Virus genome (UHGV): UHGV-2175977
Length of the DNA: 17,361 nucleotides
Reading direction: 5' to 3' (one strand)
Source of the DNA: a virus
Shown: positions 1-17,361 of the stretch, piece after piece
Numbering within the stretch: position 1 is the first letter of the stretch
Layout of the letters: each line of letters opens with the position of its first letter
Translations under genes and position numbers: made by a program
The notes under the pieces: model-generated
Databases searched by the model: none
The model's input: the letters and a program-made list of their open reading frames with translations, nothing else
What the model was told of the DNA's origin: nothing

Positions 1-20
1 ACCATAACGACGGAGCGGAT

Positions 21-659
21 ATGAAAAAGTTAACAGTGGCGGCTTTGGCAGTAACAACTCTTCTCTCTGGCAGTGCCTATGCGCATGAAGCAGGCGAATT
101 TTTTATGCGTGCAGGGTCTGCAACCGTACGTCCAACAGAAGGTGCTGGTGGTACGTTAGGAAGTCTGGGTGGATTCAGCGTGACCAATAACACGCAACTG
201 GGCCTGACGTTTACTTATATGGCGACCGATAACATTGGTGTGGAATTGCTGGCAGCGACGCCGTTCCGCCATAAAATCGGCACCCGGGCGACCGGCGATA
301 TTGCAACCGTTCATCATCTGCCGCCAACACTGATGGCGCAGTGGTATTTTGGTGATGCCAGCAGCAAATTCCGTCCTTACGTTGGGGCAGGTATTAACTA
401 CACCACCTTCTTTGATAATGGATTTAACGATCATGGCAAAGAGGCGGGGCTTTCCGATCTCAGTCTGAAAGATTCCTGGGGAGCTGCCGGGCAGGTGGGG
501 GTTGATTATCTGATTAACCGTGACTGGTTGGTTAACATGTCAGTGTGGTACATGGATATCGACACCACCGCCAGCTATAAATTTAATGGAACCCCCGTGA
601 AAGACGCGGTACGACTGGATCCGTGGGTGTTTATGTTCTCTGCCGGATACCGCTTCTAA
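21..659 (+). CDS. ompW: Outer membrane protein W (OmpW-family small beta-barrel), host gene
   Basis: 212-aa ORF; signal peptide MKKLTVAALAVTTLLSGSAYA then HEAGEFFMRAG; C-terminal ...FMFSAGYRF typical of OMP beta-barrel terminus; GGAG 6 nt upstream of ATG. Family assigned from recalled OmpW sequence, not searched. Confidence 0.9.
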   Translation: MKKLTVAALAVTTLLSGSAYAHEAGEFFMRAGSATVRPTEGAGGTLGSLGGFSVTNNTQLGLTFTYMATDNIGVELLAATPFRHKIGTRATGDIATVHHLPPTLMAQWYFGDASSKFRPYVGAGINYTTFFDNGFNDHGKEAGLSDLSLKDSWGAAGQVGVDYLINRDWLVNMSVWYMDIDTTASYKFNGTPVKDAVRLDPWVFMFSAGYRF

Positions 660-663
660 TTTT

Positions 664-698
664 CTCTGCAAAACCTCTGCAAAACTCTTCTGCAAAAC
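664..698. repeat. Three tandem direct repeats (TCTGCAAAAC at 665-674 and 676-685; CTGCAAAAC at 690-698) between ompW stop and int stop
   Basis: Read directly from sequence; sits at the host/prophage junction next to the integrase 3' end. Confidence 0.6.
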
Positions 699-720
699 TG
701 GTTATCAAATAACCAGTTTT
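694..720. terminator. Bidirectional intrinsic terminator shared by convergent ompW and int
   Basis: Perfect 11-bp inverted repeat AAAACTGGTTA (694-704) / TAACCAGTTTT (710-720) with 5-nt loop; A-run on one side, T-run on the other; int stop codon lies in the loop. Confidence 0.5.
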
Positions 721-1835
721 TTCCACTCTTTACCGCGTGCGTCGTTGTAAATATCGGTCATTTTTTGATTCGAATGGCCCAGCAAAATTTTGGTATCAAT
801 TCCCTGTTCTCTGAACAATCGTTCTGATAAAGATCTTTGCTCATGGAAAGAGGGTGGCGTGCCATTAGCACGCCAGTTGTAATCCACAGAATCCCGGGCT
901 TTTTTAAATGCGACTGTTAATGTTGCTGGTTTAACCATCCCGCCGCGCTTACCCATCCCCTTAGCGTGATGATGGTGCAATAACCACGGACTAAGGATGT
1001 AATCACGACAGGATGACACCACGTCACCCAGGGTAAGATTTAATTTGTCGCAACGCAGAGCCAGAGGAATGGCTATCCGGGCTCCTGTTTTTTGCTGTTC
1101 GACATGAAGGTAACCATCCCGGATATCCGAAAACTGCATTTTGCAAATATCCGAAAGACGCTGGCCCGTCATCAGTGCCAGCAGCATGCCGCGCTGTAAA
1201 AAGTAACCATCCTTTTCCGCTGCGTTATAAATCATCATCCACTCATCAAAAGTCAGTCGCTGTCTTGATATCCGCACTTGCGGTTTTTTTGCCGATTCAG
1301 CCGGGTTAAAGCCTGGCGGAACATCACCCGTTTGTTGAGCCTCCCGGAAAACATCGATCAATACCTTCCTGAAAATTTGTCCCATTCTGTTATGTCCCTT
1401 TGCCTTGTATTCTTCCAGCACCGATACCACATCTTTTACGGTTATGGCATCTAGCGGCCTGGCTCCAAAACGTTCATCAAACACCCTGAGAGGAGCCGCT
1501 TTTTGCTTCAGCGTGCTGAGTTTGATCTCTCCGTTCTCATATCTTTCCTGTTGAATTTTTCTGTAATTATTCAGAAAAATGGAAACGGTTGATGCGCCGC
1601 CGGTATCACTAATAATTTTCTCCTGCAGACTGAGCATTTGCTCCATTTGTTGTCTGGCAAGACGGCTGTTCGCTTCTGCTGCAATGGTTTCCGCCAGTTT
1701 CTGGTCAATACTGCCGAGTCCATGATTTTTACCTGTGGTGGGATGCCTGTAACGCCAGTAAACTTTGTTATTTCTTTTGTCAAAATACGGAGATAAACCC
1801 GGAACATCGGTTTTATATTTTCGCGGGCGCGCCAT
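705..1835 (-). CDS. int: Phage tyrosine integrase (lambda Int family)
   Basis: 376-aa ORF; N-terminal arm-binding-like region, C-terminal catalytic region ending ...LLGHSNQKMTDIYNDARG (the His-x-x-Arg ... Tyr region of tyrosine recombinases); overlapped at its 5' end by an excisionase gene; adjacent to host gene. Confidence 0.9.
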   Translation of the reverse strand: MARPRKYKTDVPGLSPYFDKRNNKVYWRYRHPTTGKNHGLGSIDQKLAETIAAEANSRLARQQMEQMLSLQEKIISDTGGASTVSIFLNNYRKIQQERYENGEIKLSTLKQKAAPLRVFDERFGARPLDAITVKDVVSVLEEYKAKGHNRMGQIFRKVLIDVFREAQQTGDVPPGFNPAESAKKPQVRISRQRLTFDEWMMIYNAAEKDGYFLQRGMLLALMTGQRLSDICKMQFSDIRDGYLHVEQQKTGARIAIPLALRCDKLNLTLGDVVSSCRDYILSPWLLHHHHAKGMGKRGGMVKPATLTVAFKKARDSVDYNWRANGTPPSFHEQRSLSERLFREQGIDTKILLGHSNQKMTDIYNDARGKEWKKLVI

Positions 1836-2061
1836 CTTCCAGTATCCTCTTCAAAGCAGGGTGATCTGTGGCGATCACCTCCGGCTTGTTTACCATTCCG
1901 ACAAAGCGAGCGCGTGGATCCACTCGCCAGTGCCTTCCTACTTTTTTGGGGAGAGGAAATATCATTCCGGCTTTAGCGTATTTACTTAACGTACCCGGAC
2001 TAGGGACCGGTTCACTGAATTCCTCTTTTGCCCACTCAGTGAGCAGAATAAGTCTTGCCAT
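1813..2061 (-). CDS. xis: Excisionase (Xis-like small DNA-binding protein)
   Basis: 82-aa ORF directly upstream of int, overlapping its start by 23 nt; small basic protein in the canonical xis position. Confidence 0.65.
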   Translation of the reverse strand: MARLILLTEWAKEEFSEPVPSPGTLSKYAKAGMIFPLPKKVGRHWRVDPRARFVGMVNKPEVIATDHPALKRILEDGAPAKI

Positions 2062-2125
2062 GAGCGTCGTTCGCTAATCATGGTCGCCGCCACTATAGCC
2101 GGTGGGCGACGACCGGGGTTGAACA

Positions 2126-4579
2126 TTAAAAATCAGCCTGATTCGGGATCAGTTTTTGTATAGCGGCTGTTACGTATTTTGCCTGGTGAAGAGCGTCATC
2201 CAGAGCATTATGGCGCACGCCTTCGAATGGAATTACGCTTCTGGCATTGAAGTCTGTGATTTTCCCCATCTCAACGATTGTGCGTACATCACGATCGTTG
2301 CTGTAATGCCACGGACAGGGGATGTCCAGACGTTCGTATGAGGTGCGCAAAATTGCGTTATCGAACGTTGCGCCATTACCCCACACCTGAACGAATTTTT
2401 CATCAGAGTGTTCATTGACGAATTCCCGAAAACGCAAAAGGGCATCTTTCATTTTTACCTGGTCAGTTAAAATGGCAGCTCTGGCTTCGCTGGACTGCTT
2501 CAGCCACCATTCGATGGTGCCACCATCAGGAACAGCCCCTGTATTCATTGCGTCAGTCAGGCTGATAACGATATAAAATACCGGCCCGATTTCCCCTGTT
2601 TCCGGGTCGAAGAAAACCGCACCAATAACTACTATGGGTGCATTGGTGTTGGTTCCCATTGTTTCAAGGTCGATCATCAGGTGATACCACGTTTTGCTTG
2701 TGGACTTATATTTGTGATGACTGGTTATCTTAATTAAGGGATTTGCCGTCTCGCCAGTTTCACTATCGCTGGCATGATGCTGATTGCCGCCAGAGTTCTC
2801 CTTGTTCTGATGCGCAGAGCCTTCCATTTCCTCTGGATCATTTTCCTGAACTTCAGGCTGATTCTCTTCATCGAACATTTCCTGGTATGTTGCGTCGCCC
2901 ATCACCACGCCACAATCAGGACAGTTGTCGACACCGCTCTGACCGCAGACGGTGCAGACTTTTTCCGGTTCCTGTTGTGCTACTGGTTCGGATTGTTTCG
3001 CTTTTGGCTCTTTTCGTTGCACATTTGGGCTGTTTTGTTCCGCTTTCTGGTCGTTCTGTTCCGATTCTTGCTGGTTCTGGTTCACAGAATCGCGGGTTTC
3101 AATCCCCTTCACCCATTTCGGATCATTCGGGTCGCTAATCCCTTCAGCAAATTCTCCGCCAGAGGTTGCCAGCAATTTGTCTTCGTCGACAGGATTTTGG
3201 GGCGGAATGTTTTTCCGGGATTCATGGAGTTCTGCCCGCAGTTTCTGATATTTCGCATCAACAGAATTCACCTGCGGCTGAGCATCCAGCGGCTGCGTGT
3301 CCGGATGATGTTCAGTTGTATCCGGTTCCACTGTTTCAGTCGTTGGCTGTTCATCTGCCATTGCGCCAGACGGTTGCGGTTTTTCTTCATCATCCTGTTT
3401 TCCTTCTTCTGTTACACGCTGCGGCATTGGGGCAGAGGAACGACCGCAGGCAATATCCACGATTTCCGGATCAGGGTTGGCATGATCGGTTTCGGTCAGC
3501 ACTTTATTCAGGTATTCGGTGACGCGGTGGGGCATAGCCTCTATACCAACCGGTGCTTCTTTCACGGAGGCAACCACGATGGCGCGGGAATAATCCATCC
3601 CGCCTGGCATGTTCAGAAAAGCCTTAAGGAAGACGGAGAAACAGGGATCATTTTCTGCGATAATTTCGTTAACACGTCTGGTATGTGAAGGATGCATGTT
3701 GTAAATATCCACATCCATCGAACGAGCCAGTTTTCCTGTAGCAACATCGAATGCCATTGACGCATTATCATGCACAAAACCTTCGCCGCGATCGGTAAGA
3801 ATACCGCCGCCAGCGTTAGCGCCGGATGGTGTGCGACTGATGCGAGAAACACGATTTCCTTTCATCCACTCTTTTGTAAGCAGACCACGATCAGTGTAGT
3901 CAGCGTCCAGGTATGCTTCGATGAAGGAGGTCATCAGTCCCAGGTCTGAATTTACGGGGGCGGGAAAAACTTTGTCAGTGTCCCGCACCAGTTTGTACAA
4001 ATCCCGAATCTCCAGCGGTTCGAGTTGCGCTGCTTTATTTGAGATGGCCAGCGCGGTAACGGCGGGAAGTTTTTCTTCCTGTGCGTTATGTAATGAGCGC
4101 AGTTCATCCCGCGAAACGTGCGTTACTGGTTTTTCGCCGCCGTGTTGCGCCAGCCAGCGAACAGGCAGAATCTGACCTGAAACCGGCAGAAGCATATTCT
4201 CCTCAATCTCAGTCATGTCTTCGCCATTAACATTGGTGTTGTCAGTGCTGGCTGGTTTGTCCTGCGCGGATGGCGGAGGCGCGATAAATATCATTGTGAT
4301 GCCATCTTCGCCGCCTTTTTCATACCGGTTACAGAATTCGGTATCAAACACGCCTTCCGGTGGAAGGTCATCAACAACGGGCAAATGGACGCGAACAGGT
4401 TTTTTAAAGTCGTCTTCATCATAATCGTTATCATCCATTGCGGTAATGCAGCGGGAGATGGCAACAGATAATTTTTTTGCTGTAGTCCAGTAAAAACCAC
4501 CTTTAATCCCAAGGCGTTTTCTGACTTTGTCATTTTTAGCTTCGCAATATAGCGCAAAAGTTTCTTTATCAGTGCTCAT
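2126..4579 (-). CDS. RecE-like exodeoxyribonuclease VIII homolog with C-terminal DEDDh (DnaQ-like) 3'-5' exonuclease domain
   Basis: 817-aa ORF, GAGG RBS 8 nt upstream. N-terminal and central parts ([19 protein letters not shown]..., acidic/Gln-rich linker, CxxC...CPDC) resemble recalled E. coli RecE; C-terminal ~190 aa carry motifs MIDLETMG (Exo I), [12 protein letters not shown] (Exo II), [13 protein letters not shown] (Exo III, H-x4-D). Confidence 0.8.
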
Positions 4580-4698
4580 TGATAAACCTCATTGCTGTTT
4601 TAAGGTTGTGCGAATCCCTGCCATTGCTGGCATATAAGAATCGACCCTTATGTATTTATTAAGCTGAATGTCGTATTGGGTCAGTTATTTATTACAGC

Positions 4699-4920
4699 TC
4701 ACCATGCCTCCGCCTTTACAGGTAAACCATCACGACCGAGGAAGACTTTAATCATGCGGTCAGTAATGCATGTTTTTGTAGTGAAATCACGGATATAAAG
4801 TTTTTGCTTTTCGATATTGTTTGCCGATGCAACATATGTCCGGCCTTCGTAAATAACGTAATCGCCGGGAGTGACGCACTGGCGTGGTATTTCATCGGTT
4901 CCGAAGTGATGAGCAATCAT
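4699..4920 (-). CDS. Kil-like small protein (candidate host cell-division inhibitor, KilR-like)
   Basis: 73-aa ORF with strong AAGGAG RBS 6 nt upstream; same size and position as kilR in the Rac early-left operon; identity by recollection only. Confidence 0.5.
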
Positions 4921-4965
4921 AATAATCTCCTTAATAATTTGTGATATGAAGGAAATTCCAGAAAA

Positions 4966-5517
4966 CTATTTAATACTCAGCAACTGCTCGACGGTCATAT
5001 TTTTAATTGCGCCCCGGTTTATGAGAGTCCATCCCTGCTTTTCCAGATAAAAACGGAAAGTATCCAGAGTACAGACCAGTGCGCCATCAGGAACGGTTTC
5101 GGTGAATTTGATGTAGCCGTGTTCGTCGAAGCGGATAACCAGGGTGCGGCCATCACCCGGGATTATTTTGTCAGCGGGTGTGGTGTTATTCCGGCGCAGT
5201 TCTTCCTCCATGCGGTCGAACTCGGCAATGTAGGCTTCCTTGAATGCAGCGGCCTTTTTGCCGGTGAAGCCCATCACCAGGAAAACGAAGCCGTTTTTGG
5301 TGATTTGGTAGGCATTGTAGGTATTGCCACGGTGCTCGAATTTAACCCGCGAAAAGTTGCTGGTTAAAAAGCGTTCAGAACATTCGAGGGCCTCTATTTT
5401 TTGAACAACATGGTGATGCTGCTTGCCGAAGAATTCTGCGATCGCAATAGACGTAGTGACAGCGCGACCATTTTCAATGGTTACGTCAGGGTGAGAAAGG
5501 GTAAGGGTAGTAGCCAT
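4966..5517 (-). CDS. Rha-family phage regulatory protein (antirepressor-like)
   Basis: ORF track gives 4966..5814, but an intrinsic terminator lies inside the 5' extension. ATG at 5517 has a GAGGA RBS 7 nt upstream and starts the conserved MATTLTLSHPDVTIENGRAVTTSIAIAEFFGKQHHHVVQKIEAL block (Phage_pRha-like). Confidence 0.6.
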   Translation of the reverse strand: MATTLTLSHPDVTIENGRAVTTSIAIAEFFGKQHHHVVQKIEALECSERFLTSNFSRVKFEHRGNTYNAYQITKNGFVFLVMGFTGKKAAAFKEAYIAEFDRMEEELRRNNTTPADKIIPGDGRTLVIRFDEHGYIKFTETVPDGALVCTLDTFRFYLEKQGWTLINRGAIKNMTVEQLLSIK

Positions 5518-5684
5518 GATGGCATCCTCAAGTGTTAAGTTAATTAACTCACCACCGAGGCTTTCCACGACCATAAGGGTGGCGAGACGTACAGGGGTGG
5601 AAATACCGGTCACTCGAGAACCCGGCCAGCCTTGCAGCTGCCCTGCACGCCCCACCATTATCTGAATGTGGCTGTGCATTACGC

Positions 5685-5709
5685 ATAAAAAAACCGCTTC
5701 GGCGCGGTT
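5685..5709 (-). terminator. Intrinsic terminator for leftward transcription (tL-like)
   Basis: On the minus strand AACCGC-gccgaa-GCGGTT hairpin followed by TTTTTTTAT (plus-strand 5685-5709). Confidence 0.5.
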
Positions 5710-5964
5710 ATGCGCTCGAGTAACTTTCGGGTTTCCACGCCCGGCACCCGTTTTATGAGGTGCAGGTGCACTATAATTCCACCCGTACTGGTTTTCAATA
5801 GCTACATTCAACATTTTCTCTTACCTTTCATCACCGAAGTGAACTTTGTTGATGCGGTACCTGGTGCCTCCAGGCGACGTTAACCAGTCTGTGTCCGGCG
5901 CACGCACTCCACCTCACCCGTGGAGAAGTCATTAATTACCAACCCTGGCCTTGTTGATTAGCTG

Positions 5965-6183
5965 TTAACGCGGGTATGTAATCATTCTGGCAATGCTTAA
6001 TGCCGCTGCTTTTTCCAGCCTGGTGATATCCTGCTCCAGAGCTGACAGATTTTCAGCCTCCTTAGCCCTGGCTTCATTGGCCCACTTCAGGTCCTGCGCA
6101 GCCTGAATTTTCCGGCGCATCCACTCATAAAGTTCATCATCGGTATAGTCTGGCGAGATGATGACGGGTTCTCGCTTCTGCAT
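5965..6183 (-). CDS. Hypothetical small early-left protein
   Basis: 72-aa ORF, first gene downstream of the leftward promoter/operator cluster; charged, predicted helical (…KEAENLSALEQDITRLEKAAALS). Confidence 0.45.
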   Translation of the reverse strand: MQKREPVIISPDYTDDELYEWMRRKIQAAQDLKWANEARAKEAENLSALEQDITRLEKAAALSIARMITYPR

Positions 6184-6366
6184 ACTGATTTCTCTCAGTG
6201 CTGTTTCCCCTTAACGCCGGGGTAGCGGAACAAAAACCTGCTGCATAGTTAAAGTTAAACCCTGCCGTCATGTTCATACGCCTCGGGCTGGCTACTTAAC
6301 CCCTGACCACTGCCTGGTAACTCGAAGTATTGCCCTGCGTTCTGTGGGGCGGGGTAGGTTGGCAGG

Positions 6367-6413
6367 TATATAATGTACTTTGCGTTCAGTGTTGTAAAGT
6401 ACCTTAAGTACAT
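6367..6413 (-). promoter_or_regulatory. Leftward early promoter (PL-like) with three GTAC-core operator-like sites
   Basis: Minus-strand -35 TTTACA (plus 6393-6398) and -10 CATTAT (plus 6370-6375), 17-nt spacer; ATGTACT at 6373-6379, AAAGTACC at 6396-6403, AAGTACAT at 6406-6413 overlap the promoter elements. Confidence 0.4.
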
Positions 6414-6487
6414 TTTGTGTGTAAAAAAATGAGATGGAAAAAGTGAAGCACAAACCCGGAGGGGGGCGCTACCGGATTTATGCTGGT

Positions 6488-6907
6488 TTAAGAGGCTTTT
6501 TGTTTTTTCTTTCGTGCTAACTCTTCGTAAATTGCATTGTACTTCTGTTTTTTCTCCTCAAGAGTTTTTAAAAGTTCATCTGTCTCACTGTCAGGGAGCT
6601 CGTCCAGAAGGTCAATGATGATTTTTTGTCTTGGATTTAACTCCTGATAGAAACGTACCTGTCCACTTTCTTCTGTATCCTCTCCCAAAAGATAGGTTGG
6701 TGTTGTTCCAATGAGTGTTGCTAATTCCCTTAATTTCTCTCGGCGAGGAATTGTTTCGCCATTAAACCATTTGCTAACCGCTTTTGGTGTTAATTTCATT
6801 CGACGGGCAATTTCTGCCTGCCTTCCATGTTGTTCATAACCAGCGTTTTCACAGGCTAGCGCAAGCCTACTGGCGAACTCTTTACGCGCTTTATCTTCAT
6901 GAACCAT
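6488..6907 (-). CDS. Prophage repressor, XRE/CI-like HTH, no peptidase domain (RacR-like)
   Basis: 139-aa ORF divergent from a cro-like gene; HTH segment GRQAEIARRMKLTPKAVSKWFNGETIP; charged coiled-coil-like C-terminus; no Ser-Lys protease motif. Confidence 0.8.
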   Translation of the reverse strand: MVHEDKARKEFASRLALACENAGYEQHGRQAEIARRMKLTPKAVSKWFNGETIPRREKLRELATLIGTTPTYLLGEDTEESGQVRFYQELNPRQKIIIDLLDELPDSETDELLKTLEEKKQKYNAIYEELARKKKQKAS

Positions 6908-6927
6908 AAGTTCAATGATATTCGCTC

Positions 6928-6962
6928 TTGAATGTACTGTCAGTTCTGTTATAGCATGTACT
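6928..6962 (+). promoter_or_regulatory. Rightward early promoter (PR-like) with two ATGTACT operator-like repeats
   Basis: -35 TTGAAT (6928-6933), -10-like TATAGC (6950-6955); ATGTACT at 6932-6938 and 6956-6962, 24 bp apart, within the 79-bp divergent intergenic region. Confidence 0.4.
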
Positions 6963-6986
6963 CAAAGTTCACATTGTGAGGGTGAT

Positions 6987-7241
6987 ATGAACCAGAAAAC
7001 ACTTGAAGATGTAATCAAAACTGTTCGCGTTTCTGTTGTGGCCGACGTTTGTGGTGTCAGCCAAAGAGCAATCTACAAATGGATGGATAACGGAAAATTG
7101 CCTCGCACAGAATATACCGGCGAAACAAATTACGCTGAAAAAATCGCTCATGCATCAAACGGATTATTTTCTGCCGATGCAATTTTAACTATTGGCAGAA
7201 ATAAAACTACTACGAAAAAGCTGATGGGAGTTGATTCATGA
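6987..7241 (+). CDS. Cro/YdaS-like HTH regulator
   Basis: ORF track starts at 6915; ATG at 6987 has a GAGGGTG RBS and gives MNQKTLEDV... with HTH VVADVCGVSQRAIYKWMDNGKLP; divergent from repressor. Confidence 0.7.
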   Translation: MNQKTLEDVIKTVRVSVVADVCGVSQRAIYKWMDNGKLPRTEYTGETNYAEKIAHASNGLFSADAILTIGRNKTTTKKLMGVDS

Positions 7242-7663
7242 AAATCAAGCATGAGCATATCCGCATGGCGATGAATGCCTGGGCGCGTCCGGATGGTGAA
7301 AAAGTTCCGGCAGCTGAAATAACCAGGGTTTATTTCGAGCTGGGCATGACGTTTCCTGAGCTGTACGACGACAGCCATCCGGAAGCCCTGGCCCGTAATA
7401 CCCAGAAAATTTTCCGCTGGGTGGAGAAAGACACCCCTGATGCGGTTGAAAAAATTCAGGCGTTACTACCAGCGATCGAAAAGGCAATGCCGCCTTTGCT
7501 GGTGGCCAGAATGCGTAGCCACAGCTCAGCCTATTTCAGGGAGCTGCTGGAGACACGAGAACGGCTGGTGAGAGACGCTGATGATTTTATCGCAGTGGCA
7601 ATCGCCGGTTTCAATCAGATGAATCGTGGTGGCCCGGCGGGTAATGCTGTGGTGATGCACTGA
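7238..7663 (+). CDS. YdaT-like (CII-like) early regulator
   Basis: 141-aa ORF, start overlaps upstream stop (ATGA); positional equivalent of ydaT after racR-ydaS; assignment positional plus recollection. Confidence 0.5.
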   Translation: MKIKHEHIRMAMNAWARPDGEKVPAAEITRVYFELGMTFPELYDDSHPEALARNTQKIFRWVEKDTPDAVEKIQALLPAIEKAMPPLLVARMRSHSSAYFRELLETRERLVRDADDFIAVAIAGFNQMNRGGPAGNAVVMH

Positions 7664-7733
7664 CTGGCAATAGTTATACCGGATCGCTTTCGGTAGTACG
7701 TGATTAAGGAATTCGGTATCAGAAGAGGCAATT

Positions 7734-8744
7734 ATGGCCGCATTACCATACATGCAACTGTACATCGCTGATTACCTGGCTGACACCATGCATTTATCAG
7801 CAGAGGAGCACGGTGCGTATTTGTTGCTGATGTTCAATTACTGGCAAACAGGAAAGCCAATACCTAAAAACAGGCTGGCAAAAATTGCCCGTCTGACTAA
7901 TGAGCGATGGGCTGATGTGGAGCCATCCTTGCGGGAGTTTTTTCACGATAACGGCGATGAATGGGTGCATCTTCGGATTGAGGAAGATCTGGCATCAGTC
8001 AGGGAAAAATTAACCAAAAAATCAGCCGCCGGAAAAGCATCTGTTCAGGCCAGAAGAAGCAGAAAGGAAGCAGATGTTCAAACAAAACAAGAGAGAGATT
8101 TAACAGGTGTTCAAACAAATGTTGGTGTGGTGTTTGAACATAACGCAAACACAAAGGCAACTAATAAAGATACAGATAAAGAATTAAACCCCACACATAA
8201 CGCGCGCGTGCGCGAGAGTGCTCCGACCAGTGAACCGAACGGTACGCCGTTGCAGGTGGCGGAACCTGAATTTCCGGATGGCCTGAGTGAACCCATCGGG
8301 AAATTTCCGATGGCCGATGGCTGGCATCCGTCGCTGGATTTTCGACGACGGGCTGCGTTGTGGGGAGCGGCTTTGCCGGAACCGGAATTTACACCTGCTG
8401 AACTTGCCGCCTTCCGGGATTACTGGATGGCGGAGGGGAAAGTGTTCACACAGGTTCAGTGGGAGCAGAAATTCGCCCGTCACGTAAATCACGTCAGGGC
8501 GCAGGTTAAACCAGTCAGCAAGGGGGTGAACCATGCAGCAGCACCAGGTGGCACCGCATCACGGGCAGTTCAGGAAATTCGGGCAGCACGTGAGCAGTGG
8601 GAACGTGAAAACGGATTTATCAGCGACGGAAACAGCCTGGAAGCTGTGGGAACTCATGGGGGAGGTTTATTCGGACCGCTGGACCCGGAAGAACGGGGCC
8701 GCACCTTCGAAGCTCTGGATTGCACAGATTGGCGCGATGACTGA
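7734..8744 (+). CDS. Replication initiation-associated protein, DUF1376/YdaU-like with DnaT-like C-terminal region
   Basis: 336-aa ORF; N-terminus MAALPYMQLYIADYLADTMHLSAEEHGAYLLLMFNYW fits recalled DUF1376 motif; first gene of replication module. Confidence 0.7.
   Translation: MAALPYMQLYIADYLADTMHLSAEEHGAYLLLMFNYWQTGKPIPKNRLAKIARLTNERWADVEPSLREFFHDNGDEWVHLRIEEDLASVREKLTKKSAAGKASVQARRSRKEADVQTKQERDLTGVQTNVGVVFEHNANTKATNKDTDKELNPTHNARVRESAPTSEPNGTPLQVAEPEFPDGLSEPIGKFPMADGWHPSLDFRRRAALWGAALPEPEFTPAELAAFRDYWMAEGKVFTQVQWEQKFARHVNHVRAQVKPVSKGVNHAAAPGGTASRAVQEIRAAREQWERENGFISDGNSLEAVGTHGGGLFGPLDPEERGRTFEALDCTDWRDD

Positions 8745-17361: not shown

Follow-up and report, generated by a model that had tools for sequence, protein, structure and literature searches.

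For phage 21 and e14, repeated dodecamers were reportedly proposed as integrase arm sites by Wang et al. in 1997, and the minimal attP of phage 21 is said to have been placed at 366-418 bp in the same work. The general mechanism of lambda-type integrases has been described (PMC4880445). Among prophages inserted in ompW, those of STEC O145:H28, named PPompW, have an attachment site defined solely as a 121-bp imperfect duplication (Nakamura et al. 2021, PMC8112680). The same study, whose main text does not use the term 'arm-type', showed by PCR that PPompW relatives excise as attP circles, and it describes PPompW prophages as hosts of additional Stx phages (PMC8112680). Here, we analyzed a stretch of 17,361 nucleotides of viral DNA (the window), in which we recognize the left end of an E. 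coli prophage of the lambda-like PPompW type. The crossover interval, arm motif, distal motif copy and hairpin described below add detail to the published description of this attachment site. On the basis of sequence comparisons, we propose, with a probability of roughly 80%, that three short repeats between ompW and int are the P'-arm cluster of arm-type sites for the prophage integrase (Int).

The prophage boundary within ompW

E. coli DG341-1 (NZ_CM144243.1) contains the window at 100% identity, and in this genome ompW is followed by a lambda-like prophage. Twelve phage records match it at ~93%, and 11 of the 12 are 'PPompW' records from STEC O145:H28. Most PPompW records annotate a 121-bp 'duplication due to insertion' (as a repeat_region in LC567822.1, for example), which corresponds to positions 541-661 of the window. 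The preliminary description of this DNA had suggested that comparison with an unoccupied ompW locus would place the junction, and that repeats downstream of ompW in prophage-free strains would speak against its reading. In all of the sampled prophage-free genomes (rows H11-H28 of the match list), homology to the window ends at base 661, and the repeats are absent downstream of ompW; in the prophage-free K-12 derivative J53, unrelated DNA follows TAATT at the place where the window has its repeats. Because unoccupied loci diverge at 661, the repeats and the hairpin beside them are phage DNA. The junction between int and attL is present in 1729 of 5426 complete E. coli genomes, about one third, including O157:H7, O145:H28 and UTI89.

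Where within ompW were the strands exchanged? The junction was mapped by a three-way alignment of attL (the window), attR of the same genome and attB of K-12. At the two informative positions, attL carries G545 and C563, attR carries C and T, and the K-12 attB carries G and T. On the right-hand side of 563, the ompW 3' end is the phage version in attL and the native host version in attR. This pattern of substitutions places the crossover within TGGTACATGGATATCGA, positions 546-562, which covers ompW codons 176-181 and within which the strand-exchange (overlap) region of the att core must fall. The suggestion that the repeats mark the attL of an ompW prophage was therefore correct as to the location of attL, but the repeats are not the junction itself, since the crossover lies ~100 bp upstream. 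The interval sits in an imperfect inverted repeat, GTGGTA-N12-(T/C)ACCAC, at 545-568, which is plausibly a pair of core-type sites.

The ompW gene of the window (21-659, + strand; Pfam OmpW, E 3e-79) is a chimera. Judged by the aligned sequences, the host contributes codons 1 to ~181 and the phage the last ~31 codons. The replacement 3' end, delimited by the 121-bp duplication annotation and the three-way alignment, occupies 563-661 (+ strand) and also serves as a spacer in the P' arm; in the attP of phage 204576, described below, the same segment stands between the P arm and the repeats.

Other features of the window belong to the body of the prophage. Two Rfam matches exceed the gathering score, a C4 antisense RNA at 5575-5662 (- strand, 73.8 bits) and an isrK Hfq-binding RNA at 5687-5763 (- strand, 67.2 bits), and they lie in tandem inside or beside a Rha-family regulator gene. 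A ParD/ParE-type toxin-antitoxin pair is annotated at 11222-11784 (- strand) in the early region, and two phage-borne tRNA genes at 15370-15442 and 15447-15520 (+ strand; tRNA-Ile and tRNA-Arg in RefSeq) are located downstream of the Q antiterminator gene.

Repeats, distal copy and hairpin of the attachment site

The gap between the ompW stop codon (657-659) and the int stop codon (705-707, TGA on the - strand) measures 45 bp and holds three tandem copies of CTGCAAAAC on the + strand. We regard these as candidate arm-type Int sites that would be P'1-like (666-674, nearest the core), P'2-like (677-685, middle) and P'3-like (690-698, nearest int). No further copy occurs in the 17.4-kb window, in which the motif is expected 0.23 times by chance and in which three matches were reached by none of 200 shuffles. 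Tandem Repeats Finder delimits the array at 663-699 with a period of 11, 3.1 copies and a score of 58; the start-to-start spacing is 11 and then 13 bp. Read in the sense of int, the motif is GTTTTGCAG. The last 5 bp of the third copy (694-698) are shared with the left arm of the hairpin, of which they form the base. The triple repeat, the 45-bp gap and the overlap of the array with a perfect hairpin that includes the int stop codon had all been recognized in the preliminary description and hold up here; its ~10-bp repeat unit is in fact 11-13 bp, and its 11-bp stem is 12 bp.

The three 9-mers are conserved in seven attL/attP sequences, except that one strain has a C-to-T change in one of its copies; the substitutions at attL are located between copies 2 and 3, in the spacer. 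Three copies are found in nearly all of the sampled members of this junction. Individual strains depart from this number or from the usual int reading frame: O55:H7 TB182A combines two copies with a T7 run, instead of T6, by which the C-terminus of int is frameshifted, strain 5444 has three copies with the same T7 frameshift, and CEC13002 has four copies.

The gene that follows the array, int (705-1835, - strand), encodes a heterobivalent tyrosine integrase of the lambda family with 376 aa. Its residues 2-71 match the arm-binding domain PF09003 (Arm-DNA-bind_1) at E 1e-21, the catalytic domain family PF00589 is matched at E 5e-16 and PF22022 is matched weakly. The protein aligns over its full length with the lambda Int structures 5j0n and 1z1b (E 1e-55, 36% identity), and the catalytic residues R226, K249, H331, R334, H354 and Y363 are invariant in an alignment with lambda Int and four relatives. 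For an Int of this type, arm-type sites are expected in attP. The start of int is overlapped by xis (1813-2061, - strand), which encodes an excisionase of 82 aa (PF07825 Exc, E 6e-8; 'excisionase' in RefSeq).

If the repeats are arm-type sites, the opposite arm might carry the motif as well, and the preliminary description had proposed a search for the same repeat at the prophage's opposite end. One exact copy of CTGCAAAAC was found there, the only one in 45 kb, ~125 bp to the phage side of the attR junction and ~140 bp from the core centre, in the orientation of the three window copies. The motif is expected 0.6 times per 45 kb, and its chance of falling in a given 150-bp stretch is ~0.002. 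An alignment of the attR side shows the distal copy to be invariant in 8/8 genomes, which represent five mosaic lineages, and similarity between the lineages starts exactly at this copy, which identifies it as the outer limit of a conserved attP module. A conserved A-tract lies downstream of the distal copy, and the P arm has one match (AATCAGGCAGTTA) to the IHF consensus WATCARNNNNTTR, kept in 8/8 attR sequences; the P' arm between core and repeats has no IHF consensus match. One candidate for a P2-like site, CTGAAAAAC, has a single mismatch in the genome of the window but is not conserved in other lineages; another possible P2-like sequence, GTTAAAAAC, is invariant yet overlaps the IHF-like site.

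An undivided attP is available from the excised form recorded as 'Escherichia phage 204576' (CP025907.1). It contains four copies of CTGCAAAAC, the sole ones in 4.5 kb, and none of the four is in attB. The elements follow one another in the order P-arm copy, core, ompW mimic, three copies, hairpin and int. Measured between the outermost copies, attP comprises ~286-290 bp (window-equivalent 413-698), or ~308 bp with the hairpin included.

The hairpin is formed by the inverted repeat AAAACTGGTTAT / ATAACCAGTTTT at 694-705 / 709-720, a stem of 12 bp with 100% complementarity and a loop of 3 nt, and it spans the int stop codon plus the final four codons of int. Its fold has z-scores of -5.96 on the + strand and -3.19 on the - strand, equalled by 0/200 shuffles, and the stem is directly followed by U6 on the + strand (the ompW end) and by U4 on the - strand (the int end). 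The stem is A/T-rich, with three G-C pairs in the window and four in other lineages; the corresponding energies are -12.1/-12.6 and -14.4/-14.9 kcal/mol. What separates the window from 6/6 other sequences is the pair of changes T703C and A711G, a T-A pair here versus a C-G pair there, where 703 is intergenic and 711 is a synonymous position of a Val codon in int. Either change singly would make the hairpin weaker on one of the two strands, and the two together are compensatory and keep the pairing on both strands in a single covariation event. These features suggest that the hairpin (694-720, both strands) is a bidirectional intrinsic terminator for the chimeric ompW and for int. We consider this probable and no stronger, because a simple consensus terminator scan did not call the hairpin and because the covariation amounts to one event; possibly the scan missed it since extension of the stem through AAAA/TTTT pairs may consume the T-run.

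How might these parts work together? In the free phage, attP would begin with a P1-like arm site at about -140 bp from the core centre and continue through the A-tract, the IHF-like site and the core (GTGGTACATGGATATCGATACCAC) to 99 bp of ompW mimic, the arm sites at about +114, +125 and +138, the hairpin and the int stop codon. Int would bridge arm and core sites by way of bent DNA, as in lambda, to give the integrative and excisive complexes. Upon integration, the P' cluster would stay beside int at attL while the single P-arm copy would pass to attR. The phage would interrupt ompW and supply a substitute 3' end, and the hairpin would take the place of the original terminator at the end of the chimeric ompW mRNA and would terminate int on the opposite strand. 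We infer Int binding, a role in recombination and terminator function from the sequences of these elements.

Equivalent arrays in related phages and alternative explanations

Relatives of int were gathered by tblastn against phage records. Integrases that are 45-50% identical to the one encoded in the window share its layout, with three TTTTG-type repeats right after the int stop codon. Phage 1H12, which is phage-21-like with an icd-type attP (Int 49.7% identical), has GTTTTGGGGAA three times in the int sense (TTTTGGGGA) and a fourth copy ~385 bp away in the same orientation. Triple TTTTGG-type repeats in the int sense are found in Providencia PSTCR8lys, Klebsiella ST13-OXA48phi12.4 and the potC-inserting 813R8. 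In e14 of K-12 (IntE 49%), TTTTGATAA occurs three times in the int sense (TATCAAAA) after the icd terminator (545-577 of extracted locus L024), and a distal copy lies ~125 bp inside the other end (886-897 of locus L028), with no second one in the 1.3 kb covered at that end. An sRNA overlapping an equivalent array was considered and dropped: C0293 lies ~240 nt beyond the e14 repeats, and svsR is located at the 3' end of cI.

In the int sense, the motif consists of a constant TTTTG joined to a half that differs between lineages, CAGAG in PPompW, GGGAA in the 21-like phage and ATAAC in e14. Of the six lineages measured, five have a spacing of 13 and then 11 bp and 1H12 has one of 13 and then 12 bp; the e14 repeat positions also give 13 and then 11. 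PPompW, e14 and 1H12 each have a 3+1 layout with their own motif in both arms. The match of each distal copy to the proximal array of its own lineage is the covariation expected of sites for diverging DNA-binding domains. A search for Int in genome contigs added a single locus, from E. albertii, which is too close for covariation. At that locus (E. albertii NBRC 107761, NZ_BBMY01000048.1), int is 96% identical and is accompanied by the same hairpin, three repeats and the ompW-3' mimic; left of the core there are just ~12 OmpW-like residues (YATARDWVRQLP) and no full ompW. The phage may have inserted there at a secondary site or at an attB copy that belongs to another prophage, or the ompW of this locus may be degraded.

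Lambda was used as the positive control for this arrangement. Its P'3-P'2-P'1 sites abut the int stop codon and its P1, oriented like them, is 137 bp away from the centre of the overlap, which bears out the analogy with the lambda P' arm drawn in the preliminary description.

What else could bind, or produce, such an array? Another recombination accessory protein, such as the excisionase, Fis or a different directionality factor, might bind the repeats in place of the N-terminal domain of Int. A xis gene is present, lambda Xis itself binds direct repeats (X1, X1.5 and X2) in attP (PMC4880445), and the sequence evidence does not tell which protein binds. The sites of lambda Xis, however, are confined to one arm and lie near the core, whereas the motif described here is found in both arms and at the outer limits of attP; its 3+1 layout resembles lambda P'1-3 plus P1, and it changes with the Int lineage, matching in both arms. 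We therefore regard binding by an accessory protein as quite unlikely.

The two other explanations do without a DNA-binding protein, and we give each of them very little weight. The array could be an RNA element of the chimeric ompW 3' UTR and not a DNA site, for instance an Hfq- or sRNA-type module that ends in the terminator hairpin, and its position between the ompW stop codon and the U6-tailed hairpin means that it must be co-transcribed with ompW. An Rfam search of positions 500-900, however, returned chance-level matches only (snoRNA, miRNA), nothing of this kind surrounds the fourth copy at the opposite prophage end, and the array of e14 comes after the icd terminator, not before it. 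In the relatives, moreover, the array follows int whatever the host gene or its orientation: potC in 813R8 is oriented as int, so that no convergent host gene has the array in its 3' UTR, and this layout indicates that the array travels with int and not with the host gene. An RNA function is accordingly very improbable. The array could also be a neutral tandem duplication, a slippage product with no function that happens to adjoin a fortuitous palindrome; copy numbers of 2 to 4 in rare strains are what slippage-prone tandem repeats would show. Against this, the junction is present in 1729 genomes and almost every member sampled has three copies, the layout and the 13+11 spacing recur with integrases merely 45-50% identical, a matched distal copy exists and the hairpin has undergone a compensatory change, all of which makes slippage an explanation with scarcely any probability.

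The chimeric OmpW and the place of this site among known systems

The C-terminus of the OmpW encoded in the window differs from that of native K-12 solely by ASYKFNGTPVKDA versus ANYKLGGAQQHDS. Across prophages, the phage-borne end of the gene (563-656, especially 572-608) varies with the prophage lineage in the segment between DIDTTA and VRLDPWVFMFSAGYRF: it reads ASYKFNGTPVKDA in the window, ANYKLGGAQQHDS in native K-12 and AKYKSGVTTVKDS in the O145-type PPompW, and in strain 21AH006 it is 5 aa longer. From OmpW topology, we take this variable segment to be the last extracellular loop. In a 2025 paper that never mentions prophages, OmpW figures among the outer membrane proteins with 'mosaic evolution' and a hypervariable region (PMC12175518), and OmpW is known to be a conjugation receptor for TraN-alpha (PMC10516633). 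Lysogeny by PPompW may explain part of the variability of OmpW and may alter its receptor properties.

Could the attachment site also link ompW to the state of the prophage? Because the array lies within the 3' UTR of the chimeric ompW and overlaps the presumptive terminator by 5 bp, a coupling of ompW termination or expression to the prophage state could be brought about by Int occupancy or by the array alone. The rewriting of the hypervariable loop could in addition be a form of lysogenic conversion. We offer this combined reading as an unlikely idea. Under it, the loop change could alter susceptibility to OmpW-dependent phages, to colicin S4 or to TraN-alpha-mediated conjugation, and the prophage-borne 3' end could explain part of the reported 'mosaic evolution' of ompW.

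The arm sites and the hairpin, as we read them, are an ordinary and previously unannotated part of the attachment site of ompW prophages. Their description sharpens the boundaries of these prophages, with a crossover at 546-562 and an attP of ~290 bp, and provides a testable recognition code for this clade of integrases, namely a constant TTTTG with a variable half of 4-5 nt, the 3+1 layout and the 13+11 spacing. Minimal att substrates could be designed from it if these integrases become tools. The understanding of lambda-type recombination is unchanged, and a specialist would not be surprised.

How does this site compare with those already described? The PPompW of O145:H28 is a prophage of the same type in the same ompW site, with an Int that is 96.5% identical; unlike it, the lineage of the window has its own hairpin variant and its own variant of the OmpW C-terminus. 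With lambda, the site shares three tandem direct repeats at the 3' end of int, a distal copy ~137-140 bp across the core, a homologous Int with the PF09003 domain, an adjacent xis and an IHF-like site in the P arm. It differs from lambda in its motif, GTTTTGCAG rather than the (C/A)AGTCACTAT type, and in its spacing of 13+11 bp, where lambda has contiguous 10-bp units. Lambda has both P1 and P2, whereas a single recognizable copy without a P2-like inverted one is present in the P arm here, and a hairpin separates the int stop codon from the array. Why are the repeats placed 114-138 bp from the core, ~55 bp further than the 58-80 bp of lambda? The greater distance arises because 99 bp of substitute ompW coding sequence intervene.

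The resemblance extends to phage 21 and e14. In these elements, as in PPompW, a host gene contains the site and receives a substitute 3' end from the element, and attP is long; three repeats spaced by 13+11(12) bp, a single distal copy and, in the same arm, a terminator-like hairpin are likewise common to them. The relatives' hairpin lies on the other side of the array, that is, on the host-gene side in phage 21 and e14 and on the int side here, and their target is icd instead of ompW. In e14, the array is moreover separated from intE by the cargo genes ymfD, ymfE and lit.

Follow-up and report, generated by a model that had tools for sequence, protein, structure and literature searches.

What does a RecE-like protein do when it carries a different nuclease and has no RecT beside it? 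This question is raised by a gene of a 47.4-kb ompW-site prophage, which we studied in a 17,361-nt stretch of the virus genome UHGV-2175977 (the window, whose coordinates are used throughout). RefSeq E. coli genomes match the window at 100% identity. An initial annotation, made from the letters of the window, had singled out the ORF at 2126-4579 (minus strand, 817 aa) and proposed that a RecE-like front is followed in it by a DnaQ-like domain in place of a PD-(D/E)XK fold, and that a RecT partner is missing.

The RecE-like front ends where the RecE nuclease domain would begin

We found the ORF to be complete and as described (Table 1), its product being identical to RefSeq WP_059327931.1, which RefSeq names '3'-5' exonuclease'. 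The family profile PF06630 (Exonuc_VIII) matched aa 57-189 with an E value of 1.1e-26, and BLASTP aligned aa 58-616 with residues 50-591 of K-12 RecE (b1350) at 70% identity, which bears out the claim that the first ~600 residues resemble RecE. BLASTP gave no alignment past RecE residue 591, and by blastn the DNA homology to Rac recE stops at window position 2733. According to the domain limits of RecE given in PMC11611040, the RecE nuclease domain starts where homology to this gene stops. Likewise, the NCBIfam exoVIII model PRK09709 was matched only at profile positions 1-620 of 877, with a score of 1018 bits that falls below the equivalog cut-off of 1269. The PD-(D/E)XK nuclease profile PF12684, which K-12 RecE matches at 4e-28 (RecE ~592-866), had no match in the gene product, in which a DEDDh domain substitutes for it.

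Table 1. Positions in the window of the gene, its domains and motifs, its neighbours and the top-strand Chi sites.
Feature	Position	Strand	Remarks
Integrase of ompW-site prophage	705..1835	(-)	
xis (excisionase), next downstream	1813..2061	(-)	
RecE-N::DEDDh exonuclease gene, complete	2126..4579	(-)	817 aa, ATG start
DEDDh exonuclease domain, aa 633-817	2129..2683	(-)	Pfam Rv2179c-like / T4 DexA type
Catalytic codons	D637 2669-2671, E639 2663-2665, D740 2360-2362, H790 2210-2212, D795 2195-2197	(-)	all intact
Acidic linker, aa 391-632	2684..3409	(-)	predicted disordered (pLDDT <50, composition)
Mosaic junction, aa 616 = RecE 591	2731..2733	(-)	blastn and BLASTP
CxxC-x7-CxxC, C542..C556, inside linker	2912..2956	(-)	zinc-ribbon-like
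Domain 2, aa 121-390	3410..4219	(-)	all-helical; conserved core common to RecE
Domain 1, aa 1-103	4271..4579	(-)	small alpha/beta, pLDDT >85
kil (FtsZ inhibitor), next upstream, early-left operon	4699..4920	(-)	
Five top-strand Chi sites, GCTGGTGG	7498, 10190, 12298, 12699, 17287 (span 7498..17294)	(+)	

The first ~616 residues, which this protein and Rac RecE have in common, hold the PF06630 region, the helical core (domain 2, 80% identical to K-12 RecE), the acidic linker and the CxxC..CxxC motif. A search for fold relatives of domain 1 found none. The linker is common to RecE and to the Tritos-type variant described below, and its dN/dS is 0.36-0.54. Its cysteine motif is kept in K-12 RecE; we can only infer that it binds metal, because the confidence of the model is low there. 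Purifying selection acts on the folded domains, whose dN/dS values are 0.08-0.33 overall and 0.12-0.23 for the DEDDh domain. A search for tandem repeats in the gene gave a single trivial one, of 21 bp x 2.3, within the linker, and a 304-aa antisense ORF at 2774-3688 (+) was considered a by-product of the low-complexity acidic sequence.

Both parts of the protein also occur in other combinations. Among diverged cluster representatives, the RecE-N core is fused to a DEDDh domain in some and to a PD-(D/E)XK domain in others, and the same linker and DEDDh domain stand behind another N-terminus in Tritos-type proteins. Ten long RecE-N homologs without a detected head, candidates for a third head type, gave PF06630 alone with Pfam, bar one RecE-N::RecT fusion. 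The recombineering literature (PMC11611040) gives the RecE N-terminal region no known function. Our suggestion that it is a shared targeting or scaffold module is a guess, because no fold relative of the region was found.

The C-terminal head is of the DexA type

The profile PF16473 (Rv2179c-like) matched aa 633-805 at an E value of 1.3e-67 and 227.4 bits (cut-off 27), over profile positions 2-175 of 177. Together with the missing PF12684 match, this domain search agrees with the initial annotation that the C-terminus is not a PD-(D/E)XK nuclease. The DnaQ-like motifs that it had named (DLE, FD and H-x4-D) were located as D637-L-E639, F739-D740 and H790-x4-D795, and the domain that it had put at about 2129-2700 was found at 2129-2683. 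All five DEDDh residues sit in alignment columns that are invariant in the family, T4 DexA included; at least 130 of 133 fused homologs (about 98%) and 69-70 of 70 stand-alone homologs keep them. The PF16473 family name derives from an exoribonuclease.

The AF2 model has a pLDDT >94 over aa 633-810, and a Foldseek search with this predicted model placed DexA first (8kel, E 3e-9, TM 0.68-0.75), followed by RNase T and REXO2/Orn. The modelled structure supports an RNase H-like DEDD fold for the head. When the whole protein was compared with the PDB, Foldseek returned matches to the DEDDh domain alone. T4 DexA (PDB 8KEL/8KEN) was also the best PDB sequence match of the C-terminal 185 aa (E 1.5e-8) and has all five DEDDh residues, although its identity to the head is just 24-28% and it is a stand-alone protein of 227 aa with extra loops, whereas here the domain forms the C-terminal head of a protein of 817 aa. 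Experiments have shown both DexA and its E. coli homolog EcD (HAK9828821.1) to be 3'-5' DNA exonucleases (PMC12153337), and by homology with these two enzymes the head is predicted to act on DNA with 3'-5' polarity. It would degrade DNA from 3' ends, opposite to the 5'-3' nuclease RecE, as the initial annotation had predicted. Many phage and genome records call this allele 'exodeoxyribonuclease VIII' or 'ds DNA 5'-3' exonuclease', a label that is wrong for the catalytic domain.

The prophage has no annealase and fits a nuclease-only class

The gene occupies the same early-left slot, from kil to xis, as recE of Rac. Downstream of Rac recE are recT, ralR and rcbA, but none of these lies 3' of the gene here: between its stop (2126) and the start of xis (2061) is a gap of 64 nt without an ORF, which leaves no room for recT, as the initial annotation had it. 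We searched the whole 47.4-kb prophage for partners with PGAP annotation, PHROG scans and tblastn with nine seed proteins, and found no annealase, SSB, Gam, lambda Exo, RecE nuclease or other 5'-3' exonuclease; tblastn with RecT, Bet, Erf and Sak4 gave nothing below an E value of 0.3. Neither an alignment to the PD-(D/E)XK fold nor an annealase elsewhere in the prophage came to light, and the core of the initial annotation stands. In a promoter and terminator scan of 1700-7300, counts were not above those in shuffled sequence. The prophage holds pseudogenes, namely an HNH fragment and a tape-measure gene; because the latter has an internal stop, this copy of the prophage may be defective.

DnaQ-like nucleases have been reported in lambdoid Rec modules (PMC12315714, 2025), and Table 1 of that work has a nuclease-only, Chi-rich Tritos class; its main text does not assign the Tritos nuclease among its four types or describe the fusion. 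We found that TRITO_27 of Escherichia phage Tritos has the linker and the DEDDh head in common with the protein studied here, at 70% identity over aa 465-816, and that its slot, dicB-ydfD-exo-xis-int, is the same. The two proteins differ at the N-terminus, which is RecE-like here and outside PF06630 in Tritos. Tritos and this prophage both have multiple top-strand Chi sites, and both are without a SAP, SSB or anti-RecBCD gene. The prophage has six top-strand and three bottom-strand Chi sites, and five of the six top-strand sites (Table 1) lie near the right genome end, 3-13 kb left of terS/cos, with the position of cos inferred from terS. The window holds 8 Chi sites against 0.54 +/- 0.74 in shuffles. 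The prophage has ~1 Chi site per 5 kb, about as many as the host has on average and no more. With its early-left nuclease, its Chi pattern and the lack of a SAP, SSB or anti-RecBCD gene, this prophage fits the nuclease-only Tritos-type class.

The fused allele is common in E. coli

Of 5426 complete E. coli genomes, at least 1412 (at least a quarter) encode the C-terminal module, and 1750 have canonical recET. Carriers of the allele include O157:H7, O26 and Stx2a-converting phages, and the inducible phages Tritos, Evi and vB_EcoS-689R5 have the C-terminal module in the same kil/dicB-exo-xis-int slot. That gene order, without recT, recurred in 9/9 further loci (six on E. coli chromosomes, three in phage records) that span several integration sites. 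The rarity implied by the initial annotation was overstated: the allele is common and already domain-annotated, and the nuclease-only arrangement is already in the literature. A literature search on the RecE-N::Rv2179c-type fusion found no description of it.

Across species, we gathered 80 loci with a DEDDh-domain alignment, and RecT lay within 8 kb in 0/80. Stand-alone DEDDh proteins, of mEp460/SfV-type prophages and of Erf- or Sak4-like annealase/SSB modules, are 185-200 aa long and have no RecE-type front; their domain is 45-61% identical to the head. In the mEp460/SfV type and several other loci, the stand-alone gene closes the early-left operon and directly precedes xis/int. In six of the 80 loci, from different species, the stand-alone homolog belongs to an Erf- or Sak4-like module beside SSB, which is encoded between annealase and exonuclease in five (L030, L036, L041, L043 and L046) and just downstream in L047. 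Some stand-alone genes thus adjoin an annealase and SSB, whereas the gene here has neither.

Weighing explanations of the fused nuclease

We favour, with moderate confidence, the explanation that the gene is an intact, modular early-left nuclease, namely a DNA exonuclease that trims 3' ends for a phage dependent on host RecBCD/RecA, and not a RecET-type recombinase. In it, the two folded RecE N-terminal domains and the acidic linker are joined to a DexA/Rv2179c-type DEDDh head exactly where RecE's own PD-(D/E)XK 5'-3' nuclease would start. The enzyme would most probably act in lytic growth, trimming linear DNA at its 3' ends or tails, with the N-terminal region acting as a common targeting or scaffold module, and recombination would be left to host RecBCD-Chi/RecA, as in nuclease-only (Tritos-type) lambdoid phages. 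One possible purpose is the blunting of 3'-tailed ends for RecBCD loading. A head that trims 3' ends would make no 3' tails for a RecT-type annealase and would therefore not be part of a two-component recombinase of the RecET/Red type. 3'-5' exonucleases usually lower homologous recombination (PMC12315714), so that one would not readily expect the enzyme to promote it.

That the head instead serves defence or superinfection exclusion, degrading the 5hmC DNA of incoming T-even phages and sparing the host as EcD ('HREX') does, seems unlikely to us. EcD shares its family (DEDDh) and host species with the head, and plasmid expression of this 3'-5' DNA exonuclease gives protection against T4 (PMC12153337). 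W691/W692 and E786 of the head align to the Trp pair and acidic residue of 5hmC recognition in the same study and are kept in 131-133 of 133 fused homologs; these residues are, however, near-universal in the family and so do not discriminate. EcD, which we compared by its published description, is stand-alone and reported to have Ala in place of DexA D90 (PMC12153337), whereas the fused head has an Asp, D712, aligned there at 28% identity. The gene lies, moreover, in the repressed early-left operon with no promoter signal above chance, and the one PADLOC match was a weak, generic DEDDh hit (E 5e-5). Scavenging, in which broken host DNA would be turned into dNMPs for phage replication, is one role of DexA in T4 (PMC12153337) and would be improbable here. 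The stand-alone homolog of SfV/mEp460-type prophages is accompanied by a YfbR-like HD 5'-deoxynucleotidase (15/80 loci), which suggests nucleotide metabolism, but the HD nucleotidase is absent from this prophage. Breakdown of the host chromosome is not known from temperate lambdoid phages, and scavenging leaves unexplained why the head is fused to the N-terminal part of RecE.

The gene could also be a recombination exonuclease whose annealase is supplied in trans, for example as RecT of a resident Rac, or has escaped recognition. The slot is that of recE-recT in Rac, canonical recET is available in the 1750 genomes counted above, and Erf-/Sak4-like annealase, SSB and DEDDh exonuclease do form modules in other species. 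We nevertheless regard this as quite improbable: resection with 3'-5' polarity leaves 5' tails, whereas annealases load onto 3' tails, and none of the cross-species loci had RecT nearby. Muyrers et al. reportedly found in 2000 that the C-terminal nuclease domain is the RecT-binding part of RecE, and the RecE segment retained here is without that domain. An exoribonuclease that attacks RNA from the 3' end would accord with the Pfam (Rv2179c) and NCBI names and with the fold neighbours RNase T, Orn/REXO2 and ERI. The nearest relative by both sequence and fold is, however, the DNA exonuclease DexA, and the genomic slot and neighbours concern DNA transactions, which makes an RNA substrate very improbable. 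It is barely credible that the gene is a decaying, functionless recE remnant. Pseudogenes do occur in the prophage, but the ORF has its full length, every folded domain shows a dN/dS well below 1, the catalytic residues persist in about 98% of fused homologs and inducible phages carry the gene.

Implications for lambdoid phages

The favoured explanation, an early-left exonuclease that trims 3' ends, can be extended to a bolder proposal that we hold to be unlikely as it stands: the RecE N-terminus may be a general DNA-end- or partner-targeting scaffold for heads of either polarity, and its DEDDh version an end-blunting enzyme that strips 3' tails and so feeds linear phage DNA to host RecBCD, which the right-end Chi sites would turn into a recombinase. 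If true, this would give a function to the long-unexplained RecE N-terminus and account for the Chi enrichment that accompanies nuclease-only Rec modules.

Mislabelled records of this allele would mislead prophage mining for RecET-type recombineering systems. The allele is also prevalent: at least one complete E. coli genome in four carries it. One RecE N-terminal region is found with two heads of opposite predicted polarity, and a comparison of such chimeras could reveal the target of that region. If the link to RecBCD and Chi is true, the fused nuclease would provide a mechanistic piece for a newly proposed class of lambdoid phages, those that use host recombination rather than blocking it.

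The gene joins a RecE-like front to a DexA-type DEDDh domain

The initial annotation had described the gene beside xis as a RecE-like front ending in a DEDDh rather than a PD-(D/E)XK nuclease domain, and both halves of that description were borne out. In Pfam, aa 57-189 match PF06630 (Exonuc_VIII; E 1e-26). By BLASTP, aa 58-616 align with residues 50-591 of RecE, the E. coli K-12 Rac prophage exodeoxyribonuclease VIII, at 70% identity, with no BLASTP alignment past these residues. Similarity of the DNA to Rac recE breaks off abruptly at window position 2733. Against the NCBIfam exoVIII equivalog (PRK09709), aa 1-633 match only positions 1-620 of the 877 in the profile and reach 1018 bits, short of the curated 1269-bit cut-off. 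By Pfam, K-12 RecE combines PF06630 with the PDDEXK-like PF12684, which spans residues 615-850. In a review (PMC11611040), the RecE nuclease domain extends over residues 564-866 and the N-terminal part is described as 'of unknown function'. The break thus falls where the catalytic domain of RecE begins, and that domain has been swapped out whole.

The C-terminal domain, or head, scores 227 bits (E 1.3e-67; cut-off 27) with PF16473, 'Rv2179c-like 3'-5' exoribonuclease', over aa 633-805. D637-L-E639, F739-D740 and H790-x4-D795 are all found in it, and these columns are invariant across the family, T4 DexA included. In an AlphaFold2 model made from an alignment of 125 sequences, the protein has four regions (see table); the CxxC-x7-CxxC of the acidic segment is also found in RecE. 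Comparison with RNase T-type folds, which had been proposed along with the domain search, used this predicted model as the Foldseek query against the PDB and ranked the T4 exonuclease DexA first (8KEL/8KEN; E 3e-9, TM 0.68-0.75), followed by RNase T, REXO2/oligoribonuclease and the ERI nucleases. By sequence, DexA was the sole PDB match.

Features of the gene, its product and the window, with region-by-region pairwise dN/dS against fused homologs
Feature	Position	Strand	dN/dS	Remarks
ORF, 817 aa	2126..4579	-		RecE-N front and DEDDh head
Domain 1, small alpha/beta	aa 1-103		0.08-0.13	AlphaFold2 model
Domain 2, helical	aa 121-390		0.17-0.33	AlphaFold2 model
Linker, acidic, predicted disordered	aa 391-632		0.36-0.54	AlphaFold2 model; ~240 residues, with CxxC-x7-CxxC
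DEDDh head	aa 633-817		0.12-0.23	AlphaFold2 model; pLDDT >94
C4 antisense RNA	5575-5662	-		Rfam gathering-level match, 73.8 bits
isrK Hfq-binding sRNA	5687-5763	-		Rfam gathering-level match, 67.2 bits
Chi sites	7498, 10190, 12298, 12699, 17287	+		also 144 (+) in ompW
Chi sites	12831, 12877	-		
Two tRNA genes	15370-15445, 15447-15523	+		downstream of Q

The prophage lacks a recognizable annealase and is rich in Chi

Several RefSeq E. coli chromosomes from chicken isolates contain the window with 100% identity. It forms the left arm of a lambdoid prophage of 47.4 kb that has integrated at the ompW 3' end, with genes in the order ompW, int, xis, the fusion gene, kil, Rha, ydfC, repressor, cro-like, cII-like and replication genes, then the nin region (ParDE, DUF968, RusA), Q, tRNAs, lysis, and terminase through tail to an ompW remnant. 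PGAP names the fusion product '3'-5' exonuclease' (WP_059327931.1); identical or near-identical copies elsewhere are labelled 'exonuclease' or 'RecE family exodeoxyribonuclease'. Since xis begins 64 nt past the stop codon, no gene, and so no RecT-type gene, lies between the two, as first noted. Nor did we find an annealase elsewhere in the prophage: none is annotated by PGAP, none emerged from PHROG scans of 20 mostly hypothetical or badly named prophage ORFs, and in a six-frame tblastn search of the entire prophage no query had a match below E 0.3 (RecT; lambda Bet, Exo and Gam; two Erf-like, one Sak4-like and one SSB protein; the RecE nuclease domain). With neither a PD-(D/E)XK fold in the protein nor an annealase in the prophage, the original observation stands, and its interpretation is supported, the polarity being predicted by homology.

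Chi (GCTGGTGG) is strongly enriched: the window contains 8 sites, where dinucleotide-preserving shuffles give 0.54 +/- 0.74. The whole 47.4 kb prophage has six top-strand and three bottom-strand sites, with ~1.2 per strand expected from base composition. The top-strand sites are concentrated in the replication/nin/lysis region left of cos, five of the six within 13 kb left of terS/cos, the right end of the packaged genome; the same clustering is reported for lambdoid phages without anti-RecBCD functions. A study of lambdoid Rec modules reports DnaQ-like nucleases in them, states that nucleases of this kind usually inhibit recombination, and defines a class B 'Tritos' type of four phages with a nuclease, without an SAP (annealase), SSB or anti-RecBCD gene, and with 7-21 top-strand Chi sites (Genome Research 2025, PMC12315714). 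Tritos TRITO_27 is homologous to the fusion protein (70% identity over aa 465-816) and occupies the same dicB-ydfD-exo-xis-int slot. The arrangement matches the published Tritos-type nuclease-only Rec module.

Other genes were seen in this prophage. Both RNA matches (see table) overlap the start of the ORF that PGAP calls 'Rha family phage regulatory protein' (4966-5814, minus strand), lying within its first ~80 codons. The first ~100 residues of this ORF look unlike protein; its annotated 5' end probably extends too far, and the locus resembles a P1/Gifsy-type isrK-C4-antirepressor immunity cassette. The nin region also contains, on the opposite strand (11222-11784, minus strand), a type II toxin-antitoxin pair, ParD/ParE-RelE. 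One tRNA has a CAT anticodon (Ile by PGAP, Met by ARAGORN) and the other is tRNA-Arg (TCT). In records of the same prophage extending past the window, the tape-measure gene is annotated as a pseudogene with an internal stop (L001 47220-49361; L003 214-2793), and HNH and hypothetical genes are present as small fragments, so this copy may be unable to form infectious particles. Cargo near attR at the right end (L003 12901-16557) comprises a YadA-like adhesin, a sigma-factor-like HTH protein, a DinI-like protein and an ORF6N/anti-repressor gene.

The fusion is selected, modular and common in E. coli

The dN/dS values (see table) indicate purifying selection, and the five catalytic residues are kept in at least 130 of 133 fused and 69-70 of 70 stand-alone homologs, as in a functional gene. 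The gene is modular and itself a patchwork: domain 1 is nearest (94%) to one allele set, domain 2 (80-81%) to the O157 allele and K-12 RecE, and the head (89%) to phage Evi. Among representatives of the 11,670 clusters (50% identity) matched at E <1e-3, the RecE-N core carries DEDDh heads in many diverged representatives, with core identity only 25-40%, and PD-(D/E)XK heads in others. The same linker and DEDDh head also follow an unrelated N-terminus in a second allele type of 823-826 aa (L013, L014, L093 (Tritos), L004 (Evi), L006, L008; the 823-aa Tritos/PPompW-O26/E. albertii type), whose N-terminal ~470 aa have no detected RecE similarity and no Pfam match. One further representative (P0123, 703 aa) has lost the nuclease domain, its RecE N-terminal region (aa 1-528) running straight into a RecT domain (PF03837, E 1e-42).

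Across 80 loci retrieved from one genome per species, the head was a stand-alone protein in 74 (roughly 180-300 aa, mostly 185-200 aa), only Escherichia and a few other Enterobacteriaceae had fusions, and no locus of the 80 had RecT within 8 kb. One context is the SfV/mEp460-type early-left operon, often terminating in exo-xis-int (L016-L028 and similar; L005, mEp460); its company of DUF2303 (18/80) and a YfbR-like HD 5'-deoxynucleotidase (15/80) hints at a link with nucleotide metabolism. The other, at six loci in prophages of other Enterobacterales and related species (L036, L041, L046, L030, L043, L047), is a module of Erf- or Sak4-like annealase, SSB and DEDDh exonuclease. In five loci SSB is flanked by the other two genes, and in L047 it comes right after the exonuclease; the module is preceded in L036, L030, L043 and L046 by a conserved coiled-coil protein (331-401 aa, phrog_1376). 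The exonuclease family therefore does occur in genuine recombination modules elsewhere.

In a protein search, all 120 of the matches listed (8000 scored) had the PF06630+PF16473 architecture, most being named '3'-5' exoribonuclease' or 'exonuclease'. By megablast, at least 1412 of 5426 complete E. coli genomes contain DNA of the C-terminal module; as many matches are just 75-80% identical, this is a minimum. The canonical recE 3' end with recT, by comparison, is present in 1750. Nine further loci, from six E. coli chromosomes (O157:H7 and O26 among them) and three phage records, all read int-xis-exo-(kil or DUF1482-dicB) without recT, at the ompW site, a site beside potC and others. Full-length homologs occur in inducible or isolated phages (vB_EcoS-689R5, 640R1, 813R8, 606R7, Stx2a-converting phages, Evi, Tritos). 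An 812-aa fused homolog on a contig labelled Veillonella parvula MAG (L015; C-terminal domain 65% identical to the E. coli allele by tblastn) is most likely an Escherichia contaminant from binning.

A 3'-end-trimming nuclease is the most likely role

The protein has every sequence and fold feature of PF16473, the fold being that of the predicted model, and none of the three RecE/exoVIII marks sought (catalytic PD-(D/E)XK domain, equivalog-level score, recT partner); it is not a functional member of RecE/exoVIII. By analogy with DexA and EcD, it would work like a DexA-type DEDDh exonuclease, its head digesting DNA from the 3' end. Such digestion could not make the 3' tails that RecT-type annealases need, so the protein would not be a RecET/Red-type recombinase. 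Most likely it is a nuclease that trims the 3' ends of linear DNA in the lytic phase of a phage that relies on host RecBCD-Chi and RecA. In a speculative version of this idea, to which we give a low probability, it would blunt 3'-tailed ends for RecBCD loading.

Several rival roles were weighed. EcD (HREX), the stand-alone E. coli homolog described with the DexA structure, is a 3'-5' DNA exonuclease whose expression from a plasmid protects against T4 (NAR 2025, PMC12153337), and the fusion could be a similar defence nuclease; against this stand its place in a repressed operon and an Asp that aligns with DexA D90, in an alignment of just 28% identity. It could also scavenge host DNA, act as an exoribonuclease, or be a recombination exonuclease whose annealase is supplied in trans or yet to be recognised. 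That it is a dead remnant is strongly disfavoured by the dN/dS data.

The feature is ordinary in E. coli prophages, already domain-annotated and of a published genomic class. We found no description in the literature of the RecE-N::DEDDh fusion as such. The remaining interest of the feature is that one N-terminal region is paired naturally with two nuclease heads of what would be opposite polarity.

Follow-up and report, generated by a model that had tools for sequence, protein, structure and literature searches.

A known type of phage RNA-immunity module, IsrK followed by C4, precedes and probably gates a Rha-family antirepressor-like gene

The 17,361-nt viral DNA analyzed here (the window) carries on its minus strand, upstream of a Rha-family gene, a phage RNA-immunity module of an already known type, in which a putative decoy RNA, IsrK, is followed by a C4/CI-type antisense RNA. 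With a probability of about 0.7, the core of the stretch at 5518–5964 is a module of the P4/P1/Gifsy-1 type that gates the antirepressor-like Rha gene of a Rac/Qin-like lambdoid prophage, and we consider this the best explanation of the region as a whole. Read 5′ to 3′ on the minus strand, the module comprises a promoter (5798–5770), IsrK (5763–5687), C4/CI (5662–5575), two target boxes and the Rha start at 5517, a layout matching P1 c4, P4 seqA–CI–seqC and Gifsy-1 isrK–orf45–anrP. It was compared within a set of 16 phage loci (the window and 15 fetched loci, P4 included) and within a wider, RNA-anchored sample of 113 distinct viral loci. The isrK and C4 pair occurs in the same order in 15 of the 15 fetched loci.

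The IsrK-type RNA is 77 nt long (5687–5763, minus strand) and matches Rfam RF01394 over positions 1–77 with 67.2 bits, against a gathering score of 50. It folds into two hairpins and a terminator, with covariation in the 5′ hairpins. Hairpin 1 spans 5763–5744 and hairpin 2 spans 5743–5728, the latter carrying the a1 box (GUGGAAA, 5738–5732), and the b1 box (GUUACUCGAG) follows at 5724–5715. A c4-a1b1 covariance model matches the IsrK region weakly (24.9 bits, below its gathering score of 46.7) and the isrK model fits better; the RNA corresponds to the seqA leader of P4 and to the a1/b1 region of P1. An intrinsic terminator had been claimed at 5685–5709, and we find inside this interval, on the minus strand, a hairpin (5709–5692) and a U-run (5693–5687) that form the 3′ end of IsrK. 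The terminator scan by itself is not above chance (5 sites versus 3.3 ± 2.2 expected), and we credit the terminator instead because it is kept in all 16 loci with differing stem sequences. A T-run terminator is likewise present in 109 of the 113 viral loci.

IsrK is preceded by a sigma-70-like internal promoter, PisrK (5770–5798, minus strand), composed of TTGAAA, a 17-nt spacer and TATAGT, with 10 of 12 matches in a promoter scan. Its −10 hexamer ends 7 nt before the IsrK start, and transcription is predicted to begin at about 5763. A promoter-like TTGnnn, ~17 nt, TAnAnT arrangement recurs at the matching position in 16 of 16 loci; that of P4 falls on the annotated PLE −10 (2367–2372 of our P4 locus, L016). 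We take PisrK to be the counterpart of P4 PLE.

The C4/CI-type antisense RNA (5575–5662, minus strand) is separated from IsrK by 24 nt (5686–5663) and is a full-length match (1–87) to Rfam RF01695, with 73.8 bits against a gathering score of 45. Its minimum-energy fold (−44.3 kcal/mol, z −3.2) is identical to the Rfam structure, a cloverleaf in which a long closing stem surrounds two hairpins. Covariation supports this shape, as 13 of the 27 pairs show compensatory changes across 15 loci and none is broken. The b′ loop (GUUCUCGAGUGAC) occupies 5621–5609 and the a′ junction (UUUCCAC) 5603–5597. A conserved AUG inside C4 (5658–5656), equivalent to the Gifsy-1 orf45 start, is in frame with Rha in the window.

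The a′ junction can form 7-bp duplexes with a1 and with the downstream target box a2 (GUGGAAA, 5562–5568, minus strand), and the b′ loop a 10-bp duplex with b1 and an 11-bp duplex, G–U pairs counted, with the downstream box b2 (CACUUGAGGAU, 5524–5534, minus strand). Box b2 covers the Shine–Dalgarno sequence GAGGA (5529–5525) of the ATG at 5517, and it extends into a GAGG ribosome-binding site in most of the 16 loci. A conserved GGUGGUGAG (5556–5548, minus strand) is additionally able to pair with the 3′ strand of C4 (5586–5578). Across the 16 loci, a1/a′/a2 and b1/b′/b2 show three-way co-variation, and helices average 16.6 nt in cognate combinations versus 9.6 nt in non-cognate ones. The a2 copy is found in 111 of the 113 viral loci and both a-box copies in 106, with 20 a′ variants and 41 b′ variants combined in 62 pairs. 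When the window was scanned with RNAduplex for further trans targets of a′ and b′, only the antisense strand (trivially) and b1 stood out.

The 264-nt read-through RNA is predicted to fold with −105.7 kcal/mol (z −3.9), a1/b1 being paired in cis with a′/b′. The region had been described in the earlier note as a long structured stretch, which the z-scores of C4 and of the read-through RNA uphold for the central part and which fails for the distal 5815–5964 (minus strand; z +0.37). This distal part is an unstructured 150-nt spacer in which no RNA family or structure was found, Rfam matches being sub-threshold only. Judging from alignment, it is the deletion scar of a Qin-type ydfC–dicF–dicB segment that has lost dicF and dicB. 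Positions 6200–5891 of the window align with 2291–2600 of the closest relative (L002, 92% identical), and 5888–5760 with 3030–3157. The 429 bp absent from the window relative to L002 hold DicF (Rfam match at 2869–2920 of L002) and the 5′ end of dicB; the junction falls at ~5889/5890, and 5837–5888 is a remnant of the dicB 5′ end. The flanking genes are those previously described: the Rha-family gene on one side and, on the other, the 72-aa gene (5965–6183, minus strand), which is ydfC, the final gene of the leftward early operon before the stretch (RefSeq 'protein YdfC' in 100%-identical genomes; phrog_1744).

It had been suggested that Rha expression is gated by antitermination and/or a separate operator. 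Spelled out, this would mean an untranslated leader with a terminator that a protein antiterminator of the lambda N type overcomes, and a palindrome that serves as operator for a DNA-binding regulator. An intrinsic terminator does lie between the upstream operon and Rha, and the 12-bp palindrome AGTTAATTAACT at 5538–5549 is perfect and close to the Rha start, 21 nt upstream of the ATG at 5517. However, the window contains two 12-base palindromes versus 4.2 ± 2.1 in shuffles, and this one is missing from the 92%-identical relative, which reads AGTTAATCAAAT there, and from the 14 other fetched loci. Being no commoner than chance and unconserved, it was rejected as an operator; it is a chance feature of the AT-rich, unconserved spacer between the conserved GGUGGUGAG and b2.

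As for antitermination, no boxA-like site (CGCTCTT(T/A)A, one mismatch allowed) occurs on the minus strand at 5518–6480, and the 10 matches in the entire window do not exceed the 5.9 ± 2.6 expected by chance. The locus resembles the lambda N/nut arrangement at pL in that accessory genes of an early leftward operon lie behind a terminator, whereas its conserved elements are antisense RNA boxes and not nut sites. These conserved parts are explained by a promoter-like sequence of the module's own, common to the 15 relatives, and by two curated RNA families with co-varying target boxes; a selected open frame, described below, also crosses the region. We consider control by antiterminator and operator very improbable. 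What persists of the proposal is that Rha expression is gated, to which the structured RNA, the terminator and the RNA structures beside the Rha ribosome-binding site all point.

The gated gene encodes a short 183-aa Rha-family protein (4966–5517, minus strand) nested in a 282-aa ORF (4966–5814, minus strand; RefSeq WP_059327932.1), which also figures in the ORF list. The Pfam Rha domain PF09669 covers aa 120–204 of the 282-aa ORF (91.4 bits, gathering score 29.9), and the gene matches phrog_995 and PHROGs of transcriptional-regulator, Rha-like and anti-repressor families. The gene begins as P4 kil does (MATTLT...): GGAGG..CAUCAUGGCUAC and MATTLT(L/P)SHP are common to the window and P4, and GGAGGCUGCCAUCAUGGCUAC is conserved, P4 included. 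Ahead of the Rha domain, Pfam PF10554 (Ash) matches aa 14–108 with 51.6 bits (gathering score 26), and phrog_995 spans this region.

The further claim that the region lacks a convincing ORF is doubtful, and it is wrong for 5518–5814 (297 nt), which belongs to the RefSeq-annotated 282-aa ORF and is open and in phase in relatives. The long frame is free of stops in 14 of the 16 loci, whereas stops fall in 16 different codon columns in one of the other two frames and in 13 in the other, and length differences between loci are compensated to multiples of three. In the wider set, 72% of the 113 loci have the frame open throughout the module, versus 14% and 5% for the other frames, about 28% of the sampled loci being without it. 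Even within the hypervariable boxes stops amount to 1.8% in the long frame versus 4.2% and 5.7%. The ORF reaches well upstream of the internal promoter in many relatives, and the ATG at 5814 is retained with its context in the 92%-identical L002.

These observations might be read as those of a plain protein gene, in which 5518–5814 codes for a true Ash domain at the N terminus of a regulator with two domains and the RNA matches are incidental. Such a gene would account for the PF10554 match above its gathering score, the coverage by phrog_995, the 282-aa RefSeq CDS and the frame that is open in most relatives. Yet the Ash part has a dN/dS of 0.79–0.82, like the wrong frames (0.80–0.92 in the other two forward frames), in a test whose power is limited in a region already under RNA-level constraint. 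Its variable columns are also flat by codon position (0.61/0.61/0.56, with no third-position excess), versus 0.42/0.40/0.83 and a dN/dS of 0.26 for the Rha domain of the same loci. By dN/dS and codon-position variability, then, purifying selection on the Ash peptide, as would befit PF10554 as a protein domain, was not detected. What is conserved is compensatory pairs, three-way co-varying boxes, an internal promoter and a terminator, and the immunity factor of this region in P4 is the CI RNA (PMC10111431; PMC4825925). We attach almost no probability to the plain protein gene.

Selection probably keeps the Ash frame open and in phase while leaving its amino-acid sequence unconstrained, as far as these sequence comparisons indicate. 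The 282-aa ORF, whose reality had been set against the view of a non-coding stretch, is probably real in this unusual sense: openness and phase are selected, whereas the peptide is not constrained. An open frame with an unconstrained peptide fits the eta/kil logic of P4, where translation of transcripts from upstream overrides RNA immunity.

In P4, CI is encoded within eta, a constitutive promoter is internal to eta and Kil corresponds to a truncated Eta; only the upstream late promoter gives the full-length protein, and translation of Eta prevents termination (PMC10111431). The C4 profile detects relatives of CI (PMC10111431). On L016 the Rfam matches lie at 2379–2456 (isrK) and 2564–2651 (CI/C4), and the C4 match falls within the P4 immunity region, behind the annotated PLE −10. 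The window shares with P4 a promoter inside a long ORF, a leader with the first target copy, CI/C4, a second target copy and a nested short protein. The long ORF passes through both RNAs in matching register, the 84-nt difference in length being a multiple of three. The two elements differ in that P4 is a satellite phage and the window element a lambdoid Rac/Qin-like prophage, that Kil has no Pfam domain beyond Ash whereas the window's gated protein has the Rha domain, and that the spacer between IsrK and C4 measures 107 nt in P4 versus 24 nt in the window.

The long ORF and the nested Kil-like start of the eta/kil arrangement are both present in the window, where the long ORF is uncoupled from the gene before it: an untranslated scar of about 150 nt extends from the ydfC stop (5965) to the ATG at 5814. 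Coupling by an ATGA overlap is found in mEp460, cdtI and phiP27. The ATG (5814–5812) precedes the −35 hexamer (at 5798) by 14 nt, and the frame is open from there to 4966; the 282-aa ORF would therefore be carried only by transcripts begun further upstream than PisrK. It starts just after a stop, 17 codons before IsrK, and has a mediocre ribosome-binding site. Since the ORF is uncoupled and its ribosome-binding site mediocre, a P4-like bypass may be weak or lost in the window prophage.

The Gifsy-1 module (Hershko-Shalev et al. 2016, PMC4825925) resembles that of the window in belonging to a lambdoid prophage and in having an IsrK that has a promoter of its own and ends in a Rho-independent terminator, a C4-like element in the read-through RNA and an antirepressor-like gene downstream. 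There, the isrK promoter drives anrP transcription, IsrK activates translation in trans and is followed by a stable RNA, STnc1160, and the module can tip prophage induction (PMC4825925). The predicted fold of the window's read-through RNA pairs the middle of IsrK with the C4 region, as does 'structure A' of Gifsy-1 (PMC4825925). Gifsy-1 differs from the window by a shorter C4 loop, by its location downstream of Q instead of in the leftward early operon, and by a downstream protein of the ORF6N family instead of Rha, no similarity being detected between Rha and Gifsy-1 AnrP. It is the only lambdoid example that has been studied.

A further difference concerns the leader ORF. The Gifsy-1 orf45 begins at the conserved C4 AUG, is read in another frame than anrP and overlaps it at its end by AUGA; the window has this AUG (5658) in the Rha frame, and therefore no separate leader ORF with such an overlap. 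A 45-aa ORF at 5686–5549 was considered as an orf45 homologue and rejected: it lies in another frame and ends 31 nt before the ATG at 5517, its length equals that of orf45 by coincidence, and the true counterpart is the AUG at 5658.

We also considered control of the Gifsy-1 type only, in which IsrK and C4 act as proposed here, the ATG at 5814 is unused and the open frame is inherited from coupled ancestors. Rha would then be made solely from the PisrK read-through RNA, starting at AUG 5658 (230 aa) or at 5517 after remodeling of the RNA by IsrK. The start of orf45 at exactly the conserved C4 AUG argues for this version, as does the A107C mutation of that AUG, which lowers IsrK activation of anrP translation from 114-fold to 20-fold (PMC4825925). 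So do the in-frame position of AUG 5658 and the long ORF of the window, which begins 17 codons before IsrK, after a stop, behind the deletion scar and uncoupled. Against it, the frame is maintained across the 16 loci and in 72% of the 113, often from well upstream of the promoter; the ATG at 5814 and its context are kept in L002; and P4 genetics show that an upstream-initiated long ORF is functional (PMC10111431). We judge this version unlikely, though worth keeping in view.

P1 has a separate small gene, icd, that has to be translated for ant to be expressed; in the window the target falls directly on the Rha start. The other points of comparison with P1 are drawn from Rfam family membership and from citing papers. 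As far as the immI regions of P1 and P7 (c4, icd, ant) are described in the papers that cite the original work (Citron and Schuster 1990, via PMC8201110 and PMC7313666), they resemble the window in their RF01695 RNA, in the a1b1/a′b′/a2b2 layout and in a second target placed over the ribosome-binding site either of an antirepressor gene or of the gene that precedes it.

From these comparisons we infer promoter activity, termination, C4 processing and translation from one or more of the in-frame starts at 5814, 5658 and 5517, in the following manner. Transcription would start from PisrK near 5763, and the first 77 nt would form IsrK with its two hairpins, a1, b1 and the terminator. By analogy with the known systems, most PisrK transcripts in a lysogen would end at the terminator and yield IsrK, and those that read through would be processed to C4. 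C4 would pair with a2 and b2 and block ribosome binding, and Rha and the downstream genes would therefore be silenced. Since IsrK carries copies of the targets that would act as decoys, its level relative to that of C4 would set the threshold; the sign of its action, as activator or decoy, is taken by analogy with Gifsy-1. Firing of the repressor-controlled leftward promoter upstream of ydfC would give transcripts that contain the ATG at 5814. Ribosomes would then cross IsrK, the terminator, C4 and the target boxes in the Ash frame and override the RNA gate, and this bypass would yield the 282-aa Ash–Rha fusion, as Eta is produced from the late promoter of P4. The Ash peptide would be a by-product, with selection acting only on the openness and phase of the frame.

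We tentatively extend this interpretation, at slightly less than even odds, to the 'Ash protein family' (PF10554) as a whole. The N-terminal third of many annotated Rha and antirepressor proteins may be a ribosome corridor over IsrK/seqA and C4/CI and not a protein domain, and the prophage may make up to three nested Rha isoforms. If so, the RNA would dictate the Ash sequence, and any transcript started upstream could be translated through and disarm the immunity gate. The nested isoforms of 282, 230 and 183 aa would each report a different promoter or RNA state, and the P4 eta/kil trick would extend to lambdoid prophages generally.

For the window itself, the main value of these findings is a correct annotation. 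RefSeq annotates the region only as a 282-aa 'Rha family' CDS, and the RNA genes are absent from it; we interpret the region as two regulatory RNAs, an internal promoter and a terminator that would decide whether an antirepressor-like protein is produced. Modules of this kind set the immunity specificity of prophages. A 'domain' curated in Pfam appears to be what results when RNA genes are translated, in a frame that is kept open without constraint on the peptide, which calls for caution in annotation. The wider point is modest but useful: the Ash case offers a testable example of translation overriding RNA-based repression.

The interval 5518–5964 is bordered on one side by a 72-aa gene (5965–6183, minus strand; ydfC in RefSeq) and on the other by the Rha-family gene (minus strand, start ATG 5517), and holds an isrK–C4/CI immunity module of the type already described for P1 (1990), P4 (1990s) and Gifsy-1 (2016). 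An Rfam scan of the whole window at gathering thresholds returned two adjacent minus-strand matches, isrK (RF01394, 5763–5687; 67.2 bits versus a gathering score of 50) and the C4 antisense RNA (RF01695, 5662–5575; 73.8 bits versus 45). A sigma-70-like promoter, PisrK (TTGAAA, 17-nt spacer, TATAGT; 5798–5770, minus), lies 7 nt ahead of the isrK 5′ end. The terminator that an earlier note had placed here is present and corresponds to the 3′ hairpin (5709–5692, minus) and U-run (5693–5687, minus) of isrK. Fold prediction, proposed in that note as a check, agreed with both Rfam families, as C4 by itself is predicted to form a cloverleaf identical to that of Rfam (−44.3 kcal/mol, z −3.2) and IsrK two hairpins followed by the terminator. 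The regulatory RNA region is real and already explained, and standard Rfam models detect such modules.

The idea of a single long structured stretch holds for the isrK–C4 part and fails for 5815–5964, where we found no significant fold (z +0.37) and no Rfam match of note. Relative to E. coli THO-006, its 92%-identical closest relative, the window lacks 429 bp (2601–3029 of the THO-006 locus L002) holding the DicF sRNA gene (an Rfam match) and the dicB 5′ end. The deletion junction falls at ~5889/5890, and window 5888–5760 aligns to THO-006 sequence just downstream of the gap. Positions 5837–5888 are a dicB remnant common to many phages; a few unrelated phage records (Rac-SA53, POCJ13, vB_EcoS-666R9 and D6) match it at 88–94% identity.

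DNA searches recovered the segment at 100% identity in several E. coli chromosomes. Of 5,426 complete E. coli genomes, 392 cover at least 80% of its length, and 163 phage records contain parts of it. We fetched 15 phage and prophage loci (including Stx-converting phages, mEp460, cdtI, phiP27, 1720a-02, P88-like, a Yersinia phage, PA2, PhiR12_1 and P4), with Gifsy-1 fetched separately from these; isrK followed by C4, both above gathering scores, was found in all 15. The P4 C4 match lies within the immunity region and its isrK match is the leader directly downstream of the annotated PLE −10; the two Rfam profiles are reported to pick up CI and seqA relatives (2023; PMC10111431). Across the 16-locus alignment of the window with these loci, a promoter-like sequence at the equivalent position and the terminator are each kept in 16/16, and the terminator stem occurs in four or more sequence versions. 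In C4, 13 of 27 pairs carry compensatory changes and none is broken, and the IsrK 5′ hairpins covary too.

The most informative signal in the sequences is the joint covariation of two short boxes, each present in three copies on the minus strand. The a box comprises a1 (GUGGAAA, 5738–5732) in the loop of IsrK hairpin 2, a′ (UUUCCAC, 5603–5597) in an unpaired junction of C4 and a2 (GUGGAAA, 5568–5562) downstream of C4. The b box comprises b1 (GUUACUCGAG, 5724–5715) in IsrK, b′ (GUUCUCGAGUGAC, 5621–5609) in a C4 hairpin loop and b2 (CACUUGAGGAU, 5534–5524) downstream, overlying the Shine–Dalgarno GAGGA of ATG 5517. This scheme is that of P1 c4 (a1b1/a′b′/a2b2) and of P4 (seqA/seqB/seqC). In every locus of the alignment all three copies of each box change jointly, and cognate helices average 16.6 nt versus 9.6 nt for non-cognate ones. 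A scan of viral contigs (IMG/VR) with a pattern anchored on the C4 core alone gave 113 distinct loci, among which both a-box copies occur in 106 and a T-run terminator in 109; their 20 a′ and 41 b′ variants make 62 pairs. The specificity boxes are combinatorial: the window shares its a′ with mEp460 and Stx2a_1447 and differs from them in b′, a pattern suggestive of mosaic immunity types and of possible cross-talk among elements sharing a host. Some contigs (among IMG/VR L034, L035, L054 and L080) carry two or three tandem C4 cores spaced by ~656 nt, and L080 has two C4 copies 3.2 kb apart.

The earlier note saw no convincing ORF here; 297 of the 447 nt nevertheless fall within a 282-aa ORF (4966–5814, minus) that RefSeq annotates as a single 'Rha family phage regulatory protein' CDS, with no ncRNA over 5518–5814. 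This long frame is the Pfam Ash frame (PF10554, 51.6 bits, aa 14–108). From the first IsrK base it is stop-free in 14/16 loci; each of the remaining two frames contains 0–7 stops, over 16 and 13 different codon columns, mostly polymorphic. Counting from IsrK +1, the conserved ATG is a multiple of three nucleotides away in 13/16 loci although single indels are not multiples of three (−2 and +11 nt in P88_4B11); the P4 segment is longer by 81 nt in total. In 72% of the 113 viral loci the frame is open over at least 105 nt ahead of the anchor and at least 141 nt beyond it (other frames, 14% and 5%), and in 65% it runs on into the downstream gene for 400 nt or more (1–4%). Depletion of stops extends even to the hypervariable boxes (1.8%, versus 4.2% and 5.7% in the other frames).

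Selection on the peptide is a separate matter. In the Ash frame dN/dS is 0.79–0.82 (wrong frames, 0.80–0.92) and variability by codon position is flat (0.61/0.61/0.56), whereas the Rha domain of the same loci has a dN/dS of 0.26 (wrong frames, 1.3–1.4) and the usual third-position excess (0.42/0.40/0.83). Together with the openness of the frame, these alignments indicate an ORF that is kept open and in phase, encoding an Ash peptide free of selection whose content is dictated by the RNA. The earlier note would have counted a real 282-aa ORF as its refutation, and the outcome is split: the frame is maintained, and its peptide is not selected. Translated isrK and C4 RNA genes are what the Pfam 'Ash protein family' and PHROG 995/821 models pick up.

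P4 is the precedent for this open-frame logic, and the geometry in the window is equal. The P4 gene eta contains the CI RNA and, internally, the constitutive promoter PLE; read-through yields Kil, a truncated Eta, full-length Eta is translatable only from the upstream late promoter, and its translation blocks termination (PMC10111431). In the window, the −35 hexamer of the internal promoter follows ATG 5814 at a distance of 14 nt, and PisrK transcripts are therefore unable to encode the long form. The P4 kil start aligns with ATG 5517, with the common N-terminus MATTLT(L/P)SHP. In mEp460, cdtI, Stx2a_1447 and phiP27 the long ORF begins further upstream with an ATG overlapping the stop of the preceding gene, resembling the coupling of P4 to its alpA homologue; in the first three this places the module within a ~383-aa ORF. 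At ~840–2000 of the fetched loci of Stx2a_1447, mEp460, cdtI and 1720a-02 (L004, L006, L008 and L011), the module belongs to the rightward early operon and is flanked by a cII-like gene and replication gene O; the IsrK terminator there would occupy the position of lambda's tR1.

Gifsy-1, the studied lambdoid case, represents a second architecture (PMC4825925). The conserved AUG in the 5′ strand of C4 is the start of its orf45, with the register unchanged; the shorter C4 loop of Gifsy-1 puts orf45 out of frame with anrP and has it end in an AUGA overlap. The window's copy of this AUG (5658) shares the Rha frame, and a start there would yield a 230-aa form. A 45-aa ORF (5686–5549, minus), beginning directly after the terminator U-run and overlapping C4, equals orf45 in length only, being in another frame and unrelated to it. 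The predicted fold of the read-through RNA (5763–5500; −105.7 kcal/mol, z −3.9) pairs a1 and b1 in cis with a′ and b′, a modeled pairing that is the same as in Gifsy-1 'structure A', which was shown to be translationally silent (PMC4825925).

Read from sequence and from comparison of the loci, the parts of the gate are in place: promoter, IsrK with decoy boxes and terminator, C4 with unpaired a′ and b′, target boxes including b2 over the ribosome-binding site, and an open in-phase long frame. By analogy with P1, P4 and Gifsy-1, PisrK would produce mostly IsrK in the lysogen, read-through RNA would give C4 that occludes the Rha ribosome-binding site, and the IsrK:C4 ratio would set the threshold. 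A repressor-controlled leftward promoter upstream of ydfC would supply transcripts containing ATG 5814, on which ribosomes may read across the entire module and so circumvent the RNA gate. One candidate for this promoter lies at 6398–6370 (minus; TTTACA, 17-nt spacer, CATTAT), between a DicA/CI-like repressor gene (6488–6907) and ydfC; with the repeated GTAC-containing motifs seen by eye across 6184–6487 (minus), it could make up the early promoter for leftward transcription and the operators belonging to it. The weak point of the bypass here is that ATG 5814 stands behind a 150-nt untranslated scar, uncoupled from the upstream gene.

The earlier note had suggested gating of Rha by antitermination and/or a separate operator. 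We found no boxA-like site on the minus strand of 5518–6480. On the evidence, gating through RNA and translation is more likely than antitermination by a protein. The palindrome put forward as the operator, AGTTAATTAACT, does occur at 5538–5549, in an AT-rich variable spacer between b2 and a conserved GGUGGUGAG (5556–5548) that can base-pair with the closing stem of C4 (3′ strand). It is statistically unremarkable, as shuffles give 4.2 ± 2.1 palindromes of 12 nt and the window two; at the equivalent site the closest relative has AGTTAATCAAAT and none of the 14 other fetched loci has a palindrome. Because it is absent there from all 15 relatives, we dropped the operator reading and treat the palindrome as a chance feature.

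Rha is followed downstream by a gene for a Kil-type FtsZ inhibitor (phrog_294; RefSeq 'Rac prophage Kil'; 4699–4920, minus) and an 817-aa ORF (2126–4579, minus) that RefSeq splits into a RecE-family exonuclease and a 3′–5′ exonuclease; elsewhere in the window, adjacent plus-strand genes encode tRNA-Met (CAT anticodon, 15370–15445) and tRNA-Arg (TCT, 15447–15523). If the gate acts on transcription as well, the Kil-type gene and the 817-aa ORF would share the regulation of Rha. The novelty is mild and quantitative: most loci keep the Pfam Ash frame open with no constraint on the peptide, which would carry the eta/kil logic of P4 over to lambdoid prophages.

Follow-up and report, generated by a model that had tools for sequence, protein, structure and literature searches.

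Predicted HK022/933W-type operators flank the gene of a short, DicA-tailed immunity repressor in a lambdoid prophage

Introduction

In UHGV virus genome UHGV-2175977, words with a GTAC core lie on both sides of the gene for a 139-aa repressor, which raises the question of whether they are operators and, if so, for which protein. We addressed this in a stretch of 17,361 nucleotides (the window), which belongs to a lambdoid prophage integrated beside ompW. A preliminary description of this DNA had read five such words as separate sites in two clusters, three over a leftward and two over a rightward promoter, in an OL/OR-like layout for a repressor that has no autocleavage domain. Our analysis supports a modified form of that proposal, in which the words are half-sites of five repressor operators, GWACT-N3-AGTWC, that together make up a lambdoid immunity switch (probability about 0.88).

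Results

The repeated word and its dyad

All five GTAC-core words could be confirmed in the sequence at the positions first described. ATGTACT is present on the plus strand at 6373-6379, 6932-6938 and 6956-6962; AAGTACAT at 6406-6413 represents ATGTACT on the minus strand (6407-6413), and the word at 6396-6403 is AAAGTACC. Over the window we counted 5 copies of ATGTACT against 1.30 expected, with at least 5 in only 2 of 200 shuffles; four of the five fall inside 590 bp around the repressor gene, in keeping with two clusters that flank it, and the remaining copy, at 12027, has no dyad partner. Inspection of the clusters revealed a 13-bp dyad, GTAC-N5-GTWC, whose left half is supplied by ATGTACT (right halves GTTC at 6384, 6943 and 6967), and showed that the full operator unit is GWAC-N5-GTWC with a half-site G-W-A-C-T/C (T or C at the fifth position in 7 of the 10 half-sites of the five dyads). 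The words at 6396-6403 and 6406-6413, formerly counted as separate sites, are the halves of one operator (6399-6411). The original parse into five sites is thus right in its positions but not in its unit, and the count becomes three in OR plus two in OL. Likewise, the two right-hand sites are indeed 24 bp apart, as OR2 and OR1, but a third, OR3 at 6901-6913, which has no GTAC core, had been overlooked.

Given the AT-richness of promoter DNA between genes, the 38 GTAC words of the window and the ATGTACT copy outside the clusters at 12027, the sites might be a chance or compositional by-product with no specific protein partner. This explanation is effectively refuted. The window holds five exact matches to GWAC-N5-GTWC where 0.61 are expected, a number reached in 0 of 200 shuffles, and all of them lie within the two clusters; one-mismatch variants are at chance level (22 against 15 expected), and the GTACs within the repressor gene, at 6539 and 6655, have no partner. 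For neither ATGTACT nor the dyad, therefore, did the search of the window reveal a similar density outside the clusters. When a position weight matrix (PWM) trained solely on distant relatives was scored over the window, the five dyads ranked 1-5 (scores 21.4 to 11.6; next best 8.6). Also against chance are the half-sites, invariant while the spacers drift, and the layout of the dyads at -63/-39/-6, which recurs as such or as a close variant in 43 loci of other species (see below).

A different reading takes ATGTACT as an asymmetric 7-mer rather than half of a dyad, since its two OR copies do form direct repeats 24 bp apart and repressors that bind direct repeats exist, such as P2 C (PMC2995052). 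We consider this very improbable: a conserved GTWC stands 9 bp from every clustered copy, the orientation is reversed in OL, OR3 and many sites of relatives use GAAC and contain no ATGTACT, and in a relative from O91 the flank changes from AT to GT with the dyad intact. In addition, the homologous repressor of 933W binds a rotationally symmetric site.

Operators, promoters and a stem-loop

The dyads, taken as repressor operators, occupy defined places on three promoters. Each is predicted to be bound over a footprint of ~15–17 bp around the 13-bp core, and the start sites of the promoters are likewise positions predicted from the letters. The left cluster lies over a leftward promoter, as had been proposed: the early promoter PL on the minus strand at 6370..6398 (-35 TTTACA, 6398-6393; 17-nt spacer; -10 CATTAT, 6375-6370), which gave 9/12 matches in a promoter scan. 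OL1 (6373..6389, 17 bp; core GTACTTTGCGTTC, 6375-6387), an exact dyad with the fifth best PWM score in the window (11.6), occupies the PL spacer and contacts the -10. OL2 (6397..6413, 17 bp; core GTACCTTAAGTAC, 6399-6411), also an exact dyad (PWM 18.3), is spaced 24 bp from OL1 and either adjoins or overlaps the -35. More than 30 related loci keep this arrangement, [OL2]-35[OL1]-10, with OL1 between the hexamers, and the positions of the PL hexamers relative to the OL pair are conserved over Enterobacterales and Pasteurellaceae loci. Downstream of PL, in reading direction, are ydfC, a Rha/Ash gene, kil, recE, xis and int.

The right cluster sits on the divergent promoters PR and PRM, so that the rightward promoter of the preliminary description is also accounted for. 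PR, the rightward early promoter (plus strand, 6928..6955), was placed by eye, with -35 TTGAAT (6928-6933), a 16-nt spacer and -10 TATAGC (6950-6955). This -10 has no usual final T and fails the T-at-position-6 rule of the promoter scan; in relatives the position reads TATATT (the O91 relative) or CATAAT or TATAAT (Salmonella, Raoultella and metagenome). PRM, the repressor maintenance promoter (minus strand, 6915..6943; -35 CTGACA, 6943-6938; 17-nt spacer; -10 TATCAT, 6920-6915), gave 10/12 matches in the scan, and relatives carry TAnnAT at its -10 position. OR1 (6956..6972; core dyad GTACTCAAAGTTC, 6958-6970; PWM 17.3) is 24 bp from OR2 and lies over the predicted PR start site. OR2 (6932..6948; core dyad GTACTGTCAGTTC, 6934-6946; PWM 15.8) is in the PR spacer and adjoins the PR -35, with the PRM -35 within its centre, and this centre, CTGAnA, is kept across loci. 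OR3 (6899..6915; core GAACCATAAGTTC, 6901-6913), an exact dyad with the top PWM score of the window (21.4), straddles the repressor start codon directly downstream of the PRM -10. Relative to the repressor ATG, the cores of OR1, OR2 and OR3 are at -63, -39 and -6, respectively. Neither the PWM scan nor the one-mismatch dyad scan of the window found an OL3 or a far-right operator like that of HK022.

No Shine-Dalgarno sequence is seen before the repressor ATG (6907), and the PRM -10 ends 7 nt ahead of this codon, implying a leaderless or nearly leaderless mRNA. From this sequence context the repressor mRNA is probably leaderless, as are those of paaR2 and lambda cI (PMC8630535). At the other end of the gene, a stem-loop followed by a U-rich stretch (minus strand, 6447..6484) begins 4 nt past the repressor stop and folds with -19.3 kcal/mol (z = -4.8; an equally good fold in 0 of 200 shuffles). 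Its flanks are conserved in relatives, and a simple terminator scan did not flag it. It is likely the terminator of the repressor transcript, which would insulate PL.

Conservation in other species

We then compared 43 loci from other species of Enterobacterales, Pasteurellaceae, Vibrio and Pseudomonas. In most of them the dyads, measured from the repressor ATG, are at -63/-39/-6 or -62/-6; in Pasteurellaceae the positions are displaced by ~20 bp, and a single locus carries the -6 site alone. The equivalent of OR3 is at -6 in most loci and otherwise at -3 or about -26, although its conservation may partly reflect coding constraint, because codons 2-3 contain one of its halves. In the majority of the loci, a conserved PL 0.5-3 kb downstream encloses an OL pair with the 24-bp spacing. 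Among close relatives the half-sites are invariant, and the N5 spacers and the DNA between the sites vary. These dyads, promoters and conserved positions together bear out the OL/OR-like layout around the repressor gene.

The dyads are also retained when other parts of the region are exchanged: where the repressor has an S24-peptidase C-domain (locus L008, HK022 and 933W), where the divergent gene encodes antiterminator Q and there is no Cro (loci L009-L011), and where a higBA module stands between the repressor gene and OL (locus L005). They are absent from a heteroimmune locus, L004, which shares the repressor C-module, ydfC, DUF1391 and ydaT and has another repressor N-domain and another Cro. 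In these comparisons the operator motif appears to follow the repressor N-domain and nothing else. The repressor of L004 was also considered as PaaR2, an identity that we dropped as the N-termini differ (MDKYE and MQKKE).

The repressor

The immunity repressor (139 aa; minus strand, 6488..6907) consists of a helix-turn-helix (HTH) domain (residues ~1-76) that a flexible linker (77-87) connects to a helical C-module of the DicA type (~88-139). It has no autocleavage domain, as first noted: in Pfam HTH_3 was the sole match and Peptidase_S24 gave none. The N-domain is 58% identical to that of HK022 CI and 51% to that of 933W CI, and in the alignment K42, S45, K46, W47, F48, N49 and E51 are invariant; residue 41 is P in this repressor and in HK022 and S in 933W, and the recognition helix reads TPKAVSKWFNGET here and TPKAISKWFNGES in HK022 CI. 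For the 933W repressor, K42, K46 and E51 are reported DNA contacts, and its target is a symmetric 15-mer with G2, A/T3 (T binding tighter), A4, C5 and T/C6 (PMC3317979), a consensus with which, as with the mutational data of the same study, the half-site found here agrees. Judged from these alignments, the repressor would share the DNA-binding specificity and the operators of HK022 and 933W but would not be a full-length member of their family, because a 55-aa helical module has replaced the S24 domain.

We next considered this module. In the alignment it stands where HK022-type CI has its S24 part. BLASTP against K-12 DicA aligned 112 aa, the C-module included, at 29% identity (E = 5e-15), and the two proteins have in common the pattern L-x-P-[KR]-x(5)-L-[FL]-x(2)-L-P-[DE]-S-E...F/Y-N...E-E-L, with its LPxSE motif. 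A homologue search with the C-module alone returned three fragments only; exhaustive phmmer searches found it as the C-terminus in ~40 protein clusters with varied N-domains, DicA among them, and it also aligns with the heteroimmune L004 repressor. The AF2 model of the repressor has a mean pLDDT of 82.6, with the C-module as a confident helical hairpin. A sequence search of the PDB with the repressor gave only weak HTH matches, to P22 C2 and 434, and a Foldseek search of the PDB with the model matched only XRE domains in general, with no E value at or below 1e-3. The whole-length Foldseek analogies, to SinR, SPC32H Rep and an arbitrium-phage repressor, were loose.

A repressor without an S24 domain, in a prophage whose counterpart in the matching genome has IS66 insertions and a disrupted J gene, could also belong to a decayed switch, with inherited operators and a truncated, non-functional HK022-type CI. 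That this is so seems highly unlikely, as the C-terminal 55 aa are a conserved module rather than a frameshift remnant, with a confidently modeled fold, and the same 139-aa repressor is encoded by the deposited Escherichia phages Tritos and vB_EcoS-666R9. Moreover, of 5426 complete E. coli genomes, 1047 contain 80% or more of the immunity region.

Cro and YdaT

The gene rightward of the operators encodes a Cro-type lytic repressor of 84 aa (plus strand, 6987..7241; GAGGG upstream; RefSeq start 6987), which shares 62% identity with HK022 Cro (E = 1e-34). A longer cro reading frame, from 6915, would include its own promoter. Its identity to the Cro proteins of loci with these operators is 54-79%, against only 23% for the Cro of the heteroimmune locus. 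The product of the following gene (7238-7663) has a match to Pfam YdaT_toxin and a cII-like PHROG match. At the cro/ydaT junction, at 7231..7248, we found the YdaT box TTGATTCATGAAAATCAA, a TTGATT-N6-AATCAA dyad with zero mismatches, and a YdaT site, OM, has been footprinted at the same place in CP-933P (PMC9986795). The box is likely a PRE-type site for the cII-like YdaT; it is part of the same switch, yet not a GTAC site.

Both neighbors bear on the question of which protein uses the GWAC dyads. In most loci the motif and Cro vary together, which leaves the repressor and Cro not fully separable by comparing sequences alone, and the adjacent ydaT gene encodes a DNA-binding protein. Even so, there is only a small chance that either of them binds the sites to the exclusion of the 139-aa repressor: YdaT has its own perfect box, loci L009-L011 keep a three-site OR between the repressor gene and the Q gene with no Cro homologue, and the repressor retains the contact residues of 933W. 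Binding by Cro in addition to the repressor is part of the reading that we favor, as Cro is expected on the same operators.

Regulation and induction

If the dyads are repressor operators, a repressor dimer would set one HK022/933W-type HTH on each G-W-A-C-T/C half-site. Occupancy of OR1 and OR2, which lie over the start and in the spacer of PR, respectively, would turn off PR and with it cro, ydaT and the replication genes. As the PRM -35 is inside OR2, a repressor bound there might either activate or repress PRM. Occupancy of OL1 and OL2 (PL spacer and -35, respectively) would turn off PL and the genes from ydfC to int. OR3, over the repressor ATG and beside the PRM -10, would allow negative autoregulation of the mRNA. 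During lytic growth the HK022-like Cro would bind these sites, and YdaT would act separately, through its own box.

Since a DicA-type helical C-module replaces the LexA-like S24 domain, RecA-stimulated self-cleavage should not be able to induce this prophage. By analogy with DicA/Rem and the Gifsy repressors, induction would most likely proceed via an antirepressor. No antirepressor gene was identified in the window: the gene upstream of the DUF968 gene (11920-12198), at the position syntenic to that of Rem, has no Rem homology, and the window has no convincing LexA box, CTGTTGACGACAACAG at 11835-11850 being at chance level. The Rha/Ash gene (4966-5814), which has anti-repressor PHROG matches, lies within the PL operon that the repressor would shut off. 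[quoted passage not shown] Strong LexA boxes are present outside the window, at the far end of the same prophage, ahead of a DinI-like gene, and no small antirepressor reading frame was found downstream of that LexA-controlled gene.

Discussion

The immediate gain is in annotation: base-level positions can be given for five operators, three promoters (PR, PRM and PL) and a YdaT box in a prophage immunity type that is very common in E. coli, and GWAC-N5-GTWC in the -63/-39/-6 layout recurs over the sampled gamma-proteobacterial genera. A second gain concerns modularity, in that the HK022/933W-type DNA-binding specificity is fused to a self-cleaving S24 domain in some repressors and to a DicA-type module in others and, conversely, the DicA-type module is found with several unrelated DNA-binding domains. 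It is conceivable, and we offer it as a tentative suggestion, that the 55-aa module is a portable replacement for S24 on an HK022-type DNA-binding domain, which would convert an SOS-cleavable repressor to antirepressor-only control, with antirepressors possibly shared among heteroimmune prophages that have the same module (L004 type, O157:H7). Were this so, about one fifth of complete E. coli genomes would encode a repressor that cannot be cleaved and that could confer SOS-proof cross-immunity to HK022-like phages, and induction of the prophage would be coupled to the induction of others. HK022 cross-immunity, possible because HK022 has almost the same operators and recognition helix, and antirepressor cross-talk between prophages are the testable predictions that follow. 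Current understanding is not overturned, and the biological point is modest.

Lambda follows the same general plan: three operators serve the divergent PR and PRM, further ones lie on PL past the repressor gene, the 17-bp sites are spaced by 24 bp, and the maintenance transcript is leaderless, as is predicted here. The present region differs from lambda in an unrelated operator sequence, two OL sites rather than three, another repressor C-domain and an OL-OR distance of ~540 bp rather than 2.3 kb.

CP-933P and Rac resemble this region in the gene order repressor, cro, ydaT, in having OR and OL clusters and in a non-cleavable repressor, and CP-933P has an identical YdaT box at the cro/ydaT junction as well as a leaderless repressor mRNA, which is predicted here. 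However, the CP-933P operators are GTTTAGTAA-type repeats and RacR recognizes WTAGGC-N3-GCCTAW, both unlike GWAC dyads; none of these PaaR2 or RacR operators is visible in 6360-6990, and an identity with either type was dropped, as the published consensus sequences differ. The Cro found here is HK022-like and not Pfam YdaS as in CP-933P and Rac, and no toxin-antitoxin pair follows the repressor gene.

DicA and the Gifsy repressors GfoR/GtgR are short, non-cleavable prophage repressors inactivated by small antirepressors, whose genes are often under LexA control and located outside the immunity region (PMC10448788, PMC3121763). The repressor described here resembles them in its size (139 aa in a class of ~135-150 aa; lengths in this comparison 135-139 aa), N-terminal HTH, absence of an Ala-Gly/S24 module and DicA-homologous C-module. 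The left-arm genes are also the same (ydfC here; dicB/dicF in Tritos). The DNA-binding specificity is another one: the dicA-dicC region has TTAG/CTAA-type repeats and no GWAC dyads.

The closest agreement is with HK022 and 933W, with which the locus has in common the symmetric half-site G-(A/T)-A-C-(T/C), three OR sites with OR3 on the start codon, a 24-bp OL pair in PL and a homologous HTH; the C-terminal LexA-like S24 domain for autocleavage and oligomerisation is what it lacks. The motif also coincides with the annotated OR1-3 of phi24B. What we state of the HK022 operators rests on the HK022 sequence and on a secondary citation in PMC8053113. HK022 has the same GWAC-N5-GTWC, 24/33-bp OR spacing with the cores at -63, -39 and -6, OR3 over the ATG and a 24-bp OL pair around the same PL hexamers; its OR1 and OR3 are identical to OR3 of the window, and its OR2 differs at one central base. 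Unlike the locus described here, HK022 has an OL3-like site ~50 bp from OL2 and an extra operator ~300 bp to the right of OR, a site that our motif scan of HK022 also recovers and that Carlson & Little (1993), as far as PMC8053113 cites them, placed at this location. It has no YdaT-type cII analogue, and its CI, with a LexA-like S24 autocleavage and oligomerisation domain in place of the DicA-type C-module, binds cooperatively with OL-OR looping (PMC8053113). 933W has exactly five sites as here, OR1-3 plus OL1-2 with no OL3; its OR2 has one degenerate half-site, and its CI is S24-cleavable, carries S41 rather than P41 and is reported to bind non-cooperatively (PMC3317979). Given these two behaviors, neither cooperativity nor OL-OR looping should be presumed for the DicA-tailed repressor. 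933W and this prophage are probably heteroimmune in detail. As a whole the system is not unusual: it is a lambda-like switch and a new member of a known operator type, the HK022/933W family, and its only twist against the known switches of that family is that a short DicA-like tail replaces the self-cleaving domain.

Dyad operators around the repressor gene

The window corresponds to the left half of a lambdoid E. coli prophage whose integration site lies beside ompW. Positions 6200-7300 are 100% identical in E. coli strain 135, and at least 80% of this interval was found in 1047 of 5426 complete E. coli genomes; Escherichia phage Tritos is 94% identical over 5900-7700. The left arm carries int, xis, recE, kil, the Rha/Ash gene and ydfC, in this order on the minus strand, and next to it are the gene for the 139-aa repressor (6488-6907, minus strand), cro (6987-7241, plus strand) and ydaT, encoding a YdaT-type cII analogue (7238-7663, plus strand). 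Reading along the plus strand, ydaT is followed by replication genes, a ParDE pair, DUF968, rusA and Q. We also observed that the RecE-type ORF is unbroken in the window (817 aa; 2126-4579, minus strand), a stretch that RefSeq annotates in strain 135 as two CDSs (a 3'-5' exonuclease and RecE). Downstream of Q, RefSeq annotation of the matching genome places tRNA-Ile and tRNA-Arg genes (15370-15523), and tRNA genes in this position are typical of lambdoid late regions.

The preliminary description had listed five GTAC-core sites (ATGTACT) in two clusters flanking the repressor gene, and each was present at the position given. ATGTACT occurs 5 times in the window (1.3 expected; at least 5 copies in just 2 of 200 shuffles), and all but an isolated copy at 12027 lie in a 590-bp stretch around the repressor gene. 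Alignment of the five contexts revealed GT(T/A)C exactly 9 bp downstream of each GTAC. The pattern GTAC-N5-GTWC has just four occurrences in the window, at 6375, 6399, 6934 and 6958 (0.38 expected), the members of each pair being 24 bp apart; none of 200 shuffles reached five matches, a threshold that counts the palindromic 6399 site on both strands. Symmetric relaxation to GWAC-N5-GTWC added one site, GAACCATAAGTTC (6901-6913), across the repressor start codon, for a total of 5 in the window (0.61 expected; 0 of 200 shuffles reached five), and dyad variants with one mismatch occur at chance frequency. The repeat itself is therefore upheld, but its unit is a 13-bp dyad of which the 7-mer is one half; two of the five sites first listed are the two halves of one operator, and the operator at 6901-6913 had been overlooked. 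A motif search over the whole window placed all five dyads in two clusters near the repressor gene: OL1 (6375-6387) and OL2 (6399-6411), and OR3 (6901-6913), OR2 (6934-6946) and OR1 (6958-6970).

Operators overlap the predicted promoters

A consensus scan of 6200-7100 found two minus-strand sigma-70-like promoters and no others: CTGACA-17-TATCAT (6943..6915), the predicted repressor maintenance promoter PRM, and TTTACA-17-CATTAT (6398..6370), the predicted leftward early promoter PL. The predicted rightward promoter PR (TTGAAT-16-TATAGC; 6928-6955, plus strand) was read by eye. It failed the scan solely because the final -10 base is C, and the same position reads TATATT in an O91 prophage (87% identical) and CATAAT or TATAAT in more distant relatives. 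With PR so placed, OR1 covers its predicted start and OR2 fills its spacer. The OR2 centre holds the -35-like hexamer of PRM, and OR3 lies between the PRM -10 and repressor codon 3; at PL, OL1 fills the spacer and OL2 abuts the -35. The OL/OR-like arrangement proposed earlier is thus borne out, with three OR and two OL dyads over PR/PRM and PL. A one-mismatch dyad, GTATATAATGTAC (6366-6378), has its right half in common with OL1 and extends over the PL -10. It may represent a third, weak OL site, or nothing more than the -10 region itself. Overlapping sites with a 9-bp offset are also present in the OL regions of Raoultella (L008) and Gallibacterium (L058) loci.

Since the PRM -10 ends 7 nt before the repressor ATG and a Shine-Dalgarno sequence is absent, a leaderless maintenance transcript is implied. 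A minus-strand hairpin at 6447-6484, 4 nt past the repressor stop codon (-19.3 kcal/mol; z = -4.8) and followed by a U-rich stretch, was not flagged by a simple terminator scan; it is probably the terminator of the PRM transcript, separating that transcript from PL. On the other side, the cro ORF opened at ATG 6915, the start annotated in phage Tritos, is 108 aa long. Because this extension would take in PR, OR2 and OR1, 6987 is the plausible start; it has the ribosome site GAGGG and is the start used in RefSeq.

The operators are conserved in relatives

In phage Tritos and in prophages of O157:H7 and O91:H21, all half-sites are invariant, and substitutions fall in the N5 centres and inter-operator DNA. 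Searches with the repressor protein retrieved Salmonella homologues (62-65% identity) and 235-240-aa repressors with an S24 peptidase C-terminus, in which the first ~75-100 residues are 62-72% identical. All distant loci so found have three dyads before the repressor gene, spaced 24 and 33 bp, and a 24-bp pair lies further downstream wherever the downstream DNA reaches far enough. When a weight matrix built from the distant loci only was run over the whole window, the five operators took ranks 1-5 (scores 21.4 to 11.6; sixth-best 8.6), with 0.47 matches above the fifth score on shuffles. Scanning a single genome for each species yielded 43 loci, from Shigella, Klebsiella, Enterobacter, Kluyvera, Pantoea, Pectobacterium, Xenorhabdus, Arsenophonus, Proteus, Providencia, Vibrio, Haemophilus, Gallibacterium and Pseudomonas. 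Relative to the repressor ATG, the dyads lie at -63/-39/-6 or -62/-6 in most of these; they are displaced by ~20 bp in Pasteurellaceae, and one locus has the -6 site alone. Most also have an OL pair 0.5-3 kb downstream, and more than 30 loci retain the promoter frame [OL2] TTTACA/TTGACx, five bases, [OL1] ATTATA/ATAATA.

The sites belong to the HK022/933W operator family

A tblastn search of phage genomes with the repressor N-domain matched CI of HK022 (58%) and CI of 933W, phi24B and many Stx phages (51%). Applied to HK022, the motif picks out OR1-OR3 with the same 24/33 spacing, OR3 lying over the cI ATG, and the HK022 OR1 and OR3 sequences are identical to OR3 of the window; two OL sites 24 bp apart and a further site 267 bp beyond OR1 are also marked. 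These positions fit the literature, in which a CI operator is reported ~300 bp downstream of OR and ~700 bp separate OL from OR (PMC8053113). The GenBank-annotated operators of phi24B contain exact dyads in OR1 and OR3 and a half-degenerate dyad in OR2. Experiments on the 933W repressor define a 15-mer site with rotational symmetry, preferences for G2, A3 (T tighter), A4, C5 and T or C6, and contacts by S41, K42, K46 and E51; 933W has five natural sites and lacks OL3 (PMC3317979). The half-site in the window is the same as that of 933W; K42, K46 and E51 are invariant in the repressor alignment, position 41 being P in the window's repressor and in HK022. Identity between the Cro proteins of the window and of HK022 is 62%. 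Together, the half-site match, conserved contacts, HK022 layout, phi24B dyads and Cro identity identify the GTAC sites as operators of the HK022/933W family.

Judged by sequence comparison, the motif follows the N-terminal domain of the repressor. It is kept where the C-domain is of S24 type (L008, HK022 and 933W), where the repressor gene and OL are separated by an inserted higBA pair or AAA-ATPase gene, and where the divergent gene is antiterminator Q and no Cro homologue is present (metagenome contigs L009-L011). It is absent from a heteroimmune O157:H7 prophage (L004) with the same flanking DUF1391, ydfB, ydfC and ydaT, whose repressor has the C-terminal 55 residues in common with ours and a different N-domain; its Cro differs too. 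The repressor-cro intergenic region of L004 has its own repeat, ACCTGTGGGTATT, twice (2185-2250) with adjoining GTAAAC/GTTTAC, a candidate for that prophage's own operator. The recognition helix TPKAVSKWFNGE is invariant in 5 of the 6 closest motif-bearing proteins aligned.

Two arrangements in these loci were also observed. In L009-L011 the same three-operator OR (2386-2510) lies between the S24-type repressor gene and the Q gene, with lysis genes after it and no cro, and the repressor appears to control Q directly. In Salmonella (L005-L007, 3053-3850) and Raoultella (L008, 3308-4975), accessory genes (higB toxin plus HTH antitoxin, or a 480-aa AAA ATPase) occupy the interval between the repressor gene and OL/PL, the slot of paaA2-parE2 in CP-933P and rexAB in lambda.

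A DicA-type C-terminal module and the likely route of induction

Pfam gives HTH_3 only for the repressor, in agreement with the earlier statement that it has no autocleavage domain. The AF2 model (mean pLDDT 82.6) has a five-helix HTH domain (residues 2-74), a low-confidence linker (77-87) and a helix-turn-long-helix hairpin (92-138); a structure search with it found nothing beyond generic XRE matches. The hairpin aligns with the C-terminus of DicA from prophage Qin (29% identity over 112 residues; pairwise E-value 5e-15), with the common motif LxP[KR]x5L[FL]xxLP[DE]SE...[FY]N...EEL, and with short repressors (146-148 aa) from Arsenophonus and Xenorhabdus, whose N-domains are 933W-like and whose operators are the same as in the window. 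An exhaustive phmmer search placed the module at the extreme C-terminus in ~40 clusters (proteins of 50-216 aa), and the N-domains sampled across them differ (classical HTH_3, L004 type and YdaS-like type). The HK022-type N-domain and DicA-aligned C-terminus indicate a mosaic repressor, in which a DicA-type C-terminal module is joined to a DNA-binding domain of HK022 type. DicA and the Gifsy repressors form a short, non-cleavable lambdoid class inactivated by antirepressors (Rem, GfoA/GfhA/GftA), with GfoA and GfhA each targeting two heteroimmune repressors (PMC10448788; PMC3121763).

We infer that induction of this prophage is most likely antirepressor-dependent. Neither a Rem homologue nor a LexA box was found in the window. 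Anti-repressor PHROGs are matched by the Rha/Ash protein (282 aa; 4966-5814, minus strand), in which Ash and Phage_pRha domains are fused; it may be an antirepressor or a regulator of another prophage, but its gene belongs to the PL operon, where it lies between ydfC and kil. In L017, which is the same prophage, strong LexA boxes TACTGTATACAAAAACAGTG and CACTGTTTATCCATACAGTT (35115-35162, ~28 kb to the right of the window) overlap a DinI-like gene's promoter, and an ORF6N-domain gene lies upstream. This unit resembles the LexA-controlled dinI-antirepressor units of Gifsy prophages; a small antirepressor ORF was not found after the DinI-like gene. Separately, a palindrome, CTGTTGACGACAACAG (11835-11850), lies upstream of the ParE/ParD toxin-antitoxin pair (11222-11850, minus strand). 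Although it fits CTGT-N8-ACAG, one such match is expected by chance and the middle of the palindrome is GC-rich; a ParD operator is more likely here than a LexA box.

Establishment arm and comparison with known switches

A perfect TTGATT-N6-AATCAA inverted repeat, TTGATTCATGAAAATCAA (7231-7248), lies on the cro stop and ydaT start. In CP-933P, YdaT has been footprinted on site OM, next to a PRE-type promoter (PMC9986795). Since the box is identical to OM in consensus and position, it is likely a PRE-type establishment element, which would make the establishment arm of CP-933P/Rac type and the maintenance arm of HK022 type.

In the switch that we propose, the operators would be occupied by the dimeric HTH repressor and also by Cro, the repressor would negatively autoregulate through OR3 from a leaderless PRM transcript, and induction would depend on an antirepressor; the basis for this mechanism is strong comparative evidence together with experiments on homologues. 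The operator family, its layout and the non-cleavable repressor class have all been described before, and the switch in the window adds a further case to this operator family and repressor class.

Follow-up and report, generated by a model that had tools for sequence, protein, structure and literature searches.

Gifsy repressors of the size of the one described here stay uncleaved during induction, their inactivation being the work of antirepressors (Lemire et al., PMC3121763), and DicA and RacR have been named as members of the Gifsy repressor family (PMC3121763). One antirepressor of DicA is Rem (Ragunathan et al.), and inactivation by antirepressors has been described for the Gifsy and the DicA repressors alike (PMC3121763; bioRxiv 10.1101/2023.04.14.536235). 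In phages P1 and P7, synthesis of Ant is blocked at a ribosome-binding site by the c4 RNA, which sets heteroimmunity (PMC8546580, PMC12197685). In Gifsy-1, the small RNA IsrK activates in trans the translation of the antirepressor-like protein AnrP (Hershko-Shalev et al. 2016, PMC4825925); when AnrP is expressed, early and Q-operon transcripts increase and the prophage is induced (PMC4825925), and a processed RNA of ~80 nt, STnc1160, arises there from the 'orf45' region (PMC4825925).

The stretch of DNA analysed here (the window; 17,361 nucleotides of the virus genome UHGV-2175977) matched, with 100% identity, a prophage inserted at ompW in E. coli strain 135. Its minus strand carries, in order, genes for an integrase, an excisionase, RecE/exonuclease, kil, Rha, ydfC and the repressor, and its plus strand carries a Cro-position HTH gene, YdaT (CII-like), DUF1376/DnaT and P-like replication genes, a parDE module, DUF968, RusA, Q and two tRNAs; the window contains the immunity region of this lambdoid prophage, which is Rac/Qin/Gifsy-like. 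Of 5426 complete E. coli genomes, 1047 (~20%), O157:H7 among them, had the repressor together with its operators, and the isrK-C4-Rha cassette is carried by most E. coli genomes. The genes of the switch are:

6488..6907, minus strand: prophage repressor of the DicA/GfoR class, 139 aa, ATG start, in the cI position; residues 1-75 form an HTH domain of the Cro/CI type, which a linker joins to a two-helix tail (92-138) whose LP turn is at P105
6987..7241, plus strand: HTH gene in the Cro position, 84 aa, transcribed divergently from the repressor
7238..7663, plus strand: YdaT/CII-like gene
5965..6183, minus strand: ydfC homologue, 93% identical to Qin YdfC, the first gene of the left operon
4966..5517, minus strand: Rha-like protein, 183 aa, with a Phage_pRha N-domain (~12-110) and a C-terminal domain; candidate antirepressor

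The repressor and its control regions

The repressor, for which the RefSeq annotation is identical (WP_000233320.1), matched only HTH_3 (residues 29-73, E 1.8e-9) and HTH_31 in Pfam, and Peptidase_S24 (PF00717) was not found in it by the same search. The solved relatives recovered by a PDB sequence search were only the N-terminal domains of P22 C2 (the best match) and 434 repressor. Its AlphaFold model (pLDDT 82.8) comprises five helices (2-74), a low-confidence linker and two further helices (92-103 and 106-138), the tail being modelled as helical with pLDDT 75-86, and 44% of the residues of the tail (76-139; the last 64) are D, E, K or R. The domain search, the model and the charge of the tail thus agree with a sequence-only reading made earlier, in which the protein was described as an HTH followed by nothing but a charged helical tail.

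This tail has relatives. DicA of Qin aligned with the repressor at 29% identity over 112 aa (E 5e-15) and GfoR of Gifsy-1 at 25% over 101 aa (E 3e-10), both alignments taking in the tail, and in an alignment of 15 class representatives the tails follow the pattern LLxLFxxLPxSE, in which the proline at the turn between the two helices never varies. Tails of the DicA/GfoR type are kept across at least 11 repressor families. By its sequence, then, the repressor is a member of the known, short, non-cleavable DicA/GfoR class, a class that is inactivated by antirepressors. Because it has no S24 domain it is predicted to be incapable of autocleavage, and because the class is known to be non-cleaved the missing peptidase is a real feature, but a known one of the class. 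The same reading had judged RecA-stimulated autocleavage unlikely, which fits the want of an S24 domain and the alignment with DicA and GfoR through the tail; a cleavage motif was also sought by alignment with S24-bearing homologues, and their SAGPG, GDSM and KRL motifs had no counterpart in the repressor.

Those homologues are close. Raoultella and Klebsiella proteins were ~62-72% identical to the repressor over the first ~100 residues and then continued into a full S24 domain with all three motifs, the homology to the repressor stopping at the hinge; P0021 and P0034, homologues with the DNA-binding domain of the repressor, do have an S24 domain with its cleavage site. At one such locus (L093), the intergenic region between repressor and cro has the same operator motif and the same start without a Shine-Dalgarno (SD) sequence, and a Rha gene is absent from the left operon of this S24 twin. 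Judged by these alignments, one DNA-binding domain exists with two alternative C-terminal modules, S24 or the DicA-type tail. As S24 is carried by close relatives that have this DNA-binding domain and these operators, the tail of the repressor is the product of a module swap at the hinge and not of a truncation.

The motif ATGTACT-N4-GTWC occurred at four mismatch-free sites in the window, with 0.24 expected by chance, and all four lie in two control regions:

6373, 6399 (inverted), 6932 and 6956: operator sites from the motif scan
6932..6970, plus strand: right operator region, in which ATGTACT-N4-GTTC is present twice (6932-6946 and 6956-6970), overlapping the divergent promoters
6928-6933 and 6950-6955, plus strand: PR candidate, TTGAAT-16-TATAGC, hexamers read by eye
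6943..6915, minus strand: PRM-like promoter, CTGACA-17-TATCAT, sigma-70-like (10/12)
6398..6370, minus strand: PL-like promoter, TTTACA-17-CATTAT
6370..6413: PL-like region, in which two operator copies flank or overlap the promoter, 6373-6387 (plus) and 6399-6413 (minus)

The -10 element of the PRM-like promoter ends 8 nt ahead of the A of the repressor ATG, so that the repressor mRNA is predicted to be leaderless or nearly so. In the 20 nt upstream of this ATG no SD was found, the best duplex with the anti-SD being -1.9 kcal/mol; the anti-SD duplexes of Rha, the cro-like gene, YdaT and kil were -6.0 to -9.2 kcal/mol. An mRNA that is leaderless, or has a leader of 1 nt, is the simplest reading, with the transcription start predicted from the consensus match only. 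The earlier statement that no SD precedes the repressor ATG is borne out by the duplex energy, and the geometry of the predicted PRM is compatible with the accompanying suggestion of a leaderless message.

The Rha gene and the isrK/C4 RNA cassette

The Rha gene lies downstream of the repressor on the same strand, between ydfC and kil, and its product matched Phage_pRha (Pfam PF09669) with 91.4 bits against a cut-off of 29.9. In RefSeq the gene is called longer (4966..5814, 282 aa), but an Rfam scan showed that the 99 extra codons are the isrK and C4 RNA genes, and the same stretch also holds a promoter and an intrinsic terminator; the RefSeq start at 5814 was rejected on these grounds. The Phage_ASH match of Pfam in this extension was likewise rejected as translated RNA genes and not protein, and genome pipelines, together with the Phage_ASH family, currently read the isrK and C4 RNA genes as protein. 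The ATG at 5517 is preceded by GAGG 8 nt upstream (5529-5526), while an in-frame ATG at 5574 is without an SD (anti-SD duplex +0.9 kcal/mol), and the Salmonella homologues of Rha are called at 183-184 aa. The boundaries originally given for Rha, 4966..5517, are therefore to be preferred to the RefSeq call, given the SD at 5517, the Salmonella lengths and the RNA genes in the extension.

Upstream of this start lies an RNA cassette (5575-5763) that the sequence-only reading did not contain. The elements of the cassette and of the Rha leader, all on the minus strand, are:

5798..5770, minus strand: isrK promoter, TTGAAA-17-TATAGT, ending 7 nt before isrK
5763-5687, minus strand: isrK sRNA, a leader bearing the a1/b1 target sites (RF01394, 67.2 bits, gathering 50)
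5738-5732, minus strand: a1, GUGGAAA, in the isrK hairpin loop
5724-5715, minus strand: b1, GUUACUCGAG, inside isrK
5709-5692, minus strand: stem of the isrK intrinsic terminator, to which a U-run is added
5662-5575, minus strand: C4-type antisense RNA (RF01695, 73.8 bits, gathering 45, full-length match)
5621-5611, minus strand: b', GUUCUCGAGUG, in the loop of C4 hairpin 2
5603-5597, minus strand: a', UUUCCAC, at the C4 3' junction
5568-5562, minus strand: a2, GUGGAAA, in the Rha leader
5534-5524, minus strand: b2, CACUUGAGGAU, in the Rha leader, containing the Rha SD GAGG (5529-5526)

The Rfam isrK match begins at the very base predicted as the start from the isrK promoter, and this promoter is conserved, or nearer to consensus, in related modules; a weak c4-a1b1 match of Rfam also covers isrK. 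The helices predicted in the window are b'-b2 of 11 bp, including the SD, b'-b1 of 10 bp, and a'-a1 and a'-a2 of 7 bp each. The read-through transcript folds below its shuffles (z = -3.9), with a1b1 paired to a'b'.

For covariation, 80 related IMG/VR loci plus others gave 41 distinct upstream regions that were aligned, of which 40 were scored; a scan of genome contigs for related loci yielded only 9 loci, none of them from Salmonella. Helices were scored as the best ungapped pairing, cognate against non-cognate, and not as column-wise pairs, since the register of b'-b2 shifts by 2 nt and indels misalign a2. Across the 40 related modules, 14 variants of b' and 8 of a' were found, each with matching b1/b2 and a1/a2 sites. 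Cognate helices were longer than non-cognate ones for b'-b2 (10.9 against 5.5 bp), b'-b1 (8.6 against 5.1 bp), a'-a2 (7.2 against 4.7 bp) and a'-a1 (7.1 against 4.2 bp). Base-pairing of C4 with the isrK sites and with the Rha SD therefore covaries. Both isrK and C4 lay upstream of the Rha homologue in 12 of 12 loci sampled from all repressor families, and C4 specificity reassorts freely with respect to repressor type.

Rha as candidate antirepressor and the input to the switch

The arrangement of isrK and C4 is a signature of antirepressor genes (P1 c4-icd-ant and Gifsy-1 isrK-anrP), which strengthens the reading of Rha as an antirepressor. The C-terminal ~65-80 aa of Rha are also common to a second protein of the same prophage, at 41-49% identity (E 1e-20 at 41%). 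Encoded at the far right of the prophage (L003 36980-37540), this second protein is of the ORF6N type, is 69% identical to Gifsy-1 AnrP and is its orthologue; it stands behind a second isrK-C4 cassette of different specificity and adjoins a dinI-like gene with two perfect LexA boxes. Rha itself was considered as the AnrP orthologue and rejected: BLASTP against Gifsy-1 AnrP (STM2616, taken from the Gifsy-1 record NC_010392) gave E 5.9, no similarity, and the orthologue is the right-end protein. Pfam found only Phage_pRha in Rha, with no ANT/AntA domain and no match to the P1/P22 Ant families. The PHROG families that match Rha are mostly annotated as anti-repressor, an annotation only, and one confined to the N-domain. 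A PDB sequence search with Rha gave no match, and Foldseek of its model against the PDB gave none at E <0.1, the C-domain being modelled with low confidence (pLDDT 60-70).

The C-domain was next to repressors with DicA tails in 65 of the 65 IMG/VR loci in which the immunity region was captured, a sample biased by the fact that related loci were also found via YdaT; Salmonella loci without YdaT showed the same pairing. The genes in the cI position of these 65 loci encode HTH proteins of 123-176 aa with a DicA tail, which fall into at least 11 families by their DNA-binding domain, and S24 was found in none of them. A tblastn search of 50,697 phage records did not find the C-domain. Among related loci it is 82-99% conserved, whereas the repressor tails are only ~20-35% identical, so that there is no covariation of the partners. 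In three phages with S24 repressors (an Stx2a phage, mEp460 and ST64B), isrK-C4-Rha-N genes were found with other C-terminal domains; as such modules also occur with cleavable S24 repressors, the lack of a peptidase does not account for the presence of Rha. The pattern is compatible with a C-domain that recognises the DicA-type tail, and it could equally reflect linkage through a shared prophage backbone.

We infer from the cassette, the shared domain and the pairing that Rha is plausibly an antirepressor, the chances being about evenly balanced. Its earlier nomination as an antirepressor candidate gains from the C4 cassette at its SD, the C-domain that it shares with the AnrP orthologue and the co-occurrence in all 65 loci, but Rha is not an orthologue of any antirepressor that has been tested.

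The best explanation overall, which we hold to be slightly on the favourable side of even, is a non-cleavable repressor of the tail type combined with an RNA-gated Rha as the candidate antirepressor. The 139-aa protein would be the maintenance repressor, binding the four predicted operators over PL and PR/PRM, and its PRM transcript would have no leader or almost none. With the S24 module replaced by the DicA/GfoR tail, RecA-triggered self-cleavage would not take place, and relief of repression would need a protein partner or stochastic escape. The promoter at 5798-5770 would make IsrK, mostly terminated at 5692-5709, and read-through past this terminator would give the C4-type RNA, whose a' would base-pair with a2, and b' with b2, in the Rha leader. 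Because b2 covers the Rha SD, translation of Rha is proposed to be blocked in the lysogen and on an incoming phage of the same C4 type. The a1 and b1 sites of IsrK would be decoy copies of the C4 target sites, making IsrK an anti-antisense; more IsrK, or transcription from a derepressed PL, would titrate C4 and allow Rha to be made. Rha would then bind the repressor, possibly via its C-terminal domain.

Rha, however, lies in an operon that the repressor shuts off, and it may therefore act after derepression and not before. One alternative takes this up: the repressor would be controlled by antirepressors, but Rha would not be the input to induction; the trigger would be the right-end AnrP orthologue, or a LexA-controlled small antirepressor that another prophage provides in trans, and Rha would be made only after derepression of PL, when it would serve as a feed-forward lock or, by cross-talk, induce other prophages of the DicA type. 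We regard this as doubtful. In its favour, Rha is downstream of a PL-like promoter controlled by the repressor, and the right-end protein is 69% identical to an antirepressor-like protein that has been tested, Gifsy-1 AnrP, and has an isrK-C4 cassette of its own with a different specificity. FsoA of Fels-1 is a left-operon antirepressor that acts on the Gifsy-2 repressor, and heteroimmune repressors are commonly targeted by antirepressors (PMC3121763). Yet the conserved promoter upstream of isrK means that Rha is not solely dependent on PL, and the C-terminal domain common to Rha and the AnrP orthologue may make the two redundant and not distinct in target. Rha had also been put forward as the input to induction. 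It remains the best antirepressor candidate in the window, but by the precedent of FsoA the input need not come from a gene in the repressed left operon.

A competing gene for a small antirepressor of the GfoA/Rem type was not found in the prophage, which also counts against this alternative: tblastn recovered no GfoA or Rem homologue in the window or in the rest of the prophage (E >= 0.3), and Gifsy DinI as query recovered only DinI. LexA-controlled small antirepressors (GfoA/GftA, Rem, Tum) are encoded by a small ORF downstream of a LexA box, often beside dinI. The two perfect LexA boxes at the right end precede only the dinI-like gene, after which there is no ORF. In the window, CTGT-N8-ACAG with at most 1 mismatch had 10 matches against 5 expected, none of them near the immunity region. 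The sole perfect site (11835-11850) was rejected as a GC-rich palindrome in the parDE promoter that is probably a ParD operator, and a 92-aa ORF (11920-12198) at the position of rem in Qin was rejected as Rem because BLASTP found no similarity. With no GfoA/Rem-like gene and with LexA boxes only at the dinI-like gene, the SOS link typical of Gifsy prophages is not visible here. The level of IsrK, an antirepressor that another prophage supplies in trans, or stochastic switching may be the input to induction.

It is unlikely, in our view, that Rha is no antirepressor at all but a DNA-binding regulator, or a host-directed effector silenced by C4 as harmful, with the repressor relieved only by stress or by stochastic, bistable switching between repressor and Cro-like protein, as in DicA/DicC. 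Proteins of the Rha, Bro-N and KilA-N types are often toxic or regulatory. The family name and a weak fold resemblance point to winged-helix DNA binders, Rha has no homology to experimentally proven antirepressors, its neighbour in the left operon, kil, is host-directed, and spontaneous derepression of dicBp independent of an antirepressor has been described for DicA/DicC (10.1101/2023.04.14.536235). Against this, cassettes of the C4 type are classically attached to antirepressor genes (P1, Gifsy-1 AnrP), the PHROG families of the N-domain mostly carry the anti-repressor annotation, and the C-domain was strictly associated with tail-type repressors in the sample.

The S24-bearing homologues with the same N-terminal 100 residues, and the IS66 insertions in the tail region of the prophage, might suggest that the prophage is defective and that its 139-aa protein is what decay has left of a cleavable repressor of the CI type, in which case the question of its induction would not arise. 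This is very improbable and largely refuted by the homology of its tail to those of DicA and GfoR, which is kept in at least 11 families with its invariant proline, is predicted to be helical and is not out-of-frame debris, and by the conservation of the gene with its operators at 99% or more in 1023 genomes.

The preferred reading, RNA-gated Rha acting on a tail-type repressor, can be carried further, tentatively. The C-domain of Rha and of the AnrP orthologue may be a dedicated binder of the DicA/GfoR tail, so that one prophage would have two antirepressors with interchangeable N-domains, each locked by an orthogonal IsrK/C4 pair. IsrK would be a natural C4 decoy, and the whole would form a second, RNA-based layer of immunity, with at least 14 specificities that reassort independently of repressor specificity and decide which superinfecting or co-resident phages can trans-induce the ~20% of E. 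coli genomes that have this immunity type. This joint reading is possible, with the balance against it. If induction of prophages with this repressor and operator set proceeds through RNA-gated antirepressors and not through RecA cleavage, cross-induction among co-resident prophages would depend on C4 specificity, and SOS-based predictions of their induction and of toxic left-operon (kil) expression would be wrong.

Comparison with known systems

The closest repressors are DicA, GfoR, GtgR and GfhR, with the antirepressors Rem and GfoA, GftA and GfhA. Like the repressor of the window, they are of ~135 aa, combine a Cro/CI HTH with the LLxLFxxLPxSE two-helix tail, are without an S24 domain or an Ala-Gly site, and sit in the cI position, divergent from a Cro-like gene and upstream of a left operon that contains ydfC. 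The DNA-binding domain in the window is of another specificity, only 25-29% identical to theirs but ~62-72% identical to the S24 types of Raoultella and Klebsiella, and in contrast to the DicA/GfoR systems the prophage is without a small antirepressor of the Rem/GfoA type or a LexA-controlled antirepressor operon.

With immI of P1 and P7 the window shares a C4 RNA of the same Rfam family, a' and b' matched by a1/b1 upstream and a2/b2 downstream, b2 at a ribosome-binding site, many heteroimmune specificity variants, and a downstream gene for a protein of the antirepressor type. In P1 immI, an icd ORF lies between c4 and ant and is translationally coupled, and P1 Ant has ANT/AntA domains. In the window, it is the SD of Rha itself that b2 covers, a separate icd-like ORF is absent, and the N-domain of the protein is Phage_pRha, with ANT/AntA domains lacking. 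The cassette is placed inside a lambdoid left operon, beside a CI-type repressor and not P1 C1, and its a1/b1 leader ends in its own terminator, hence is also a free sRNA (IsrK).

The isrK-orf45-anrP locus of Gifsy-1 likewise has an isrK sRNA equipped with a promoter of its own and a Rho-independent terminator (leaky in Gifsy-1), an RNA of ~80 nt downstream of isrK (STnc1160, the C4 region), and an antirepressor-like gene that is translated only once an RNA block is lifted, in a prophage whose repressor is of the GfoR/DicA class. Rha differs from Gifsy-1 AnrP in its N-domain, which is not ORF6N, and in its C-domain, which is like that of the AnrP orthologue of this prophage and unlike the C-terminus of Gifsy-1 AnrP. 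The orf45 frame ends in AUGA in Gifsy-1, whereas it is fused to the Rha gene in the window, and the cassette of the window is in the left operon, the Gifsy-1 locus being downstream of Q.

Compared with lambda, the repressor lacks a cleavable C-terminal domain and OR and OL each have two operators, which are 15-bp ATGTACT-N4-GTWC sites, but the divergent PR and PRM, the operators overlapping both promoters and the repressor start codon without an SD at the transcription start (here a predicted one) are alike. The switch of the window is of a known kind and not a new one; what is added to it here is the isrK/C4 RNA cassette, a corrected start for Rha and the exchange of S24 for the tail.

Assortment of C4 and repressor modules

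Across the related loci (L013-L092) and the window, the specificity types of the C4 antisense RNA were found to assort independently of repressor family, with at least four different b' loops (the C4 loop that pairs with isrK and the Rha Shine-Dalgarno (SD) sequence) accompanying the window's repressor, and single b' types each shared by at least five repressor families. This independence implies that the two immunity layers, C4 and repressor, would recombine often. Comparison of window 6600-6907 (-) with an S24-repressor prophage locus (L093 8001-8723) revealed that the window repressor has its DNA-binding domain in common with Raoultella/Klebsiella S24-peptidase repressors (62-72% identity to approximately residue 100), and its operator motif and SD-less start were also present in those prophages. 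S24 module and DicA-type tail are exchanged at the hinge, the position expected for the Ala-Gly cleavage site.

Translated RNA genes ahead of Rha

RefSeq/PGAP, PHROG 995 and most database entries (281-284 aa) prolong the Rha ORF over window 5518-5814 (-), although two RNA genes, isrK and C4, lie in this extension together with an internal promoter and terminator. As the Pfam PF10554 (Phage_ASH) match coincides precisely with the translated isrK/C4 region (E 1.5e-13), this "protein family" may for the most part represent translated C4/CI-type RNA genes. Directly after C4, overlapping the a' target a2, lies an in-frame ATG without an SD (5565-5574, -), which precedes the start codon of Rha by 19 codons. 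This ATG could be what is left of a coupling ORF such as orf45 of Gifsy-1, or it could serve as an additional start in the manner of Ant1/Ant2.

A second isrK-C4 cassette

The E. coli genome piece carrying the prophage (L003; NZ_CP080260.1 2608000-2652000) has a second isrK-C4 cassette, with a specificity of its own, and an ORF6N gene at the prophage right end, outside the window (L003 36353-37800):

37781-37705, second isrK, ahead of C4 and the ORF6N protein gene
37677-37593, second C4, between isrK and the ORF6N protein gene
36868-36936, partial C4-like remnant, downstream of the ORF6N protein gene
36617-36632 and 36645-36660, two perfect LexA boxes, also downstream of it

The ORF6N protein is 69% identical to Gifsy-1 AnrP. 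A dinI-like gene likewise lies downstream of the ORF6N gene, and no antirepressor ORF follows it.

Other features of the window

11527-11784 (-), parD, divergent from the 92-aa ORF
11835-11850, perfect CTGT-N8-ACAG palindrome, CTGTTGACGACAACAG, between the two
11920-12198 (+), 92-aa ORF
15370-15442 and 15447-15520 (+), two tRNA genes, Ile and Arg by annotation, following the Q antiterminator gene

With its GC-rich centre, the palindrome looks more like a ParD operator than a LexA box. The 92-aa ORF stands where Qin has rem, but is unrelated to it. A single unbroken 817-aa ORF (2126-4579, -), divided into two CDS in RefSeq, combines an Exonuclease VIII (RecE) N-terminal region with an Rv2179c-like 3'-5' exoribonuclease domain. 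The DicF sRNA gene lies directly upstream of isrK in several related prophages (L013 4406-4457, L030 7479-7530, L056 7469-7520); the window's ydfC-isrK spacer (5830-5964) gave no DicF match. The tRNA pair resembles that of many Stx-type lambdoid phages, where tRNA genes likewise lie downstream of Q.

Follow-up and report, generated by a model that had tools for sequence, protein, structure and literature searches.

The window analysed here, a stretch of 17,361 nucleotides, contains a replication module of an E. coli prophage in which the last 70 codons of an initiator-like gene (gene A) and the first 70 codons of a lambda-P-like helicase-loader gene (P) occupy one and the same 212-nt stretch. 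Both open reading frames are present on the + strand (Table 1), as a preliminary description of the locus had reported, and the out-of-frame overlap noted there is common to both. Codons of P start at positions with n%3=1 and those of A at positions with n%3=0, placing P in the +1 frame relative to A. RefSeq gives A the same coordinates in an identical E. coli sequence, and the A frame does run on to its TGA at the far end of the overlap, as first described.

Table 1 Features of the A/P replication module (positions are those of the window).
Feature	Position	Strand	Description
Gene A, replication-initiator-like, 336 aa	7734..8744	+	DUF1376 + DnaT + C-terminal tail; TGA 8742–8744
DUF1376 domain, A residues 5–87	7746..7994	+	Pfam PF07120, 91 bits, E=6e-26
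DnaT-type DNA-binding domain, A residues 191–257	8304..8504	+	Pfam PF17948, 62.9 bits, E=2e-17
A linker	8505..8561	+	Disordered, variable; pLDDT <50; carries ribosome-binding site and start codon of P
Shine-Dalgarno of P (AAGGGGGTGA)	8520..8529	+	3 nt upstream of ATG 8533
Lambda-P-like helicase-loader gene, long form, 221 aa	8533..9198	+	Most likely true extent
N-terminus of P	from 8533		MQQHQVAPHHGQFR...
Overlap, probably dual-coding	8533..8744	+	212 nt; A residues 267–336 / P residues 1–70
Overlap half I	8533..8634	+	Frame A constrained; P = variable, disordered N-tail (residues 1–34)
Predicted A-tail helix (RAVQEIRAAREQWERE)	8562..8609	+	Conserved; family motif ASRAVQxIxxAxxxW
P helices 1–3, residues 29–46, 48–54, 60–67	8617..8733	+	AlphaFold, pLDDT about 80
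Overlap half II	8635..8741	+	Frame P constrained (helices 1–3); A = disordered acidic/Gly-rich C-terminal tail
Internal in-frame ATG, Met42	8656..8658	+	Start of ~180-aa database forms; inside helix 1
Internal in-frame ATG, Met69	8737..8739	+	RefSeq/PGAP start of 'replication protein P' (153 aa)
C-terminal end of A			...TFEALDCTDWRDD

Gene A had been labelled YdaU-like, which holds for its N-terminal DUF1376 domain and not for the rest of the protein, where a DnaT-type domain is found as well; both domains score above the curated Pfam cutoffs (30.1 bits for PF07120, 25 bits for PF17948). AlphaFold modelled the DnaT domain at a pLDDT of 80–90, and A-frame pN/pS in this domain was 0.39. The linker that follows contains an invariant glycine (A-fragment residue 79, nt 8523–8525) encoded within the ribosome-binding site of P. 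Beyond the linker, the A frame had been taken for a low-complexity tail. This characterization fits the terminal part, which is acidic, Gly-rich and predicted to be disordered (AlphaFold pLDDT about 40), but misses the conserved helix preceding it (A-fragment residues 92–107 in the AlphaFold model). The invariant residues of this helix region—T89, S91, R92, A93, V94, Q95, I97, A100, and W104 in A-fragment numbering—leave it recognisable even in the most divergent lineages. A protein search with the A tail returned mainly partial proteins and otherwise little except lambda-type DnaT initiators.

The downstream gene matched Phage_lambda_P (PF06992) at 54 bits (E=2.1e-14; curated cutoff 26 bits), with P residues 60–188 aligned to positions 32–161 of the 162-position profile; the match thus opens at nt 8710. 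A profile search (A1 profile) additionally recovered the solved structure of lambda P (8v9t, E=1.2e-6), its positions 57–188 corresponding to lambda P residues 70–202 and P residue ~62 aligning with lambda P residue 70. By these two matches P belongs to the PF06992 helicase-loader family, with loading of DnaB as its putative activity. Homologues of 221–223 aa were found down to 50% identity, and the core conserved across the family begins at about residue 35. In the AlphaFold model, P residues 1–27 had a pLDDT below 50, and all three N-terminal helices, which carry the conserved motif AWxLWExMGEIYSxRWxxKNG, lie upstream of the RefSeq start at 8737 (Met69). The similarity to lambda P that the preliminary description placed upstream of this codon is therefore borne out by the Pfam match, the 8v9t alignment, the conserved core and the predicted helices alike.

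Comparison with orthologous replication modules, which had been proposed as a check, showed that the overlap is kept and that both frames are conserved. It spans 149–224 nt in 27 divergent prophage lineages, with P identities of 42–96%, and two intact frames occur in Rac-SA53, PPompW/Stx2 phages, phage pPE4, and at least 23 prophage lineages. The hosts include Escherichia, Salmonella, Citrobacter, Enterobacter, Klebsiella, Pluralibacter, Kluyvera, Pectobacterium, Erwinia, Buttiauxella, Samsonia, and Limnobaculum. Among 20 non-redundant lineages, two frames were open throughout the overlap in every case while the third contained 2–6 stops in each, arguing that the double opening exceeds chance. 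What varies is the remainder of A: the same tail and the same P were joined to DUF1376+DnaT, HTH_36+DnaT, unknown+DnaT, Phage_rep_O without DnaT, HTH_36/DnaD_N, and DUF1376 without DnaT. Degenerate copies also occur, one frameshifted in Leclercia (L027) and one a deletion fusion (P0058).

We then divided the overlap into two halves according to which frame is constrained (Table 1). In half I, pN/pS was 0.57 for frame A and 0.89 for frame P; in half II it was 0.22 for frame P and 1.6 for frame A, compared with 2.24 in the register of frame A farther downstream. Purifying selection is thus clear for A in the first half and for P in the second, and within the 212 nt each protein has its ordered part where the other is disordered. 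For the second frame of each half, the signals are indirect and consist of stop avoidance, base bias and lower polymorphism. In half I, the P frame from its ATG to helix 1 was open in 20/20 lineages despite in-frame indels, against a null of 0.22–0.34 per lineage.

For the A frame in half II, a stop-avoidance figure of 0/224 is partly circular, because the overlap by definition ends at the first A stop; we relied instead on three sites (–6, –2, and +3) that precede the A stop in every lineage, and on base composition. At these three sites T was found in 0/45 cases, compared with 27% at equivalent downstream sites, and it was likewise absent from all stop-opportunity sites of half II taken together (0/80). 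G occupied 59 of these 80 sites, compared with 92 of 399 non-T bases (23% expected; p=1e-17, where this and the other p-values take lineages as independent, their relatedness being only partly removed although synonymous sites are near saturation, pS 0.6–0.7), a preference that yields Glu, Gly or Asp in A. Synonymous sites of P told a mixed story: the Ser47 codon was TCG in 13/13 and the sole one of 71 fourfold sites with zero entropy, whereas overall fourfold-site entropy in half II was not significantly reduced (1.38 vs 1.54 downstream, p=0.12), such that the synonymous-constraint check suggested at the outset yielded site-specific signals and none for the half as a whole.

Polymorphism among 61 close relatives pointed in the same direction as stop avoidance. 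Segregating mutations per possible mutation were half as frequent in the overlap (44/627) as in the single-coding flanks (287/2040; p=1e-6). Changes creating a stop in the other frame numbered 0/24 vs 18/79 (p=0.011), and both P-synonymous changes (14/59 vs 112/289, p=0.037) and double-nonsynonymous changes (3/155 vs 46/612, p=0.009) were depleted. Judged from these sequence comparisons, the A tail in half II appears to be kept open by selection.

With an A-frame pN/pS above 1 and an entropy that is barely lowered in half II, the last ~35 A codons may have little sequence-specific function. One may go further and regard them (8635–8741) as a tolerated run-on devoid of any function of its own, the functional end of A being the helix at 8562–8609. 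Consistent with this, A ends only 10–11 codons beyond the anchor in two lineages (L021 and L030), in which its extreme C-terminus must be dispensable, and the region is predicted to be disordered, without a significant drop in fourfold-site entropy. Nor do the A motifs in this region speak for function: we had considered GGNLFEPLDxEERG...DxxDWxDD as an independent sign of it and rejected the motif, since it is largely set by the invariant P residues MGEIYSxRWxxKNG and WIAQIG read one base earlier. However, 18/20 lineages continue for at least 22 codons beyond the anchor and none stops before 10, although a stop occurs about every 20 codons in the register of frame A downstream of its TGA. Together with the absence of T at the three sites, the strong preference for G, the invariant Ser47 codon and the depletion of P-synonymous and double-nonsynonymous polymorphisms, this leads us to consider a functionless run-on unlikely.

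The second issue is where P begins. A TGA in the P frame at 8527–8529 makes 8533 the first possible start, and the preliminary description had noted a strong ribosome-binding site there. Indeed, the duplex predicted between AAGGGGGTGA and the tail of 16S rRNA reached –14.8 kcal/mol, well beyond the 1st percentile of the background (–10.0), and its core GGGGGT (8522–8527) lies 5 nt from the ATG. An equivalent ATG, each time preceded by a GGAGG-like site, was found in 27/27 lineages, over which the mean ribosome-binding energy was –10.2 kcal/mol at 8533, –5.4 at 8656, and –2.7 at 8737 (background mean –2.65). The A dipeptide encoded across this ATG takes seven forms (HA/NA/HV/HE/YV/NG/DA), all of them xAT-Gxx, implying that conservation acts on the ATG and not on the A residues. 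The most likely start of P, as read from these sequence features, is therefore 8533.

Were P instead to start at one of the internal ATGs, with the P frame upstream of it untranslated, the overlap would be only apparent. A start at 8737 would yield a protein of 153 aa and an 8-nt ATGACTGA junction; one at 8656 would yield 180 aa and an overlap of 89 nt. The annotation record leans this way: RefSeq/PGAP uses 8737 in identical sequence, as do the Rac-SA53 and pPE4 records, Stx2/PPompW records begin P even later, and many 153- and ~180-aa versions populate the databases. Moreover, where prokaryotic annotation shows a long co-directional overlap, the cause is usually a mispredicted start codon (PMC2478687), and Met42 is encoded by ATG in 26/27 lineages. 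Yet ribosome-binding energy is at background for 8737 and weak for 8656, and neither codon is invariant—the former (its Met69 roughly equivalent to Met82 of lambda P) being CTG or TTG in 4/27 lineages and the latter CTG in L022. The P frame upstream is open in all 20 lineages, the family-wide core and the alignments to the Pfam profile and to lambda P begin before 8737, and helix 1 of the AlphaFold model runs across Met42. Two stand-alone P homologues (L025 and L028), following an intergenic stretch longer than 200 nt and having no overlapping gene that could account for it, retain the helix-1 sequence 'P[AV]WxLWDxM' and start 16–32 codons upstream of their Met42 equivalent. Finally, lambda P lacking residues 9–86 is inactive, with replication initiation lost (PMC3640518). 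An internal start as the origin of P thus appears improbable: the RefSeq start at 8737 is probably a truncated annotation, and 8656 is probably not the main start, while the near-invariance of Met42 means that there may be extra internal initiation at this codon.

Since P is read +1 relative to A throughout, a ribosomal shift anywhere within the ~70 codons would fuse A to the P core, and the overlap could in principle serve programmed +1 frameshifting toward an initiator-loader fusion protein. Fused A-P proteins do exist in databases. Those inspected, however, were deletion or rearrangement products without frameshift junctions, and we rejected them as evidence: in P0058 a deletion has fused A, from about residue 225, with P at about residue 105, and P0025 and P0113 stem from other rearrangements. 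Furthermore, P begins with an ATG and a ribosome-binding site of its own that are both conserved, RNA folding near the start (8480–8600) was unremarkable (z=–0.68), and reading 8533–8744 by eye we saw no slippery motif, which makes programmed frameshifting very improbable. As for a recent frameshift or lost stop in this one prophage having extended A into P—the second option left by the preliminary description, with nothing in its favour beyond the unusual overlap length and the degenerate copies elsewhere (L027, P0058)—it can practically be dismissed, as the A stop position and tail sequence are the same in 27 lineages, some with wholly different A N-terminal domains, as the A frame is under selection in half I, and as the 42–96% protein identity of relatives excludes a single recent clone.

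Collectively, these data argue with good confidence for a genuine, evolutionarily maintained dual-coding overlap in an O/P-type prophage replication module, the arrangement having been kept in relatives across Enterobacterales. The other option initially raised, translation of both frames, is supported by the conserved start and ribosome-binding site of P, the purifying selection on each frame in its own half, stop avoidance in both frames and halved polymorphism. According to this model, A would act as an initiator or 'replisome organizer' (DUF1376, DnaT, and tail) translated through to 8744, and P would initiate at ATG 8533, served by a separate strong ribosome-binding site within the disordered A linker. 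The C-terminus of lambda O serves as an adaptor for lambda P. By analogy, and given that tail and P remain a constant pair across swaps of the other initiator domains, we propose that the A tail (helix plus acidic end) may be a loader-specific adaptor. Because they share their DNA, tail and P would be inherited as one recombination unit, with the origin-binding parts of the initiator being exchanged.

The lambda loader is toxic when over-expressed. With the P start lying 212 nt inside a translated gene, expression of the loader would, by analogy with lambda, probably be low and tied to that of A. When we sought an RNA structure between 8480 and 8600 that might mask the P ribosome-binding site and thereby produce translational coupling, the z-score given above led us to reject such a structure.

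More tentatively, the 212 nt might encode, one in each frame, a pair of mutually binding surfaces, with the helix and acidic end of the A tail docking onto the N-terminal helices of its cognate P; we regard this as possible rather than probable. If true, recombination could not separate the two surfaces, since they occupy the same DNA, and mosaic prophages could freely swap origin-binding domains, for which at least six architectures were observed, while tail and loader always remain matched. The overlap would then constitute a physical mechanism enforcing co-inheritance and co-evolution of an interaction interface, and a hard-wired equivalent of O', the read-through product described long ago in lambda.

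The findings matter in several respects. Prokaryotic annotation very rarely contains genuine co-directional overlaps as long as this one: for cellular genes, a survey covering 338 prokaryotic genomes recognised none above 60 bp as real and put the longest real case at 56 bp (PMC2478687). A well-supported and widely conserved example of ~200 nt, with ordered and disordered parts interleaved, is for this reason a useful reference for mutually overwritten genes. On the practical side, RefSeq and several phage records start the loader at an internal ATG, at the cost of ~68 residues, three predicted helices among them. This probable annotation error is widespread, given that 1909 of the 5426 complete E. 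coli genomes gave a megablast match to parts of the module. Lastly, the short tail was always linked to this loader subfamily, marking it as a likely initiator-loader adaptor, and this linkage suggests how mosaic prophages keep their initiator/loader pair matched.

Among known systems, the closest parallel is lambda O-P, where an initiator is likewise followed by a co-transcribed loader of the Phage_lambda_P family downstream of a cI/cro-like switch, and whose P protein, like PF06992, is matched by the loader described here. The P segment falling into the overlap corresponds to one that is essential in lambda, as evident from the residues 9–86 deletion (PMC3640518). Differences concern the initiator (Phage_rep_O plus lambda O C-terminal domain in lambda, DUF1376 plus DnaT here), the loader (233 aa in lambda, 221 aa with a different N-terminus here) and, above all, the junction. 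Lambda-type pairs (L117, L033, and L034) overlap by 4–17 nt; the present pair, which shares 212 nt if P starts at 8533, does not form the short ATGA-type junction (1–20 nt) of that type, for which ATGACTGA at 8737–8744 would be suited had 8737 support as a start. An early report described a lambda read-through product, O', that extends in another frame into the region coding for the P N-terminus (PMC3640518); whereas O' arises by read-through, the initiator described here is hard-wired to extend into P.

A DnaT C-terminal motif protein also adjoins a lambda-P-like protein in DopC/DopE, a pair that originated from a phage replication module yet consists of domesticated chromosomal genes, as opposed to the prophage module studied here (PMC5509034); the word overlap is absent from the description of this pair by Brezellec et al. 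2017 (PMC5509034). The Rac ydaU-ydaV region and Rac-SA53 share the same neighbourhood, namely kil, ydfC, dicA/dicC-like repressors and ydaT, followed by the DUF1376 gene. Rac-SA53 contains this A-P pair too, 93.6% identical and likewise open in both frames over 212 nt, but in its record the second gene is annotated solely from the position equivalent to 8737. In E. coli K-12 Rac, ydaV is presumably a DnaC/IstB-like rather than a P-like gene. Long out-of-frame overlaps are familiar from lambda Rz/Rz1 and from A/B/K and D/E of phiX174, which similarly use two frames of one strand and place an ordered part over a disordered or weakly constrained one. Those cases, however, involve embedded or lysis/scaffold genes, whereas the present overlap lies between adjacent replication genes, each reaching into its neighbour.

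The preliminary description had placed a 212-nt out-of-frame overlap between an initiator-like replication gene (A) and a lambda-P-like helicase-loader gene (P), and this overlap is indeed present, with 8533–8744 common to both ORFs and the reading of P set one base later than that of A. The P frame contains a TGA at 8527–8529, so 8533 is the earliest start it allows, and this ATG is preceded by AAGGGGGTGA at 8520–8529. Similarity to lambda P upstream of 8737, likewise proposed earlier, is borne out by a Phage_lambda_P match that begins before Met69 (the internal P-frame ATG at 8737). E. coli strain 135 (NZ_CP080260) carries positions 4734–12198 without any difference, in a Rac-like prophage region whose genes include kil, ydfC, ydaT, and a cI/cro-like pair.

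Features of the A–P module and of stand-alone P-like genes; pN/pS values are pairwise Nei-Gojobori estimates from ten representatives
Feature	Position	Strand	Remarks
ORF A	7734–8744	+	336 aa
ORF P	8533–9198	+	221 aa
DUF1376	A residues 5–87	+	Pfam match
DnaT DNA-binding domain	A residues 191–257	+	Pfam match
Phage_lambda_P	P residues 60–188	+	Pfam match, profile positions 32–161
A disordered linker after DnaT domain	8505–8561	+	carries P ribosome-binding site and ATG
A helix RAVQEIRAAREQWERE	8562–8609	+	predicted; invariant T, S, R, A, V, Q, I, A, W
A tail end	8610–8741	+	predicted disordered, acidic/Gly-rich
A-only, DnaT domain			pN/pS A 0.39; P not coding
Overlap half I	8533–8634		pN/pS A 0.57, P 0.89; P-frame pS 0.42
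Overlap half II	8635–8741		pN/pS A 1.6, P 0.22; P-frame pS 0.62
P-only downstream			pN/pS A's frame (not coding there) 2.24, P 0.21; P-frame pS 0.70
L025 stand-alone P-like gene	2992–3618 (L025)		Erwinia sp.
L028 stand-alone P-like gene	2974–3543 (L028)		Erwinia sp.

Either translation of both frames or a frameshift lengthening A had been offered as the explanation. Among 32 genome loci and 80 viral contigs encoding P relatives, the A frame extends 149–224 nt beyond the conserved P-frame ATG in 27 lineages (P identity 42–96%) from Escherichia, Salmonella, Citrobacter, Enterobacter, Klebsiella, Pluralibacter, Phytobacter, Kluyvera, Scandinavium, Pectobacterium, Erwinia, Buttiauxella, Samsonia, and Limnobaculum, and the third frame carries 2–6 stops within the overlap in each of 20/20 non-redundant lineages—ruling out a frameshift private to this copy. 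A frameshifted Leclercia locus (L027) and a deletion fusion (protein P0058) are clearly decay products. In the former (L. adecarboxylata NCTC13032, about 2938–3647), the frame switches from P to A inside the overlap ('AWHLWQVMGGNILEPVDAEEW...'); in the latter (333 aa), a deletion joins A at about residue 225 to P at about residue 105. The module of PP818812.1 (L003), deposited as Actinobacillus phage vB_Apl-pPE4, shares 92.6% nucleotide identity with the E. coli prophage, unexpectedly near given a Pasteurellaceae host; the phage may be E. coli-derived or a contaminant.

Six results point to 8533 as the start of P. An equivalent ATG with a GGAGG-like site before it occurs in 27/27 lineages, and predicted pairing with the 16S tail averages −10.2 kcal/mol there, −5.4 kcal/mol at the equivalent of Met42 (internal ATG at 8656), and −2.7 kcal/mol at that of Met69, against a background of −2.65 kcal/mol (1st percentile −10.0) for random positions inside A genes. 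Seven A-frame dipeptides (HA, NA, HV, HE, YV, NG, DA) span the ATG in different lineages, all of the xAT-Gxx type, and the core of the ribosome-binding site supplies the codon for the linker Gly that never varies (A-fragment residue 79), arguing that the start signals rather than the A residues are conserved. Despite in-frame indels, the P frame lacks stops between the ATG and the conserved core in 20/20 lineages (null expectation 0.22–0.34 per lineage, from a +1-frame stop density of 0.042 per codon in A bodies). The stand-alone homologs L025 and L028, which adjoin host genes and are preceded by >200 nt of intergenic DNA without an overlapping gene or upstream initiator gene, retain 'P[AV]WxLWDxM' and start 16–32 codons upstream of the Met42 equivalent. 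Their neighbors, judged by eye, are a putative TtcA-like tRNA thiolase of 297 aa (from its SGGKDS and CxxC motifs; L025) and a putative large membrane transporter (from its translation; L028). In the AlphaFold model of P, residues 1–27 are disordered and helices 29–46, 48–54, and 60–67 (pLDDT about 80) all precede Met69, whose counterpart in lambda P is about Met82; lambda P minus residues 9–86 loses both replication initiation and toxicity (PMC3640518). The Met42 ATG is near-invariant, but lies within helix 1 and is CTG in locus L022. It may act as an additional internal start, but is unlikely to be the main start of P.

On the identical strain 135 sequence, RefSeq gives A the same coordinates and starts 'replication protein P' (153 aa) at 8737, leaving an 8-nt overlap; Rac-SA53 and phage pPE4 records use the equivalent start and PPompW/Stx2 records a still later one. 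Protein databases hold P versions of 221–223, ~180, 153, and 140 aa, and the 221-aa and 336-aa proteins were present in nr before this analysis.

Predicted structures agree with the pN/pS split of the overlap into two halves: together they place the A helix opposite P's disordered N-tail and the disordered A tail opposite P helices 1–3. The earlier reading of A's overlap part as a low-complexity tail fits only in part, as a conserved predicted helix precedes the disordered acidic/Gly-rich remainder. We also ran a synonymous-constraint analysis, as had been proposed, on 61 distinct E. coli-type sequences without indels, counting segregating mutations per possible mutation. Mutations were depleted overall (overlap 44/627 vs flanks 287/2040, p=1e-6), as were A-synonymous, P-altering changes (half I 12/74 vs A-only 45/140, p=0.014), P-synonymous, A-altering changes (half II 14/59 vs P-only 112/289, p=0.037), changes nonsynonymous in both frames (half II 3/155 vs P-only 46/612, p=0.009), and changes giving a stop in the other frame (overlap 0/24 vs flanks 18/79, p=0.011). 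These counts support dual coding.

The far end of A contains the conserved motifs GGNLFEPLDxEERG and DxxDWxDD; we rejected these as proof of A function, since they are dictated by invariant P residues read one base earlier and are not independent evidence. Entropy at 4-fold sites of half II was not significantly reduced overall relative to downstream (1.38 vs 1.54, p=0.12). Despite this, specific signals suggestive of selection remain. A-stop opportunities arise where a P codon ending in T would precede one beginning with AA, AG, or GA; at the three such sites ahead of the A stop in every lineage (−6, −2, +3), T occurs in 0/45 cases vs 145/544 (27%) at equivalent downstream sites. G, yielding Glu, Gly, or Asp in A, occupies 59/80 stop-opportunity sites (expectation 23% of non-T bases, p=1e-17). 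The Ser47 codon of P, specifying Glu of A 'FEP', is TCG in 13/13 lineages—the sole zero-entropy site of 71 4-fold sites. All of these tests count lineages as independent; synonymous sites are near saturation, but some effect of kinship is retained.

Around the module, the YdaT-family gene (7238–7663) lies immediately upstream of A and overlaps the cro-like HTH gene (6987–7241) at 7238–7241, a usual short coupling overlap of 4 nt vs the 212 nt downstream. The first ATG of the DUF977-gene ORF (9195–9650) overlaps the P stop (ATGA, 9195–9198) but is probably not its start, as RefSeq uses GTG 9228 with GGAGG at 9219–9223 and Rac-SA53 has Met at the equivalent position. A RelE/ParE toxin and ParD antitoxin (RefSeq, identical sequence) occupy 11222–11784 on the minus strand, in the prophage early region.

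Neither the protein families nor the O/P-type module is new; literature searches found no prior description of a conserved, mutually interleaved co-directional overlap of ~200 nt. Its length is of note because no real co-directional overlap >60 bp turned up in a survey covering 338 genomes (PMC2478687). As an example the A–P overlap is solid and widespread, has a consequence for annotation, and offers a testable idea, co-inheritance of an interaction interface. Long overlaps are tolerated in phages, so it constitutes no new category.

The A tail occurs in at least six architectures (DUF1376 + DnaT; HTH_36 + DnaT; an N-terminus of unrecognized family + DnaT; Phage_rep_O without DnaT; HTH_36/DnaD_N; DUF1376 without DnaT), always fused to these initiators and always overlapping a P of the subfamily seen here. 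In lambda O, the C-terminus is the P-specific part. The N-terminal region of lambda P is essential, and there is a report of a read-through product, O', that reaches into P-coding sequence (PMC3640518). By analogy with these three, we infer that the A tail may act as a loader-specific adaptor, and the common DNA would hold tail and loader together through mosaic recombination. DopC/DopE, a DnaT-motif protein adjoining a P-like protein, were already known, from a paper making no mention of an overlap (PMC5509034); L025 and L028 may be domesticated loaders in the DopE sense. The lambda-type P subfamily has its own, other initiator tail: unlike A, DnaT-type initiators paired with lambda-type P (P0192, L117) carry '...PHWNSPEGWKDFL' at the C-terminus, and their overlap with P is 4 nt. 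Across L117/L118 (2501–4050) and L032–L035, DnaT-domain or O-like initiators partnered by lambda-type P carry an aromatic/acidic C-terminal peptide (PHWNSPEGWKDFL, DTHWNSPEAWEEFL, NNTDWIDGVFDENSF), with initiator–P overlaps of merely 4–17 nt.
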